DNA of 63,999 nucleotides, the filler included, from Candidatus Babelota bacterium (GTDB taxonomy: Bacteria > JAGOBX01): the NCBI GenBank assembly GCA_017999075.1. It is 11 parts of 11 records of this genome, joined end to end, with 100 filler letters (N's around TTAATTAATTAA, not from the genome) between each part and the next. Parts side by side here need not be neighbours in the genome. Positions count along the whole stretch, not along the records: positions 6,029 to 11,931 come from JAGOBX010000249.1; 10 more parts are not named here. The stretch is one strand, 5' to 3'. Made by a program: the position numbers and the translations under genes. This document shows positions 1 to 63,999 of the stretch, piece by piece. The notes under the pieces are model-generated. The model had not been told where the DNA came from, searched no databases, and saw nothing but the letters and a program-made list of their open reading frames with translations. Position 1 is the stretch's first letter. Each line of letters begins with the position of its first letter.

Positions 1-2
1 AA

Positions 3-188
3 ATAATCGGGCATATAATGTCTCACATTCTTTTATCAGTTATTTTTATAATTTTCATAACGCCCATTGCAATATTTTATAAAATTTTAAATAAACAATT
101 TTTCAGGTTTAATAATAATTACGACACCTATTGGGTTAAAAGAAAATCCATAGATTTTACAATAGAAAATTATAAAAGGCAGTATTAA
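3..188 (+). CDS. SxtJ-family membrane protein, C-terminal part (5' end outside window)
   Basis: Not in the ORF track. Manual translation gives IIGHIMSHILLSVIFIIFITPIAIFYKILNKQFFRFNNNYDTYWVKRKSIDFTIENYKRQY*, matching the SxtJ C-terminal pattern (IG..S..LL..F...TP...YW..R...RQF/Y). The TAA at 186-188 abuts the carbamoyltransferase ATG at 189. Confidence 0.75.
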   Translation: MIGHIMSHILLSVIFIIFITPIAIFYKILNKQFFRFNNNYDTYWVKRKSIDFTIENYKRQY

Positions 189-1982
189 ATGTATATTTTA
201 GGAATAAGTTGTTTTTATCATGACTCTGCTGCGGCTATAATAAAAGACGGCAGTCTTATAACCACAGTTCAAGAAGAAAGATTCTCCAGAATAAAAAATG
301 ACGGGGCTTTTCCATCAGCAGCCATTGATTTTTGTCTTAAATCTGCAGGTATCACTTCCAAAGAATTGGATTACGTGGTTTTTTATGAAAAACCTATGCG
401 TAAATTTGACCGCCTGCTTCGAACAATTATAAATTTCTATCCTAAAACATTGAACTTATTTTGTAAATCTATGATTTCAATGATGAAAGAAAAAATATGG
501 ATAAAATATATAATTAACGAAAAACTTGAAGTGCCTCTCGAAAAAATTCTGTTTACAGATCATCATGAATCGCATGCTGCAGCATCTTTTTATTGTTCTC
601 CATTTGAAGATGCCGCAATATTAACTGTTGACGGAGTGGGAGAATGGACAACTGCCGCCTATGGCACCGGACATTCATTCTGGAAAGAAAATTCCGCTGA
701 TAAAAATTATATAAAATTAGAAAAAGAACTCCATTTCCCTATTTCATTAGGATTATTATATTCTGTTATAACAGCATACCTCGGATTTGAAGTTAATGAA
801 GGCGAATATAAAGTAATGGGTATGGCTCCTTACGGAAAACCATTATATACCGAAAAAATAAAAAAAATGCTGAAAATCAAAGACGACGGAAGCTTCACTA
901 TTGACGAATCATATTTGAAATATCATTTTCACACTATGGAATCGTATTCAGAAAAACTCGTTGAACTTTTCGGACCGCCACGCAACAGAAAAGACAGATT
1001 TGTTACAAAACAGACTTCTTTATATGATGATGTAAAACCTGCTACTGAAGAAGAAATGAATAAAAACCAGTATTATGCAGATATTGCGTCAAGTATTCAG
1101 GCTGTTACAGAAGAAATTCTTTTAAAAATGTCTAAGTTTATATTTAAAGAAACAGGTAAAAAAAACCTTTGTATATCAGGCGGAGTCGGATTAAACAGCG
1201 TCGCAAATTTTAAAATACTTAAACAGGCAGGGTTTGAAAATGTCTACATACAGCCTGCTGCCGGAGACGCAGGCGGAGCTCTCGGCGCTGCATTGTTCGC
1301 TTACCATTCTCTTTTAAATAAACCCAGAAAATTCATTATGGAACATTGTTATTGGGGCGAAAAATACAGCGATAATGATATAGAAACATTTTTAAAATCA
1401 AAAAACATCAAATTTCAAAAAATATCGGACGATGAACAATTATTCGATAAAGTTACAGACTTACTTATAAAGGGAAATGTCATTGGATGGTTTCAAAATG
1501 AATTCGAATGGGGGCCGCGGGCTTTAGGAAACAGATCTATTCTCGGAGATCCGAGACGCGAAGATATGAAAGATATAATTAACATTAAAATAAAATTCAG
1601 AGAACCGTTCAGACCTTTTGCTCCTTCAGTTCTTGATGACCGTGCAGAAGAATTTTTTGATTTTGACGGGGTGGAAAAACAATATCCTCCGAGGTTTATG
1701 CTTATGGTATGTCCTGTAAAAAAAGAAAAACACAGCGTTTTGCCTGCAATAACGCATGTTGACGGTTCAGGCAGACTTCAAACAGTAATAAAAAAACACA
1801 ATCCGCGATATTACAGACTCATAGAGCGCTTTGGAGAAAAAACAGGAGTTCCTGTAATTATAAATACGTCATTTAATTTAAAAGGCGAACCTATAGTAAA
1901 TACTCCTGCTAATGCTTATTCAACTTTCAGCAATAGCGGAATGGATGTGCTTGTTTTACAAAACTATCTGATTCTAAAATAA
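189..1982 (+). CDS. Carbamoyltransferase, NodU/CmcH/SxtI family
   Basis: N-terminal ILGISCFYHDSAAA, QEERFSR, HHESHAA, DGVGE, GGVGLN, PAAGDAGGALGAA, EWGPRALGNRSIL, KFREPFRPFAP, HVDGSGRLQTV and NTSFN motifs. Confidence 0.95.
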   Translation: MYILGISCFYHDSAAAIIKDGSLITTVQEERFSRIKNDGAFPSAAIDFCLKSAGITSKELDYVVFYEKPMRKFDRLLRTIINFYPKTLNLFCKSMISMMKEKIWIKYIINEKLEVPLEKILFTDHHESHAAASFYCSPFEDAAILTVDGVGEWTTAAYGTGHSFWKENSADKNYIKLEKELHFPISLGLLYSVITAYLGFEVNEGEYKVMGMAPYGKPLYTEKIKKMLKIKDDGSFTIDESYLKYHFHTMESYSEKLVELFGPPRNRKDRFVTKQTSLYDDVKPATEEEMNKNQYYADIASSIQAVTEEILLKMSKFIFKETGKKNLCISGGVGLNSVANFKILKQAGFENVYIQPAAGDAGGALGAALFAYHSLLNKPRKFIMEHCYWGEKYSDNDIETFLKSKNIKFQKISDDEQLFDKVTDLLIKGNVIGWFQNEFEWGPRALGNRSILGDPRREDMKDIINIKIKFREPFRPFAPSVLDDRAEEFFDFDGVEKQYPPRFMLMVCPVKKEKHSVLPAITHVDGSGRLQTVIKKHNPRYYRLIERFGEKTGVPVIINTSFNLKGEPIVNTPANAYSTFSNSGMDVLVLQNYLILK

Positions 1983-1996
1983 AAGAGGTATTCCTG

Positions 1997-2242
1997 ATGA
2001 TAAATAAATTGAAAGAAAATATCGTATTGCTGATTTTGGTTATAGTATTAGGCGCATTTATTTTTTTTATAATAAAGTTCAGGAAACGTTTTGCAATCAT
2101 TAATGAATTTTTAACATTTTTGTGGAAAGAAAAAATGTGGTGGATGATACCACTTATACTTATACTGCTTGGTATGGGCATACTTATTTTCTTTGCTTCT
2201 TCTTCATCGGCTCTTGCGCCGTTTATTTATCCTTTGTTTTAA
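1997..2242 (+). CDS. DUF5989 / SxtK-like small membrane protein
   Basis: FL.FLW.EK.WW..P...LL..G.L......SALAPFIY.LF C-terminus. Lies directly after the carbamoyltransferase. Confidence 0.8.
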   Translation: MINKLKENIVLLILVIVLGAFIFFIIKFRKRFAIINEFLTFLWKEKMWWMIPLILILLGMGILIFFASSSSALAPFIYPLF

Positions 2243-2328
2243 TATAAAAAATGATTATACATTTTTTTAAATTAAAACTTAAAACCATAAAAATTTTTCA
2301 TTGTTATATTTTAAGGTGAAATAATAAT

Positions 2329-2721
2329 ATGACAAAAACGATTATATTATTAAGCATATCAAATATTTTTATGACATTCGCCTGGTATGGTCATTTAAAA
2401 CATAAAAATTCACCTTTATGGATTGCAATAATAATCAGCTGGCTGATAGCGTTTGTCGAATATTGTTTTCAGGTTCCGGCAAACAGAATCGGCCATAACT
2501 CAGGAATATCTGCAGCTCAATTAAAGATTTTGCAGGAAATAATAACCTTAATAATATTCTGTATTTTTTCAATAATGTATCTCGGCGAAAAAATCAGATG
2601 GAATTATATCGCCGGGTTTATTTTTATTATAATTGCTATTGTATTTGTTTTCTCATTCAATGATATGACTTTCTCCGATTTTCTCAATAAAAACTGGAAT
2701 AGAATAAAAAATATTCTATAA
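2329..2721 (+). CDS. DMT superfamily small membrane protein (DUF486 / DMT_6 type)
   Basis: SNIFMTFAWYGHLK, SWLIAFVEYCFQVPANRIG and QLKILQEIITL signatures. Confidence 0.9.
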   Translation: MTKTIILLSISNIFMTFAWYGHLKHKNSPLWIAIIISWLIAFVEYCFQVPANRIGHNSGISAAQLKILQEIITLIIFCIFSIMYLGEKIRWNYIAGFIFIIIAIVFVFSFNDMTFSDFLNKNWNRIKNIL

Positions 2722-2729
2722 TTAAATTT

Positions 2730-5351
2730 ATGTGTAATATAAAACCAAGCACAGGTATAGAATCACTAGACGGCATATTAAACGGCATACGTTTTGGAGA
2801 TAATATAGTTTGGCAGGTCGATACTATAGAAGATTATATTTCTATAGTCATTCCTTATTGCAGATACGCAAAACAGAACGGAAAAAAAATAGTATATTTC
2901 AGGTTTGCCGACCACAAAGAACTTATATCCGGCGATGAAGATAATGTTATAATTCACAGACTGAATCCGAGAGAAGGGTTTGAGCAATTCATCACAGAGG
3001 TTCACCGAATAATCGAAAAAACAGGAAAATACGGGTTTTACTTGTTTGATTCATATTCTGAACTTACGCTTGACTGCTACAGCGACAGAATGCTTGGAAA
3101 TTTTTTTATACTGACATGCCCGTATTTATATGAACTGGAAACAGTGGCTTATTTTTCAATTTACAGAAATCATCATTCATACCACGCTGTTTTACCTATA
3201 AAACAGACTACTCAGTTATTTATTGACATATATAAATATAATAATGATCTTTACGCCCATCCGTTAAAGGTTGACGGCAGATTTTCATCAACTATGTTTA
3301 TGATGCACAAAAATATAAATGGTATATTCACTCCTATAAAAGACAGTCCGAGCATTTCAGAAGTTTTGAATTCTACTCCCTGGCCCGGACTTCAATCCGC
3401 TTCATACCGTATGATAGGTCCCTGGGACAAAAAATTCATGCAAGCAGAAGCTATGGTGGAAGCTGAAAAAATACAATGCGTATGCAACCCTGAAAATATG
3501 CACAATTATTTTTATAAACTTATGACTTTGCTGATTTCAAAAGAAAAACAGATTCTTGATCTTGCTGATAAATATATTGTCTTGAAAGATATTATATATA
3601 TATGGAAACGAATGATAGGAACAGGCATGATAGGAGGCAAGACAGTAGGTATGCTTCTTGCCCGCGCCATTCTTATAAAAAAAAATCCGAGATGGGAAAA
3701 ATTACTCGAACCGCACGATTCTTTTTTCATAGGATCTGACGTGTTTTATTCCTATCTTGTTTACAACAAGTGCTGGCTTATACGCCAAAAACAGAAAAAA
3801 CAGGAAAGTTTTCTTGAAGATATTGATAAAGCTCAAGACAGAATTTTAAACGGAGAATTTCCGGATTATATAATAAAACGTTTTTCTGATATACTTGATT
3901 ATTACGGACAATCTCCTATCATTGTCAGATCAAGCAGTCTGCTTGAAGATAATTTCGGCAATGCTTTTGCCGGAAAATATGAAAGCGTATTCTGCGCTAA
4001 TCAGGGAGATTTGCAGGATAGATTAAACGAATTTATCAAAGCTGTAAAAATAATTTATGCAAGCGCTATGAGTGAAACCGCATTAAATTACAGAAAAAGA
4101 CGCGGTGTTCTTGAAAAAGACGAACAGATGGCCTTGCTTGTCCAGCGTGTTTCAGGCACACATTATAATGACATGTTTTTTCCGCATTTATCAGGCGTAG
4201 GGTTTTCCTACAATCCTTATGTATGGAACGAAAACATTGATCCTGAAGCAGGAATGATACGTATCGTATTCGGGCTCGGTACACGCGCAGTTGACAGAGC
4301 AGATGACGACTACACAAGAGTTATTGCTTTAAACGCTCCTGATTTAAGACCGGAAGCAGATTTTTCAAAAGTAAAAAAGTATGCCCAGCGCAGATTTGAT
4401 TATATTGATTTGAAAGATAACAAATTTAATTCAGGGTATTTTATTGATATGGTAAAAAAATGTCCTGAACTTCAACCCGAAATGTTCGCAACTCCTGATT
4501 ATGATAATGATTCGTATTATTATGGTGAATATAATAATCAGATAAAACCCTGGGTATTGACATTTGATTCCATATTTCAGGACACTGATTTAATTAATGA
4601 TATAAAAGAAATGTTTAAAATTTTGAAAGAAACTTACAATCAGAACGTTGATGTGGAATTCGCGGTCAACTTCGATAACAATAACGGTTATAAAATAAAC
4701 CTTCTTCAATGCCGGCCTCTTCAAGTAACAAGACAGGATGGAACATATAACGGCGGTTTTGCCGAACCTGATTATAAAGATATAATTTTAAAAACTAATA
4801 GCGGAATTGTCGGACACAGCAGAATTATTCCGATAGATATAATAATTTATGTCGTCCCTGAAATATACGGATTGCTTAATGAAAATGACAGATATTCAAT
4901 AGCCAGGCTTATAGGAAAAATCACTCATAATGTAAATATAAATAACGATAAAAACATTATGATGTTCGGTCCTGGCAGATGGGGAACCAGCATGCCGTCG
5001 CTTGGAGTACCTGTATCATTCAATGAAATAAACAATGTTTCAGTGTTGTGTGAAATAGATTCTATGCACGAAGGATTAGTCCCTGATTTGTCTCTTGGCA
5101 CGCATTTTTTCAACGAAATGGTAGAAATGAATATGCTATATCTTGCATTTTTTAAAAATAAAACAGGAAATTTGATTAACGATAATTTTTTCAATGAAAT
5201 AACAAATAATCTGAATGACATTATGCCTGAAGAAAAAAAATGGGAGCACGCAGTAAAAATAATGTTCACTTCGAAATTATCTGAAAATAAAAAAATATTT
5301 TTAAATGCAGATTCGTTTAAACAAAAATGCATTTTATTTGAAAAAAAATAA
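2730..5351 (+). CDS. PEP/pyruvate-binding (PPDK_N ATP-grasp) domain protein with an N-terminal KaiC/RecA-like region
   Basis: IGGKTVGM, VRSSSLLEDNFGNAFAGKYES, GLGTRAV, DVEFA, LLQCRP and GPGRWG motifs. The N-terminus reads STGIESLDGIL.GI..GDNIVW. Confidence 0.85.
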   Translation: MCNIKPSTGIESLDGILNGIRFGDNIVWQVDTIEDYISIVIPYCRYAKQNGKKIVYFRFADHKELISGDEDNVIIHRLNPREGFEQFITEVHRIIEKTGKYGFYLFDSYSELTLDCYSDRMLGNFFILTCPYLYELETVAYFSIYRNHHSYHAVLPIKQTTQLFIDIYKYNNDLYAHPLKVDGRFSSTMFMMHKNINGIFTPIKDSPSISEVLNSTPWPGLQSASYRMIGPWDKKFMQAEAMVEAEKIQCVCNPENMHNYFYKLMTLLISKEKQILDLADKYIVLKDIIYIWKRMIGTGMIGGKTVGMLLARAILIKKNPRWEKLLEPHDSFFIGSDVFYSYLVYNKCWLIRQKQKKQESFLEDIDKAQDRILNGEFPDYIIKRFSDILDYYGQSPIIVRSSSLLEDNFGNAFAGKYESVFCANQGDLQDRLNEFIKAVKIIYASAMSETALNYRKRRGVLEKDEQMALLVQRVSGTHYNDMFFPHLSGVGFSYNPYVWNENIDPEAGMIRIVFGLGTRAVDRADDDYTRVIALNAPDLRPEADFSKVKKYAQRRFDYIDLKDNKFNSGYFIDMVKKCPELQPEMFATPDYDNDSYYYGEYNNQIKPWVLTFDSIFQDTDLINDIKEMFKILKETYNQNVDVEFAVNFDNNNGYKINLLQCRPLQVTRQDGTYNGGFAEPDYKDIILKTNSGIVGHSRIIPIDIIIYVVPEIYGLLNENDRYSIARLIGKITHNVNINNDKNIMMFGPGRWGTSMPSLGVPVSFNEINNVSVLCEIDSMHEGLVPDLSLGTHFFNEMVEMNMLYLAFFKNKTGNLINDNFFNEITNNLNDIMPEEKKWEHAVKIMFTSKLSENKKIFLNADSFKQKCILFEKK

Positions 5352-5453
5352 AAAAAATTAAATATATTAATTAAAATTATCTGTTTTTTATTTAAATAAT
5401 TATATAGAATTAAAAACTGTTAAAAAATAAGATAAAAATTTCAATGGGGGTAA

Positions 5454-5928
<475 letters not shown>

Positions 5929-6028
5929 NNNNNNNNNNNNNNNNNNNNNNNNNNNNNNNNNNNNNNNNNNNNTTAATTAATTAANNNNNNNNNNNNNNNN
6001 NNNNNNNNNNNNNNNNNNNNNNNNNNNN
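5929..6028. other. Artificial contig linker (44N-TTAATTAATTAA-44N)
   Basis: Identical linkers occur at 11932-12031, 17909-18008, 23877-23976, 29837-29936, 35789-35888, 41724-41823, 47645-47744, 53542-53641 and 59431-59530. The 12-mer gives stop codons in all six frames. Confidence 0.98.
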
Positions 6029-6085
6029 ATGAACTTCAATAGCTAATCCGATAATTATATCGCTCAATTCTTTTTCATAAATCAT
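6029..6085 (-). CDS. Second GxxExxY gene copy, 5' fragment only (runs off contig end)
   Basis: 6029-6167 matches 6799-6937 at 138 of 139 positions and encodes MIYEKELSDIIIGLAIEVH with the same AAGGA RBS. Confidence 0.8.
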
Positions 6086-6105
6086 TGTCAATTCCTTTTA
6101 AATTC

Positions 6106-6167
6106 TTGGTGTCTTCGGTGTCCTCGGTGGATAATATTTTTTCCACCGAAAAAGACGAATACACCGA
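6106..6167. repeat. 62-bp imperfect palindrome, copy A (9-bp-periodic TCGGTG/CACCGA arms)
   Basis: TTGGTGTCT TCGGTGTCC TCGGTGGA-taatattttt-TCCACCGA AAAAGACGA ATACACCGA. Perfect 8-bp core stem at 6124-6131/6142-6149. Confidence 0.9.
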
Positions 6168-6276
6168 ATAAATTCTATTCTGTTTTTTTTCTCTGCATTT
6201 TCTTCGTGTTAAAATTATTTTTTTTTTATCACAAAGAATAATACTTTTTATAATCATAAAAACGCAAAAATCATTT

Positions 6277-6303
6277 TCACGCAAAAGCGCGAAGGCAGCA
6301 AAG
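6277..6303. repeat. Degenerate 9-bp tandem repeat (TCACGCAAA AGCGCGAAG GCAGCAAAG)
   Basis: GC-rich three-unit array inside an otherwise very AT-rich spacer. Confidence 0.55.
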
Positions 6304-6382
6304 TTTAAAATAATAATTTTACTTTATTTAGCTTTAAAATTATAATTTTAAATTATCAATATTATAATTTGTCATAATCAGA

Positions 6383-6414
6383 AATTTTCAATTTTTAATT
6401 CTCAATTTTCAATT
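6383..6414. repeat. 7-bp tandem repeat (AATTTTC/AATTCTC), about 4.5 units
   Basis: aattttc aattttt aattctc aattttc aatt, adjacent to palindrome copy B. Confidence 0.7.
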
Positions 6415-6421
6415 GAATTTC

Positions 6422-6484
6422 TCGGTGTTTCTCGGTGTCCTCGGTGGACAATATTTTTTCCACCGAAAAAGACGAATGCACCGA
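6422..6484. repeat. Palindrome copy B, 2 bp downstream of the GxxExxY stop codon
   Basis: TCGGTGTTTC TCGGTGTCC TCGGTGGA-caatattttt-TCCACCGA AAAAGACGA ATGCACCGA. Same orientation as copies A and C. Confidence 0.9.
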
Positions 6485-6486
6485 AA

Positions 6487-6855
6487 TTATAGAACAATCC
6501 TTTTAAATTCTAATTTATTTCTTCCGAAATTTAATATATAATCAACTTTCACTTCGCTTGCTTTTAAATAATTTAATATTTGACTTATATGTTCGGAACA
6601 AATATTGTTTGTTGCTTTTAGTTCTAAAATTATTTTGTTATCAATTAAAAAATCAACATAATATTTTTTGTTAAGGATATGTGTTTTATATTTAATTAAT
6701 AATTCTTTTTGATTTTCAAATTTTATATTATTTTGTTCAAACTCAATAGCTAAAGCTTCTTCATAAACTGCTTCAAGAAATCCTATGCCTAAAGTTTTAT
6801 GAACTTCAATAGCTAATCCGATAATTATATCGCTCAATTCTTTTTCATAAATCAT
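6487..6855 (-). CDS. GxxExxY protein (PD-(D/E)XK nuclease-like)
   Basis: IIGLAIEVHKTLGIGFLEAVYEEAL (GxxExxY), D-FLI...IILELKA, QILNYLK and LNFG motifs. ATG at 6855 with AAGGA RBS; the ORF track starts at a TTG at 6861. Confidence 0.92.
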   Translation of the reverse strand: MIYEKELSDIIIGLAIEVHKTLGIGFLEAVYEEALAIEFEQNNIKFENQKELLIKYKTHILNKKYYVDFLIDNKIILELKATNNICSEHISQILNYLKASEVKVDYILNFGRNKLEFKRIVL

Positions 6856-6875
6856 TGTCAATTCCTTTTAAATTC

Positions 6876-6937
6876 TTGGTGTCTTCGGTGTCCTCGGTGG
6901 ATAATATTTTTTCCACCGAAAAAGATGAATACACCGA
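6876..6937. repeat. Palindrome copy C, abutting the gspE stop codon and preceding the GxxExxY RBS
   Basis: Identical to copy A except for one base (6926). Confidence 0.9.
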
Positions 6938-8377
6938 TTATTTTTCTCTGTGAATAACCCTTGCGAATTCAGAAACAGTCGTTATTCCATTTAATACTTT
7001 TTGTATCCCGTCTTCAAATAATGTTATCATCTGATTTTTTTCTATCGCATATTTTTTTATTTCCTGAATTGAAATGCCTTTTTTTACCATTGTATTTATA
7101 TTCAGATCAAATATTAGTATTTCAAATAATCCGCATCTGCCTTTATAACCTGTCCCGCTGCATTTATCACATCCGCGTCCCTGAAATAACACCGCATTTT
7201 CAAAACTGCGTTTCGCAAGCCGTTCAAGTGTCTTGATTTTTTGCGGCGCAGGTTCTTTACAATGTTCGCACATTTTTCTGACAAGCCGCTGAGAGATAAT
7301 TCCTCTCACAGTATCGGCAATCAGATACGGCGGCAAACCAATATCAACTAACCTCGATAAAGTGCTGACTGTGTCATTCGTATGAATAGTAGATAAAACA
7401 AGATGTCCGGTCAAAGCCGCCTGAATAGCGATTTCCGCTGTTTCAGAATCCCGTATCTCGCCTACCATAATTATATCCGGGTCCTGCCGCAAAAGACTTC
7501 GCAAACCATTGGCAAAAGACAGATTGCGTTTCCGGTTTATCTGCGTCTGATTAATTCCTGGAATTTCATATTCTACAGGATCTTCGATTGTAGCGATTTT
7601 TAATTCAGGACGTTTTATCTTTTGCAATACCGCATACAAAGTCGTGGTTTTTCCGCTTCCAGTAGGTCCCGCAGTCAAAACAACTCCGTGCGTAAATTCC
7701 AATAATTTTTCAAATGCAAGTAAATTGGTTCCCATTACTCCAAGCGAATCTATTGTTATTACCTGCTCGCTCTGGCTCAATAACCTCAAAACCACATTCT
7801 CTCCGTGCATTGTCGGAATAGTCGAAACCCTGATGTCAAATTCAACATTCTCAAGATTTATCTTAACCCTGCCGTCCTGCGGTTTCTGCTGTTCTGCAAT
7901 ATCAAGATTAGCAAATACCTTTATATGCGAAATAATATTTTTCTGTATCTCCTTAGCTATCGACGGCTGCTCAAACAGTATTCCATCAATCCTGTATCTT
8001 ATAATAACCTTTTCTTCAAACGGCTCAATATGTATATCGCTCGCATTTTTATTATAAGCGTTTATCAATATATTTTTTACGCTCGTATAAATGAAATTCT
8101 CTCCGTCCAGTTCCGATTCGCCGTTTCTGTAATTAAAATTTATTTCGGATTTATCGTTGTTTGAATAATTCCCGGTTAAAATATTATTTCCATTCTGCCA
8201 TTTCAAAAATCTCTCATTAAACTCGCTTTCGTCAATAATCTTGAAATCAACTGTTTTCCGATAGTATTTCTCCAGTATTTTCCTAAGATAATATGTTTCA
8301 TCAAGACCATATACGGTTAATGTTTTTGGAGTTTCGTCAGCGGGTATGAGATTATGATTTTTATAGAATGAGTTCAT
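6938..8377 (-). CDS. GspE/PulE/PilB-family secretion ATPase
   Basis: ASDIHIEP, PQDGR, Walker A GPTGSGKTTTLY, TIEDPVEY, LRQDPDIIMVGEIRD, TGHLVLSTIHTN, and CxxC pairs (CEHC, CDKC). Confidence 0.93.
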   Translation of the reverse strand: MNSFYKNHNLIPADETPKTLTVYGLDETYYLRKILEKYYRKTVDFKIIDESEFNERFLKWQNGNNILTGNYSNNDKSEINFNYRNGESELDGENFIYTSVKNILINAYNKNASDIHIEPFEEKVIIRYRIDGILFEQPSIAKEIQKNIISHIKVFANLDIAEQQKPQDGRVKINLENVEFDIRVSTIPTMHGENVVLRLLSQSEQVITIDSLGVMGTNLLAFEKLLEFTHGVVLTAGPTGSGKTTTLYAVLQKIKRPELKIATIEDPVEYEIPGINQTQINRKRNLSFANGLRSLLRQDPDIIMVGEIRDSETAEIAIQAALTGHLVLSTIHTNDTVSTLSRLVDIGLPPYLIADTVRGIISQRLVRKMCEHCKEPAPQKIKTLERLAKRSFENAVLFQGRGCDKCSGTGYKGRCGLFEILIFDLNINTMVKKGISIQEIKKYAIEKNQMITLFEDGIQKVLNGITTVSEFARVIHREK

Positions 8378-8379
8378 AG

Positions 8380-11300
8380 TTAATTCATTTTCCTTTCATA
8401 CATAAACATCAGCAGACCCAAATCTCTGCGTATATCGTCGATTTCAGCGCCTTCGAGTTTTTGGATGTCGCGTATGATACGGCCTAACCGTTCGATTTTG
8501 TAAAGTATCTGCGAGTTAGTGTTTTCAGGACGATTGCGCAGATATTGTAAATCATTTATTGCGCGATCGATTATGCGTAAATCCTGATATGACAAAACTT
8601 CAAAACTGCTGCCGCCTTCGAGCAGGTATATTTGTACCGGTAAAATATTATTTCCGGTTATCGTAATCAATGAACCGTTTGAAAGTCCTGTAAAATCCGC
8701 TATTCTGACGCGGTTGCGCCGGAATACCTGAACACGAGACGCTTCGCCTGAGTATTTCAAAGTGATTGATGTAAGTTCGCGCCAGCCCCAGCAGCGATTG
8801 TGATGCGGATGTTTGTATGTAAGCGCAATAATTTCGAATGCGCCGAATTTATCGCCGATTTTTAATTTTTTGCCATAAGTTTTGATGCGCGTTACATCAT
8901 CGAAATTAGGCAGATTTTCAAGATTTGAGATTATATAATCATAACTTGTAGCATAATCAAAATCTATTGATATTTCCGCTTTCAAATTATTAAAAGGAGG
9001 ATGAGTAAAATAATTTCCATGTAGCAGATATTCGAGTCTGCCTGATATTTCATACTCGCCTGCTGTTAAAGGCATATTCAATATTGCCCTGAATTCAGTT
9101 TCGGAATCCTTTGCAATTTGAGATTGAGTTATATATGAAATTTCATCGGCTGACAATGTTCCTCTGTCAAGTATCTGTTTGATTTCAAAACCTTCCGGCA
9201 GCATTTTAACGCCTAATAATTGTAGAGGCATTATTTTCGGCGACGCTGTTATTACGCTTAAAATTTCCGAACCGCTGAATGCGGCTGCGTTATCAGGTCT
9301 AATATAATCAATACTTCTGCGAATAAAATTTGAAATTATATTATATGTCGCGCTTTCCAGAACTGCAGACAAATCAAACGCGAAATAAACCGTTTTTCCT
9401 TCGCCGAATGAATTCATTAATATTACAGGCGATTGATTGCTGACAGGAGTTACATCAATAATTTTTATGTCTCCGTCAATTATATCTCCTGGCTCTACTG
9501 TGGAATGCGATGTTCCCGAAGTATTGATTGATTCGTCAAATATTTTATGGTTCGCAATATCATAAACCTTGATTTTGGTTGTTGAATTTAATACTTCGTC
9601 AGGAAGTTTGGTTCCGTCGATTGTAAAATCAAAAGGTCCGATGCCTTCTACTGAATCGAATATTGAAGCACCTGAACTTAATTCTATTCTTACAGTATCG
9701 CCGTTTGTATTAGGCAGGTATTTACAGTCAACAAACACTATTCCGCTTGGAGCCGGATTCAGTTCGCAAAAACCGCCCGCCTGCGCCGCGGTGTATGCGG
9801 ACAACTGAACCTTATACACTTCGCCTTGAACAGTCATACTTCCCGCTTCTGTAACAGGAGTAGATACAAGATTCATCAGCCTGTCGTTTTCGCTGCGCAT
9901 TTTATTATTGATTTTCGCGCCGTAAAAATCATATCCTTTCGAAGGTTGAGTATATGTATGATGGCGGTAACGCCATTTGCGCTGACGCAGACAATCTGCC
10001 GCTATATCCTTAAACATACTGCCGATAAATCCGCCGCCTGCGTAAATATGCTCGCGTATTTCGTCTTCCTCGTATTCTGAAAATCTATTGTGTTCGCCGA
10101 GTATCATCATCATATCATAACTGTTTGAACGCAATTTTTTTAAAAATTCGTCTTTGTCTTGTACAATTGCATACCCAGGTATTTTCAGTGAATTCATTAT
10201 ATTTGAGATCAAATCTTCCGGCACGATTTTATAACCGTTATCAACCTTCACTTTCAGATTATTTCCCTGTTTCTGATAATTAAGCCACACTAATAATTTT
10301 CCTGAACTTGTTATTGAAATATCTCCGGCCAATGCGTCTATCATTGTAAACTGTCTTGAATATTCAGGACTTAAGTTTCCAAGCATATCAACGGCTTTAT
10401 ATTGTAATGTTACAATACCGCTGTCTATATTTGAAATTGTAAACGGTAAATCGTATTCAAGATATTCTCCATCATTTATTTTATAATATATTTGATCAAT
10501 GCCTGCTCCGGTTCCGCTGTCTATGGCTGTAATTGTGAACCTGCTTTCTTTAATAATTTCTGTTTGCGAATCATTTGAATATTCGATTGACAAAAGAAGA
10601 AGAGGAACAGTTTTATCCACAATGATATTTACATTGTTCCAATCTTCAATGTTTTTTGAAATATCAATTGAACGGTATTTGAATGTATGTGCGCCAGTAC
10701 TCCATCCGCCAGTTCCCTTAACATTGCACTCAGTAGTCTGCACTGCAATTATTGTACTATCATCAATACTGTATTCTATCCCGAAGACTCCTGATAAAAC
10801 GTCCGTGCATTTTATTATGATTTGCGTTGAATCGTTGATAAATACAGGGTTTGTACCGTATTTCGGTTCGGAGATCAGAATTTCAGAAACAGATTTTGTA
10901 AGATCAATATTAATATTGTCCACCGAAGACACCGAGGTATTACCGGCTAAATCTGTAGCTATCCACTCTGCATTTTGCCCTTTGCCTTCAATCAGAATTC
11001 TATATTCTGAACTCTGCGTCATTCCACTTAAAGCATCACTCGCGCTGAATGCTACCTGAACATTTTGGTTAAACCAAATATTTTCTGACGGATAAACAAG
11101 TGCCCAATTTTCAGTATCTGTACTCTGTATTCTGCACTTTGAGCTAATTACAGGCGCAGTTTTATCAATATTAATTTTATCCACCGAAATCACCGAGGTA
11201 TTACCAGCTAAATCCTGCGCAATCCACGACGCTGACTGATTTGAACCCTCTGATGATAAAATAATTTCTTTAGTGTATTCCATCAGTCCTGATAGATCTG

Positions 11301-11931
11301 AAGCGGTAAATATAACTTTTATATTTCCATTAAACCAAATATTTTCCGCCGGCTGCGCTACAAACCATTCTCCGTCCTTTGCGCTCTGCGCTTTATACTC
11401 TGCAATGATTACAGGCGCAGTTTTGTCAATGTTTATGTTATCCACTGAGAACACCGAGGTATTTCCAGCTAAGTCTTGCGCTATCCACAACGCTGATTGA
11501 TTCGCGCCTTCATTTGCCAACATTATAACCTTCGAACTTTCCACCACTCCAGTTGCATCGCTTGCCGTAAACGTTACTCTTACGTCTTTATTAAACCAGG
11601 TATTTTCAGCAGGCTGAACTGCCTGCCAGTCTACATTCTCTGCGTCCTGTACGCTGCACTCTGCACTTATCGCTGGCTCAGTCTTATCTATCGTAAACGA
11701 TACGCTCTCGCTCGTCGTATTTCCCGCTAAATCAGTAGCTGTCAATATCGTTGTGTAATTTCCTTCGTTTATAAAAATCGTATCGCCTGATACTACGCAT
11801 TCCTCATTAACCGAATAACTTAAAATCACATCTTGATTAGTCGGCGTAACAACAGAAATAATCGTTAATACAGGCGCTGTCTTATCAATATTAATTTTAT
11901 CCACTGAGAACACCGAGGTATTTCCAGCTAA
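8380..11931 (-). CDS. Large extracellular protein with tandem Ig-like repeats and a C-terminal amidotransferase-like (Rossmann-type) region; 5' end cut by contig edge
   Basis: Repeated IDKTAP...WFN..V.V.F.ASD..G....EG.NQS..W.A.DLAGN units and OmpL47-like Y.IDD/Y.IND repeats. The frame is open to the contig edge. Confidence 0.8.
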   Translation of the reverse strand, partial: LAGNTSVFSVDKINIDKTAPVLTIISVVTPTNQDVILSYSVNEECVVSGDTIFINEGNYTTILTATDLAGNTTSESVSFTIDKTEPAISAECSVQDAENVDWQAVQPAENTWFNKDVRVTFTASDATGVVESSKVIMLANEGANQSALWIAQDLAGNTSVFSVDNINIDKTAPVIIAEYKAQSAKDGEWFVAQPAENIWFNGNIKVIFTASDLSGLMEYTKEIILSSEGSNQSASWIAQDLAGNTSVISVDKINIDKTAPVISSKCRIQSTDTENWALVYPSENIWFNQNVQVAFSASDALSGMTQSSEYRILIEGKGQNAEWIATDLAGNTSVSSVDNINIDLTKSVSEILISEPKYGTNPVFINDSTQIIIKCTDVLSGVFGIEYSIDDSTIIAVQTTECNVKGTGGWSTGAHTFKYRSIDISKNIEDWNNVNIIVDKTVPLLLLSIEYSNDSQTEIIKESRFTITAIDSGTGAGIDQIYYKINDGEYLEYDLPFTISNIDSGIVTLQYKAVDMLGNLSPEYSRQFTMIDALAGDISITSSGKLLVWLNYQKQGNNLKVKVDNGYKIVPEDLISNIMNSLKIPGYAIVQDKDEFLKKLRSNSYDMMMILGEHNRFSEYEEDEIREHIYAGGGFIGSMFKDIAADCLRQRKWRYRHHTYTQPSKGYDFYGAKINNKMRSENDRLMNLVSTPVTEAGSMTVQGEVYKVQLSAYTAAQAGGFCELNPAPSGIVFVDCKYLPNTNGDTVRIELSSGASIFDSVEGIGPFDFTIDGTKLPDEVLNSTTKIKVYDIANHKIFDESINTSGTSHSTVEPGDIIDGDIKIIDVTPVSNQSPVILMNSFGEGKTVYFAFDLSAVLESATYNIISNFIRRSIDYIRPDNAAAFSGSEILSVITASPKIMPLQLLGVKMLPEGFEIKQILDRGTLSADEISYITQSQIAKDSETEFRAILNMPLTAGEYEISGRLEYLLHGNYFTHPPFNNLKAEISIDFDYATSYDYIISNLENLPNFDDVTRIKTYGKKLKIGDKFGAFEIIALTYKHPHHNRCWGWRELTSITLKYSGEASRVQVFRRNRVRIADFTGLSNGSLITITGNNILPVQIYLLEGGSSFEVLSYQDLRIIDRAINDLQYLRNRPENTNSQILYKIERLGRIIRDIQKLEGAEIDDIRRDLGLLMFMYERKMN

Positions 11932-12093
11932 NNNNNNNNNNNNNNNNNNNNNNNNNNNNNNNNNNNNNNNNNNNNTTAATTAATTAANNNNNNNNNNNNN
12001 NNNNNNNNNNNNNNNNNNNNNNNNNNNNNNNGTTTGAGTTTACCAGTTTTTGAAGTTCTGATATTAAAGCAAATCAGAATTTGCTAAAAAATA

Positions 12094-12123
12094 TTGAGAA
12101 AAAATTTCTAATTTTCTTATAAT
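12094..12123 (+). promoter_or_regulatory. Possible sigma70 promoter (TTGAGA-N18-TATAAT) for the LTA-synthase-family gene
   Basis: Perfect -10 and near-consensus -35, 22 bp upstream of the ATG. The AT-rich background makes this weak. Confidence 0.3.
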
Positions 12124-12145
12124 TTAGGAATTAAAGGATTTTATT

Positions 12146-14056
12146 ATGAAAAACGAATTCAAGCGATTGGAATCTATCATCATTTTTTTTCTATTTTTTT
12201 TGTTTTCATCATCGTTTTGTAGAAGTTTATTGATTTTGATAAATTTAGATTATATTAATTTAAACACTTTAAACATTTTTAAGCTACATTTGACAGGTTT
12301 ATTTTATGACATAACTGTTTTTGCATATACTATTTTTCCATTTATTTTTTATCTTCTAATAATTCCCGATCGAATTTATAACAATTTCATAAATAAATAT
12401 ACTATATATTTTGTATTTATAATATTTATTGCGTTAAACGTATTTAATATTTTTGCTGAATACTATTTTTGGAAAGAATTCGGAATCAGATATAATTTTA
12501 TAGCGGTTGATTATCTTGTATATACAACTGAGGTCTTGAATAATATAAGAGAGTCATATCACATAAATTTTATAATAATTTTTGTCGCTGGCATTTCGAT
12601 TATTATTTTTAAATTATTGTATAAATTTATTTTATCAGAAGTAAAGACACAAACTCTAATTATTAAAAGAATTCTGTTGATTATAATCCTGTCAATAATT
12701 CCAGTAATATTTTTTTATTCAGTTGATACATCTATCCCTTCCTTTTCAAATAATGTATATGAAAATAATCTTGCCGCAAACGGAATATATTGTTTATTCA
12801 GTGCATTCAGACACAATACGCTTGATTATGACGAATTTTATACAACATATAATTTAGCTTTAGTTTTCAAAAATTTAAAAAAAAATTTTTGTACGGATTA
12901 TAAAGAAAACGATGATACTAATTTTTCAATTCAAAGAAAAATAATAAGCAATAACCCAGAAAAACAATATAATATCATATTAGTTGTAATTGAAAGTATG
13001 AGTTCTGAATTTTTAAAATCATTTGGAAACAATGAAAATCTCACTCCTAATCTTGATAAACTCGCTGAAAACGGAATTCTATATACAAATTTATTTGCAA
13101 CTGGCACAAGGACAATACGTGGATTAGAAGCAATATCTTTATCTATTCCTCCAATACCAGGCCAGTCAATTCTAAAAAGACCAAATAGTGAAAATCTTGA
13201 TTTTTGCATTTCCAGAATTTTGCAAAAAAAAAATTACGATTTAAAATTTATTTACGGCGGGTTCGGATATTTTGACAATATGAATTATTTTTTTAAAAAC
13301 AACGGATTTAAAATTATCGATCGTTCTGATATGAAAGGTCCTGAAATTAGTTTTTCAAATGCCTGGGGCGTATGTGATGAAGATTTATTTAATAAAGTAA
13401 TAAAAGAAGCGTCTGCGTCATATAAAGAACATAAATTTTTTTTTACAATGGTTATGACTACTTCAAATCATAGACCGTTTACTTATCCTGAAAACAAAAT
13501 AGACATTAAATCAGGAACCGGCAGAAACGGAGCAGTAAAATACTGCGATTTTGCGATAGGTAAATTAATTGATTCAGCAAAAAAACAAGGATGGTTTGAC
13601 AAAACAATTTTTGTTTTTACAGCAGATCATTGTGCAAGTAGCGCCGGTAAAGTAAAATTAGCAGTTGATAAATACAAAATTCCTATGATAATATACGCAC
13701 CGAAATTTCTTAAGCCTTGTAAAATAAATTATTTAGCAAGTCAAATAGATATTGTCCCAACTGTTTTTGATTTGCTCGGATGGCGGTATAATTCTAAATT
13801 TTTCGGAACATCTATTGAGTTTAATAAAAATAATAAATATAGAGCGTTCATAAGCAATTATCAAAAACTTGGCTATCTTGAAAATGACAAATTGGCAATC
13901 TTGGAACCAAAAAAAATCACATCTGCTTATAAAGTTAATTTTTCAAATTTTGAGTTGGCGGAGATGCCGGATAAAAAAGATATTGTATTTAAAGCGGCAT
14001 CTTATTATCAATCTGCAAATTATTTGTACAAAATAAACGTTAATACAAAAAAATAA
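12146..14056 (+). CDS. LTA synthase family / phosphoglycerol-transferase-like membrane sulfatase
   Basis: About five N-terminal TM helices, then VIESMS, TPNLD.LA, GTRTIRG (catalytic Thr), WGVCDE, TTSNHRPF, TADH and SQIDIVPT motifs. Confidence 0.9.
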   Translation: MKNEFKRLESIIIFFLFFLFSSSFCRSLLILINLDYINLNTLNIFKLHLTGLFYDITVFAYTIFPFIFYLLIIPDRIYNNFINKYTIYFVFIIFIALNVFNIFAEYYFWKEFGIRYNFIAVDYLVYTTEVLNNIRESYHINFIIIFVAGISIIIFKLLYKFILSEVKTQTLIIKRILLIIILSIIPVIFFYSVDTSIPSFSNNVYENNLAANGIYCLFSAFRHNTLDYDEFYTTYNLALVFKNLKKNFCTDYKENDDTNFSIQRKIISNNPEKQYNIILVVIESMSSEFLKSFGNNENLTPNLDKLAENGILYTNLFATGTRTIRGLEAISLSIPPIPGQSILKRPNSENLDFCISRILQKKNYDLKFIYGGFGYFDNMNYFFKNNGFKIIDRSDMKGPEISFSNAWGVCDEDLFNKVIKEASASYKEHKFFFTMVMTTSNHRPFTYPENKIDIKSGTGRNGAVKYCDFAIGKLIDSAKKQGWFDKTIFVFTADHCASSAGKVKLAVDKYKIPMIIYAPKFLKPCKINYLASQIDIVPTVFDLLGWRYNSKFFGTSIEFNKNNKYRAFISNYQKLGYLENDKLAILEPKKITSAYKVNFSNFELAEMPDKKDIVFKAASYYQSANYLYKINVNTKK

Positions 14057-14097
14057 TGATTTTCTTAAAACAACTTTTATAATAAGGATTTAAAGAA

Positions 14098-16269
14098 GTG
14101 AAATTTAAAAATTTTTTTAGAATTATAATTATTTCATTATTTTTTGTAATTTTTATTTTTGAATATTCAAATCTTGATATTCAAATCCAAAATAATTTTT
14201 ATGATCCATTTTCTAAAAGCTGGATAATAAATGAAAATAATTTTATTCTAAAATTTATTTTTTATGATGGTTTAAAAATGGCAATAATCGGTTTCGGTAC
14301 TATAACTTTTTTTAAATATATTTTATCATTTTTTTTTAATAAATACAAAAATCAACAAAATATTTATTTATATTTGATTTTATGCCTTGCAATAATACCT
14401 TTGAGTGTTTCTTCATTAAAAAAGATTTCCAATGTTTATCGCCCGTCATTGCTTACAATATATGGTGGCGATAAACCATATAATAAACCTTTTAGCAGAA
14501 TAACGGAACATTTTAATAAAAAAAATCAGGATTTTGGGAAAGATTATCCTGCGGGGCATGCATCTGGCGGCTTTGCATTAGTCTGCCTGTTTTTTGTTTT
14601 TAAAAAAAACAAACATAAAATTTTAGCATTAATTTTCAGTTTAACGATCGGCTGGCTTATGGGAATATATCAAGTGCTTGCAGGTAAACATTTTATATCT
14701 CACAATTTCGTAACTATGCTAATCGCTTTTTCCTTTTCGACTATTATTTACAAAATTTTTAAAGCAAAATCTAAATTGCCAGTTACGTTACTAATATTTT
14801 TTATGGTTATATTAAAAACAGAAACAATAGCATCAGGTGCTAATATTAAAGAAATCAAAATCAATCCACATCCTATTTTTAACAACGGAGGAAAGGTTTC
14901 GGGTGTTAATAAAATAATGAATAAACTACATATAATAACAAAAGTCTCTACAATAAAAAAGGATTTGTTGTTTAATGATGGAGTAATTTATGATGAGGAA
15001 AAGATAGAAAATTCTGAAAGAAATTTGCGCGCGCGCAGATATTTGTATAACGTTTCAATTGATACTAAACAAGTGAGCGATACTGAAATAAAAGTTAATG
15101 TTAATACATATGATCAATGGTCTACTGCTTTCGGATTTGCATTAAAAAAAGACGAGAAAGGAAAAAACTTAATTAAACTTGTATTTAAAGAACATAATTT
15201 ACTCGGGCTTGGAAAAGAACTGAAACTTAAGAAAGATATACTTCATCTAAATTTTAATAATCAAGAGTTAGAATATAATGACAATAATTTTTTCGGGAAA
15301 CGGAATGCAGTTTTATCATTTGTATACGCTGAATCGCAATATTCTTTAAAAAAAAATATCAGGGTTGGAAAAAAATTCGAATCGGATTTTGACAAATATT
15401 CATATTATTTAAATTTAACCAAAGCTGATTCATTAGAATCGAATGACAGTGTTGACAACAATTATATAGAAGGATTTTTATCAAATGGAAAAATCATTGG
15501 TCGCTGGGAATTTTCAGCTAGAATTCATCAATTTGAAAACATATATAAAAATTCAAAAATTAAAATGAATTATATTTTCGGAGGGATTAATTATTCTACA
15601 GGCAAATATATAAAAACAAAAGGACTACGGATTTTCAAGCAAATTGACGATATAAAACTAGGATATCAATTAGGTGGTGGCATTAAATTTATCAATCCGG
15701 CGTTTGGGGCTAATGTCAACGGCGCTGGTTGGGAATTGAATTTAAAACATATATACAATAAAGATAATGATTACATATTTCAAAATTATAATTTTGATTA
15801 TTATTATTTAAAAGATTTTTCTAACAACACGCTTGATTTTAAAGTTCAGCATCAGCATTTTTTTAAGGAAAATTTTAAACTTGTAAATCAAATAGCTTTT
15901 AAAAAAGTTCATTCGTATAAAACTGAAAATTCATTTACGCTTGGTGAAGATAAAGGTTTACGCGGTTATAAGTCCGTTACACTTGAGGGCAATAAATTTT
16001 TCTTATTCAACGCTGAATTACAGTATGTATTCAATAAAGAGCTTTGGAAAATTATGTATCCGGGAATTAATCTATTTTATGACGCGGGCAGGACATATAA
16101 TCAAGGAGAAAAATTCAAATTGGAGCATTTATATCACGATTTTGGAATTTCATTTAAAACCGTCATGCACAGGTCAAGTTCTTTTGAAGAATTTAATTTT
16201 TCAATTTCATTTCCATTTAAAGGAGAACGGAAACCGGTTTTCAGTTTTCAAACAAATGTTGAATTTTAA
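14098..16269 (+). CDS. Fusion of a PAP2-family phosphatase (N-terminal) and a POTRA + Omp85/BamA-like beta-barrel (C-terminal)
   Basis: K...RP, YPAGHASGGF and GKHFISH PAP2 motifs in the first ~220 aa. Then SERNLR, YDQWS, EHNLLGLG, LGEDKGLRGY, FYDAGR and a C-terminal Phe, typical of Omp85-like barrels. Confidence 0.75.
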   Translation: MKFKNFFRIIIISLFFVIFIFEYSNLDIQIQNNFYDPFSKSWIINENNFILKFIFYDGLKMAIIGFGTITFFKYILSFFFNKYKNQQNIYLYLILCLAIIPLSVSSLKKISNVYRPSLLTIYGGDKPYNKPFSRITEHFNKKNQDFGKDYPAGHASGGFALVCLFFVFKKNKHKILALIFSLTIGWLMGIYQVLAGKHFISHNFVTMLIAFSFSTIIYKIFKAKSKLPVTLLIFFMVILKTETIASGANIKEIKINPHPIFNNGGKVSGVNKIMNKLHIITKVSTIKKDLLFNDGVIYDEEKIENSERNLRARRYLYNVSIDTKQVSDTEIKVNVNTYDQWSTAFGFALKKDEKGKNLIKLVFKEHNLLGLGKELKLKKDILHLNFNNQELEYNDNNFFGKRNAVLSFVYAESQYSLKKNIRVGKKFESDFDKYSYYLNLTKADSLESNDSVDNNYIEGFLSNGKIIGRWEFSARIHQFENIYKNSKIKMNYIFGGINYSTGKYIKTKGLRIFKQIDDIKLGYQLGGGIKFINPAFGANVNGAGWELNLKHIYNKDNDYIFQNYNFDYYYLKDFSNNTLDFKVQHQHFFKENFKLVNQIAFKKVHSYKTENSFTLGEDKGLRGYKSVTLEGNKFFLFNAELQYVFNKELWKIMYPGINLFYDAGRTYNQGEKFKLEHLYHDFGISFKTVMHRSSSFEEFNFSISFPFKGERKPVFSFQTNVEF

Positions 16270-16401
16270 ATGAAATATATTAACTTATTACAGTTTTGTA
16301 TTGAAATATCAATTGCGGTAATTTTTATCTAAATATTTTTTGACTTATAATTTTTTTATTATATATTATTCATTAACTCAAATGTTATAGAAAAATAAGA
16401 T

Positions 16402-17085
16402 ATGCATATATTATTAATCGAAGATGACAAGCAACTCTCAAAAATTATACAAAAGGGACTGATCGAAGAAAAATATGTTGTTGATGCGGCTTTTGATGGA
16501 GAAAAAGGCGAATATTTGGCTTCTGTATATCAATATGATGCGATAATATTAGATATTCGTTTGCCGAAGATTGACGGTTATACAGTTTGTTCAATGCTTC
16601 GAAAGAATAAAAATAATACTCCTATACTTATGCTTACATCAAACGATATGATTGAACAAAAAATAAAAGGATTAGATTTAGGTGCGGATGATTATTTGAC
16701 CAAACCCTTTGATTTTAATGAATTATTAGCAAGAATTCGCGCTTTAATACGAAGAAAATATTTGCAGAGCGAAACAACCGTGTTATCTGCCCGCGATTTA
16801 ACTTTAAATACTGTAAATCATCAAGCGAAAAGAGGAAATGAGTCAATTGAACTTACATCTTTGGAATATAGATTATTGCATTTTTTTATGATGAATTCTA
16901 ATCGCGTTTTAAGCAGAACAGTTATCATCGAGCATGTTTGGGATATAAACTTTGATTTAGACAGCAATATTGTGGATGTATATGTAAATTATTTAAGAAA
17001 TAAAATTGATAAGGATTGCGATATTAAATTAATTCACACAATACGCGGAAGCGGTTATATTTTTAAAACAAAAGATGAAAATTAA
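16402..17085 (+). CDS. OmpR-family response regulator (CzcR/CopR/PmrA-like)
   Basis: ILLIEDD, ILDIRLP, GADDYLTKPF, NIVDVYVNYLRNKID and IHTIRGSGY motifs. Confidence 0.95.
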   Translation: MHILLIEDDKQLSKIIQKGLIEEKYVVDAAFDGEKGEYLASVYQYDAIILDIRLPKIDGYTVCSMLRKNKNNTPILMLTSNDMIEQKIKGLDLGADDYLTKPFDFNELLARIRALIRRKYLQSETTVLSARDLTLNTVNHQAKRGNESIELTSLEYRLLHFFMMNSNRVLSRTVIIEHVWDINFDLDSNIVDVYVNYLRNKIDKDCDIKLIHTIRGSGYIFKTKDEN

Positions 17086-17908
17086 GACAAAATTACTATT
17101 ATCTTCAAGTATACTCATTTGTGTTTCTCTTATCTTGCTTAGTTTTATTTTCTATGGATATTTAAAAATAATTTCATATGATGCCGCTGACAGTATTGTT
17201 TTCATAAAAGCAACGGATATTGCAAATGAAATAATCGACAATAAAGATGAGAATGAAGATTTAAATTTTGAAGAATTCGAATATTCTCATAAAATGACGA
17301 AACTTTTTGACAATAATTATTATATTATCATTACTGATTCAGAAAATAAAATTTTAGAATTTTCTGATTCTGTAAAGGAAAATTTCGATAAATCCAATAC
17401 ATTTGGCCGTGATTTCCAAAATGAAATAATATTCAATTATGAATCGGAAACGATTGGAGCTATTAGATTTTGCGGACTCAAAAAAAATTTAAAGAATAAA
17501 AACCATATAAATATTTATACCGGAATCAGTATTCAGCACATTATTAACATTCTTAATAAAATAAAATTGTTTTTATTTTTTATCATACCTTCAGTTATTT
17601 TTATCGCGCTGATAATCAACACATTGATTATTAAAAATGGATTTAAGCCATTAAACGATATAATTAAAAATATTTCTCAAATAGATATAACGCAATTATC
17701 ATTTGAATTTCCTAAAAGCAATAAAAAAAATGAGTTAGACGACTTAATAGATGTTTACAACGCAATGATGAAAAGGATTGACCGTGAAGTTGATAAAATA
17801 AAACAATTCACATCTGACGCTTCGCATGAGATACGAAATCCATTAAGCGTTATAAAATCTAATGTTCAAATTCATTTGCGCAAAGAAAGAACAAAAGAAG
17901 AATATCAG
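17075..17908 (+). CDS. Sensor histidine kinase (HAMP + HisKA), 3' end cut by contig edge
   Basis: Two TM segments, a HAMP region and the H-box DASHEIRNPL. Overlaps the regulator stop codon. Confidence 0.9.
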
Positions 17909-18009
17909 NNNNNNNNNNNNNNNNNNNNNNNNNNNNNNNNNNNNNNNNNNNNTTAATTAATTAANNNNNNNNNNNNNNNNNNNNNNNNNNNNNNNNNNNN
18001 NNNNNNNNA

Positions 18010-19275
18010 ACTTTAAAAGAAACTTTAGATACGATAAAAAGAATAGGAATAATATTAAATTCTTCATTTGATTTAACCGAATTGTTGTCAACTATAATGA
18101 ATTTATCCTCAGACATAATGGATGCTGAGGCAAGTTCATTGATGCTGCTGGATGAAAAAACAAATGAATTAGTATTTTCAGTAACCACAGGGGCAACAAC
18201 CTCAAAATTAAAAGAAATACGAGTTCCTGTAGGACAGGGAATTGCGGGGTGGGTAGCTGCAAACGACAAACCTCTTCTTGTAGATGATGTGTCCAAAGAT
18301 CCGAGATTTTTCAAAAAAGCCGACGAAAAATCCTCTTTCAAAACCAAATCAATTCTATGCGTACCATTAAAAGTAAAAAATAAAATTATCGGCGTACTGC
18401 AGGTATTGAATAAACGCAACGGCAGAATATTTAATAACGAGGACCTAACTTTATTTTCTGTTATGGCCCATATGGCGGCACTTGCCATAGAAAATGCAAG
18501 GCTGATAAAAGCCGGTATAGAAAAAGAAAAATTCGAGCAGGAAATAAAAATAGCTCAAACTCTTCAAATGTCTATTTTACCAAAAAAATTTGAATATTTT
18601 AAAAACATAGAACTCAGCGGCAAAAGTATCCCTGCGAGAATAGCCGGAGGAGATTTTTTTGATTGCATCAAATTAAATGATGAAGAAATGTTTTTGCTTA
18701 TTGCAGATGTTTCAGGAAAAGGAGTCGGAGCTGCTTCTCTCACAATGGTTCTTCTTACTTTTATCCGCGCATCAATAAGCGCAAACCCAAACAATCTTGA
18801 TATTAAAGAACTTCTAATGAAAATAAATTCTTTTATGCAGCATGAACTTACCGTTGATTTGTTTATAACTATTTTTGCTTTAAAATATAATGTAAGAACT
18901 TTTGAGTTAACATATGTAAACGCTGGGCATAATGAACCTTTAATTTGTTCTGCTGCAAACAAAAACATTTCTCTTCTCAAATCAGACGGGATAGTGCTTG
19001 GAATGCTTGAAGACATAGAATTATTTGAACACAAATGTTTTCTTGAATATGGTGACCTGCTTTTTTTATATACAGACGGAGCAACCGAATGCATTAACTC
19101 TGATGAAGAACAATACGGCGAAGAAAGGTTGCACAATCATATTAAAAAAACTTTTGATTTGCCAGCAAAAGAAATCAGAAATTCTTTAATCGAAGATATT
19201 AAAAAATTTTGCGGGGAACGGGAACAGTTCGATGATATATCTCTTCTTATATTAAAAAACAAAGGCGGTATATAA
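18010..19275 (+). CDS. GAF + SpoIIE/PP2C phosphatase (RsbU-like), 5' partial
   Basis: GAF (GQGIAGWV, SILCVPL, GVLQVLNK) followed by GGDFFD, IADVSGKG, NAGH, YTDG and DDIS. The frame is open to the contig edge. Confidence 0.92.
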   Translation, partial: TLKETLDTIKRIGIILNSSFDLTELLSTIMNLSSDIMDAEASSLMLLDEKTNELVFSVTTGATTSKLKEIRVPVGQGIAGWVAANDKPLLVDDVSKDPRFFKKADEKSSFKTKSILCVPLKVKNKIIGVLQVLNKRNGRIFNNEDLTLFSVMAHMAALAIENARLIKAGIEKEKFEQEIKIAQTLQMSILPKKFEYFKNIELSGKSIPARIAGGDFFDCIKLNDEEMFLLIADVSGKGVGAASLTMVLLTFIRASISANPNNLDIKELLMKINSFMQHELTVDLFITIFALKYNVRTFELTYVNAGHNEPLICSAANKNISLLKSDGIVLGMLEDIELFEHKCFLEYGDLLFLYTDGATECINSDEEQYGEERLHNHIKKTFDLPAKEIRNSLIEDIKKFCGEREQFDDISLLILKNKGGI

Positions 19276-19278
19276 ATT

Positions 19279-20745
19279 TTGAAAAAAATATTATTTGCAA
19301 TATTTTTTTTTGTTATAAGCTCTACGGCAGTATTTGCCGTTTTACCTTCCATAGATAATATCATAGGGACAACAGAAATTTCTTCTGAATACAAAAACAA
19401 ATTCGATTTGTTTTTAACAGATGAAAAATACGATTCTCAGCAACTTCAAATTTCAGATACGGTTCAGTCATATGTTTATTCAATAGAAGATATTGTAAAT
19501 AAAAGTTTTGCTCTAAATAACGAACTAATGAAAGACAAACTCGAATCTCAAATAGAGCTTGCAGGATATTATGTTGAGCGGGCGGAATATCTTCCAAAAT
19601 TAAAACTTGAATTGGGTTATTCAAAAGATTCTACAGGCGACATTTCAGCTTCAACAGCAGGACTCGGAGGTCAGCAGCAAGCATCCACTCCGATAGGTTT
19701 CGGCACAGGATGCAACGTATCATTCATTTCCGAATACACGATATGGGACGGCGGTTACTCTTCGACTAAAGCCAAACAAAAAAAATCAACTGCAAAATTA
19801 AAAGATGCAAACTATAAACTTGATAAATTTGAATTTCAGTATGAAGTTTTAAAATCTTATTTTGATTATATTCTATTTGATGAGCTTGTAAAAATAAGAA
19901 AAAACATGTTGGACTATAATCAGGAAAACTTAAGATTTGTAATATCTCAGATAAACAAAGGTGTTGAAATTAAGTCCTCCGTATTTAATGCTGAAAATGA
20001 ATTAAAACAAGCTCAATATGATTTTGAAAACGAACTTAGAAATCTTGAACTCAGCAGGGCAATTTTAAACAGTTATATAGGTTTAACTCCCGAATCTCCG
20101 ATTATAGCACGCCAACGTTTTTTCGAACCTCCAAAAACTTTAGATTACCAAATAAACGATTTATTAACCATTGGACTAAGCAACAGACCTGAATTAAAAC
20201 AAATCGATATACAGAAAGAAATAGCAGGACTTGATAATAAAATGGCTCAAGCCAGATATTATAAACCAAAAATAAAAACAAATGCTATGTATGGTTATTT
20301 GAACAGTGATCATTATTCTTTAAGTGAAAAAGACAAAGAATGGAAGCTTAAGCTTGCAGTAGAATTGAATATATTTGAAGGATGGAAAGATAAAAAACTT
20401 ATTGAACAATCCGATATTGCAATCAAAAAATACGATGCCGAAAAAAAACATTATGAATTTCAAATTCAGCTTGAAATAAGACGGATGTTAAATGATTTTA
20501 TTGAATCAAAAAATAATGCGGAATTATTCAATGATAAAATAAATCAAAATACCGAAGAATTGAAAATACAGAGAGTGAACTATGACAAAGGCATTTTATT
20601 ATACAAAGATTATCTTGCATCTCAAAAAAATCTTTTAATCAACAGATTAAAATATACTCAGTCTCTTTACAATTTTACAATATCGGTTCTAAACCTAAAA
20701 AAAAGTTTGGGGCTGAATTACAATATTGAGATTAAATCAAAATAA
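19279..20745 (+). CDS. TolC-family outer membrane efflux protein
   Basis: Signal peptide and two OEP-like repeats (EYLPKL.L; NRPEL...YKPKI), followed by an MFP gene. Confidence 0.8.
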   Translation: MKKILFAIFFFVISSTAVFAVLPSIDNIIGTTEISSEYKNKFDLFLTDEKYDSQQLQISDTVQSYVYSIEDIVNKSFALNNELMKDKLESQIELAGYYVERAEYLPKLKLELGYSKDSTGDISASTAGLGGQQQASTPIGFGTGCNVSFISEYTIWDGGYSSTKAKQKKSTAKLKDANYKLDKFEFQYEVLKSYFDYILFDELVKIRKNMLDYNQENLRFVISQINKGVEIKSSVFNAENELKQAQYDFENELRNLELSRAILNSYIGLTPESPIIARQRFFEPPKTLDYQINDLLTIGLSNRPELKQIDIQKEIAGLDNKMAQARYYKPKIKTNAMYGYLNSDHYSLSEKDKEWKLKLAVELNIFEGWKDKKLIEQSDIAIKKYDAEKKHYEFQIQLEIRRMLNDFIESKNNAELFNDKINQNTEELKIQRVNYDKGILLYKDYLASQKNLLINRLKYTQSLYNFTISVLNLKKSLGLNYNIEIKSK

Positions 20746-20763
20746 TTATCCGGGGAAAATTTA

Positions 20764-21957
20764 ATGAAAAAATTCAATATTATTTTTGTTGTCTCCATTT
20801 TTATTTTAATGTTTTTCATAAATGCAGTTTTTGCAGATTTCACAAAAATAATTTCAAAGAATCTTAAAAACAGGATGGAATATATAGGTAATATCATTAC
20901 TGACAATAAACTTACTTTAAAAACAAAAAGTTCAGGAGAAATAATTTCAATAAATGTCAAGGAAGGTGACAAAATAACAAAAAATTCTGAAATACTCGCC
21001 CTTGACGGAAGATTGGAAAAATTACAATATGATGAATCAATGGTATCGGTTGACATAGCTAAATCAAATAAAAATAAAGCTGAAGCTTCTTATAATAAAG
21101 TTTTTGAAAAACCGGATAAAAATGAAATAGATAAAGCTTTGGCGGCAGTAAAGGAAGCACGAGTAAATTATGAAGATGCTATAAGGCAATATGAACTTCA
21201 AGCATCATTGTTCAGTCAGGCTGCTGTTACAAAAGAACAAAAACTTCAGGCTGAAAATAATGTAAAACTTGCTGAAACATCTCTAAAAAAAGCTGAAGCT
21301 TCTTATCAGATAATAATAAAAGAAATTGGAGAATGGGATAAAAAAATAGCTGAAGAAGATAAAATTAATTCCGAGCTTCAATATAAAAAATCTATAATAT
21401 CTTCTGATATAAAAAAAATAAATTTGGAAAACAAAACAGTTTATGCCCCATTTACTGGTTCTGTAACAAAAGTTTTTGTAAATAAAGGAGAGGTGCTTAA
21501 TCAAGGAGCTGCAGTATGCGAATTGATAGACGATATAAACCTATATGCTGAACTTTTTGCTTCTTCAGACGATATTATGAACATTTTTTACGGACAGCAT
21601 GCAGAAATTATTTCGGATGTTATTTCAAAGACTTTTTCAGGTAAAGTTGAATTTATAAGTTCAGAAGCTCAAATGCCTGAAAGAAATTTCAGGATCAAAG
21701 TAAAAATCGATAACAACGGCGGTTTTTTAAAAGCCGGAATGTTCGCAAAAATAATTTTGTTAAGCGGTAAACCTGAAACTTCGGGAGCCTTATTAGTTCC
21801 TGAAACTTCCGTATATATAAAAGATGAAAAGTTTTATATCAAAATAAAAAATAAAAATGAATTAGTCGAAACTCCTGTTGATATATTAAGAAAATTCAAT
21901 GGTTTTTATCAAATTAAATCTTCAAAAATTAATTCCGATTCTGTAGTTCAATATTAA
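20764..21957 (+). CDS. Efflux RND/ABC periplasmic adaptor (HlyD-like MFP)
   Basis: SGEI..INVKEGD, a long coiled coil, APFTGSV and LKAGMFA motifs. Confidence 0.85.
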   Translation: MKKFNIIFVVSIFILMFFINAVFADFTKIISKNLKNRMEYIGNIITDNKLTLKTKSSGEIISINVKEGDKITKNSEILALDGRLEKLQYDESMVSVDIAKSNKNKAEASYNKVFEKPDKNEIDKALAAVKEARVNYEDAIRQYELQASLFSQAAVTKEQKLQAENNVKLAETSLKKAEASYQIIIKEIGEWDKKIAEEDKINSELQYKKSIISSDIKKINLENKTVYAPFTGSVTKVFVNKGEVLNQGAAVCELIDDINLYAELFASSDDIMNIFYGQHAEIISDVISKTFSGKVEFISSEAQMPERNFRIKVKIDNNGGFLKAGMFAKIILLSGKPETSGALLVPETSVYIKDEKFYIKIKNKNELVETPVDILRKFNGFYQIKSSKINSDSVVQY

Positions 21958-21961
21958 AAAT

Positions 21962-23140
21962 ATGTTTAAAAATATAAAATTTTTCTTATTATTTTCCTTG
22001 ATTATTCTGGCGACAGGTAAATTTTATGAATGTGGCGCAAATATAATCGAAGACCTGAAAAAATTTCAAGAAATCCTTATAAAAATACAACGTCAGCACA
22101 TATCAAAACCTGATGACAAAAAACTAATAAAAAATGCAATAGAAGGAATGCTTAAATCGCTTGACGATCCTTATTCAATTTATATGGAAGAAAAAGAAAA
22201 TGAACAGTTTCAAGAAAAAATTAAATCTCATTTCGGAGGAATAGGAATACAAATAGGAATTTACAAAGACGAATCTTCCGGAGATTCATATTTACAGGTT
22301 ATTGATCTGCTTCCTATAAAAAATTGTCCTGCAAAAATAGCCGGAGTTATGCCCAAAGACATAATTTTAAAAATAGACGATATAGACGCTAAAAATATGC
22401 CGTTTGAAGAAGCACGTAATTTTCTTCGCGGAGAAATTGGAACCATGGTAACTCTAACTTTACGAAGAATTACTGAAAACGAAACAGAACCTTTGAAAAT
22501 AACAATAACCAGAGATGAAATAAACTTGTCTCAGGCAAGACACAAAATTTTATCCGATTCGATCGGTTATTTACGGCTTGATTCATTCACCGAATTATCC
22601 GCAAAAGATGTTAAAGAAAATCTTTTAATTCTTGTTGACAGCGGCGTCATCGGAATTATTTTTGATTTACGCAGCAATCCCGGCGGGTTGCTGACTTCAG
22701 CAGTTGAAATAGCCGGATATTTCTTAAATGAAAAAAAACTTGTTGTATACACCAAAGATAGAAACGAAAATCAAATTTCGGATTATTATACTACAGGTAA
22801 ATCATTATGTGATTTACCTTTGGTTCTGCTTGTCAATGAACTTAGTGCAAGCGCTTCAGAAATTGTTACTGGAGCATTAAAAGCCCACAGCAGGGCAGTT
22901 GTCATAGGCAAAAAAACCTTTGGCAAAGGTTCGGTGCAGCAGTTATATACTTTTTCGGATAAAAGCGGGCTAAAACTCACTAATGCATATTATTATACTC
23001 CTGCGAATATATGTATACATAAGATCGGTATTGATCCTGATATCAATGTTCCCTATGACAGTTCCACTAAAGAAGACGAACAGATTGAATTCGGAATCAA
23101 ATCTTTAAAAGCGTTCAATTTTTTAAATCAAAAATTTTAA
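21962..23140 (+). CDS. S41 carboxyl-terminal processing protease (CtpA-like) with PDZ domain
   Basis: LDDPYS, GGIGI, DLRSNPGG, SASASEI, TFGKGSVQ and GIDPD motifs. Confidence 0.93.
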   Translation: MFKNIKFFLLFSLIILATGKFYECGANIIEDLKKFQEILIKIQRQHISKPDDKKLIKNAIEGMLKSLDDPYSIYMEEKENEQFQEKIKSHFGGIGIQIGIYKDESSGDSYLQVIDLLPIKNCPAKIAGVMPKDIILKIDDIDAKNMPFEEARNFLRGEIGTMVTLTLRRITENETEPLKITITRDEINLSQARHKILSDSIGYLRLDSFTELSAKDVKENLLILVDSGVIGIIFDLRSNPGGLLTSAVEIAGYFLNEKKLVVYTKDRNENQISDYYTTGKSLCDLPLVLLVNELSASASEIVTGALKAHSRAVVIGKKTFGKGSVQQLYTFSDKSGLKLTNAYYYTPANICIHKIGIDPDINVPYDSSTKEDEQIEFGIKSLKAFNFLNQKF

Positions 23141-23172
23141 TTTAAAATTATTATTCAATTTAACTTTTAATT

Positions 23173-23876
23173 ATGAAAATCCGGATTCTACAGATAATTC
23201 AATCTCGTAATGCAATGTCTGCACGCGGCGGACAGGAATATATATTTTATTTATTAAACTATGGTTTAGCTCAATCTCAAAATTATGAAATTACTTTAAT
23301 AACTCCAGGATACAATCCCCTTCTTGAAAAATTAAAAGAATATAATATAAAAATATATTATATGAATTTCAGCAATATTAATTTTTTCAGAACATTAAAA
23401 CGTTTTAAAAAATTTTTATCAGAAAACAACTTCGATATTATCCATACGCACGATTGGTTAAGTAATTTATTTGTTTATTTAATTTTTAAAACTAAACCTC
23501 TTCTAATAAAATCTGTTTCAACGCGTTACTTTGTCCTGCTCTCCCATTATATGAGTTTTAAAATCAGATTGGCAAAACATTTAATAGGCGTTCTCGAAAA
23601 AAAATTGTTATTATTCAATCATTTTAATATATGTACTGCCAAAAATATTATGAGTGATTATATACACATCGGCATTCCTCCATATAAAATTACTGTAATA
23701 CATCCCGGCCTTGATTACACAAATACACAAATCAATGAAGAAGAAAAAGAAAAACTCAGAAAAAAAATTATCGGAGCTGATTCGATAAAAATTAAAATCG
23801 CATGTTTGTTCGGTTCTTTTGACAGATTGCGAAATGGTTATGATGTATATGTGAAAATTATTGAACAGTTTAAAAC
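23173..23876 (+). CDS. Glycosyltransferase family 4, N-terminal part
   Basis: GGQEY, DIIHTH and ITVIHPGLD motifs. Cut by contig end. Confidence 0.75.
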
Positions 23877-23976
23877 NNNNNNNNNNNNNNNNNNNNNNNN
23901 NNNNNNNNNNNNNNNNNNNNTTAATTAATTAANNNNNNNNNNNNNNNNNNNNNNNNNNNNNNNNNNNNNNNNNNNN

Positions 23977-25213
23977 AAAACCAGTAAAATGCGTTTTGTA
24001 TAATGTTTTGAGCTTCTGCTTGAGCCGGAGATAAGTTATTTATCAAACAGCTATCCCAGTTTATATAGTAATAAAAAGGATTTCCGATTTGATTCCAGCC
24101 TGCATACAGGTTTATAGTTACTGAACTATCTTTTATAATGTTTCCTGTAGGAGCAATGGTCAGAGTATCATTTTCAGAACCAATAATACCAGTATATTTG
24201 AACCAGTATGATTTTCCTTTTTCAAAATTTGACGGAATTTTATACTTACTTCCGTATTCGTCGTCTTCAGAAGCCGGATTCCATTGATAAATCGAATTGT
24301 TTGTTATTTCCGATAATAAATTGTATAAATTTCCGGATTCATGAATAGGAGTAAACATTGACCATTGATTTTTATAAAATTCGCGTTCAGGAGTTTCTAT
24401 TTCAATAAATTTAGAATCGTTTGCAGTTGATAAAGCAAAAATGTAGGAACCTGGTTTTGATGGAACCCGTAAATTAAGTTTTACAGAATTGTTTGACATT
24501 ACAGTATCATAAGAAATTGTTTCTGAAAAAAATTTCGGATATACAAGCTGCAGAGAATATGCAATATCATTAGCAAGATTTCCGAATTCATCTATTCCGT
24601 AAAAACTTATGGTATCAGAATAAGCATTGATTGATTTTACTTGGAACTGACCTGTTTCTATGATTACTGATTTAGCTGAAGAAGAATTTATGAACGCAGT
24701 TATAGTTTCAGAAACACTTGAAAGATCTGAATCTGTAACTGTTATTGTGAAAATATATGTTCCGGATATGTTTGGAACAATAGTTATGTTTGAAGAATTT
24801 TGGAAAATACTGGTATCAAAATTTTGAGGACCTGCTGATTGAGACCAGACGAATTGTATCGGCGAACTGTCCGGATCAAACGATCCGTTTGCATTCAGAG
24901 TTATAGGATTTCCTGAATATGAATATATTACAGTATCTCCTATAATCAATACCGGGCTATTATTCAAAAACATATATTGAGCGCCTGAATAAAATTGATA
25001 ATTTGAGCTTGAGATAGGAGAAGAACCAGGATTATTTAAATAATCAAGAGACCAATTCAAATTGTAATTCGAAGAAGAAACTGATTGTTGAGAGTTTGCT
25101 ATAAAATACACGCTTAATTCATAATTAAGACTGTTTAATTGAACGGCATTTAAATTAATGTTCCTAAATAAACTTGCAAAAATAAATATAATCAATATAT
25201 TTTTTAATTTCAA
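23977..25213 (-). CDS. Secreted protein with PKD-like domain, 3' end cut by contig edge
   Basis: Signal peptide, two SSSNY motifs, ITLNANGSFDPD...WSQSAGP...GTYIFTITVTD (PKD-like) and LYAGWNQIGNPF. Confidence 0.7.
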
Positions 25214-25223
25214 TTATTTCCTC

Positions 25224-28200
25224 CTAATTATTTCCTGTTATCAGCCAGTTTAAACCATTTGAAATTATTTCAACATATTTCCATTGTGATGCTAAAGTAT
25301 AAGTTGGGTTCCCATCTATAGTTTGAGTACTGTAAGGATCTATTGTAACTGCGTTTAAAGTTCCTATATGTTTAATTTTATAAATTCTTCCTGTTATTGA
25401 AGCAGCATCAGGAAGATTTACTGTTATAGTATCTGAAGTAGGGTCACAAACAATAATATAATCTGTATCTCCTGCGCTGTACGAAATTGATGAAGTGGAT
25501 ACTAATCCTCCAGCCGCAAATGAACCGTTGTTATGTAATGTAGAATGAGGAGTATCTGTTCCTATTCCGACTTTTCCTGAATTGCGGGAAATATTTATGC
25601 CTGAAACAGCCCAGTCAGTATCAGAATTTGATATTCCGGTTAGTAAAGAACCATCTCCGATAAATTTAGATGCAGTAATTGTTCCAATTACTACCATGGT
25701 TCCTGAAGCTACAGTTGAATCAGCATCAATATATAAATATCCGTTACCTGAATTGTTAATGTATTCAAGAGTTGCTTTTTTTGTATTTACATTATCATAA
25801 AAACTAATCGAACTTCTCCCTGCCATATCAGTATTGCGCAATTTTATCATTTCATTGTCGCCTGCTATAGATTTTGTCAAACTGATAAAATTATTCTGTA
25901 AAGCCATAGTTCCGCCGATGACAATAGAATCAGCATTCAAATACAAATAACCATTTCCCATATTGTTTTTATATTCAATAGAAGCTTTCAAAACATCTAT
26001 ATTGTCATAAAAATTAATTGAGCTTCNNNNNNNNNNNNNNNNNNNNNNNNNNNNNNNNNNNNNNNNNNNNNNNNNNNNNNNNNNNNNNNNNNNNNNNNNN
26101 NNNNNNNNNNNNNNNNNNNNNNNNNNTATTGTTTTTATATTCAATAGAAGCTTTCAAAACATCTATATTGTCATAAAAATTAATTGAGCTTCTTCCAAGC
26201 ATATCGGTATTGCGCAATTTTATCATTTCATTATCACTTGACATAGATTTTGTAAAACTGAGGAAATTGTTCTGCAAAGCCATAGTGCCGCCGATGATAA
26301 TAGAATCAGCATTCAAATACAAATAACCATTTCCCATATTGTTTTTATATTCAATAGAAGCTTTCAAAACATCTATATTGTCATAAAAATTAATTGAACT
26401 TCTTCCAAGAATATCAGTATGTCTTAAACGTATCATTTCGTTATCGCTTGACATAGATTTTGTAAAACTGATAAAATTATTCTGAGAGCTTTGAATAGCC
26501 ATAGTGCCGTTTATAATGATAGAATCAGCATTTAAATATAAATAACCATTAAAGTTATCATATTCTATACTTGCTTTTTTAAAATTCAAGTTATCATAAA
26601 AATTAATAGCACTTTTACCGTTAAAATCAGTATTCTGCAGGCGTATCAGTTCTGTGTCATTTAACGAAGACTTAGTCAAATTTAGATGATTGTTAAGTAA
26701 TGCAACAGTTCCGCCGATAAGTATTGAATCAGCATTTAAATACAGATAACCATTGCCGTTATTGTTTATGTATTCAATACCTGCTTTTTTAAAATTCATG
26801 TTATCATAAAAATTAATAGCACTTTTTCCGCTAAAATCAGTATTCTGCAGGTGGATCAGTTCTGTGTCATTTAACGAAGACTTAGTCAAATTTAGATGAT
26901 TGTTAAGTAATGCAACAGTTCCGCCAATAAGTATTGAATCAGCATTTAAATACAGATAACCGTTACCATTATTGTTTAGATATTCAATACCTGCTTTTTT
27001 AAAATTCATGTTATCATAAAAATTGATCGCGCTTTTTCCGTTAAAATCAGTATTCTGCAGACGTATCATTTCAGTATCATCCCAGGAAGATTTTGATAGA
27101 ATAAGATTATTATTAATAAGTTCCATAGTTCCACCGATAACAATTGAATCCGCGTTTAAATACAAATAACCATTGCCGTTATTGTTTATGTATTCGATAC
27201 CTGCTTTTTTAAAACTCATATTATCATAAAAATTGATCGCGCTTTTTCCGTTAAAATCAGTATTTTGCAAACGGATCATTTCAGTATCATCCCATAAAGA
27301 TTTGGTTAAAGCAAGATGATTGTTTAATAATGTTAATGTGTTTCCTATAACCACAGAGTCAGCATTCAAATATAAAGCATTCCCTTGATTATAATAAGTT
27401 ATTGAAGATTTCAGTTGATCTATATGATTATAAAATCCGATTCCGCTTTGTCCGAAACTATATGAATTTTTAAGTTTTAAGTTTATTGTATCTGAAGATG
27501 AAGCAGTAGTTGATTTTATTGAACCTTCAACTGTAAGACTGTCTGCAAGAACGTTAGTTCCAATTCCGACTTTACCTGATAACCTGTAAATATCTTCTCC
27601 TGAAGTTGTCCAAGTTGAATCCCCTGAACCTGATATAGTTGCCCACGATACAAATCCACTTCCATTTGTCTGTAAAACTTGGTTAATTGATCCGTCTGAT
27701 GCAGGAAGCACATAATCCCCAATTTTTACAGAGCCGTTAATAGTTAAACTGTCTGTTGGAGATGAGTTGCCTATCCCAACATTTCCATCAGAAGATAATG
27801 TTAATACAGTATTAACGCCATTATTAAAATTTAATGAACCATTAGTATAATTCAAATAACTCGGACCGCTTTCGAGTTTAAACTCAATTTTATTTGAAGC
27901 TGTTCCTTTAATTTCTAATTGCGGAGAAATGGCGCCGTCTCCATAAATACTTAATAAACTTGAAGGAGCAGATGTTCCAACACCTATATTCCCAGACATT
28001 TTATAAATTGTATCTCCTGCTGCTATTGTCCAGTCTGTATCAGTTCCGTTTGCGGAAATTCCGGTTAATAAAGAACCGTCGCCGATGAATTTATTAGCTG
28101 AAACAGTATCGGTAAATGTCGCATCTCCTACTACGTGCAATATAGAAACAGGAGATGTTATTCCTATTCCTATTTTTTTACCTGAATCCTGTAAAATAAG

Positions 28201-29836
28201 ATTACCACCTGAAGTAATCAATAAAGATGAATCAATATTTGAATTACATATTAAACTGTTTACTTGATTATTTTGATTTACAAAACAAATGTTACTTGAA
28301 TTTGTCGCATCTGTATTTTGTATATCAAAATTAGTTACGCCTACAGTACGGTTTACAACTTTCATAGTTCCGGCGACAGTTAAATTGTTCGTCGGAGATG
28401 TTGTTCCTATTCCAACTTTAAGACCTTGATCTTGTAAAATAATATTGCCGCCTGATGCGATTAATAAAGATGAATCAATATTTGAATTTTCTATTATAGT
28501 ATTAATTGTTCCAGTATTACTATAAAACCATATTGAACTTTTGCCTGAAGCATTAGTGTTATGTAATTTTATTAATGGATTAACAGTGCCGTTATCTATA
28601 ACTTTAATACTTCCCTCATTTAATGTTAATTTATCTGATGGATTATTTAATCCTATTCCAACATTTCCTGAAAGTTTGTAAGAAGTATCCTGAGTTGCTT
28701 GCATCCAGCCACCAGTATCTACACTTATGCCTGTTAAAGCAGAACCGTCGCCGATGAATTTTGTTGCATAAACTGTATCAGCATGCAGAGCATTCGTTAA
28801 TGTCATTGTTTCGGCTTTTAAAGAACCATTTACATGTAACTTAAACTGAGGAGTAATTCCTATACCAATATTACCGGCATCTTGAATTGTAACTAATTGT
28901 CCAGTGTCAGACTGATTATTTATTGATAAACCGGCTGCAGGACCTCCTGAATATATAATGTGGTTCTGATTTCCAACATATAAAAATTTTTGAGTTCCGT
29001 TGTATGTATAAATATAATCATTGTTATTTGGAGCGATTACTGCACTTCCATTAACATATAATCTTTGTGTAGGATTAGCTGTTCCAATACCAGCATATCC
29101 GGTTTTTGTAACTATTAAATGAGTATCACTGATAATAAGAGAGTCAGATCTTATAGTTCCGGCAACCTGTAAACTATCTGTAGGAGATATGGTTCCTATT
29201 CCAACATTTCCATTTAATCGATACATATTTGTTCCTGATTCTGTCCATTTGGTATCATTGATTATTATACCAGTTAATAATGAACCATCACCTTGAAACG
29301 ATGTTGCTTTTACAGTTCCTGTCACATTCAAATTTGCTGTCATTGTATCTTCAATATTTTTTCTTACAAAATTTGCTGTTGAATCAGTTAAAAAACTGCT
29401 GTCGTTTATAAAAGCTGATAAATTCGTTGGTTTGCCGTTTATTTTCGACCAGTCCGCATATAGGGTATCAGCGGAAATAGAAAGATACCTTACATCAGCA
29501 GCGCTTGTATTCATCCCAATTTCAGATTTCAGAGCAAAAGTAGTAGTATCAAGTTCAGCAGGCGTTCCTGAAATTCTTATCCACGGAATACTGTCGCTTA
29601 TATTTGAAACAGTATGAATATGAGAAGTATCAGCTTTAGCAGCAAGAGCTGATGAATCAGCTTTTAATGCTAACATAGAAAGAACATAAGCAGTATCAGT
29701 TTTTAAAGTTAATTGAGCTATAACAAAAGATGAATCAGCCTTAGCAGCGAGCTGAATTGTAGTAGCGAATGTTGAAGAATCAGTAATGATTCCAGCAGGT
29801 TTATTTATAATTTTGGTCCAGTCAGCGTTCATAGTA
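25224..29836 (-). CDS. Very large fibre/adhesin-like repeat protein (GNVGIGT repeats + 70-aa tandem repeats). A single gene split by a 100-N scaffold gap; 5' partial
   Basis: Many G[NK][VI]GIG[TI] and F.GDGS.LTGI repeats. The gap flanks overlap exactly (25961-26026 = 26127-26192), and merging them joins the 1272-aa and 306-aa ORFs in frame. The C-terminus TVNLP...GRIYKIK...TIDG..TYTL...V..ISNG.NW resembles tail-fibre-like proteins. Confidence 0.8.
25700..27490 (-). repeat. Coding tandem repeat, about 210-bp period, at least 8 units
   Basis: The [LI][ND]ADS anchor recurs at 27361, 27151, 26941, 26731, 26527, 26308, 25932 and 25722. Adjacent units are nearly identical in DNA. Confidence 0.9.
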
Positions 29837-29936
29837 NNNNNNNNNNNNNNNNNNNNNNNNNNNNNNNNNNNNNNNNNNNNTTAATTAATTAANNNNNNNN
29901 NNNNNNNNNNNNNNNNNNNNNNNNNNNNNNNNNNNN

Positions 29937-32900
29937 GAATATAAACGCTGAATGTTTGAAATACTATTCAGCTTTTCAATGGTTGAATCATTGCTTGAAT
30001 TCAAATTAGTTCCTACCCATTTTTTCATCGTATTAATTATATTCATATCGTCGGCTGTCATTTCTATATTTCCTGCGCTTATTTCAGCATACACATTATC
30101 AGTCAGAAATGAGCCATACGCCTGCAAATAACTTGAAAACAGCGTTGACAAATCAAACTTCGGACTTTTCTGACAAACAAATTCAAAACCAAACGAATCG
30201 CCATAGATAACATTACCCGCTTCAATAAAAGATTTTAACGCTTCAGCATACTGATATGATTTCATAAATTCTTTGCCACTGTTAAAACTAACGGCAAAAC
30301 CTGCTATTTTTTCTTTCAGAAAATCATATTCTTCTTTCAAGATATCATAAACCGGATCATTATAAATAAAATTGTAATCCGAAAGAACAGCGATATTTTT
30401 TTCCATATCAGCGCATATAACCTCAAAAGGCAGCGTAAGATTTTTATCAGGATAATTGTATAGATTATCCGTAATTTGATTCCGATTTTTAATAAAACTT
30501 ATAATCGCAAGATAATACTTATTAGCCATTTCAGGTTTTGCAAAAATCTCGTTGTTTTTAATAAAAGATTCTAATTGCGGATAACTGAACTGTCCTGCAA
30601 AATTCGCGCATTTTTCAGCCGCTGATAAACCTGCCAGCCAGTCCCCATCTGATAACTCTGCTTTTACAAAATTAGCGGTAAAAGTATTATGCATAACGCT
30701 TATTTTATCGCGGTAATCGAAAAAATAAGAAATATGATCTTTTAAATTAACATCTGCTTTCAATAAATTTTTAATATTATCGTCCAGATTAATGGTTATA
30801 AGTTTTGAGTATGTCTGCGCTAATTCCCAATCCTTTTTTGACTGTCTGTATTCTGCGGCTAATGCGATAAGTTTATTTGCTGCGTTAATATCTTCAATCA
30901 CCGATTCGCGTAATGACTTGAATACCTGTCGGCTGTCAGGATAATTATTATTTAAAAAATCAAGATTCTGCAATGCTCTGGTTTTATCAAGATTCGCGAA
31001 ATTAAGCTGCGCCTGCTTTAAATTAACATAAAAGTCTATTACTTTTATTGCGGCATCAAGCTTGGCTTTTGCTTCATTCGCCAAAACTGCGCTTGTATAT
31101 GCGGGATAGGATTTTACGGATTCAGTCAGCCATTCCGCTATGTTTGATTTACTTTTAAAAAATTTCCAATTATTATTTATAATTGATTTCAACTGCTGAC
31201 CGCTGACAGCGCTGATTGCCGCATTATAATGATCTTTAACGATAGTATAAAAAAGCTCTGGATTACTGCTTGTTTCAATTTTATAAAGCAAGCTTTCCCC
31301 TTTTTCGATAATGTCTAAAAATAATAATGTCTGGAGCGCGCGCGGAATAATATTTTTTTCATAGCCAGTCAATTCAAGAAGCGCGGCAAGATTTTTTTCA
31401 ATTGCGTCTTTATCTTTTTTATCAAGCGCGGTTGTAAGTTCAGCTCTGACTGGCGCAACAGCTTTCTCGCATTGTTCTTCTGTCCATACAGCATTATCAT
31501 TAAGAGTCAAAAGCTGGTCTAATCCTGGACCAGTCCCAAGACCGCAATGTATTATATTTGCGTTGACATCATTTTTGGCGAGAATATAGCTTGCTCCGGC
31601 AAATTTGTTTTTAAACGCATAACTGCCAATATCAAAATACTCTGAACGCTTTGGAACTACAACATCATCGAATGAATGAGAATTTCCTGATGCGTCTGTC
31701 CCGCTTAATACTAAACCCAATTTACCTTTGCCAACTGTGAGTTTTTCGCTAAAAGTATTTATAGTTTGTAAAGAATAACCTTTTCTGAAGATATAATCGT
31801 CATTTCTGACAATAATCGTTTTTGCGCTCGGTTTACTCTGATTATTTCTTGCGTCAGCATTCATCGCATATCCGAGAATACTCCAGCCGGATGGCGCTAC
31901 AGGTTTCCATAATAGTTTAAGATTAGTCGAGCCGATTGTTTGACCTAAAATTTGTATTGATATATCAGCAGCAACCTCAGAATACTGGTCAGTATATCGA
32001 TATACAATTTTTCTGACAGGCGGTTTCTTTATCATTGATTCGCGTTTGGTATCCATCCATTTTATGACTTGTCCCTTTATTTCATTGACAGCAATATCTC
32101 TGTCTCTTCCTAACTTGATAAAATCTTCATCAGATAATTCATAAACAACCTCTTTCGTATTTGCGGGAATAAACCTTTTAACATCGCTACTGGTTATATC
32201 ATTAGTTAATTTAAAAATATCTCTGATAGCTATGTATTTCAATTCTTCCCACTTCTTAAAAACAGTATCATTCTTGAGTTTTTCAATACTTTCTTCAAAT
32301 TTTTTCGGATTAACACTTTTAGCAGCGTTAAATTCAGGTGATTCTAATGATTTAAGTGTTTTTTCATAATTTTTTTCAATAACACGCGCAGTTTTTTCAT
32401 AATTTTCTAGATAAGTCATCGCAAGTTTAAAAGCAGCGGCTGAAAATTTTTTATAAATTATTTTCGAAGCCATATCATAGCCATAAACTATCGGCGGAGT
32501 TTCTTTAGTTTTTTTACCGAAAAATTCGGCAACATCGTTTCCGAAATCAACAAAGGTTTCCGCTATCTCGCTGCCGCCTTGTTCAAAAAATTTACCTGCG
32601 TCTTTACCGAAACTTTCAAGACCTTTCGCAACTTCAACGGCCGCGATTTCAGCGTATTTAGATGTTTCGTTAAACGCGATAGTCGCGCCTTGCGCGATTA
32701 GTTTGCCCGTATTTTCAAGCACTTTCAAAATTACTTTATCAAGGTTCTTCAAAATTTTCTCAAATATCTGTTCGCAAATCGGTTTTATGAATTCAGCCGG
32801 ATTCAGCGATTTCACGCTGATATCAAAATCTTCCTCATAAATAGCAGATTTATATTTAACTTTCATTGAATATTTCGGCGGTGTTCCCTGTATCAACGAG

Positions 32901-35776
32901 CGGACATCGAATTTAGCGCGGATATTTGTTATCTCAAGCGACATTACAATATCGCCGATAAACTGTGTAATTTCTTTCGGGATTTTAACATTTTTTTCGA
33001 TAAGCTCTGCAATCCTGCTTTTTGTCACGCCGTCAGCCGCAAGGTCGATACGCGCTTCCATATCCTGACTGCTGTAAAGAAAATCGCATCTGACATTTCC
33101 GAGCAGTTCAGATTTCATATTGGTTTTTAATTCCATATACGAAAAATCAGGCGAGCCGCCAATATTGAAATCAGTAATAACTGTCAGCGGCAGATAAATA
33201 ATATTAGACGGCGGAATCACTATTATCGGATTTTCCCATCTCTCGCCTTCGCGCAAACCGCCTTTCAAACCTTTGTTAAGCAGGTCAATATTTATATAAC
33301 ATTTTACAGGTCCGCGCTGCGGGTCAATCGCGTAATCAAACGGCATACTAACCAATATCTTTTGCGCTTGATTCTGCGGTTCAAACCACATTTCAACATC
33401 AACATAATCTGACGGATATTTGATAGCGCTCAGATATTTCTCGTATAAATCGAAAAGCGGAATATTTTTTACGACATTTGGTATCTTCGCTTTAACATTG
33501 AATCTGCCTTTTGCCTTGTCAAGTCCGGCAGTAGCGTCAACAACTATATCCTTACCGCCATTCAAATATTTTACAGTAAGTTTGCCTTTGAATTCCGTTT
33601 TGGACGCGCGGATCATGTTGAGTTTTACCAATTCCAAATTAAAACCGAATTCAGCGCCTACATCAGGAAACTTCAGCCCTATTTTCCAGAAAAAAGATTC
33701 GAAAAATTTAAACGCAAGTTCCATTTCCAGCGAATTTAAAATAGCGTCTATATCAAGTTTAGGAACACCCAAATCAATTTTTATATCGCCCATTTCAGGA
33801 AATCCTTTGAATTTCAGAGGAATGATTAACCCGTTAAAACTGAAGCTGCCAAGTGACGGCATATTACAGTTCAGCGCAAGCTGACCAATCTCAAAATTAA
33901 GTTTCGGCATTCCTATTTTAGAAAACAAATCATTAATCCGCGCGAATAAACTATTGATATTTATTTCAGGGAAAGTCAGATTAATTTTAACATTCGGCGA
34001 AAAGTCCGGTAATTCCGGCATATCTAGTTTAATCAGTCCAAACCCGTCTGCGCGCACCTGAATATCAGTTTTATATTTTGAAGCTTTATTTGCTTTTGAA
34101 TCATAGATGAACGACAATAAAAATTTTTCAACGCTGCCCGGCAAAATACCGAACGGCTGCTGCCATTGCTGTTCCGGCGTAAGTCCGAACTGCACCGGAA
34201 TTTCATTTTGTCCTTCTAATATTTTTTTCAAATCAAGTTGCGCAAACAAATTAAGTTTGTTTTTTGTCGGGTCAATTTTAAGTTGAATCGGCGTTCTGAT
34301 AATCAGCGAATCATTGAGATTATCCTGTAATATTTTTTTTTCAGGAAACTGCGCGATAAAATCTGCAGATTGCGATATTGAACAAATATCATTATTTAAA
34401 ATGTCTTTTACAGCCGGAATATTAGAAAGCGGATTAGGAACTGACGCAGTAAATTCAAATAATTTATGCTGACTAATATTTTTTTTCACGCCTTTTACCG
34501 GAATAATTAAATCATTACCTGCATTTAAATATTTTAATGTTATTTCTCCGCTGAAATTATTTTCGTCTATTCTTGCAAATTTAAAAGATGCTGCGCCGAG
34601 ATTTATTATCGCTTCTGCGCCGAGATTAATATCATTAATCTGACTGTATATACAATCAACTACAAGATTAAGTTCGTTTAATAAATTTTTATCTAATTCT
34701 AAACCGGTGTTGTCAGAGCTGTCGTCACTTGAAGAACGAACGCCGCGTGCACGGCTGCGTGAATTTTTTTTGTTTGTAACTTTGCTTTTATCGACCATTT
34801 TTAATTTTTTTAGTTTTGAAGCGTTTGCGCGAGTTGATGAAGAAGAACGTTCCGCAGATTTTAATTTTGAACGTGATTTTAAGCCTCGCTGAGTATCTGT
34901 TTTGTCTTCTTCAATTTTTGAAGAATCAATTTTGTATTCTGCGTCAGAGATTGTTCCTTCATTAACATCTATTATTTTCTTTTCTCCAATCCTTAAAATA
35001 AGTATCGCTTTATATTGTTCGATTGAATCTTGATATTTGTTGAATTTTATTATTTCGTTTTTCGTCCAGTCAAACAAATACACATATCCATCCCCTCCAA
35101 CAAAATAATAATTATCCCCAGTCAATTCCGGCAATGGCAGAGTTTGCTGCGCTTCAGGTTCTGCAGTTTCGTCTTCATCAGCTGCTGTTTCTTTACCGCC
35201 AACTGATTTGATTTTTCGTTTTTCAGTTTTTCGAGTAGATGTTTGCGTCTTTGATTTTATCATACGATGTCTGCTTCTTATCCCGCGTTCTGAATCTTTA
35301 ATCTCCAATCTGTCATCTGTAATTCCCGAATTGTCAATTGTCAATTCTCCATTGACAATTTTTTTAATAGCAATAATATGTCCGTCCGGTCTGACGGCAA
35401 ACCAGTAATCATTTAATTTTAAAATATTTTCGGTCTTTTTTTCGATTGATTCACGGTTTAAATCAAGTTCATATACCGCGCCGTCTTCGATAAAATATTT
35501 TTTGGTTTTATCTAATTGCAGCGGTTTGACAGTAATAACTTTCGTTTCAATTTTTTGACCTTTATTTTCTGTCGCTGCAGATGTTGATGCTACAGAAGTA
35601 TCTTCAATATTTTCTTGAACTGCCGAATCAACGCTTTTTACGCCGCGCCTGCTTCTAACATCAGTTCTTGACTGCGAAACCTCGCGAGCTTCAAGTACTC
35701 CAGAAAATACAATCATCAAAATGATTGCCATAACCATCGCTAATCCATTTTGAAATTTTGCCTTCATAAAAATCAC
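29937..35776 (-). CDS. Giant (>1940 aa) secreted protein of unknown function, 3' end cut by contig edge
   Basis: Uninterrupted ORF with a signal peptide (..FSGVLEA), internal duplications and a helical C-terminal third. Confidence 0.85.
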
Positions 35777-35888
35777 CCATTATAAAAANNNNNNNNNNNN
35801 NNNNNNNNNNNNNNNNNNNNNNNNNNNNNNNNTTAATTAATTAANNNNNNNNNNNNNNNNNNNNNNNNNNNNNNNNNNNNNNNNNNNN

Positions 35889-36363
35889 TTGATGAAATGA
35901 AAATAATACTGAAAATTTCAGGATGAAAATCATAAATTAACAAATATTGTAAGTGGGGATTTAACAAAAAAATCAAAAAAAATAAAAATGCAGGAATAAG
36001 ATTTTTAAAAAAATGCAGTGCAATTTTAAAAATAATTATTGACGATAAAATCAAAATAACTTGTTGAACTGTTTGAAGTATAATTGGAGATTTGAATAAT
36101 ATTAATAATGGAGAAAAAAGCACTAATATTAAATAACTATGATCTCCTAATGAATTGAATTTCTTATCATGCAATTGATTCCATTTATAAAATGATGTAT
36201 AAAAAAAGTCGCCGTTATTAGTGTTGTTAATAAGATTAGCAAAATATCCGAGATCAAGCGTAAAATCGAGATTATTCGTATATCTGTTTAGATTTGAAAA
36301 ATTTAAAAAAATAAATAAAAAGACAAATAAAAAAATAAATAATAAACAATTTATATAACGCAT
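35889..36363 (-). CDS. DUF2079-like membrane protein (GT-C-like), 3' partial
   Basis: DLGYF, SLGDH and YDFHPE motifs in a hydrophobic protein. Confidence 0.75.
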
Positions 36364-36376
36364 AAATAATAGAGGA

Positions 36377-37795
36377 TTATTTAAATAACATTGATATCAA
36401 CATTTTAAAAAGTTTAGTTAATTCTGAAAAAGATTTGATATTTGATAAAACTTTAAAAGCTATATTGGGACGCAAATAAAATTTTAAATATGCATAATTC
36501 AATAATTCAAATAATTCTTTTTTAGATAAATATTCGTCCCACACTTTAATTTCGAAATAAGCAGAAGGATTCAACACGAATTTTTTCCAGTTTTCATATG
36601 AACAGATTCCCTTTGTAACGCCTAAGTCAAAATATTCTGAAAAAGGGTAGGGGGTATAAACATTATAAAATGCATAATCACATCCTAATGTTAATGATTT
36701 ATTTATAGAATCTTTAATTTGCTGTTTTGATTTTTCGAATGGAAGCCCGAACATAAAATAACCTAATGTTTTAATTTTTAATTGCCTGCAGCAATGCATT
36801 GTTTCTTTAATGTTTTTAAAAGTGATTTTTTTATTCATATCTTTTAGTCCGTCATCCGTACATGTTTCAATTCCGAGTTGTAGAAGATAACACCCGCTGT
36901 CTTTCATAGATTTTAAAAGTTTAAAATCAAGATTATTTACCCTGGCTCTACATGACCATTTAAAACTATTTTCAAAATTTTTTTTAATGGAATTAACCAG
37001 ATTAAGGGTTCTTTCATAATCACAATTAAATGCGTCATCATTGAACATAAAAGAATCTATACCAAGTTTTTTCAGATTATGAAGTTCATTAATTATATTG
37101 TTTATATTTCTTACCCTGTATTTTTTTTCTGTAACAATACAGAATTTGCAATTGTAGGGGCATCCTCTTGAACTTATTACTGTAGTAAATTTTTTTGATG
37201 GCGACAGACTCGAATAACATTTTCGATAATTTAAAATATTTCTATCTATTTCCGGGTAATCATCTATATTAAATTCTGTAACGGATTTCTGATTTCTTAT
37301 TATTTTGCCAGTGTTATCTTTGAATAATAATCCTTCGATATTTTCAAGAGGCGTTTGATTTTTTAAATTTGATATTAAATTAAAAAAGGGTTTTTCCCCA
37401 TCGCCTGTAATAACGGCATTTACTTCAGGATAACTAAGCATTTCTTCAGCATAATTTCTGGTATTTGCTCCGCCGAGACAAATAAAACAATAAGGTAATA
37501 ATTTACGAATAAGCTTGAGAGTGATTTTTAAATCAGGAAGAGTATGTAGGTATGTCGGCAACCCAATAACATCAGGCGAATATTCTGAAATTATTTTTTC
37601 TAATCCCGAATAATTTATATCATCAATTAGACAATCGGTTATTTTTATATCTATTTCGTGTATGTTTTTTTTTAAAAAAGCTGCTACTGAAAGTAATCCA
37701 AGAGGAAGAAATTTTCCTGCAGCAATATTAATTGATTGGTATACTTCTGATTCTATAACGTTTTCAGCAGGATAATTTATAAATAATATCTTCAT
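36377..37795 (-). CDS. B12-binding-domain radical SAM protein
   Basis: PLGLLSVAA, GDGE, SRGCPYNCKFC, DDAF, LGIET, YFMFGLP and TPYP motifs. Confidence 0.92.
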   Translation of the reverse strand: MKILFINYPAENVIESEVYQSINIAAGKFLPLGLLSVAAFLKKNIHEIDIKITDCLIDDINYSGLEKIISEYSPDVIGLPTYLHTLPDLKITLKLIRKLLPYCFICLGGANTRNYAEEMLSYPEVNAVITGDGEKPFFNLISNLKNQTPLENIEGLLFKDNTGKIIRNQKSVTEFNIDDYPEIDRNILNYRKCYSSLSPSKKFTTVISSRGCPYNCKFCIVTEKKYRVRNINNIINELHNLKKLGIDSFMFNDDAFNCDYERTLNLVNSIKKNFENSFKWSCRARVNNLDFKLLKSMKDSGCYLLQLGIETCTDDGLKDMNKKITFKNIKETMHCCRQLKIKTLGYFMFGLPFEKSKQQIKDSINKSLTLGCDYAFYNVYTPYPFSEYFDLGVTKGICSYENWKKFVLNPSAYFEIKVWDEYLSKKELFELLNYAYLKFYLRPNIAFKVLSNIKSFSELTKLFKMLISMLFK

Positions 37796-37870
37796 TAGCA
37801 GTGTCCATTATTTCTACTTTTAATTTTATGTTTATTAATTCTAAACGGTTATATAAATATATTATACGAT

Positions 37871-37966
37871 ATACTCTGCTTTGAAATGATTATTTTACAA
37901 ACCTCTTAATTAATAATCAATAAAAATGTGGAAAATAATTTTATTTGTAAAACTAATCATTTCAAA
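37871..37966. mobile_element. MITE-like inverted-repeat element, copy 1
   Basis: About 96 bp, highly similar to 50328-50423 on a different contig. Arms are TTTGAAATGATTATTTTACAAA (37880-37901) and TTTGTAAAACTAATCATTTCAAA (37944-37966). Confidence 0.7.
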
Positions 37967-37974
37967 AATTTTTT

Positions 37975-38934
37975 TTAAGCGCGCGGATGAGAATTATTGT
38001 AGACGTCTTTAATTTTGTCTGTAGTAACATGCGTATAAATTTGAGTGGTGGATAGACTTGAATGGCCTAGCAATTCCTGAACAGCTCTTATGTCGGCGCC
38101 TCGGTTTAAAAGATGAGTAGCAAAAGTGTGGCGGAACGTATGTGGTGAAACATTTTTTAATAGCGCTGATTTAAGAATATATTTTTCTATAATTAAACGG
38201 ACGCCTCTGTCAGTAATATGATCTCCGTGTTTGTTGAAAAACAAATAAGCATTATCGTCTTTGTTGAATTTTTGCAAAAACATAGCTCTGTAAGGCAAAA
38301 AATCATATACAGTTTTTTTTAAAATTGTTCCTATAGGGATGATTCTTTCTTTTTTTCCTTTTCCAAAAACCCGTAAAATATCTTTTCCGGCAATATCGGT
38401 AATTTTAACGTTTACCAGTTCGCTCACGCGTACTCCAGTAGAATAAAGAAATTCCATTATTAAATAATCTCTCATTCCTAACGGACTGTTTCTATCTGGG
38501 ATTTTAAGAATATTTTCAAGTTCGTTTTCAAACATGAATTCCGGAATATATTTTTCTTTTTTTGGGGAAGATACGTTTTTAGTAGGGTTATGAGAAATAA
38601 GATTTTTCAGAAGAAGAAATTTGAAAAAAGTTTTTACCCCAGACAATATTCTAAGCAGAGTATTGCGGTTATATTTTTCGCCATTAACTGTTTGATACTC
38701 AAGATATCTTAGAAAATCGCGTATTACTCGATAGCTTAATATTTTTAAATCTATTTTTCCGGTTTTTTCAATTAAATATGAAAATAATTTTATAACATCA
38801 TTTTTGTAAGATTTTAAAGTCATCTCAGAATAATTTTTTTCATCGTGAAGATAATTTAGAAACTGAGGGACAAAATTTTCATTCAGAAGTTTTTCTGTTA
38901 TTATTATTTTTGAATTTTCAGACATAATCTGCAT
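37975..38934 (-). CDS. xerC: Tyrosine recombinase XerC/XerD
   Basis: SAM-like N-domain, LYSTGVRVSEL, GKGKKERIIP, SPHTFRHTFATHLL and VQELLGHSSLSTTQIYTH motifs. The C versus D assignment is uncertain. Confidence 0.8.
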   Translation of the reverse strand: MQIMSENSKIIITEKLLNENFVPQFLNYLHDEKNYSEMTLKSYKNDVIKLFSYLIEKTGKIDLKILSYRVIRDFLRYLEYQTVNGEKYNRNTLLRILSGVKTFFKFLLLKNLISHNPTKNVSSPKKEKYIPEFMFENELENILKIPDRNSPLGMRDYLIMEFLYSTGVRVSELVNVKITDIAGKDILRVFGKGKKERIIPIGTILKKTVYDFLPYRAMFLQKFNKDDNAYLFFNKHGDHITDRGVRLIIEKYILKSALLKNVSPHTFRHTFATHLLNRGADIRAVQELLGHSSLSTTQIYTHVTTDKIKDVYNNSHPRA

Positions 38935-39694
38935 AGAATGGGCTTAATTTTGAATTTACAGCCATCCCCAATATAAAAAAGACAAGGCACAACATAAAAG
39001 TAAATCCAGTTAAATATATTGAAGGAAATCCTCCGTTCATAAGAATATCCCTGTACATTACAATTAGGCCTGTCATAGGATTTAATAAGAAAATTTTAAA
39101 TAGAAATTCTGAATATCCGCGGATTAATTTTTGATCATAAAATATAGGAGTAAGATAAAACCATATTGTTAATAATATTTCGGTAAAATATTTTATATCT
39201 CTGTAATAAACAAATAGAGAACTAAGGGTCAAAACAATTCCTGCTGTAAACAGCGACTGCATAATAATTACTATAGGCAGATATAAAATAGATATGCCTA
39301 ATTTATATCCGGATAGAACTGACAATATTATAAGTACAGAGATTGACAGAACAAAATTGAATAAATTAGACAATACTATGGAAACTGGAATAAGTTCGCG
39401 CGGAAAATACACTTTTTTTATTATGTTGGAATTATCAACAAAACATCCGACTCCTGAAGAAACTGAAAGATTTAAAAAAATCCATGGGAATAATGCTGAT
39501 AATAAATATACTGATGTTAATTCTTTTATATTGAAAATCGTCGAGAATATGAATAGAAAAACAAGCATCATTGCTATGGGAACTATCAGAGCCCAAAGAA
39601 AACCGAGAATAGCGCTTTTATATTTGACTTTAATTTCTTTGACAGCTAAATTTATAAGCAATTCCCGGTATTTGAAAAAATTTGAAAACGTCAT
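38918..39694 (-). CDS. ABC-2 polysaccharide export permease (Wzm/TagG-like)
   Basis: KEIKVKYKSAILGFLW, IIKKVYFPRE, YRDI, WFYLTPIFY and LNPM motifs. Confidence 0.9.
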   Translation of the reverse strand: MTFSNFFKYRELLINLAVKEIKVKYKSAILGFLWALIVPIAMMLVFLFIFSTIFNIKELTSVYLLSALFPWIFLNLSVSSGVGCFVDNSNIIKKVYFPRELIPVSIVLSNLFNFVLSISVLIILSVLSGYKLGISILYLPIVIIMQSLFTAGIVLTLSSLFVYYRDIKYFTEILLTIWFYLTPIFYDQKLIRGYSEFLFKIFLLNPMTGLIVMYRDILMNGGFPSIYLTGFTFMLCLVFFILGMAVNSKLSPFYADYV

Positions 39695-39699
39695 ATTTT

Positions 39700-40194
39700 T
39701 TATTTTTTAAACGGCATAAGCAAATTTTCGTCAAGATTGTAATATTCGGTGGCAGCAGCAATCAATTCTTCGGCAGTGCTTGTTGAAAAAGAATGGACTT
39801 CCACTCTTACGCCTGCGGCTTTCAAATGGTTTACAAGATCTGTAAAATCGCCGTCGCCGCTGACTAAAGCTATTGCGTCAACTTTAGAAGCAATAGAAAT
39901 CGCATCAATTGCAAGCCCCATATCCCAATCTCCTTTTGCAGAACCGTCGGCTCGCTGTTTCAATGTCTTTGATTTTACCTCAAATCCTTTATTTCTTAAT
40001 AGATTTATGAAACCTGATTGATCTATATCGCGGGTTTGAACAATATAAGCTATAGCCCTGATAAGTTTTCTGCCAAGTACAACAAAATCTAAAAGTTTTT
40101 CAAAATCCAATTTTGCGTTATACTTATTTTTTGCTGAATAAAACATATTCTGCACGTCTACAAAGACTGCAACTCTTTGGTCAATAATTTTCAA
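39700..40194 (-). CDS. NYN domain protein (LabA/DUF88)
   Basis: VAVFVDVQN, KGDWDMGLAID and LVSGDGDF motifs. Confidence 0.92.
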   Translation of the reverse strand: MKIIDQRVAVFVDVQNMFYSAKNKYNAKLDFEKLLDFVVLGRKLIRAIAYIVQTRDIDQSGFINLLRNKGFEVKSKTLKQRADGSAKGDWDMGLAIDAISIASKVDAIALVSGDGDFTDLVNHLKAAGVRVEVHSFSTSTAEELIAAATEYYNLDENLLMPFKK

Positions 40195-41723
40195 TTTTCT
40201 ACCTCTTCTTTTAAAATAATATTTAATTTTTTAATTTGTTCTTTTGATTTTGCCGCATATTTTGAATTAGGGTTCAATGAAATGCATTTATCGAACATTT
40301 TCAGGGCGAGAATGTATTCTTCAATTGTTTTATAGACAATTGCAAGTTGATAATATGCAGGGATATAATTTTCATCGAGTTTTATTGATTTTTGGAATGA
40401 AGAAACAGCTTTGTCTTTCATTTTTTTTTTTAAATAAACCAACCCTAAATGATAATACGCGTAAGTCATAGCAAGCCTGTCAGTATTTAACCGTATCGAC
40501 TTATTCAATTCAAGTATGGCTTTATCAAGCATATTTTTTTTATAATATAAAAATCCGATATCGTTGTAAGCCATTGCATTGTTGGGATCAATTTCAAGAG
40601 CTGTTTGATATACTCCAAGAGCCTTATTATATTCACCCATTTTTATGTACAGCCATCCGAGATTATTTAAAGTGGTCAAACTCTGCGGATTTATTTTTAG
40701 AGCTTTCAGATAACATTTTTCTGATTCTTCAAAAATCCTTAATAAATATAAATCCCATCCGAGATTGTTTAAAGAAATTATGTCGTCGGATTTCAATTCA
40801 ATAGCTTTTTTATAATATTTTATTGATTCTTCAATTTCATTTAATTTATCGCTTATATAACCGAGATTCACGTAGGCAATTTGATAATTGGGATTTAATT
40901 CAATCGCTTTTTTAAAACATTTTATTGATTTAAAATAATCGCCTGCTTTTTCATATGCAGCTCCGAGATTATTATAAAATAAAGGTTCTTCAATGCCTTT
41001 TTCAATTGTTTCCTTAAATTTTGAGATTGCTTCGTCAATCATGTTTTCATTCATTAAAATTTGACCTTCAGCAGTGAGTTTGAAAGCTTCTGATTTAACA
41101 TCGTCAGGATTAATTTCAAGACATATATTGTATTCAAAAACAGCTTCATTAAATAGCCCGAGATTATAATAAATATTTGCAAGATTGTAATGCGCTTCAA
41201 TTTTTTCGGGAATTAAATCAATAGCCTTGTGATATTTTTTTATGGCAGTTTCGTAATCATTTATCAAAATATAAACCTGTCCCAAATTGTTATATGCAAA
41301 ATAAACAGATTCTGCATCTTGAGACAATTGAATAACTTTATTGAATATTTCAATACTTTCTTCATATCGTTTTGTATTAAAATAAGCTGCTGCCAGACCA
41401 TTATTTGCAAAAATATTATCGGGTTCCAATTTTATAACTTTATTAAAACATTCAATCGCGTTGTCGTATTTATCGGATAAAAAATAAGCCCACCCGAGAT
41501 TATTCATAATTTTAATATCTTCTGGTTTTAAATCTAGTGCCTGTTTAAATTCGTCTATAGCATTTTCAAACATTCCTAAATCGAAATATCCGCTGCCTTC
41601 TCTAAAATGGATGATTTGATCGGTTTGAATTTTGTCGGTTTTGTTCAACAGTAATTTTGCCGAATCTATGGCTTTTTCATATTGTTTTTGTATGGCTATG
41701 TCTGTTTGTTTATGCATCCCCAG
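40191..41723 (-). CDS. Tetratricopeptide repeat protein (about 13 TPRs), possibly 5' partial
   Basis: Repeated NNLG..Y...A...Y.KA..L.P units. The frame is open to the contig edge. Confidence 0.92.
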   Translation of the reverse strand: MGMHKQTDIAIQKQYEKAIDSAKLLLNKTDKIQTDQIIHFREGSGYFDLGMFENAIDEFKQALDLKPEDIKIMNNLGWAYFLSDKYDNAIECFNKVIKLEPDNIFANNGLAAAYFNTKRYEESIEIFNKVIQLSQDAESVYFAYNNLGQVYILINDYETAIKKYHKAIDLIPEKIEAHYNLANIYYNLGLFNEAVFEYNICLEINPDDVKSEAFKLTAEGQILMNENMIDEAISKFKETIEKGIEEPLFYNNLGAAYEKAGDYFKSIKCFKKAIELNPNYQIAYVNLGYISDKLNEIEESIKYYKKAIELKSDDIISLNNLGWDLYLLRIFEESEKCYLKALKINPQSLTTLNNLGWLYIKMGEYNKALGVYQTALEIDPNNAMAYNDIGFLYYKKNMLDKAILELNKSIRLNTDRLAMTYAYYHLGLVYLKKKMKDKAVSSFQKSIKLDENYIPAYYQLAIVYKTIEEYILALKMFDKCISLNPNSKYAAKSKEQIKKLNIILKEEVEN

Positions 41724-41823
41724 NNNNNNNNNNNNNNNNNNNNNNNNNNNNNNNNNNNNNNNNNNNNTTAATTAATTAANNNNNNNNNNNNNNNNNNNNN
41801 NNNNNNNNNNNNNNNNNNNNNNN

Positions 41824-42010
41824 TTGCAGATGCCTTTTCCTCTGAAGGCCGGATCCACCTGAATGTACTCAAGACTGCCTTCACCATTTACTGTATCTCT
41901 TTCTCCGATGCCTAGCGCTATGGGAATGCCGCTTCCTTTTTCTTTAATCTACAGCCATAACCTGTTGTCAAAAACACCTGTCTCTGTCCAGCTTTTTCCT
42001 CTTTTTTCTT
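41824..42010 (-). pseudogene. GNAT acetyltransferase fragment with in-frame stop
   Basis: Manual translation: KRGKSWTETGVFDNRLWL*IKEKGSGIPIALGIGERDTVNGEGSLEYIQVDPAFRGKGIC. It carries the V.P..RGKG acetyl-CoA motif, has a TAG at 41949-41951, and is more GC-rich than the rest of the contig. Confidence 0.65.
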
Positions 42011-42018
42011 ATGGTTTG

Positions 42019-42201
42019 ATGTTTTTATATGAAAATTACGGGGATTTGTATTATAAACTTAAAAATAAAAAAGCAGCTTTAAAAAGTTATGAGGAAAGTT
42101 TGAAAATAGCAGAAAATCTGGATAATAAAAAAATGATTAAAGTTATTGAAATTAAAATTTCGATGTTGAAAAAAAACGGTCACAAAAATGAAAAAAAATA
42201 A
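42019..42201 (+). CDS. C-terminal fragment of a TPR-like protein
   Basis: YENYGDLYYKL.NKK.ALKSYEESLKIA. The upstream part of the 41863 ORF is antisense GNAT sequence. Confidence 0.55.
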   Translation: MFLYENYGDLYYKLKNKKAALKSYEESLKIAENLDNKKMIKVIEIKISMLKKNGHKNEKK

Positions 42202-43150
42202 AATGACGGTTTTATCTGAAAATAAAAATAAAATAAAAGTTTCTTTTTGGGGAGTGCGCGGTTCTATTCCTTCGCCCGGTCCTAATACTGTAAAGTTCGG
42301 CGGGAATACTTCCTGCGTAAGCATTGAACTTGCTGATAATAAATATATAATTCTTGATGCAGGTTCTGGAATCCGCATTTTCGGGAATAATTTACTTGGC
42401 CGGGGAAAAGCAAGCAACAATAAAATTGATTTGTTTATAACTCATACGCACTGGGATCATATACAAGGATTGCCTTTTTTTGCAACTGCATTTATAAAAG
42501 GAAATAATATACGCGTATTCGGTCCTAAATTATTCGGGCAAAGTCTTGAAAAAGTCATTTCAAATCAGATGGAATATTCATATTTCCCTATAAGATTGAA
42601 AAGTCTTGGGGCAAATATAAATTTTATTGAATTGAATATTGGGAAATACGATAACTTTATTGATGATGTTGAAATTGAAACAATAATGAATAACCATCCT
42701 GTAATTGATATGAGTTATAAGTTTACCTTTAAATCTTCTGGAAAATCATTGGCTTATGTAACTGATTTTGAATTGTATAATTCGGTATATCTGAATTCGG
42801 TTAAAAAAAGTTCTAAAATTAATATTAATAAAATCGGAGAAAAACTTTATTCTGATTTATGTGATTCGTTAAGTGAATTTATTTACGGCGTTGATTTGCT
42901 TATTATGGATTCCGTATATTTAAAAGAAGAATATCACAATAAAATAGGATGGGGTCATTCCTGCTTCGAAGATGTATATAATATCGCCGTTGAATCTAAA
43001 GTTAAAAAACTGTGTTTTTTCCATCACGAACCTAATCGAAAAGATTCGGATTTATCTGATATAGAAAAAAAATTTAAAGACATAAATAAACGCCAAAAAA
43101 ATTTTGAATCAGTGTTCGCCGCAGCCGAAGGTATGGAATTAGTATTGTAA
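42188..43150 (+). CDS. MBL-fold metallo-hydrolase (RNase Z/phosphodiesterase-like)
   Basis: FWGVRGSIP.PG, GGNTSC, DAGSG, THTHWDHIQG, GWGHS and FHHEP motifs. Confidence 0.92.
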   Translation: MKKNKMTVLSENKNKIKVSFWGVRGSIPSPGPNTVKFGGNTSCVSIELADNKYIILDAGSGIRIFGNNLLGRGKASNNKIDLFITHTHWDHIQGLPFFATAFIKGNNIRVFGPKLFGQSLEKVISNQMEYSYFPIRLKSLGANINFIELNIGKYDNFIDDVEIETIMNNHPVIDMSYKFTFKSSGKSLAYVTDFELYNSVYLNSVKKSSKININKIGEKLYSDLCDSLSEFIYGVDLLIMDSVYLKEEYHNKIGWGHSCFEDVYNIAVESKVKKLCFFHHEPNRKDSDLSDIEKKFKDINKRQKNFESVFAAAEGMELVL

Positions 43151-43151
43151 A

Positions 43152-44270
43152 ATGAATATAGGTATTGACATCCGTGAATTAAGTTCAGGCAGCACAGGAA
43201 TCAGCCAGTTTACATTAAATCTTATTAATTATATTATTAAGACTGATAAAACTAACCAGTATTTTTTATTCACCACCAAAAAATTTTTTTTAAAAAATAC
43301 GAGTGATTCTCTGAAAATTGTGGTTTATGAAAAAATTAAAAATAATACACTCTTTGAATTATTTGTTTTGCCGTTTCTCATAAAAAAATATAATATAGAA
43401 TTATTTTTTTCTCCGTATTATAAACTTCCTTTTTTTTCATTTGTTCCGTGCATTATAACTGTTCATGATATAGGTTTCATTACATTTCCTCTTGAATATT
43501 ACGGAAGAACAGGTTTTTACAGGTTTTTTGCTAAGTTTTATCTGTATTTTTCATTGATTAAGAGTAAAAAAATTATAGCAGTATCAAATTATACCAAAAA
43601 TGAAATTATAAAAAAGTATAAAGTTAAAGAATCTAAAATAAGTATTCTGTATAATTCTATAAATGAGGTTTTTTGCAATGATATACAGAAACAAGTTGAA
43701 CCTGACACTGCTGAAGCTGTTCGGAATTATGGGGATTTTGTTTTAAGCGTTTCTAATTATAAGCCTCATAAGAATATTAAAAATTTAGTGGCTGCATTTT
43801 CAATTATCAGATCTAAAACTAAATTAAATCTTGTTCTTGCAGGACCTAAAAATAAATGGCGGGATGAAGTGAAAGAATATATAAATGACTGCGGAATTAA
43901 TGATAGAATTTTTTTTGTTACACCTGCCGGTAATAATGAATTGAAATTGTTATATTCTTCAGCCAGAATGCTTGTACATCCAAGTTTGCATGAAGGGTTC
44001 GGATTGCCTCCTGTGGAAGCTCAGGCTTGCGGAACGCCGGTAATTTCTTCTGACAGAACTTCTTTGAAAGAAATTTTAAATGATGCATGTTTATATTTTA
44101 ATCCTGAATCTGCTGAAGATATAGGAAATAAAATTTTAAAGTTGAATGACAATGAATCTTTGAGAAATGAACTAATAGATAAAGGATTTGAAAATGTTAA
44201 ACGGTTTTATCCTGAACAATCGTATTATGAATTATACGATATTTTATGTTCTTCAGTGGAGAAATTCTGA
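43152..44270 (+). CDS. Glycosyltransferase family 4 (GT-B)
   Basis: TVHD, PHKN and PSLHEGFGLPPVEAQACGTPV motifs. Confidence 0.92.
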   Translation: MNIGIDIRELSSGSTGISQFTLNLINYIIKTDKTNQYFLFTTKKFFLKNTSDSLKIVVYEKIKNNTLFELFVLPFLIKKYNIELFFSPYYKLPFFSFVPCIITVHDIGFITFPLEYYGRTGFYRFFAKFYLYFSLIKSKKIIAVSNYTKNEIIKKYKVKESKISILYNSINEVFCNDIQKQVEPDTAEAVRNYGDFVLSVSNYKPHKNIKNLVAAFSIIRSKTKLNLVLAGPKNKWRDEVKEYINDCGINDRIFFVTPAGNNELKLLYSSARMLVHPSLHEGFGLPPVEAQACGTPVISSDRTSLKEILNDACLYFNPESAEDIGNKILKLNDNESLRNELIDKGFENVKRFYPEQSYYELYDILCSSVEKF

Positions 44271-44272
44271 TA

Positions 44273-45277
44273 ATGAGGATTTTAATTGTTCTGCCTGGCG
44301 GTATTGGAAATGCTGTTATGTTCACTCCTGCATTTGCCACTTTAATTAATTCGTTCGGAAATTCTGAATTTTATATGATGACAAGCGAATTGGGCGCCAA
44401 TCTTGTTTTTGAGCCTTCTCTTAAAATAAAAAAATTTTTTTATTACAATCATAATTCAAAATTGTCTTTTATTAAAAGTTTGATGGAAATTCTGTTGTTT
44501 TATAAGTTTGATATTTTTATTTCTTCAATGGGAATAAATCCTTTAAAATCCGGAATTTTATCAATATTTTCAAAATCTGGTATCCGTTGCGGTGAAGACA
44601 GTTTTTTATTTAATAGAAAAATTAAATCTGATTCAGAGCTTCATGAAGTTGAACGTAATTTAAACATTGTAAAACAGATATGTCCTGAAAATAAAATTGA
44701 AAAGTCATTGCGGTTTTATTTTACTGAACAGGACAGAATTTTTGCAGATAAAATTTTGGAAGAACATAAAATTGATAAAACAAGACATAAGATTATTGGA
44801 GCGCATATCGGGTCAAATGATTTTCTTGCTGCAAAAAGATGGAGTATAGATAATTTTAAAAAAATATTTTTGAAATTGGCAGAAAAATATCCTGAATTGA
44901 AAATAATTTTGTTTGGCGGGAAAAATGAGATTGAATACACATCTCGAATTTCAGGAGATTATATAATTAATTTAACAGGTAAAACCACATTGCAGACAGC
45001 AGGACTTATTATAAAAAAATGTTCGGCGTTTGTTTCAAATGACAGCGGACTGATGCATATAGCCGCTTCTGTTGATATTCCGGTTATTGCGCTTTTCGGG
45101 CCGACTATAATATCCAAAAATAAGCCGTATTCATCAAAATCGCATGTGATTTTTTCTGATGTTGAATGCCGGCCGTGTTACAAATATAACCGGAAAATAC
45201 AATGTTTGAAAAATTTTAAATGCATGTCGGAAATATCCGTTGATCGTGTTTTTGAAGTTTTGGAAAAAATAATCTGA
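44273..45277 (+). CDS. Glycosyltransferase family 9 (heptosyltransferase-like)
   Basis: GGIGNAVM, KRW, NLTGKTTL, SNDSGLMHIAA, ALFGPT and C.PC motifs. The likely start is 44273. Confidence 0.9.
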   Translation: MRILIVLPGGIGNAVMFTPAFATLINSFGNSEFYMMTSELGANLVFEPSLKIKKFFYYNHNSKLSFIKSLMEILLFYKFDIFISSMGINPLKSGILSIFSKSGIRCGEDSFLFNRKIKSDSELHEVERNLNIVKQICPENKIEKSLRFYFTEQDRIFADKILEEHKIDKTRHKIIGAHIGSNDFLAAKRWSIDNFKKIFLKLAEKYPELKIILFGGKNEIEYTSRISGDYIINLTGKTTLQTAGLIIKKCSAFVSNDSGLMHIAASVDIPVIALFGPTIISKNKPYSSKSHVIFSDVECRPCYKYNRKIQCLKNFKCMSEISVDRVFEVLEKII

Positions 45278-45284
45278 TTTTTTA

Positions 45285-46361
45285 TTAAATAAAATTTTGA
45301 TGAGAATCAGGATTTTTTAATTGCCATAGATATTTATTTATGTTATCAAGTCTGCATGTTGGTCTGCAATTGTTTTTATTCATTAATTCAAAATCATTGT
45401 TGATAAGTTCAATTACATTTTTTCTTGTTTTTCCATTCCAGATTTCTTTGAATGAATTTGAATAAACATTGCCGTAACTGTAAATCTTATTTCCGAAGAC
45501 TGAGAGGCATGGATAAATCTCCCCGTCTTCACGAAGAAAAGAAATAAAACTCAAACCGTAACATTTATGATATTTTCGTTTGCTGAAAAATAAATTATAG
45601 AAGGTATCTTTTCTGAATACGACTTTAAAAGAGTTTGAATTTAATACTGAAAGCTGGCTATCAAGTTCTTCGATTAATTCAGGGGTTATTTCTGACGTAG
45701 AACAATTTTGCAGGCTTGACTTGTGCATATTAAAAGGTTTTATGCTGAAATAGTCTACACCTAATTTTTTAAGAAGTTTTGAGGTTTTAACAACTTCATC
45801 TTTGTTTTTGTCTAATAAAAGAAATTGTGAACCTATAGTTACTTTAAGTCTTTTATCTTTTTTTTGTTTTACAGCGAATTCGATATTTTTTATCACATCA
45901 TAAAAATCGTTTTTTTGAGAAATATGAATACTGCCGTATGTTTCAGAGGTTCCGGCATCAATACTCACGCGCATCCATGTGAGTGAATGGAGGCATTCTT
46001 TTATTTTTTCAGGGGTAAATAATGCCATATTCGTATTGACCGCAACATCTATGTTTTTTTTTGCTGTATAATTTATAATTTTTGTGATATCTCTGTGAAT
46101 AAATGGTTCGCCTGCGCCTGCATATAATATGCTTTTTATGCCGCATTCGGAAAGTTCATCCAGCAAAGTCAGAGCACGTTCGGTATCAAGAAAATTTTTT
46201 TTATCGTTTCTGCAGAAATCAAGCGCGCAGAAAATACATGAATGATTGCATGCGTTTGACGGGGAAATTTCCAAATACAACGGATATGTTTTTAACTCAT
46301 CAGTCAACCATTCTGAAACACGTTGCGGATGATAATGTAACTTATGTCCATCTATATTCAT
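45285..46361 (-). CDS. Radical SAM protein with SPASM/twitch domain
   Basis: CNHSCIFC, GAGEP, C...DG.IYPC and C..TCR motifs. Confidence 0.9.
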   Translation of the reverse strand: MNIDGHKLHYHPQRVSEWLTDELKTYPLYLEISPSNACNHSCIFCALDFCRNDKKNFLDTERALTLLDELSECGIKSILYAGAGEPFIHRDITKIINYTAKKNIDVAVNTNMALFTPEKIKECLHSLTWMRVSIDAGTSETYGSIHISQKNDFYDVIKNIEFAVKQKKDKRLKVTIGSQFLLLDKNKDEVVKTSKLLKKLGVDYFSIKPFNMHKSSLQNCSTSEITPELIEELDSQLSVLNSNSFKVVFRKDTFYNLFFSKRKYHKCYGLSFISFLREDGEIYPCLSVFGNKIYSYGNVYSNSFKEIWNGKTRKNVIELINNDFELMNKNNCRPTCRLDNINKYLWQLKNPDSHQNFI

Positions 46362-46446
46362 AATTTTATTTTTAAATCTGAAACATTTAGTTAATAAATG
46401 GGAAAATCACTTTTCAGAATATAACAGTTTTATTTCGGAGAAAAAA

Positions 46447-47544
46447 TCAGCAGCAACTGCATTTTTTTGTTAAAAATCTGTTTCTGAATGTTTCCCATAT
46501 GGTTTCAAAAATTACAGATAAATCCCAGTTTATCATAGCTGATGTGTTGATCATAGAAGGAATGTAACATGAATAACACGGTTTATTTTCCAAATTTTTG
46601 AATGCTTCATCAAAACCGCAGTCTTTAATTGATTTTGCCGGGAAAATATTCTGCAATCCCTGACACGGATATATTTTATAATCTTCATCAATTGCTATTT
46701 CATAATTGCCATATTGGCATTCGATAGGTTTTTGGAAATTTATTTTTTTAAGTCTTTCGAGAGTTGAAAAAATTTCATCGTTTCTGGAAACCCACCTCAT
46801 TGTGTATTTAATTATTTTCGATGTAGTGAAAATAGGATACCCCGCTTTTTTATATTCAAGCAGTTTTTTAAGATAATCAATCATTTGTTCACGCGTTAAA
46901 ACCAAAGATTCGCCTTCTGCTTTTTCTTTTCCGGAAAATAAAAAGTTAATCCCCCACTCAATTTTTTTTTCTTTCATAAATTTTGCCATAAAATCTATAT
47001 CAGTATGAACAAATTTGTGAATGGTAGAGTTTATTCTTACCGGCACAGTATAATTTTTTTTTACTTCGGCAATAGATTCTAAAACTTTGTCAAAAGAACC
47101 TTTTCCTCTTACTCTGTCATTACCTTCGCGGTTTCCGTCAAGAGAAAAACAGATATTGTCCATTAAATCTAATTCCGGAATTTTTCTTATTTTTTCAGGT
47201 AGTGAACCGTTTGTTACAAGAGCTGTAATAATTTTTTTATCATATAAATATTTAATCATTTTACCGAGTTCGGGATGAAGAAGCGGTTCGCCGCCCTGTA
47301 TTAAGATATATTTTATGCCTTTTTTAATAAGAAGATCTGTCAATTCTTTAAAATCATCAAATGTTATATTTCTGGGAGGTCTATGCGCATATTTTCCAAA
47401 ACAATAAGAACAATTCAGATTGCATGAACTGTTAATAACAAGGTTAACATAAAAAGGATATTTTTTTTTGCGAAATGCTTTTATTGAAAGCATACCGCAT
47501 AATAAACGTCCGCGATCATAAAACCTTTTTAAATTTGAACTCAT
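46447..47544 (-). CDS. Radical SAM protein (SPASM/twitch-like C-terminus)
   Basis: CNLNCSYC, GGEPLL, SLDG...ND.VRG.GSF, C...IYPC and CYSC motifs. Ends in KKCSCC. Confidence 0.9.
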   Translation of the reverse strand: MSSNLKRFYDRGRLLCGMLSIKAFRKKKYPFYVNLVINSSCNLNCSYCFGKYAHRPPRNITFDDFKELTDLLIKKGIKYILIQGGEPLLHPELGKMIKYLYDKKIITALVTNGSLPEKIRKIPELDLMDNICFSLDGNREGNDRVRGKGSFDKVLESIAEVKKNYTVPVRINSTIHKFVHTDIDFMAKFMKEKKIEWGINFLFSGKEKAEGESLVLTREQMIDYLKKLLEYKKAGYPIFTTSKIIKYTMRWVSRNDEIFSTLERLKKINFQKPIECQYGNYEIAIDEDYKIYPCQGLQNIFPAKSIKDCGFDEAFKNLENKPCYSCYIPSMINTSAMINWDLSVIFETIWETFRNRFLTKKCSCC

Positions 47545-47744
47545 TATTTTATTATATCGAAAAAAAAAAAATATTAAATATAAAAAAAATATATTTAAAA
47601 AATATTTTTTATTTAATAATAGGTATTTTAATAAAAATAAAAAANNNNNNNNNNNNNNNNNNNNNNNNNNNNNNNNNNNNNNNNNNNNTTAATTAATTAA
47701 NNNNNNNNNNNNNNNNNNNNNNNNNNNNNNNNNNNNNNNNNNNN

Positions 47745-48176
47745 ATAAATCAGTTTTATAATACAAATAAAAGCCTAAAAAACTTAAAGTTTAAAACTTT
47801 AAACGAAAATCAATTTGATATAAATAATTTAAAAGGCAAATATGTTTTAGTAGATTTTTGGGCAACATGGTGTCCTCCATGCGTTGAAGAAATTCCAAAT
47901 CTTGCGAGTTTATATCAGAAATACAAGTCATCGGGATTTGAAATAATAGGCATATCACTTGACACAAACCAGGATGTTCTAAAAAAATTTATATCAAAAA
48001 ACAATATTAAATGGGAAAACTATTTTGACGGCAAAGCATGGGAAAATCCAATAGCAAGATCAAACATGATATCAAGCGTGCCGTCAACTTTTTTACTTGA
48101 TAAAAACGGCAACGTATTATATTCTAATTTGCGCGGTTTTTTATTAGCCGAGATTCTTGAAGAGTTACTATTTTAA
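47745..48176 (+). CDS. TlpA/ResA-family thioredoxin-like protein, 5' partial
   Basis: Not in the ORF track. Manual translation: ...LKGKYVLVDFWATWCPPCVEEIPNL...GFEIIGISLD...VPSTFLLDKNG...LRG...LEELLF*. Confidence 0.9.
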   Translation: MNQFYNTNKSLKNLKFKTLNENQFDINNLKGKYVLVDFWATWCPPCVEEIPNLASLYQKYKSSGFEIIGISLDTNQDVLKKFISKNNIKWENYFDGKAWENPIARSNMISSVPSTFLLDKNGNVLYSNLRGFLLAEILEELLF

Positions 48177-48182
48177 ATATTC

Positions 48183-48605
48183 ATGAAAATAACTATAGAT
48201 TGCCCTGTATGCAGGCAGAAATTACGAATACCTTTGACAAAAGGCAAGCTTAAAATCACTTGCCCAAGATGTGCTGCTATATTTTTTTATGAATTCAGAA
48301 TTCCTAATATTTTAAAAAATTTAAAAAATTTTTTTTCAGAAGCATTCAAAAAGCCTGATACTAAATTTTCACATTCTACAGTTAACTATACTGATTTTAA
48401 AGCGTCGCGGCAGATAGGAAAATTATTTTTAATATGGATTTTAGTTTTAATAGGTTTTTTTCTTGCATCAGTATTTTTAAAACATCTAAACGATAAAAAT
48501 CTTATAGCGAAATATAACATCCAAAAATCAGATGAAACACCGGCGCAGCCTTATAACGATTTTAACGAGGATTCGGATAATGACAACAAAAAACATAATA
48601 TTTGA
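48183..48605 (+). CDS. Zinc-ribbon membrane protein
   Basis: CPVCRQKLRIP...ITCPRC plus one TM helix. Confidence 0.7.
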   Translation: MKITIDCPVCRQKLRIPLTKGKLKITCPRCAAIFFYEFRIPNILKNLKNFFSEAFKKPDTKFSHSTVNYTDFKASRQIGKLFLIWILVLIGFFLASVFLKHLNDKNLIAKYNIQKSDETPAQPYNDFNEDSDNDNKKHNI

Positions 48606-49275
48606 TCTTGACGATACCATAGTTAAAACTACACAGCATTACATCAACACTGAACAATATTTTGCAGATTTATTCAAACCATTCAATATTATACCAAGAG
48701 AAGAAATTCTCGAACTTATAAAAACAGCGGATTTAAAACTGCTTGAAGAATTCAAATACGGATATCACTGGTATCAGCAGGGTCTTGAATCTGTGTATGA
48801 AAAACTTTCTGAAAAATATAATATACAGATAAGCAATTTAAAACACCTGCTGAATTCAAAAATAGTTTCTGAATTTCAAAAAGCTCCGATAGAATTATGG
48901 GATAATGCCATTGATATACTTAATTTTTTTAAAGCTAAAAACCATAATATGTTTATAATGACATTAGGAGAACACAGCATACAGATGGATAAAATAGTAC
49001 GTGCTGACATAAAACATTTTTTCAAAAAAATATTCATCGTATCCAAAAAGGATGACAATGATTTTAATAATGTAATTAAATCATCAGGATTAATACCTTC
49101 AGAATCTTATTTCGTGGGAAATTCCATTGCAAGCGATATGATACCTGCAAAAAAAGCAGGATTCAATTGTATTTTATACGATAAACACACGACTTTTTAC
49201 GGAATACAAATCAATATTCCTGACGGAGTGACAATTATCAACGACTTATCAGAACTAAAAAAAATAATTCTATAA
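48580..49275 (+). CDS. HAD-superfamily hydrolase
   Basis: IIFDLDDT and VGNSIASD..PA..AG motifs. The ATG at 48580 has a GAGG RBS. Confidence 0.88.
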   Translation: MTTKNIIFDLDDTIVKTTQHYINTEQYFADLFKPFNIIPREEILELIKTADLKLLEEFKYGYHWYQQGLESVYEKLSEKYNIQISNLKHLLNSKIVSEFQKAPIELWDNAIDILNFFKAKNHNMFIMTLGEHSIQMDKIVRADIKHFFKKIFIVSKKDDNDFNNVIKSSGLIPSESYFVGNSIASDMIPAKKAGFNCILYDKHTTFYGIQINIPDGVTIINDLSELKKIIL

Positions 49276-49292
49276 TATAATTATTTTTATAT

Positions 49293-50366
49293 ATGAATTT
49301 ATTCAAATGGATTTTTTATAATTTTTCACCAAAATACCAGTATATTGATTTTTCAAAAATAAATTCTGTACTTATTATAAGAAATGATCATATAGGAGAT
49401 GTTTGTTTAAGCATTCCTTTTATTCATTTATTAAAACAAACGCACAAACATATAAAAACAGACGTGTTAACCGGAGAATATACTTATGAAATATTATCAG
49501 GCAACCCTTATATTGATAATATAATAATTCAGAACAAAACAGACAAAATAAATGATATTATAAAAAAAGCAGGAACTTATGACATAGTTTTCAACCTATG
49601 TTCGTCAAAATTCAATGCAGTTTTAACAAGAAAAATTCCTGCAAAAATTAAAATCGGATATGCTTATAAAATTTATAATATATTTTCATTCAACCGATTT
49701 GTTTATATTCACAGAAAAAACCCGCCAATCCACGAAACTGAATTTTGTTTTGAATTCTTAAAAAGTCTCGGTTTTACCGGAAACACAAAAAAAGCCGTTG
49801 AATCTTCGGAAATATTCATTGACGAAAAAAGTAAAGCCGTTTCAGACCGTTTGTTCATAAAAATGAATTTTGATCAATCAAAAAAAATAATCGGAATTCA
49901 TTCAGGAGACAGCAAATCCGCATTTAACTGGAAGCTTGATAAATACATAGAACTGGGAGAATCATTGTCAAAAAAATATAATATTGTTTTTATTTTCGGA
50001 CCTCAGGAAACATCTGCATTAAATAATTTTACCGATTCACAAAAAATAAAATTTAGGTTTATAGAAGGCAATTTAAAACTCAAAGAATTAGCGTATTTTA
50101 TTTCCAAAATTGATTGTCTGGTTTCAGGAAGCACAGGTCCTATGCATATAGCTGGACTTATGAGAACTCCTACTGTGAGTTTATTTTCCAACAAACCTTC
50201 TCACAGTTATTTAAAATGGCATCCTTTAAATAACAATTTTAAAATCATAGAACCTGAAATCAATTATTCAAAAAAAAATAAATATAATATTATGGATTCC
50301 ATAACTGTTGAAAAAACAATAAAAGAAATACTCTGCTTTGAAATGATTAGTTTAGGAACATCTTAA
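49293..50366 (+). CDS. Glycosyltransferase family 9 (heptosyltransferase-like)
   Basis: IRNDHIGDV, IHSG...NW and SGSTGPMHIA motifs. The last ~12 codons and the stop come from the MITE-like element. Confidence 0.88.
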   Translation: MNLFKWIFYNFSPKYQYIDFSKINSVLIIRNDHIGDVCLSIPFIHLLKQTHKHIKTDVLTGEYTYEILSGNPYIDNIIIQNKTDKINDIIKKAGTYDIVFNLCSSKFNAVLTRKIPAKIKIGYAYKIYNIFSFNRFVYIHRKNPPIHETEFCFEFLKSLGFTGNTKKAVESSEIFIDEKSKAVSDRLFIKMNFDQSKKIIGIHSGDSKSAFNWKLDKYIELGESLSKKYNIVFIFGPQETSALNNFTDSQKIKFRFIEGNLKLKELAYFISKIDCLVSGSTGPMHIAGLMRTPTVSLFSNKPSHSYLKWHPLNNNFKIIEPEINYSKKNKYNIMDSITVEKTIKEILCFEMISLGTS

Positions 50367-50432
50367 TTAATAATCAATAAAAATACGGGAAATAATTTTA
50401 TTTTGTAAACTAATCATTTCAAAGCACAATAT
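50328..50432. mobile_element. MITE-like inverted-repeat element, copy 2
   Basis: Perfect 21-bp inverted repeat: TGCTTTGAAATGATTAGTTTA (50334-50354) and TAAACTAATCATTTCAAAGCA (50406-50426). It extends to 27 bp with 2 mismatches, and the interior is shared with copy 1. Confidence 0.75.
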
Positions 50433-50442
50433 CTAATTTTAT

Positions 50443-51171
50443 ATGAAAAAAAAAGACCGTCAAAAGATTTATATTCAAAATTCAGCTGATTACGAAAAAC
50501 TTGTTGAAAAAGAGGATTATCTGAATAATATAGAAAAAATAATTTCAGAAATAACAGATTATTCAAACAAGAAAATAATTGATTCCGGTTGCGGAACAGG
50601 AAGATTATCTTTCATCCTATCAAGGAAAGCCTCGAAAATTCAAGGGTTCGATGTAATTGAAAACATGATTGAAACAGCCGAAAAAAAAGCATCAAGGCTG
50701 AACATAAAAAACTGCAGTTTCAAAATTGCCGATCACAGGAATTTACCCGTTGAATCAAAAAGTATTGATTTGGTTGTTTCAGGATGGTCCATTTGCCATC
50801 TTGTAAAATGGAACTGGAAAAATTGGAAAAATGAATTATTAAAAGCAATTGAAGAATTCAAAAGAACATTAAAAAAAAATGGGGCAATAATAATTCTGGA
50901 AACTTTAGGCACAGGGCAAAAACATCCTGAACCTCCGGATAAAAAACTTCAGACATATTATGATTTTCTAGAAAAAAAATTGAATTTCAAAAAAAACATT
51001 ATTAAAACAGACTACAGGTTCAATAATATTGAAGAATACAGAGATACTATGATTTTATTTTTCGGGAAAGACACAATAAAAAAAATAGAAACCGAAAAAA
51101 CATTGTTTTTTGACAACAAAAAAAATGTAATAATACCTGAATGGACCGGAGTGTGGAATTTTCAAAGCTGA
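50443..51171 (+). CDS. Class I SAM-dependent methyltransferase
   Basis: IIDSGCGTGR, ADHRNLP...SIDLV.SGW and IILETLGTG motifs. Confidence 0.88.
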   Translation: MKKKDRQKIYIQNSADYEKLVEKEDYLNNIEKIISEITDYSNKKIIDSGCGTGRLSFILSRKASKIQGFDVIENMIETAEKKASRLNIKNCSFKIADHRNLPVESKSIDLVVSGWSICHLVKWNWKNWKNELLKAIEEFKRTLKKNGAIIILETLGTGQKHPEPPDKKLQTYYDFLEKKLNFKKNIIKTDYRFNNIEEYRDTMILFFGKDTIKKIETEKTLFFDNKKNVIIPEWTGVWNFQS

Positions 51172-53501
51172 CCGATATTTACATAATTTAAAGCATCGAT
51201 CAATTTTCTGATGTAACCGAATTTTAAATTTTCAAATAAAAAACCGGAATTCATCATTCTGCATATATTTTCTTTGATACGAAGCATCAAATTTTCGTAT
51301 TTAAAAATATCTTTTATCAAGGGAGCTGTAAGTCCGCTCTGCCTGAGTCCTATCAAATCGCCCATTCCTCTGTTGCGCAAATCAAATTCCGAAAGAGTCA
51401 ATCCGTCACTGGTTTCAGAAAAAAATTTAATTCGTTCTTCAGAATTTTCAGAAAACTTTTCTCCGCAAACCAAAAAACAGTAAGATTTAACCGAGTTCCT
51501 GCCTACTCTGCCGCGCAATTGATGAAGCTGCGCAAGACCGAAACGTTCCGGATGTTCAATGACAATTATATTAGCATTAGGCATATCTATTCCAACTTCT
51601 ATAACTATAGTGGAAAACAACACTTTAATTTCATTTTTCACAAACTCAGACATGACTTTTTCTCTCTCTTCAAATTTCATTCTGCCATGAATCATAGCAC
51701 ACGGAACATTTTTAAAAACTGTTTTTGACAATTCTGAAAATTTTGTCTGAACAGATTTCAATTCAAGTTTATCATTGTCTTCGATTGCAGGATAAACAAT
51801 GAATGTCTGCAAGTTTTTACGCGTATTTTCAATAATAAAATCATAAAGTTCCAAAATCTTATTTTCAAATATAATTTCAGTTTTTATTTCAAGTCTGCCA
51901 GCAGGTTTTCCGTTTATAACAGTAATATCGAAGTCGCTGAATATAGTTAATCCTAGACTTCTTGGTATAGGAGTAGCTGTCATAACCAAAACATCAGGAT
52001 TACTTTTTTGTTCAGCAAGCAATTCGCGCTGATATACGCCAAACTTATGCTGTTCATCAATTACAATAAATCCAGGTTTTGAAAACTTGACAGAGTTTCC
52101 AATTAAGCTGTGCGTACCTATTATTATCTGGGCGACTCCTGAAGAAATATCCTGCAATATTTTTTCTTTGTCATTTTTTTTTACGCTTGAATTAAGCATT
52201 ACAATATTATAGTTAAACCTGCCGAGATATTTGACAAATGTTTTAAAATGCTGTTCTGCTAAAATTTCACTCGGAGCCATCATAACAAACTGATATCCGT
52301 TTTCTATTACAGCTATGGATAGAATTACCGAAATAATTGTTTTCCCGCAACCAACATCTCCCTGCATTAATCTCATCATAGGAGATTCTTTTTTCATATC
52401 ATTCATTATTTCATTAAGCGCGCTTTTCTGACTTTCTGTAAGTTCAAATTCAAGGGAATCAATAAATTCATTTATTTTATTCATACAATGTTCAAAATCA
52501 AATTTCACACCTGTTCTTCTTCTTTCTCTTATTTTATTAAACTGCAATCTTAACTGATATAAAAAAAAATTATAATATACCGCCTGTTTTTTGTATTTTT
52601 CGGCGGAGGCCGCATCTTTCGGATTATGCAAAGTTTTTACACATAAAGAATACTCGCAAAAATGTTCTTCAGTTTTCAAATTTACCGGTAAAAAATCAGT
52701 CATTACAGGCAGATAAATTTCTAATGCAGAATTTAAAATTTTTCTGAAAACCGAATTTGATATGCCGTTCGGCAAGGAATATACAGGTTCAATTATATTT
52801 TTCCCTTCAAAAACATCAGTTTTTTTCAATTTATACGACGGACTGTTAAAAATTTTATGATTATAATATTCCAATTTTCCATAAACTGTAATCGGCAAAC
52901 CCTCGGCAAAATTTTTTTTATAATTATAATATGCCGGATTTCCATAAAATCTTGCGGCGGCAATTCCGGTTCCATCATCAATCAAGACATCTGTATAAAA
53001 CATTTTTTTTGGTTTTATATAACTATTTTTAACTGAAACAATATTTCCTGAAATATAATAAATTCCGCCGATTTCAGCATTTTTTATAAAAACAGGTTCG
53101 TAAACCATGTATTGATAAGGGAAATATTCTATCAAATTTCTTATTGTTACTATATTTTTTTTTAACAAAATATTCTTATACTTTTTCCCAATTCCTTTCA
53201 ATTCATCAATACTCATATTCAGCAACAATAACTCTAAATCCCATAAGGCATCTATTATACAAAAAAATTTTTTTTTAATTAAAATTATATCATTATTTTC
53301 AAGATCAAATTCAGCTGTTATTGCATAAATTTTTTCAACTTTTTTTATAATTTGAAAGTATTTTTTTTTATTTAATAATTTTATAAAATCATCGGTATTC
53401 CGCCTGATAACAGTCAAATTATTCAATGCTATTTTATATTTATTCTGAACTATGGCATTAATTTCATTGCGAATTTCAACTAAGCAGGATAAACTATTCA
53501 T
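51162..53501 (-). CDS. recG: ATP-dependent DNA helicase RecG
   Basis: Wedge domain, QGDVGCGKT, APSEILAEQH, DEQHKFG, TATPIPRS, QLHQLRGRVGR and DL..RG.G...G.RQSG motifs. Confidence 0.95.
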   Translation of the reverse strand: MNSLSCLVEIRNEINAIVQNKYKIALNNLTVIRRNTDDFIKLLNKKKYFQIIKKVEKIYAITAEFDLENNDIILIKKKFFCIIDALWDLELLLLNMSIDELKGIGKKYKNILLKKNIVTIRNLIEYFPYQYMVYEPVFIKNAEIGGIYYISGNIVSVKNSYIKPKKMFYTDVLIDDGTGIAAARFYGNPAYYNYKKNFAEGLPITVYGKLEYYNHKIFNSPSYKLKKTDVFEGKNIIEPVYSLPNGISNSVFRKILNSALEIYLPVMTDFLPVNLKTEEHFCEYSLCVKTLHNPKDAASAEKYKKQAVYYNFFLYQLRLQFNKIRERRRTGVKFDFEHCMNKINEFIDSLEFELTESQKSALNEIMNDMKKESPMMRLMQGDVGCGKTIISVILSIAVIENGYQFVMMAPSEILAEQHFKTFVKYLGRFNYNIVMLNSSVKKNDKEKILQDISSGVAQIIIGTHSLIGNSVKFSKPGFIVIDEQHKFGVYQRELLAEQKSNPDVLVMTATPIPRSLGLTIFSDFDITVINGKPAGRLEIKTEIIFENKILELYDFIIENTRKNLQTFIVYPAIEDNDKLELKSVQTKFSELSKTVFKNVPCAMIHGRMKFEEREKVMSEFVKNEIKVLFSTIVIEVGIDMPNANIIVIEHPERFGLAQLHQLRGRVGRNSVKSYCFLVCGEKFSENSEERIKFFSETSDGLTLSEFDLRNRGMGDLIGLRQSGLTAPLIKDIFKYENLMLRIKENICRMMNSGFLFENLKFGYIRKLIDALNYVNIGQL

Positions 53502-53642
53502 ATTTTTTTTTAAACTGAATATAAATAAATATATTTACGGCNNNNNNNNNNNNNNNNNNNNNNNNNNNNNNNNNNNNNNNNNNNNTTAATTAATTAANNN
53601 NNNNNNNNNNNNNNNNNNNNNNNNNNNNNNNNNNNNNNNNNC

Positions 53643-56600
53643 TCTAATACTATTAATTCAAATTCTTCAGCAGTATTTCGAGGTATAACACCGATTTTAA
53701 AATCTGATGTTGTATTTTTGGCAGATGATTCAATCAATACAGAAAATTATAGGACAAATGTTATTATGCAGGGAAACTTTAATCCTGCAACAGGCGAGTA
53801 TGATCCTTTGTGGAATGGAGGTACTGATATTATAATGTATGATAACGGAACAAATGGAGATTCTGTTCCGGGAGATCATATATGGACATACAAAACCAGG
53901 CTTAAAGTTTCGTCATCTGACACATATCAATGGTGGATAGGTTATCCTGTTTCTCAATATCTTAAATCAGGAAATGATTTACGTGTGTTAAATGTTGATA
54001 CAATTTACGTTAAATCAGTTTTACCTGATGTTACTTCTCCTCGTTTGAGTTCCGTTTCAGCAATTGACAACACTCATCTGTCTGTAGTTTTCAATGAACA
54101 AATTGATAAATTGACTGCTGAAAATATACAAAACTACCGAGTTGCTTATGCTACTGATACATTGGCAGTTTTGGCTGCTACTCTTGATGTTGATAACAGA
54201 ACTGTTTATTTAACTTCAAGCGGTCAGACTGAAAACAGGATGTATACTCTTATAGTATCAAATGTTAAAGATATATCAGGAAACATAATAAATTCATTTA
54301 ATCAATTGCAATTTACCGGAAAAGCTGCTCTTGATAATATTTCTCCGCGCATTGAATCTGTTCTGTCTGCAGATTACCAGAATATAAATATTACATTTTC
54401 TGAAAAAATAGAACCTCAATCAGCGCAATCGGTTTTGAATTATTTTATTTATAATTCTTTGAATATTTCAGATACTTTACATATTATCCAATGTAATCTG
54501 GATGCTGATGGAAAAACAGTTCATATTAAAACTTTGAATCAGTCTGAAAAAGTTTATAAAATTGTTATTAATAATATTAAAGATTTAGCTGTGCCAGCTA
54601 ATGTTATTTCATCAAATTCAAGCGATACTTTTGCAGGTAAAGTACAAGTTTTAAAAACAACCGTAACTTTTGTAGCGGATGATTCTATTAATACAGGCTA
54701 TAACAGCAGTTCAATATTGATGCAGGCATCATTTGATACTTCGACTGGAAAATATGATAGATTCTGGGCGACAAAAAATATAAACATTTTTATGAATGAT
54801 AGCGGTATAGATGGAGATCAAACCGCAAACGATCATAAATGGACTTACAGGACTGAACTTGAAATTAATCATGACGCAGTATTTCAGTGGTGGGTAGGAA
54901 CTAAATCTTCCGGCTGGCTAAAAAATTGCGATACTTTTGTTGTAGCAAACACTAATCCCATAACTGTAACTGTCAGATGGGTGGATAATTTGAAACCTTC
55001 TTTATCAGAAGTTAACAGCATTGATATAAATCATATTTCCCTCAAATTCACTGAATCAGTTGATAGAACAACAGCAGAGAACATTAACAATTATTCGGTT
55101 TCAGGATTAACAATACGTTCTGCTGCTTTATTATCTGATAAAATAACTGTTGTATTGACTTCTTCAAATCAAACTCATAATTTATTGTATACTTTGGTTG
55201 TTAATAATGTAAAAGACATTAATAATAATGCGGTTTTATTAAATTCTCAAAAAACATTTTATGGAATGGGAGGGAATGATACAATCCCGCCATCAATTAT
55301 AAGAGTTAATTCTATTGATTCAAAAACAGTTTCAATAGTATTCTCAGAATTTTTAAATTCTGTTTCTGCGTTGAATATTAATAATTATTCTATAAACGGA
55401 TTGTCTGTGATTTCTTCTGTTTTACAATCAGACAGTGTTACAGTAATTTTGACAACAGATCAGCAGACAGGAGGGTATAACTATAAAGTTACTGTTTCAA
55501 ATGTTTCTGATTCTTCTGGAAATTCTATAACTTCAGAAATTGGGTATTTTATAGGATTGCCGCTTCCATCAGCTCAAATTACTTTTATGGCTGATGATGC
55601 ATCAAACATAGGTTCTTATGTTACTTCTGTCAGAATAAAAGGCACGTTTAATTCGGCAGGAGAATATAGCCAAAATTGGAATAATAATATTAAAATCACT
55701 TTATATGACGATGGAATTAACGGTGGAGACACATTGGCAAATGATCATATCTGGACTTATAAAACCAATTTATTAGTTGATACTTTAAATACATTTAATT
55801 GGTCAGTTGAAACTTTAAGCAATACTTTTGTCTATCCAGGACAGCAGTTTAATGTCTTGGATACTTCATATATTACGGTAAGATTTGAGTTCCCTAACAG
55901 GACAGTTCCGAGGATTGTTTCGGTTTCAGCAGTTGAAAACGCAAAAGTTTCTGTAATTTTTAATAAAATAGTAACTAAATCAACTGCTGAAAATATCGTG
56001 AATTATGATATCACTTATGATGGAACTAATAAATTGAGTGTATTGAGTTCAACGTTAAGCCCTGTTGACAATAAAACTGTTTATCTTATTACTTCTGTAA
56101 TGAATTCTCAAAAAAATTATACTATTAAAATTAATAATATTACTGATGGTTCAGGAAATGTTATTCCTTTAAATTCGAGTTTTAATTTTAATGGAGTTGA
56201 TATTGTTGACGCTGAACCTCCTGCTATTGTTTCAGCAATTGCTATCGACAAAAATAATGTTCGCCTTATTTTTACGGAAAATATTTCTGTTGAATCAGGA
56301 AGGAATATTTCTAATTATCAGATTTATGAAACGGGAAATCCTTCACAAATATTAAATATTATTTCTGTTTCAATAAATTCGTTAAATGAAAAAGAGGTTG
56401 TAATATGTACAGCAGATCAGACAAATTTAATTTCATATACTTTGAAGTTGAATAACATTAAAGACAGGGCTGTTCCGTCAAACACCATTATTTCAAACAG
56501 TTCAATAAAATTTACAGGAATGGGTTCGGTCTCAAGAGCTTTGATAACGTTTATAGTTGATGATACTTTAAATACAGGAAATTATAAAACTCAATTGTTT

Positions 56601-57644
56601 GTAAGAGGTAGCTTTAATTCCGTTACAGGCGAATATTCTGAAAATTCTTTAACATCTATACAATTATATGATAATAGTTCTAATGGAGACATAATTTCAG
56701 GAGATCATAAATTTTCGAGAAGTTTATATTTTAATGTTGATCCTGATAAAATTTTTATTTGGAACGTGGTTGATTCACCCACTCAATTTTTAGCTTCTAA
56801 TAATTTTAGAGTATCCAATTCTACAAATCAGAATTTGACTGTTATTCTGCCGTCTCGCTTATCGCCGTCTAATCCTTCGGTAACTATAAACGGAGGAGCA
56901 GATACATCGGCGAATCCTTTGATCTTACTTACACTTTCTGTCAGCAATGCAAATGAAATGCAGATAAGTGAAAATATCGGATTTGCCGGAGCTGTATGGG
57001 AACAGTATGTTCCCGCAAAACAGTTTATACTGAGTTTGGTTGATGGTTTGAAAACCGTATATGTCAGATATAGAAATACAGTCAATATGACTTACAGTTC
57101 AATTGTTTCTGACCAGATTCGGCTTGATATACCTCCGGTTTCTCCGTCAAATGTCAGGCTTGAATCTTCAGATGATGGAATTATAAAATTACAATGGGAT
57201 AAATCAACTACACTTATTGACAGTTATTTGATTTTTTCAGATATGGGTTCTGGTGTTGTTAATTTTGATACGCCTGTAGCTAGAGTTTCATCAACGTTAA
57301 GTTCATGGCAGAGTCCTCGTTTTGGCAATAATCTTGATGTTAAATTTGTGGTCAGAGCTGCGCGTTCAGACGGAACTTCAGACGGAAATATTCAAGAATT
57401 TAAAATTACTGCTCAATTGCCTGGAGATTTTAATTCCGATGGCAATGTTGATATTATGGATTTAACTAATCTTGCAAAATCCTATGGAAAAACAGCGGTT
57501 GATCCGAATTGGGAATCGCAATACATTAAATTTAAACTTGATCCAAATACCAGTTTTATAAGTAAAAATGATGTGGATTATTTTGTTCAGAAATTTAGAA
57601 GAATATTGGCGTCTCCTTTAAATTTGGCGCCTAAGGTTCAATAA
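53643..57644 (+). CDS. Large surface protein: (choice-of-anchor-X-like + 2 Ig-like) repeats, FN3-like domain and C-terminal dockerin-like motif; 5' partial
   Basis: Four D.G..GD...DH.[WF][TS] motifs, six P.I.SV.A.D....V.F.E......A....NY Ig repeats, and GDFNSDGNVDIMDL near the C-terminus. Confidence 0.8.
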   Translation, partial: SNTINSNSSAVFRGITPILKSDVVFLADDSINTENYRTNVIMQGNFNPATGEYDPLWNGGTDIIMYDNGTNGDSVPGDHIWTYKTRLKVSSSDTYQWWIGYPVSQYLKSGNDLRVLNVDTIYVKSVLPDVTSPRLSSVSAIDNTHLSVVFNEQIDKLTAENIQNYRVAYATDTLAVLAATLDVDNRTVYLTSSGQTENRMYTLIVSNVKDISGNIINSFNQLQFTGKAALDNISPRIESVLSADYQNINITFSEKIEPQSAQSVLNYFIYNSLNISDTLHIIQCNLDADGKTVHIKTLNQSEKVYKIVINNIKDLAVPANVISSNSSDTFAGKVQVLKTTVTFVADDSINTGYNSSSILMQASFDTSTGKYDRFWATKNINIFMNDSGIDGDQTANDHKWTYRTELEINHDAVFQWWVGTKSSGWLKNCDTFVVANTNPITVTVRWVDNLKPSLSEVNSIDINHISLKFTESVDRTTAENINNYSVSGLTIRSAALLSDKITVVLTSSNQTHNLLYTLVVNNVKDINNNAVLLNSQKTFYGMGGNDTIPPSIIRVNSIDSKTVSIVFSEFLNSVSALNINNYSINGLSVISSVLQSDSVTVILTTDQQTGGYNYKVTVSNVSDSSGNSITSEIGYFIGLPLPSAQITFMADDASNIGSYVTSVRIKGTFNSAGEYSQNWNNNIKITLYDDGINGGDTLANDHIWTYKTNLLVDTLNTFNWSVETLSNTFVYPGQQFNVLDTSYITVRFEFPNRTVPRIVSVSAVENAKVSVIFNKIVTKSTAENIVNYDITYDGTNKLSVLSSTLSPVDNKTVYLITSVMNSQKNYTIKINNITDGSGNVIPLNSSFNFNGVDIVDAEPPAIVSAIAIDKNNVRLIFTENISVESGRNISNYQIYETGNPSQILNIISVSINSLNEKEVVICTADQTNLISYTLKLNNIKDRAVPSNTIISNSSIKFTGMGSVSRALITFIVDDTLNTGNYKTQLFVRGSFNSVTGEYSENSLTSIQLYDNSSNGDIISGDHKFSRSLYFNVDPDKIFIWNVVDSPTQFLASNNFRVSNSTNQNLTVILPSRLSPSNPSVTINGGADTSANPLILLTLSVSNANEMQISENIGFAGAVWEQYVPAKQFILSLVDGLKTVYVRYRNTVNMTYSSIVSDQIRLDIPPVSPSNVRLESSDDGIIKLQWDKSTTLIDSYLIFSDMGSGVVNFDTPVARVSSTLSSWQSPRFGNNLDVKFVVRAARSDGTSDGNIQEFKITAQLPGDFNSDGNVDIMDLTNLAKSYGKTAVDPNWESQYIKFKLDPNTSFISKNDVDYFVQKFRRILASPLNLAPKVQ

Positions 57645-57670
57645 TTTTAAAAAATATTTTTTGTTTTTTT

Positions 57671-57728
57671 ACTAATGAAAAATTGGCTAAACCAGTTATT
57701 TATCAGGGATAGTTAATTTTTCATTAGT
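57671..57728. terminator. Hairpin between convergent genes, probable bidirectional terminator
   Basis: ACTAATGAAAAATT (57671-57684) pairs perfectly with AATTTTTCATTAGT (57715-57728), and the stem extends by GGCTA/TAGTT. Confidence 0.6.
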
Positions 57729-57741
57729 TGGAATTTTTGAA

Positions 57742-59418
57742 TTATTTAAGATTGATTTTTCTGTATTTTGATCTTCTGTTCAAAAGTTTTTCCGGTCCGT
57801 ACTCTTTTGTTATAAATTCTTCATAATCCTTAAAATTTCCTTCAAACCATTTAAGTTGACCATTACCTTCGAAAACAATAAGATGTGTACAAACTCTGTC
57901 TAAAAAGAATCTGTCATGACTTATCAGCATAACACATCCGGAAAAATTCAGAATAGCTTCTTCAAGATTACGTAAAGTTGAAATATCAAGATCATTGGTT
58001 GGTTCATCAAGAAGAATAAGGTTTCCGCCTGATTTTAAAAGTTTGGCAAGATGAACCCGGTTTCGTTCACCGCCTGATAAATTTCCCACCAATTTTTGTT
58101 GGTCACTCCCTTTGAAATTAAATCTGCCGACATAATTTCTGGCCGAGATAGAAATATTGCCGAATTTTATTATTTCTACGTTTTCTCTGATTTCATCATA
58201 CACGCTTTTTGAACTGTCGAGATTGTCTCTGTGCTGATCAACATAAGCTAATTTTACTGTTTCGCCCATTTCGATTTTACCTGAATCAGGAATTTCCTGT
58301 TCTGTAATCATTCTGAACATTGTGGTTTTGCCTGCGCCGTTAGGTCCGATTAACCCTACGACTGCACCGTGAGGAAGTGAAAATGAAAATTTATCTATTA
58401 AAGTATTGCCGTTGTATCCTTTGGAAATGTTGTCGAAATTTAAGATCAATTTACCTAATTTTGGACCAGGACATATTTGAATCTCCAATGAATTTTCATT
58501 TAGAGAATTTTCCTGCATTAGTAATTGTTCGTACTGATTTATTCTTGATTTTGATAATGATTGCTTACCTTTTTTATTAGTACGGATCCATTGAATTTCG
58601 TTTTTTAAAAATTTTTGTTTTCTTGATTCGGATTTTTCTGTGTTTTCAAGAATCTTTTGTTTTTGATCAAGCCATGATGAATAATTGCCTTCAAATGGAA
58701 TGCCTTTTCCTGCATCAAGTTCGAGAATCCATTTCGTTATATTATCTAAAAAATATCTGTCGTGAGTTACTATTATAACTGTTCCAGGATAATTTTTTAG
58801 ATGATCTTCAAGCCACTGGACAGTTTCTGCGTCAAGATGGTTTGTAGGTTCGTCAAGCAGTAGCAAATCAGGCTGTTCAAGCAAAACTTTACATAACGCA
58901 ACACGTCTTCGCTCTCCGCCCGAAAGTTTTGTCACATCCATATCATCAGGGGGAAGCAATAAAGCATTAGATACTTTATTTAATTGAGTTTCAAGTTCCC
59001 ATCCATTGCACATATCTATTTTTTCTTGTAAAACAGACATTCTGTTCATTAATTTTTCCATTTCATCGCCGTCTGTTTCATTTCCCATTTTTTCAGTTAC
59101 TTCTTCGTATTCTTTAAGCATTGATATTATTTCTGAAAATGCTTCTGCAATGTTTTCTCTGACATTTTTTTTTTCATTTAGAACAGGTTCTTGAGGAATA
59201 TAACCTATTTTTACATTTTTTGCAGGTTCTGCATATCCGTCAAATTCCCTGTCTACCTGAGCCATAATTTTTAATAATGTAGTTTTCCCTGAACCATTAT
59301 CTCCAACGATTCCGATTTTTGCGCCTGGGAAAAAACAAAGGTTAATATCTTTTAAAATTTGTTTTTGTCCGTAAAATTTGTTCAGTCTGTTCATTGTAAA
59401 AATATATTGTTCAGTCAT
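57742..59418 (-). CDS. ettA: Energy-dependent translational throttle ABC-F protein EttA
   Basis: QYIFTM..L.K.Y..KQILKDI.L.FFPGAKIG, two ABC cassettes (LSGGERRRVAL; LSGGERNRVHLAK) and WFEGNF. Confidence 0.93.
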   Translation of the reverse strand: MTEQYIFTMNRLNKFYGQKQILKDINLCFFPGAKIGIVGDNGSGKTTLLKIMAQVDREFDGYAEPAKNVKIGYIPQEPVLNEKKNVRENIAEAFSEIISMLKEYEEVTEKMGNETDGDEMEKLMNRMSVLQEKIDMCNGWELETQLNKVSNALLLPPDDMDVTKLSGGERRRVALCKVLLEQPDLLLLDEPTNHLDAETVQWLEDHLKNYPGTVIIVTHDRYFLDNITKWILELDAGKGIPFEGNYSSWLDQKQKILENTEKSESRKQKFLKNEIQWIRTNKKGKQSLSKSRINQYEQLLMQENSLNENSLEIQICPGPKLGKLILNFDNISKGYNGNTLIDKFSFSLPHGAVVGLIGPNGAGKTTMFRMITEQEIPDSGKIEMGETVKLAYVDQHRDNLDSSKSVYDEIRENVEIIKFGNISISARNYVGRFNFKGSDQQKLVGNLSGGERNRVHLAKLLKSGGNLILLDEPTNDLDISTLRNLEEAILNFSGCVMLISHDRFFLDRVCTHLIVFEGNGQLKWFEGNFKDYEEFITKEYGPEKLLNRRSKYRKINLK

Positions 59419-59541
59419 AATATGTTCACCNNNNNNNNNNNNNNNNNNNNNNNNNNNNNNNNNNNNNNNNNNNNTTAATTAATTAANNNNNNNNNNNNNN
59501 NNNNNNNNNNNNNNNNNNNNNNNNNNNNNNATTATGCACTT

Positions 59542-59604
59542 GGCTTTGCCTCCTGTATTTATAGGGTTTTATTCTATCCCTATATTTTACTGAAAGGCAA
59601 AGCC
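59542..59604. other. 63-nt stem-loop at contig end
   Basis: GGCTTTGCCT/AGGCAAAGCC perfect 10-bp outer stem and TATAGGG/CCCTATA inner stem. Confidence 0.6.
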
Positions 59605-59730
59605 TTTTACAATTTTTATTTGTTCAATTTTATCATCAAATTTTTGGGGAATAGATTTTTTATTATTTTCTAAAAGCAACAATTCTAATTCTTTATCTTC
59701 AGATATTTTTTTCAAATATAAATTTATTAA

Positions 59731-60696
59731 TTATTTTATCAAACCGATTTCTTTATAATATTTTACCGCGCCGTCGTGTAGCGGGGCTGATAAAGCTTCA
59801 AGCATTGACTCTTTACTGATATTTTCTAAAACCGGATGCTTTTTGCGTAATTTATTAATATTCTGAAATATTTTTTTTGTTATATCGTAAACCACTTTTT
59901 CAGGCGTGTGGATGGAAGTTACTAATGTTGCTTTAACCCCGAAGGATTCAACATCTTTTTTATTAGTAAATTCAGGATAATACTTTATTGGAATGAATGC
60001 TTTTGCATAGTATGGATATTTTTTCAAGAAATCATTACTGACGGATATTGGAACAAAAGCAGCTTTTATTTTACTTGCGCTGACTTCCTTATAAATATTT
60101 GCGGGATGTCCGCTTGTGAAAAAAAAACCGTCAATTTTATCTGTCTGCATCAAATAAGGAGATTCTGACAATTGCAATTCAGAAATATTAATTTCTTTAT
60201 TAAAATCCCCATTAAAATTAGAGTTTTCAAGCAAACTCAAAGCATTCTGTCTGCCGCCTGAACCTTTATTGCCTATATTAATTCTTTTTCCTTTCAAGTC
60301 TGAAATTGCATTGATTTTTTTTCCGCTATTAACAGTCAATGTCAGTATTTCAGTATACAAAGAACATATTGAACGCAGTTCTTTCTGTTCGCCGCTTTCC
60401 GCCCATACGCCTTTGCCGTTATACGCTTCATACTGCACATCGGATTGTGCTATGCCTAAATCATATTCGCGCGCTAATATGTTTTTAATGTTAAATACCG
60501 AACCGGCAGTTGATTCAACGCTTAAGCGGACGTTTGAATTTTCTTCGCTGTTTACTATTTCTGCAAGAGCTTCGCCTACAGGATAATAAATGCCAGTCAT
60601 ACCTCCTGTTCCTATTGTAGCAAACCTCGTTTCTACAAAGTCATTTGAACATGAAAAACATAAACCTATTATTAAACAAAAAATAATTTTTTTCAT
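59731..60696 (-). CDS. TAXI-family TRAP solute-binding lipoprotein
   Basis: Lipobox FSC, IGTGG.TG.YYPVG, STAGSV.N, AQSD, DLKGKRINIG..GSG and PLHDGA.KYYKE motifs. Confidence 0.92.
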   Translation of the reverse strand: MKKIIFCLIIGLCFSCSNDFVETRFATIGTGGMTGIYYPVGEALAEIVNSEENSNVRLSVESTAGSVFNIKNILAREYDLGIAQSDVQYEAYNGKGVWAESGEQKELRSICSLYTEILTLTVNSGKKINAISDLKGKRINIGNKGSGGRQNALSLLENSNFNGDFNKEINISELQLSESPYLMQTDKIDGFFFTSGHPANIYKEVSASKIKAAFVPISVSNDFLKKYPYYAKAFIPIKYYPEFTNKKDVESFGVKATLVTSIHTPEKVVYDITKKIFQNINKLRKKHPVLENISKESMLEALSAPLHDGAVKYYKEIGLIK

Positions 60697-60716
60697 TTTT
60701 TCTCACAAGCAAATAA

Positions 60717-61112
60717 TTAATTTTTATTTTTTAAAAATTCAGCAAATTTTTTATCAATTTTCGTAGTGTGATTCAGCAGCCAGTCATAAAGAAAATTTAA
60801 AATATCAAAAGAAATTGTTAAATCTCCGGCTTCGGCTTTTTTTTGTAATTCCATCACTTTAGCAGTTAGTTCATCGTGTTCCTTTTTTTGTTCGGCAAAA
60901 CCAGGATAAGAAAATTTTTGAAAAAGTTTTTCTTCAGTTTCAAAATGTTCCAATGTAAAATCAAATAATTCCATCAAATTATCTAACGACATCGAAGTTT
61001 CGCCAATGGTTATTTTTTCGTGAAGCTGATTAAAAATTTCAAATAATTTTTTATGCTGATTATCTATTTCCTCGTTAACCGATAATTCTTCAGTCCAGAC
61101 AAGATGCGCCAT
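60717..61112 (-). CDS. Bacteriohemerythrin
   Basis: W...LSV..EIDNQHKKL, HFETEE, QKKEH and WL.NH....D motifs. Confidence 0.9.
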   Translation of the reverse strand: MAHLVWTEELSVNEEIDNQHKKLFEIFNQLHEKITIGETSMSLDNLMELFDFTLEHFETEEKLFQKFSYPGFAEQKKEHDELTAKVMELQKKAEAGDLTISFDILNFLYDWLLNHTTKIDKKFAEFLKNKN

Positions 61113-61136
61113 AAAAACCCTCGTTTTAAAATTATA

Positions 61137-61532
61137 TTAAATGGTTTTTAAAAATTCCGAAAATTTCTTATCTGATTCGCTCGTATGCGTAGTAAGCCAG
61201 TCATAAAGAAAATCAAGCAAATCAAAAGAAATTGTAAGATTTCCATCTTTAAACTGCTGCTGCAAATCAATAGCTTTTTGAGTGAGGTCAACATGTTCTT
61301 TTTTATGCGCTTCAGTATCAGGATATGAATATTTTGCAAAATACTTTTCTTCTGTTTCAAAATGCTCGACTGTGTAATCAATCAGGCTGATTAGTATTTT
61401 AGCGAGAGCGCCTTGTTCAGCTCCGGCAGTTACAGATTCGTGCAGCTTATTTAAAATATCAAATAAATTCTTATGCTGATTATCAATCTCCTCATTTACT
61501 GCAATATCCTGTGTCCAAGTAATAAAAGCCAT
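61137..61532 (-). CDS. Bacteriohemerythrin
   Basis: IDNQHK, HFETEE, HKKEH and WL..H....D motifs. GGAGG RBS before the ATG at 61532. Confidence 0.92.
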   Translation of the reverse strand: MAFITWTQDIAVNEEIDNQHKNLFDILNKLHESVTAGAEQGALAKILISLIDYTVEHFETEEKYFAKYSYPDTEAHKKEHVDLTQKAIDLQQQFKDGNLTISFDLLDFLYDWLTTHTSESDKKFSEFLKTI

Positions 61533-61553
61533 AAAAACCTCCAATGTATTTAT

Positions 61554-63470
61554 TTATAAAGTGCTTATCCCAGCCCAATCTTTACCCGGGGGTATTCTTA
61601 ACAATGTCGTGCAGCGTTTTATGTATGCCGGAGAAACAGTATCTTCCGGGCAATCCGCTAAACACTGCTGAAAAATTTCAATTGCCTTTTTAAAATCTCC
61701 AAGTTTATAGAAATTCATTGCCTCAGCAAAATTATTTTTAATTTTTAGTTTACGCTCTATTGTTTCCGGTTCGTTAAAATCAAAAACTTCGTATAATGTT
61801 ATCGGCGTTTCTTTGCCTTTTACTCTTACCATATCAACCATCCGCAGATTGAACGCATTAGGATTTTTCAGTTTTGAAAATATTGTATCTGATATCAGCA
61901 AATCAATTCCGTATAATTTTGTCGCTGATTCCAAACGCGCCGCAAGATTTACTGCATCGCCTATTACTGTTGCCTGCAGGCGGTTATCATCGCCTACTGT
62001 TCCTAATTCTACCTCGCCAAAATGAATTCCTATTCCGGTTAATACAGGAATTTCATTTTTTTGTTTTCGTTGTTCGTTGAACTTTCGCAATGATTTTTTT
62101 ATCTCTATTGCCGCTCTGACCGCATCGTCCGCAATTCTTGGAAATAAAGCCATTATGGCGTCGCCTATATATTTATCGATAATTCCTTCGTTATTTTCAA
62201 TAATCGGATTAGTAATATGAAAATATTTATTAAGCAAATCAAAAACGCCGCGCGGCGTTAAACTTTCTGAAATTGTCGTATATGACCTGATATCGGAAAA
62301 TAAAACAGACATTTCCAAATTTTTACAATCCGCTGTTTTAACATCTAATATACTTTCCTTATCAAACATTTTCAAAAGTTTCTGCGGAACAAACCGCGAA
62401 TAAGAAACGCTTTGTTTTTTTGCAAGCTCAATATTAGCGATTCTTTTTTCGTTCATAATCGAAAAAATTAAAGCGCCTATAAATGAAAAAATAACAAGCG
62501 GTATATAGATGTAAAATAAATTATGGATAAATTCTTTAGGACGCTTTTTCAAATCAGCGTCAGATATATATGAGACAATTTGCCAATAATAATTGAATGA
62601 ATTATTTTCAGATATTTTTAAATCAGAATTATTATTCGGATAAAGACGCATAAAAGTAAATAATCCTTTTTCTGTTTTAAAATTACCGTGTTTGAATTCT
62701 AAAATTTTTTTCCATTCTTCAGAAAACTCGTTTGAAAATTTTTTTTCTTTACGGCTGTCTATCATAAATCCCCATTCATCTTCAGATACGCTGCTTTTCA
62801 GCCAGTAGCCGTCGGAATTTACTAACATCAATTTTTCTTCTTTAGATTTATCTATAAGATTATCAAAGTATTTTATTATCTGATTCCCGAAATAATTTAT
62901 TACAATTATCCATTTCAAAGTTCCGTCTTTGTTAAATATCGGCGTGCAAAATCGTATCATTGGTTTATAAGGCGTTTCAATTTTTCCGCCTTCTATATTC
63001 AAATCAAGCGGTGAAATATATATTTCTTTATATTTTAACATCAATGAGTTTTTATGATAATCTCTACCTTCTTTACTTTGCAGTTCGTTTTTGGGAACAA
63101 CAACAGGTATGCCTTTTTCATTATTAACGCGGAAAATTTCCATTCCTTCGCCGTTTAATAATCTTATCTGGTTATATATGCCTCACCGCTTTGAGAAGGA
63201 TAAAACCAGAGAAGTATGTTTTTCGCAAATTTCTTTTTCATCGCAAAGCGAAGGTTCAAAAACGTCGGATAAAAATAAAATATCTGAAATTACAAGAGCA
63301 ATTTCTTTTTGAATTGATTTTTTTAATACGGATACGGTATTCATATCCTTATTAATATGTGAAATTGTATTCCGCTTCAGTTCAACCCAAAATAAAACAT
63401 AAATAATTGCTGTAAATAAAAATAACAGAGGGATAAAAATTAATAATGTTTTTTTAATAATTCGTTTCAT
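61554..63470 (-). pseudogene. Cache-sensor class III adenylate cyclase interrupted by one in-frame TGA (63183-63185)
   Basis: The 95-aa and 529-aa ORFs share a frame: ...SFSKR*GIYNQIRLLNGEGMEIFRVN... The cyclase motifs FSDIRSYT, DKYIGDAIMA, GIGIH.G and GDAVNLAARLE are intact. Confidence 0.7.
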
Positions 63471-63875
63471 AATATTCAGTAATTATATTTAAAAAGTTAT
63501 AAAAGTAAATAATTTTTAATTGAAAAATTATTTTGCTTATCGGACAAGATGAACTAAACCGCTAAGCTGCATTTTCATAACGTTATATTTGTTGCCGCAG
63601 AATAATTCAATTGTTAAAAACAAGCTGATTCGAGTGCAGTCAAAAATTATTCCAATAAATTCAAGCAATTTTTAACCTGTCCCTTTGGATTCTAATAATT
63701 TTATTTGACACAACAAATTTTGAGGTCCTTTTTCTAATAAAATTTTCATGAATTGATTAAAAATATTTTGCACGGCATCCGATATTTTTCCGGGAGAAAT
63801 TTCAGGATGTAAACATCTGCTCAAATTTCTTAATATGGTCTTTGGAATGAATAATATCTAAAATATGATAGGCAT

Positions 63876-63911
63876 CCGTGCCAATAAAGTGCCGTGCCAA
63901 TAAAGTGCCGT
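63876..63911. repeat. Exact 16-bp tandem duplication CCGTGCCAATAAAGTG x2.25
   Basis: Units at 63876-63891 and 63892-63907, plus CCGT. Confidence 0.85.
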
Positions 63912-63999
63912 ATAGTCAAAAGTCAGTATTTGAAAAACAAACTAATTTAATAATATTTGTTTTATGCATAACAATAATGGTTTAAATAATGCTCTAATT

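Follow-up and report, generated by a model that had tools for sequence, protein, structure and literature searches.

The systems closest to the locus described here couple an enzyme gene with repeats of its own. Ssn proteins, as set out in the accessible portion of PMC11893778, are single-domain GIY-YIG (cd10448) nucleases whose gene is flanked by its own inverted repeats; these Ssn/NTS repeats are also dispersed between genes without a nuclease gene, and homologues pair with their own repeat variants. In the REP/REPIN-RAYT systems, extragenic palindromes occur in doublets and clusters beside the gene for the cognate enzyme (available sections of PMC3116915 and PMC5581495), and the ends of REPs can supply the stop codon of a neighbouring gene (PMC3733652, excerpt). 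Two further kinds of element bear on the interpretation, namely the intervening sequences of 23S rRNA, for which excision by RNase III is known (PMC4990558, excerpt), and the attC sites of integrons, whose strand selectivity is covered in the available part of bioRxiv 10.1101/2022.09.11.507474. The GxxExxY family, PDDEXK_3, is entered as function unknown in the accessible portion of PMC3424549, and the available parts of PMC10910872 and PMC3936711 do not concern it. No description of flanking repeats or of a target of GxxExxY proteins was found in the searchable literature, outside of which lie subscription papers and bioRxiv supplements, and a nuclease-plus-cognate-repeat family around GxxExxY is apparently unpublished.

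The locus lies in a stretch of 63,999 nucleotides, filler included (the window), from a Candidatus Babelota bacterium. The source assembly (G000) is fragmented (3.83 Mb in 594 contigs, 87% complete), and the window strings together individual contigs with N linkers between them. Since contig C390 begins at base 6029, only 19 codons of the second GxxExxY gene (gx2) lie inside the window. A first-pass annotation of this DNA had described three imperfect palindromes in the same orientation, one immediately after the gspE stop codon and another 2 bp after the stop codon of a GxxExxY gene. Re-reading of the sequence confirmed all of this (Table 1), the stop codons being located at 6938-6940 (gspE) and 6487-6489 (gx1). 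The 139-bp blocks said to differ at one base, 6029-6167 and 6799-6937, do so at position 6156/6926 and nowhere else. The proposed layout, site-gene-site-spacer-site-gene, is correct in its sites and their order but incomplete, because the second gene is cut at 6029 and a fourth palindrome, D, is found on contig C83. The end of that contig carries a 97.9% copy of the 3' part of gx (3 differences in 222 coding bases), followed by palindrome D and then by a secretin (GspD-like) gene. Most likely, gx2 continues on C83, which would give the order gspE-C-gx1-B-spacer-A-gx2-D-gspD.

Table 1. Features of the GxxExxY locus, in positions of the window.
Feature	Position	Strand	Remarks
GspE/PilB-family secretion ATPase gene (gspE), host gene upstream of the insertion	6938..8377	-	TIGR02533 523 bits, below the equivalog cut-off
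Palindrome C (R arm, AT loop, L arm)	6876..6937	-	directly after the gspE stop codon
Probable ribosome-binding site of gx1	6863..6868	-	read from the sequence; putative function
gx1, GxxExxY / PDDEXK_3 gene	6487..6855	-	122 aa from ATG; 124 from TTG 6861
Residue-8 codon of gx1	6832..6834	-	Ser, the ambiguous state; column covarying with arm-unit base 4
Palindrome B	6422..6484	-	2 bp past the gx1 stop codon; subtype common to palindrome D (C83)
AT-rich spacer, 254 bp	6168..6421	.	single-copy in the assembly
7-bp tandem repeats within the spacer	6383-6414		
Decayed arms of another unit type within the spacer	6281-6302; about 6192-6237		
Palindrome A	6106..6167	-	differs from C by one base
gx2, 5' end, 19 codons	6029..6085	-	cut by the contig end

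A palindrome-gene-palindrome block of about 520 bp is present twice, 254 bp apart, between gspE and the secretin gene. Palindrome C resembles A and B resembles D, and at both ends the homology of the duplicated block extends to no more than 3 bases from the outer edges of the palindromes, which indicates that the copied block is site-gene-site and not a gene plus one site. The spacer may be the old intergenic region, with one element copy inserted at each end; a tandem duplication followed by a deletion is an alternative origin. No target-site duplication was seen at the window copies when the sequences were compared at the locus.

The first-pass annotation had also raised the concern that 6029-6167 could be a misassembled duplicate. 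In public contigs (X1-X3), all from a single study and one of them (X1) perhaps from the source sample, a unitig of X1 spans 6133-6461, that is, the centre of A, the spacer and B, while a contig of X2 spans 6236-6960, from the spacer through B, gx1 and C into gspE. The collapsed gene unitig of X1 has a depth of 15.2 versus 4.5-10 for the flank and spacer unitigs, which fits two real gene copies. The C83 flank appears in these contigs as a loose end at 6429. Two real copies therefore agree with both contigs and depth; a mixture of strains is a less likely source of the two-copy layout, since no record joins gx2 to C83 among the public contigs examined. Circular or excised joints were absent among the assembled contigs, which were the only material searched for them.

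In each palindrome, an AT-rich loop separates two inverted arms, which are built of tandem RCNRA units of 8-10 bp. The earlier description of three units per arm stands, with the correction that their spacing is 9-10 bp and not uniformly 9 bp; the middle unit of the arm proximal to the stop codon is degenerate in all window copies. The core pattern has three matches in the window, exactly the palindromes, and any match at all in 0/100 shuffles. Folded as single-stranded DNA, the three have z-scores of -4.9, -3.9 and -4.1, and none comes near the gathering score of any Rfam family. Across loci, an arm consists of 2 to more than 10 tandem units of 8-10 bp with the consensus RCNRA plus one base (N). 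Both polarities of arms and palindromes occur: of 58 loci, 44 have inward-facing outermost arms and only 3 have them pointing outward, as in the window. Direct-repeat forms also exist, with local-alignment scores of at least 30 in 20 of 98 loci; the control of this first test was weak, since 25 of 125 control genes reached the same score, and the test was replaced by a strict arm detector. Judging by sequence, the fixed unit of the element is the arm and not the 62-bp palindrome.

The strict detector was run on the 200-bp flanks of 164 full-length GxxExxY genes, about 40 of them from related Flavobacteriaceae, and of 80 control genes. Arms are present on both sides of 80/164 GxxExxY genes versus 2/80 controls and on at least one side of 121/164 versus 17/80, with no arm detected within these flanks at the other 43. 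The remaining seven GxxExxY loci of the source genome are all flanked by arms, each with its own unit (by eye). Starting from the palindrome instead, a scan of metagenome contigs yielded six loci, of which four adjoin GxxExxY genes, one is solo and one lies apparently inside a coding frame. Three of the four adjoining genes encode proteins scoring 322-330 against the window protein, versus 310 for the best of 103 others. These associations bear out the earlier suggestion that the repeats belong with GxxExxY genes. Solo sites are nonetheless common: in a generic palindrome-first survey, a GxxExxY gene is within 300 bp of only 1/30 sites, and solo window-type palindromes are located on five other contigs without the gene (C2, C70, C300, C364 and C480). 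Noncoding triple arms in G000 number 83 versus 10-23 in shuffles, and 20 of the 96 noncoding arm matches are within 300 bp of a GxxExxY gene. Among 151 genomes of one phylum, GxxExxY is encoded by 21/25 palindrome-positive genomes versus 58/126 others (Fisher p 7e-4); here a reversed-pattern control gave 9/14, and related genomes are not independent. Two genomes with palindromes, G002 (86% complete) and G366, yielded no GxxExxY gene. A scan of 201 genomes of the Desulfobacterota group was noisy, the control pattern matching about as often, and was for that reason left out of the co-occurrence analysis.

GxxExxY genes occur in 79/151 genomes of the one-phylum sample and in 13/41 of a broad sample, and are rare on plasmids (8 of 72,556 records) and viral contigs (5 loci). 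A genome can hold up to 11-16 matches that differ in arm type, and several of these are broken. At 106/124 loci the gene has the same orientation as both of its neighbours, versus 914/1266 genes in G000.

The gx1 protein matches TIGR04256 with 135 bits (cut-off 35) and PF13366 with 130 bits (cut-off 22), and contains the GxxExxY motif. Its putative catalytic residues D68, E78, K80, Q92 and Y96 are all intact, and the corresponding positions are conserved in 221-227 of 228 family rows. The AlphaFold model (pLDDT 94) has a PD-(D/E)XK fold with the D...ExK and QxxxY residues in place. Its nearest fold is Cas4 SSO0001 (Z 8.0, rmsd 3.1, 98 aligned residues; Foldseek E 2e-4), and lambda-type exonucleases are also matched; because a Z of 8 is near the level that the tool calls common, the evidence consists of the fold together with the motifs. 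By predicted fold and residues, GxxExxY is a member of the PD-(D/E)XK nuclease superfamily and a predicted nuclease. The substrates of Cas4 and lambda exonuclease are single strands or ends. The GIY-YIG motif is found in 0/228 rows and an HUH-like triplet in 2/228, and a profile search of the gx1 protein gave no match to PF01797 (Y1_Tnp). Cruciforms or hairpins are possible substrates. The only PDB matches by sequence are weak ones to T7 endonuclease I (E 0.27-0.9; Pfam E 0.0085), an enzyme that is absent among the matches listed in either fold search, which leaves the idea of a cruciform resolvase as a lead only.

The window protein was expected to group as a whole with relatives that have ACCGA arms, which it does not. 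The failure is explained by mosaicism. With segments picked by eye, the four ACCGA-arm relatives take ranks 1-4 of 167 for residues 1-27 and ranks 1, 2, 6 and 7 for residues 99-122, whereas they fall to ranks 45-150 for residues 28-60. On this ranking the protein is a mosaic, similar to the ACCGA-arm clade at both ends but not in its core.

Arm profile and protein distance are correlated across 99 rows (Mantel rho 0.26, null maximum 0.06), a relationship that co-inheritance alone would give. A first tree, from a quick search and with many open forks, speaks to label clustering only (11 changes versus 22.4 when shuffled). One pairing stands out beyond this, that of protein residue 8 with unit base 4, with a z of 50 and the next at 6.6; no other unit position had a comparable column in the same search. 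In 94 rows with less than 90% identity and at least three detected units, Thr is paired with G in 35/35 cases and Val, Ala or Gly with A in 23/23, whereas Ser is mixed (10 G and 22 A). The rule persists with downstream arms alone, across all four Thr codons, and in 22/22 cases when the residue after Thr is not Glu, Asp or Gly; a hidden DNA unit within the codons is thus not the explanation. On a tree built without the N-terminus, residue 8 and base 4 each change 17-18 times. Tree-independent pairs number about 13/17 for Thr with G and none against (next best column 7.4), of which only 3 are on strongly supported branches. The codon of residue 8 lies some 30 bp away from the upstream arm, and linkage therefore plays a part. 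A fresh set of 60 loci from one phylum, 13 of which had too few units to score, gave Thr-G in 23/25, Val/Ala-A in 7/7 and, for Ser, 4 G and 8 A; among loci with less than 80% identity to the earlier rows, the counts are 20/22 and 6/6 for Thr-G and Val/Ala-A. The Gly-A rule was rejected here, as Gly went with G in 3/3. The apparent code is partial, Ser being ambiguous and the Gly rule having failed. Thr and Val share their shape and differ in a hydroxyl versus a methyl group, a difference that would suit the reading of C versus T on the opposite strand. Taken together, the covariation argues fairly strongly that residue 8 of helix 1 reads base 4 (Thr-G, Val/Ala-A). It points to recognition and so favours the earlier proposal that the palindrome is the cognate target of the GxxExxY protein; that the protein contacts its own repeat units directly is, in our estimation, quite probable.

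Comparison of related genomes suggests that the element is mobile. Four sites hold the element in G000 or G001 but lack it in a relative (L021/C430, L030/C68, C372/L187 and C137/L192+L193), and 0/5 empty orthologous alleles hold an arm, or even two units. The relatives compared are about 70-79% identical in the flanks, too diverged for the junctions to be mapped, so a palindrome could have come and gone at these alleles. No orthologue was found for C276, and G000 offers nothing syntenic to the flanks of L015, L026, L181, L182 and L183. In the two sister genomes, elements that are 76-78% alike have unrelated surroundings, and between C372 and G001:C101 the DNA homology runs from arm to arm, the flanks being unrelated. 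For the window locus, the first-pass annotation had suggested looking in relatives for an empty gspE site carrying a single palindrome. No empty allele of this site was found: the best relative has 46-52% protein identity, and G001-G003 contain no syntenic locus.

The Flavobacterium rfbB-rfbA gap has a readable junction at 16/30 loci, comprising 9 filled sites, one gap of 6 bp, one 20-bp scar that looks like fused arm ends and 5 sites with repeat relics of other kinds. At 8/9 filled sites, the final rfbB codons and the first unit overlap. At L211, five L-cargo-R units are arrayed between gmd and the next gene, their cargo being, in order, nothing, GxxExxY, a DUF4258 gene with a small partner, nothing and junk. 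Overall, 58/77 L...R brackets hold GxxExxY, and the other 19 are empty or enclose toxin-antitoxin-like pairs or host genes such as hsdS; arrays with toxin-antitoxin-like passenger genes occur. The median distance is 9 bp from stop codon to arm and 24.5 bp from arm to ATG, the arm being nearer to the stop codon in 49/58 loci. This asymmetry is about the size of a ribosome-binding site, the keeping of which could explain it, and the idea that insertion is targeted to stop codons was dropped. That of a self-propagating cassette survives in part: gene and arms move as a unit and empty orthologous sites exist, but the one-gene-one-site form does not hold. By these comparisons, gene and arms very probably travel together.

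Mismatches between arms give no sign of a strand preference. Read on the sense strand, they number 65 G.T and 66 A.C across the gene, 40 and 33 in local hairpins, and 30 and 58 in Flavobacteriaceae. The middles of linkers agree in 43/87 cases between arms, in 30/51 between units of one arm and in 31% across loci. The absence of mismatch bias, the linker agreement and the occurrence of both polarities are more in keeping with repeated binding sites than with a stem selected as RNA or single strand.

The explanation that we favour, with a little more than even confidence, is that the window element belongs to a widespread nuclease-plus-cognate-repeat family and is driven by its nuclease. Sequence comparison depicts a promoterless gene for a PD-(D/E)XK nuclease of about 125 aa bracketed by inverted arms. 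Gene and arms are acquired jointly, in AT-rich gaps whose adjoining genes point the same way; from there they reach adjacent gaps, leaving behind scars as well as palindromes without the gene, and in some cases they enclose passengers. In the proposed mechanism, the protein would bind the units with sequence specificity, a step for which the case is fairly strong. Several protomers may then load on the tandem units, the nuclease may nick or cut beside the arms, and host repair may copy, move or delete the DNA between them; for these three steps the case is weaker. Survival would be limited to insertions that leave intact both the stop codon upstream and the ribosome-binding site downstream. 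That the nuclease itself drives the movement, with cutting and mobilisation both deduced from sequence patterns, we hold to be somewhat better than an even bet.

A domesticated system resembling Ssn is the alternative that we take most seriously, although we consider it unlikely. Here the nuclease would recognise the repeats, perhaps as single-stranded DNA hairpins, and cut incoming or exposed DNA, duplications and losses being due to host recombination between repeats. Such a role would suit the nearest folds, Cas4 and lambda exonuclease, with their action on single strands or ends, as well as the excess of solo sites over gene-linked ones and the rarity of the family on plasmids and phages. 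The architecture, moreover, is that of NTS-ssnA-NTS, which modulates transformation according to the accessible portion of PMC11893778. It is harder to reconcile with up to 11-16 matches per genome, of different arm types and several broken, with elements of the same clade in unrelated flanks of sister species, or with a window duplication that ends at the outer palindrome edges and not inside the repeats. It is also conceivable, but quite improbable, that the arms are ends or operators for another enzyme acting in trans, GxxExxY being the commonest passenger or a self-regulating binder. The 19 brackets without GxxExxY could be read in this way; the near-invariance of the catalytic residues speaks against it, protein-arm covariation requires a protein that touches the arms, and 0/12 Y1 transposase loci in G000-G003 are bracketed by arms. 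No integron integrase was found either, with 0/4 genomes (G000 being 87% complete) above the TIGR02249 cut-off.

This last result bears equally on an integron-like model, in which the palindrome is a pre-existing attC-like site into which circles of the gene plus one site recombine. Site-gene-site arrays with passengers (L211), solo palindromes of the window type and direct-repeat forms would all fit it. attC sites carry the core boxes RYYYAAC and GTTRRRY, and neither is present on either strand around the three window sites. The empty alleles hold no arm, the mismatches (65 to 66) are free of pairing strand bias, the internal sites of the window are not hybrids of the outer ones, and single inward arms dominate (44/58). 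The first-pass notion of a pre-existing attC-like recombination site is accordingly left without support, and we regard the model as very doubtful. An RNA element resembling an intervening sequence, in which pairing of the arms within the transcript would let RNase III excise or insulate the gene, is extremely improbable. Its arms could pair, and the gene is usually co-oriented with its neighbours; however, there is no sense-strand excess of G.U-type pairs (65 to 66 across the gene), linkers match between arms no better than within one arm, both arm polarities occur and no Rfam family is matched. An intervening sequence of the 23S type proper was rejected, the element being located between protein genes, without an Rfam match or G.U excess.

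Returning to the nuclease-driven family, a bolder version is that GxxExxY represents a new class of mobilising enzyme: a Cas4-like nuclease of about 125 aa that would recognise its own repeat units by a simple residue-base code and, needing only host repair, would copy or move any DNA enclosed by its arms. In this way it would build integrase-free cassette arrays, acquire toxin-antitoxin pairs and exchange its own catalytic core among elements with different addresses. We put this forward as a tentative possibility, against which we would still lean. GxxExxY is a very common orphan family, and its predicted substrate is now written beside each gene; since a single-residue swap would be expected to change specificity, its function is directly testable. 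If the favoured explanation is true, this would be the third enzyme class, after HUH (RAYT) and GIY-YIG (Ssn), with a nuclease-plus-own-repeat design. It would also account for one class of dispersed palindromes and variable spacers in operons of uncultured bacteria, and would make available a family of very small nucleases that are naturally addressed to differing sequences.

The element shares with insertion sequences and MITEs the L-gene-R layout, gene-less derivatives, abutted ends and empty sites without ends, and, as in terminal inverted repeats, the outer arms are arranged L...R in 44/58 loci and missing from all five empty alleles. Tn7 and Mu ends likewise carry repeated binding sites. 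By contrast, GxxExxY is no DDE, HUH, serine or tyrosine enzyme and has only about 125 aa, no target-site duplication is seen at the window copies, and arm length varies freely. Integron cassettes, CALINs and SALINs, as far as the source sections available describe them, also have promoterless co-oriented genes between palindromic sites, and one array here has toxin-antitoxin-like passengers; the element differs in having no integrase, no attC cores and no sign of bottom-strand selectivity, and in a copied block with two sites. Like REPs and REPINs, the arms occur outside genes as inverted doublets, which fold into hairpins and are found in clusters, and the overlap of units with the last rfbB codons recalls REP ends in the excerpt available. 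RAYT, according to the same partial sources, is an HUH tyrosine transposase, typically with one copy per genome and vertically inherited. GxxExxY is of a different enzyme class, reaches 11-16 matches per genome, is patchy in location and is accompanied by tens of repeats in G000. The first-pass analogy with REP/RAYT, but with a different class of enzyme, has held up well in this respect, as the layout fits, the predicted fold is PD-(D/E)XK and PF01797 is not matched. With the Ssn/NTS-SRM system, in the portion of its description available, the element has in common a small single-domain nuclease gene, cognate inverted flanking repeats and gene-less dispersal of the repeats. The two differ in fold (PD-(D/E)XK, not GIY-YIG), in the arms, which are here arrays of 8-10 bp units of either polarity, and in the several differently addressed copies per genome; the NTS is directional, in that same portion, whereas the arms have no strand bias in their mismatches. 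By analogy, the element is best read as a system of the Ssn/NTS and RAYT/REP kind built around a PD-(D/E)XK protein.

Palindromes composed of two inverted arms across an AT-rich loop also occur as solo elements, with no GxxExxY gene beside them. Genome G273 (L242, L298-L304) contains nine of these, and all its GxxExxY matches are broken. Solo palindromes are likewise found in G002 (contigs C127, C124 and C46), where no GxxExxY gene was found in an assembly that is 86% complete.

Arms are also associated with other genes. A type I restriction-modification locus of the window's genome (L179, G000:C233 5084-8662) carries eight arms of one type at consecutive gene junctions, with hsdS enclosed by L...R arms. 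GxxExxY lies downstream of hsd-like genes in C589 and L214. Passengers of the arm brackets at L210 1665-2281, L012 501-809 and G228:C32 27330-30526 include DUF2281-like/PIN and ParE toxin-antitoxin-like genes; in the last of these loci, three GxxExxY genes inside 3.2 kb are followed by more toxin-antitoxin-like pairs.

Tandem repeats of 7 bp are present at 6383-6414 of the window, in Flavobacterium loci L151, L157, L158 and L167, and in G000:C480. The gene junctions bearing them are the same as those taken by GxxExxY arms. These repeats may mark a cassette family parallel to GxxExxY, presumably one of four-helix-bundle genes. A single broken TIGR02436 gene with short repeat-like flanks is found at L190 of G000.

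The window comprises 12 contigs by our count (11 parts according to its header). These are joined by N linkers (the first at 5929-6028, then every ~5.9 kb), each with a fixed 12-base core; adjacency across linkers is meaningless. Residue 105 of gx1, the GxxExxY gene downstream of gspE, is Asp (6535-6543, counted from the ATG) versus Gly in the family. Four of four public runs have the allele for Gly at 6542, so the base in the window could be an error or come from a minor allele. Other large genes of the window are listed below.

Other large genes in the window
Feature	Window position	Remark
Repeat surface protein, OmpL47-type beta-barrel / Ig-like, 1177 aa	8380-11913	Immediately upstream of gspE; truncated by contig end
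ORF of 1963 aa	29885-35776	No match in Pfam search
ORF of 1272 aa	26014-29832	210-bp tandem repeat at 26561-27290

Further arrays include a second tandem GxxExxY duplication (G000:C482) and a 237-bp palindrome array without a gene (G000:C480); both cross N gaps and may partly be assembly artefacts. Palindromes and near-identical spacers form arrays with a period of ~122 or 217 bp at L182 (G001:C37), L189 (G001:C6) and L030, with two unit types alternating in L189, an arrangement that is CRISPR-like.

Follow-up and report, generated by a model that had tools for sequence, protein, structure and literature searches.

The window, that is, the whole stretch of 63,999 nucleotides that was analysed, consists of separate contigs of a 594-contig assembly with N linkers between them. 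The assembly totals 3.83 Mb, and the genome has a G+C content of 30%. The locus described here is contig C390 (window positions 6029-11931), on which the only ORFs are an Ig-repeat gene, a GspE-like gene and a GxxExxY gene. The first of these is a giant surface-protein gene with Ig-like repeats, represented in the window by its C-terminal 1183 codons (8380..11931, minus strand), an open frame that is truncated by the contig end. Its front part, of 1241 codons, is found on contig C567, as judged by matches of that contig to the Ig gene. The two parts imply a protein of at least approximately 2,400 residues, which includes an OmpL47-type barrel domain (104.7 bits). The Ig gene is followed immediately by one for a GspE/PilB-type secretion ATPase (6938..8377, minus strand; PF00437, E = 7e-128). 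Next comes a 124-amino acid member of the GxxExxY (PDDEXK_3) family, called copy B (6487..6861, minus strand), which matches PF13366 (E = 6e-38; 130.2 bits, cut-off 22) and TIGR04256 (E = 1e-39; 135.2 bits, cut-off 35). The first 21 codons of a further GxxExxY gene, copy A (6029..6091, minus strand), are truncated by the contig start; the remainder probably lies on contig C83, at its end. Contig C83 probably adjoins this contig and carries a secretin gene downstream. The Ig gene heads a secretion operon, in which it is followed by the GspE-like ATPase gene, two tandem GxxExxY hairpin cassettes and, probably, the secretin gene.

Three complete repeats of one type, called type A, with approximately 93 codons each, are arranged in tandem in the window part of the Ig gene (10891..11691, minus strand; individually 10891-11169, 11152-11430 and 11413-11691), and each ends in the motif on which we report. 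A short repeat of 72 codons, type B (11674..11889, minus strand), does not have it. We classify the repeats as bacterial Ig-like domains on the basis of a Big_13 score of 45.1 bits for the C567 part (cut-off 27) and an all-beta AlphaFold2 model; in the window part, the Big_13 scores are 21.9-22.1 bits, which is below the cut-off of 27. In the model of one repeat (pLDDT 86.6), six strands are predicted, and the motif stretch forms the last (residues 78-88). In a Foldseek search with this model, no PDB entry matched at E <= 0.001. At the protein level, the motif represents the normal final beta-strand of a young Ig-like subfamily (type A) in a surface protein.

The GxxExxY genes are flanked by hairpin elements whose arms consist of repeated words. 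In this genome, we define an arm as at least two copies of one heptamer word, spaced at 9-10 nucleotides, the last of which leads into GGA and an A+T stretch. In the element downstream of copy B (6419..6485), three CTCGGTG words are followed by GGA, an A+T loop and words in inverted orientation, and the predicted RNA fold of this element has a free energy of -28.3 kcal/mol (z = -4.2). Similar elements are located upstream of copy B, between it and the T2SSE gene (6874..6937), and upstream of the partial copy A (6104..6168). Each GxxExxY gene in this genome has its own heptamer word, and copies of the elements that lack a gene occur elsewhere in the genome.

The sequence-only reading had noticed that 10912-10936 matches the reverse complement of 6431-6455 at 24 of 25 positions and that related copies encode the last strand of other Ig repeats, mostly with codons that are unusual for this genome. 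These observations hold. The 24/25 match has a BLAST E value of 9e-5, and an 18-nucleotide core, CTCGGTGNNNTCRGTGGA, is found without mismatch at 10919-10936, 11180-11197, 11441-11458 and 11900-11917 on the minus strand. All four copies are in frame in the ORF at 8380-11931 (minus strand) and read NTSV[FIS]SVD[KN]I, and the codons concerned are rare: in 1816 long ORFs, TCG accounts for 9.1% of Ser, GTG for 10.6% of Val and ACC for 11.6% of Thr. The absence of the motif from the short repeat near 11710 (GNTTSESVSF) is likewise as had been described. The copy called r4 (10912..10936, minus strand) reads ACC TCG GTG TCT TCG GTG GAC AAT ATT; besides the window arm that it matches at 24/25, it matches an arm on contig C83 at 25/25, including the 3-nucleotide spacer and 7 nucleotides beyond the core. 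Copy r3 (11180..11197, minus strand) reads TCG GTG ATT TCG GTG GAT, whereas r2 (11441..11458, minus strand) and r1 (11900..11917, minus strand, 14 nucleotides from the contig end) both read TCG GTG TTC TCA GTG GAT. In a fifth, near copy on contig C567, the second Ser codon is TCT. Three of the five copies therefore have TCA, TCA or TCT at this position, which indicates that the second word need not be perfect.

The core also occurs in three cassette arms of the window (6114-6131, 6431-6448 and 6884-6901). Together with the coding copies, this makes seven matches where 0.04 are expected, a number that was reached in 0 of 100 shuffles. In the whole assembly, the looser pattern [CT]TCRGTG-N3-TCRGTGGA has 12 matches (eight in hairpin arms and four in the Ig gene), and the word pair TCRGTG-N3-4-TCRGTG has 37 (33 in hairpin elements and four in the Ig gene). 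Arms of exactly this subtype number four, all at one locus that is 4-5 kb downstream of the Ig-gene copies and in the same orientation. The four coding copies in the window resemble arms in that repeated words lead into GGA and an A+T stretch (CTCGGTG-N3-TCRGTGGA, then YAAWAT), and the position that varies among them between TCG and TCA is the one that varies among arms (TCGGTG or TCAGTG). Arms, however, have inverted words within approximately 60 nucleotides that allow a hairpin, and they are intergenic, either flush with a GxxExxY gene or gene-less; the coding copies have no CACCGA partner nearby and lie inside a 1183-codon frame, 4-5 kb from the cassettes. Since they lack an inverted partner, they are half-sites at best. 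All are in direct orientation. Among the other word families of this genome, only sporadic 6-mer pairs were found in ORFs. Single TCGGTG words are not enriched in the genome (390 observed, 358 expected), and we therefore rejected a general uptake- or Chi-like motif.

The match of the motif to the arms exceeds what codon usage yields. Synonymous shuffles within the gene gave the strict core in 0 of 30 cases and the loose core in two of 30, and resampling from genome codon usage gave the strict core in 0 of 60 and the loose core in two of 60. Moreover, the rare codons are retained among paralogous repeats. Among the four full type A repeats, a single codon is kept at six of the 22 columns that have a conserved residue of at least threefold degeneracy, and four of these six are the rare ACC, TCG, GTG and GTG of the motif, so that the proportion is four of five columns within the motif and two of 17 outside it (hypergeometric P = 0.009). 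The first word is identical in all five paralogues, which otherwise have 57-70% protein identity and many synonymous differences. Nowhere do the copies replace a rare codon with a different rare synonym; they retain the same one. At a control junction, B', where the protein is conserved and the motif is absent, we found ordinary synonymous drift (57/106 same codons). Local mRNA structure does not account for the conserved blocks, because five folds of the junctions had z values from -1.2 to +0.8, no better than shuffles. An overlapping gene on the opposite strand was also rejected as a cause: ORFs of at least 60 amino acids cover r4 and r2, but not r3, and so leave the shared constraint unexplained.

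An orthologous locus, L025, permits a second comparison, which involves one locus and one orthologue. Over 1084 codons, the two genes have 75.9% amino acid and 76.6% nucleotide identity, and the same codon is used at 62.8% of 801 identical degenerate residues. In 12-codon windows that were placed on the motif in advance, 11/12 and 12/12 codons are identical. Windows of this length are fully identical at 21 of 935 positions, and 20 of these are at the two motif junctions. The longest run of identity is 69 nucleotides and holds r4 (10903..10971, minus strand), and the second longest is 57 nucleotides and holds r3 (11140..11196, minus strand), although these blocks were delimited after the data had been seen; the next longest runs are 38, 32 and 26 nucleotides. 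The region between the two blocks is near average, with 24/33 same codons. Based on these alignments of paralogues and of the orthologue, the nucleotides of the motif themselves appear to be constrained.

The Ig gene was not found in the three other genomes of the phylum. Of 40 other genomes searched, two yielded weak matches that cover only portions of the protein, at 28-33% identity (E = 5e-13 to 8e-6). In a species-genome collection, 246 candidate stretches led to two remote relatives in Chloroflexota, and in a metagenome collection, 594 candidate stretches led to at least 44 loci. Among the matches listed from these two collections (46 loci), L025 alone has the motif. In the Chloroflexota homologues, the strand has the same length (eight residues between GN and INID) and reads SVDNINIDKTAP, with different codons.

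Our favored explanation, to which we give slightly better than even chances, is that selection maintains the motif as a nucleic-acid signal that is related to the cassette arms and overlaid on coding sequence. In addition to encoding protein, the DNA of the strand would carry the word code of the arms (TCRGTG, three nucleotides, TCRGTGGA, then an A+T stretch), and rare G/C-ending codons would be retained for this reason while nearby synonymous sites drifted. As the most likely mechanism we propose, tentatively and at clearly less than even confidence, that the motif works as a DNA half-site or as a starter of recombination. In such a scheme, the copies would be half-sites for a reader of the heptamer words, perhaps the GxxExxY nuclease or a partner of it, and binding or nicking there might start short recombination or repair tracts. 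Such tracts would keep approximately 60-70 nucleotides around each site alike between lineages, and they could favor gain or loss of Ig repeats in register, which would give the sites a role in repeat turnover. The most ambitious version seems to us unlikely, namely that the cassette word code is read in trans, that the operon has written half-sites into the Ig junctions, and that nicking by the nuclease drives gain, loss and exchange of surface domains. The conserved blocks, at approximately 60-70 nucleotides, exceed any single binding site.

The best sequence match of the GxxExxY nuclease is T7 endonuclease I, at a weak E value of 0.27. None of the hits to its low-confidence structure model (pLDDT 64) reached E = 0.001; the weak ones are Cas4 and Hjc resolvases. 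Should such a fold recognize the shape of DNA and not words, an unstructured duplex half-site would be no substrate. The sequence-only reading had suggested target or recombination sites. This suggestion is partly supported, in that the match goes beyond the codon nulls and the nucleotides look constrained. Both long identical tracts include the motif. Nine public runs (metagenomes from wastewater, activated sludge, digester and groundwater) contain a portion of this DNA, and the Logan contigs of four of them, considered over the whole contig, contain no joint at the motif; these contigs are short (151-2018 nucleotides), are broken at repeats and weigh neither for nor against such joints. Two joints elsewhere, 11502>11585/11588 and 6414>6878, have poor support and resemble paralogous or foreign sequence. 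L025 has two type A repeats in the 3.5 kb that were examined of its 4.5-kb contig, versus five in this genome, and its first type A repeat is a mosaic whose closest relative in G000 switches mid-domain and not at the motif.

A rival possibility, which we consider a serious contender and only a little less probable than the half-site mechanism, is coincidence combined with an unrelated constraint. The strand T-S-V-x-S-V-D would then happen to spell the commonest heptamer of the nearby cassettes, and the codons would be kept for another purpose, for example as a rare-codon cluster that slows translation at the end of a domain. The loose core did appear in both codon controls, and the screened DNA is so extensive that a core match whose probability per genome is approximately 0.01-0.03 is expected somewhere by accident; pairs could be noticed within one window only. 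The rarity of the codons also suits this explanation, and the type B strand, too, is rich in G/C-ending codons (ACG, AGC and TCG). Position-specific conservation of rare-codon clusters has been described (PMC5438181). As in the clusters treated in that account, rare synonymous codons are kept here at the same place in homologues, near a domain end; the difference from them is that the kept codons spell the arm of a neighboring mobile element exactly and that identical DNA extends for 57-69 nucleotides, far more than a rare-codon cluster. Coincidence also fits poorly with the exact 25/25 pair, whose spacer and flank match as well, with the finding that the sole gene with word pairs is 4-5 kb from the sole locus of that arm subtype, and with the retention of one particular rare codon where another rare synonym could have served.

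Pairing between RNAs is improbable as the explanation. A transcribed arm would be complementary to the motif in Ig mRNA. The two might form a duplex of at most 25 base pairs, in trans or inside a single operon transcript, that could direct cleavage or alter translation of the adhesin. The Ig gene and the GxxExxY gene both lie on the minus strand, with the arm sequence on the strand opposite to the motif, an orientation that has a one-in-two chance of arising anyway. Predicted duplexes for five copies and four arms range from -30 to -55 kcal/mol, as compared with means of -17 to -20 for shuffled sequences and -21 to -30 for same-sense pairs. However, the arms already form structures of their own, at -24 to -29 kcal/mol each, pairing is imperfect for four of the five copies, and the element directly after the L025 gene has different words. 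Moreover, pairing accounts for 25 nucleotides and not for blocks of 57-69. Intervening sequences in 23S rRNA are excised by RNase III. The closest described elements are such intervening sequences that bear an ORF, which in the account of the Coxiella element, with its S23p ORF, act at the RNA level (PMC4990558). The cassettes resemble them in having a small ORF between inverted hairpin arms inside a host transcript; they differ in being outside rRNA and in having an ORF of another family, and an arm copy within a protein-coding repeat is not described in the literature consulted on intervening sequences.

Similarly improbable, in our assessment, is a footprint without function, in which short recombination tracts, exchanged between lineages of a common habitat or between arm and gene, made the stretches alike recently and no selection was involved. 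The identical blocks are indeed short and sharply bounded in otherwise diverged DNA, and the mosaic repeat of L025 is of the kind expected. Against this, two separate tracts would be needed, each over the motif. In both genomes, r3 and r4 show the same copy-specific differences, which indicates that the repeats were not homogenized, and the first word is unchanged even among the diverged paralogues. Arm and gene, for their part, have nothing in common beyond 25 nucleotides. An arm inserted into the gene and turned coding, which the sequence-only reading had offered as its alternative, has a negligible chance of being correct, because the strand has the same length in a diverged, motif-less type A repeat (GNMSYLKIENINID) and in the Chloroflexota homologues (GNVTNLSVDNINIDKTAP and GNTASAKVENINIDLTAP), SVDNINID is an old protein motif with other codons in homologues, and the gene has no inverted arm half.

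Two further known systems invite comparison. The shufflon of plasmid R64 has sfx sites in pilV that are read by the Rci recombinase, are in frame and alter the make-up of the protein. Our locus is similar in having short in-frame sites in a surface- or pilus-protein gene beside secretion or pilus genes, but the sites are all direct and none is inverted, and contig C390 encodes no tyrosine recombinase, so we do not assign it to this class. We know of no REP half-site that is in frame inside a gene under synonymous constraint. REP and REPIN elements with RAYT transposases, as far as described in PMC3116915 and PMC3337134, resemble the cassettes in that a small enzyme gene is enclosed by short palindromes whose repeat sequence is particular to each gene copy, and in that gene-less copies exist. 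The flanked gene here is PDDEXK_3, whose enzyme has a PD-(D/E)XK fold and is not a Y1 transposase, and the cassettes are thus not REPIN-RAYT systems in the sense of those accounts.

GxxExxY (PDDEXK_3) genes are tabulated as being of unknown function (PMC3424549), and a literature search on GxxExxY and PF13366 found no paper on repeat arms. The locus provides a concrete pair of substrates, a full arm hairpin and a putative half-site that occurs naturally in double-stranded coding DNA, for which synonymously recoded junctions would serve as a control. If the link is real, a factor that acts at a distance from the cassette would read the words, the surface-protein gene of the host would share with a mobile cassette a signal hidden at synonymous sites, and variation in the domain number of a secreted adhesin might be steered. 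If reading in trans also applies, a selfish cassette would have been co-opted as a programmable engine of variation. If the link is false, the Ig-domain junctions are still a clean case of strong synonymous constraint.

To assess generality, we considered 20 other cassette loci in seven genomes, with flanks of up to 9 kb. The word-finding rule is crude, in that it found no words at nine of the 20 loci, several of which visibly have imperfect words; at the 11 informative loci, no word pair was found inside a clear gene (0/11), which is in keeping with coincidence. Exact 20-mers common to intergenic and coding DNA of the genome were mostly contig-end overlaps, and this comparison missed the motif because the C83 arm is within a spurious long ORF. 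AT-rich arm words match several repeat genes at chance level, as in a 23/25 match on contig C341. Coding DNA with a period of three residues can therefore mimic 9-nucleotide word arrays without any link, a warning that would stand if the link proposed here proved false. One word pair, in a locus of 60% G+C, looks like a neighboring arm pair.

The sequence-only reading held that the arm of a GxxExxY cassette (a small PDDEXK_3 nuclease-family gene enclosed by hairpin arms of repeated heptamer words) recurs in frame in the neighbouring giant surface-protein gene with Ig-like repeats (the Ig gene). This match is reproduced: positions 10912-10936 agree with the reverse complement of 6431-6455 at 24 of 25 bases, and the minus-strand ORF 8380-11931 contains four copies of an 18-nt core, CTCGGTG-N3-TCRGTGGA. 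As had been described, the copies encode the last strand of the Ig repeat. They read NTSV[FIS]SVD[KN]I, spelled ACC TCG GTG nnn TCR GTG GAY, and an AlphaFold2 model (pLDDT 86.6) of a single repeat likewise shows this stretch as its last strand. The copy at 10912-10936 (r4) matches an arm on another contig, C83, at 25 of 25 bases, and a fifth copy, in which the second Ser codon is TCT, lies on contig C567. Three cassette arms carry the same core, giving seven matches in all, versus 0.04 expected from shuffles. Across the whole genome, a looser pattern is found 12 times (eight in hairpin arms and four in the Ig gene) and there are 37 word pairs, of which 33 belong to hairpin elements and four to the Ig gene; single words show no genome-wide enrichment.

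Codon-shuffled controls, proposed earlier as a check, rarely produce such matches. With synonymous codons shuffled within each of 2746 ORFs, none of 30 genomes had the strict core and two had the loose one; with codons resampled from genome usage, the counts were 0 of 60 and 2 of 60. Because the four or five paralogous copies amount to one event, the per-genome chance of the core comes to about 0.01-0.03, and that of the exact 25-mer is smaller. Given the very large scan and the mimicry of arms by periodic coding DNA, the match by itself does not settle the question. Coding DNA with a 9-nt period can mimic word arrays: an AT-rich arm matches a repeat gene on contig C341 at 23 of 25 bases, and a second AT-rich element has matches in several repeat genes.

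Beside the arm, an A+T-rich word array at 6385-6418 (AATTTTCAATTTTTAATTCTCAATTTTCAATTG) matches giant repeat genes on C211 (24/25), C341 (25/27, four times), C280 and C349, which probably reflects composition and periodicity, not homology. The C341 gene (1200-4400 of that contig) encodes a surface protein with 126-aa repeats (378 nt each) and is interrupted by a run of N; the C372 cassette arm, made of ACGAAT words, matches the NLTNLTN stretch of this gene at 23 of 25 bases, about chance level (E 0.02).

Codon choice also points to constraint on the nucleotides. The four full type A repeats, the kind that ends in the motif, have 57-70% protein identity and share 22 conserved-residue columns of at least 3-fold degeneracy. 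The codon is invariant in only six of these columns, four of which are the ACC, TCG, GTG and GTG of the motif, all rare and G/C-ending. Thus, one-codon columns make up 4/5 of those in the motif versus 2/17 elsewhere (p 0.009).

A metagenome contig, L025, carries the only motif-bearing orthologue among the matches listed. Over 1084 codons, it is 75.9% identical to the Ig gene in protein and 76.6% in DNA, with identical codons at 62.8% of 801 identical degenerate residues, and each of the two type A junctions in L025 carries the motif. Two 12-codon windows at the motif, set before looking, have 11/12 and 12/12 identical codons, or about 3e-4 by our arithmetic at a background of 0.64. Fully identical 12-codon windows number 21 of 935, and 20 of the 21 fall at the two motif junctions. 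Two identical runs, of 69 nt (10903-10971) and 57 nt (11140-11196), exceed all others, the next being 38, 32 and 26 nt; blocks picked after inspection have 55/57 identical codons versus 430/702 elsewhere. In the stretch between the blocks, 24/33 codons are the same, so the two blocks do not belong to a single long, recent tract. Nor did homogenisation among repeats produce them, because the copy-specific differences of r4 and of r3 (11180-11197) are identical in both genomes. As a control, the equally protein-conserved B' junction, which lacks the motif, drifts ordinarily (57/106 same codons).

On balance, we lean toward the motif being a genuine signal at the nucleic-acid level, related to the cassette arms. 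More tentatively, the motif could be a DNA half-site from which short recombination or repair tracts would start. The identical tracts always include the motif and extend to different sides; we prefer the half-site reading because it alone also covers these motif-including tracts of tens of nucleotides and the difference in repeat number.

Next best survives a coincidental likeness to the arms combined with an unrelated codon constraint, which we consider somewhat unlikely. Several points stand against a cassette link, above all its lack of generality: at 20 other cassette loci (7 genomes, flanks of up to 9 kb, words detectable by the rule at 11), no word pair lies in a clear gene. One ambiguous pair, at a locus of 60% G+C, resembles a neighbouring arm pair, and other word families of this genome have just sporadic 6-mer pairs in ORFs. 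Another genome of the same genus has nine PDDEXK_3 matches, yet neither this arm type nor the Ig gene. In the coding copies themselves, the inverted half is absent, the second Ser codon varies in three of five, and the conserved blocks exceed the size of a binding site. No joint at the motif was found in contigs of four public runs. The likeness of the nuclease to junction-resolving enzymes and Cas4 is weak and comes from a low-confidence model; if enzymes of this fold act on the shape of DNA, they would not use a half-site in plain duplex as substrate.

Pairing of an arm transcript with the motif in the Ig mRNA appears improbable: it is geometrically possible, the two being complementary, and predicted duplexes reach -30 to -55 kcal/mol versus -17 to -20 for shuffles, but it accounts for 25 nt only. 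Junction RNAs fold no better than shuffles. The earlier alternative of an arm domesticated into coding sequence is contradicted by the GN-to-INID distance, which is constant at 8 residues across all the cases examined: motif-bearing repeats, a diverged motif-less type A repeat (GNMSYLKIENINID) and Chloroflexota homologues with different codons (GNVTNLSVDNINIDKTAP and others). Nor are the arms copies of the Ig gene, because TCGGTG-word hairpins are present in another genus of the family whose genome lacks that gene.

The cassettes work like REPIN-RAYT systems, but without a Y1 transposase, and like ORF-bearing intervening sequences, but not in rRNA. The in-frame placement recalls shufflon sfx sites; here, however, the contig has no recombinase and the sites are not inverted. 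Where it lists PDDEXK_3, PMC3424549 gives the function as unknown, and we found no description of arms of GxxExxY/PF13366 genes in the literature on these families. In this genome, further GxxExxY genes on C589, C372, C233, C482, C137, C184 and C253 each have arms of their own heptamer word (CGCGAAG, ACGAAT, CACGAAC, CAGGATA, CACCGAA, CGCGAAT and CACAAAG, respectively), and the proteins are only 33-46% identical; this pairing of word and protein is consistent with each protein recognising its own words.

The assembly comprises 594 contigs (3.83 Mb, 30.2% G+C), from a phylum with just four species genomes in the collection searched; public runs containing the stretch are metagenomes of wastewater, activated sludge, digester and groundwater. 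Pieces C389-C398 and C492 are strung together by N runs around TTAATTAATTAA (5929-6028, 11932-12031 and further linkers), and adjoining pieces are not genome neighbours. Contig C390 (6029-11931), which carries the four coding copies first noted, begins within a GxxExxY gene and stops within the Ig repeats; each end is thus an assembly break at a repeat. C567 has an open frame of 1241 codons ending in the same repeats, which makes it the front part of the Ig gene. The neighbour of C390 is very probably C83: the C83 end aligns with GxxExxY copy B (6487-6861) and the arm of copy B, differing at 5 positions over 289 nt, and the C390 start aligns with copy B, differing at 1 position over 139 nt; about 90 nt are missing between the two. 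The split gene would have its 3' part at the C83 end and its 5' part at 6029-6091. Because C83 runs into a secretin gene (1029-2771, minus strand; PF00263, E 5e-40), the two cassettes would be flanked, within a single secretion operon, by the ATPase gene on one side and the secretin gene on the other. The predicted order, all on one strand, is then the Ig gene, the gene of the GspE-like ATPase, the two GxxExxY cassettes in tandem (four arms in total) and the secretin gene.

Within 6938-11931, G+C content is 38-40% in the Ig gene and 37% in the ATPase gene versus 30% in the genome; the GxxExxY gene has only 22%. The Ig gene strongly over-uses GCG, ACG, GGC and CTG. The Ig-ATPase operon could be of foreign origin, or have a codon regime of its own.

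Repeat order in the part of L025 examined is B' B' A A, versus B' A B A ... B A A A here (L025 1-260 versus C567 2988-3215), type B being short and motif-less. The first type A repeat of L025 is a mosaic with a switch point mid-domain, a further point against a link with the cassette. L025 carries a QITQITQI linker where this genome has IDKTAPAISAEC. Directly after the L025 Ig gene, where this genome has the ATPase gene, positions 3275-3325 hold a perfect 14-bp hairpin (GGTTAGCGGTTAAG ... CTTAACCGCTAACC) and, after it, AACC-type words; this may be the arm of a different cassette.
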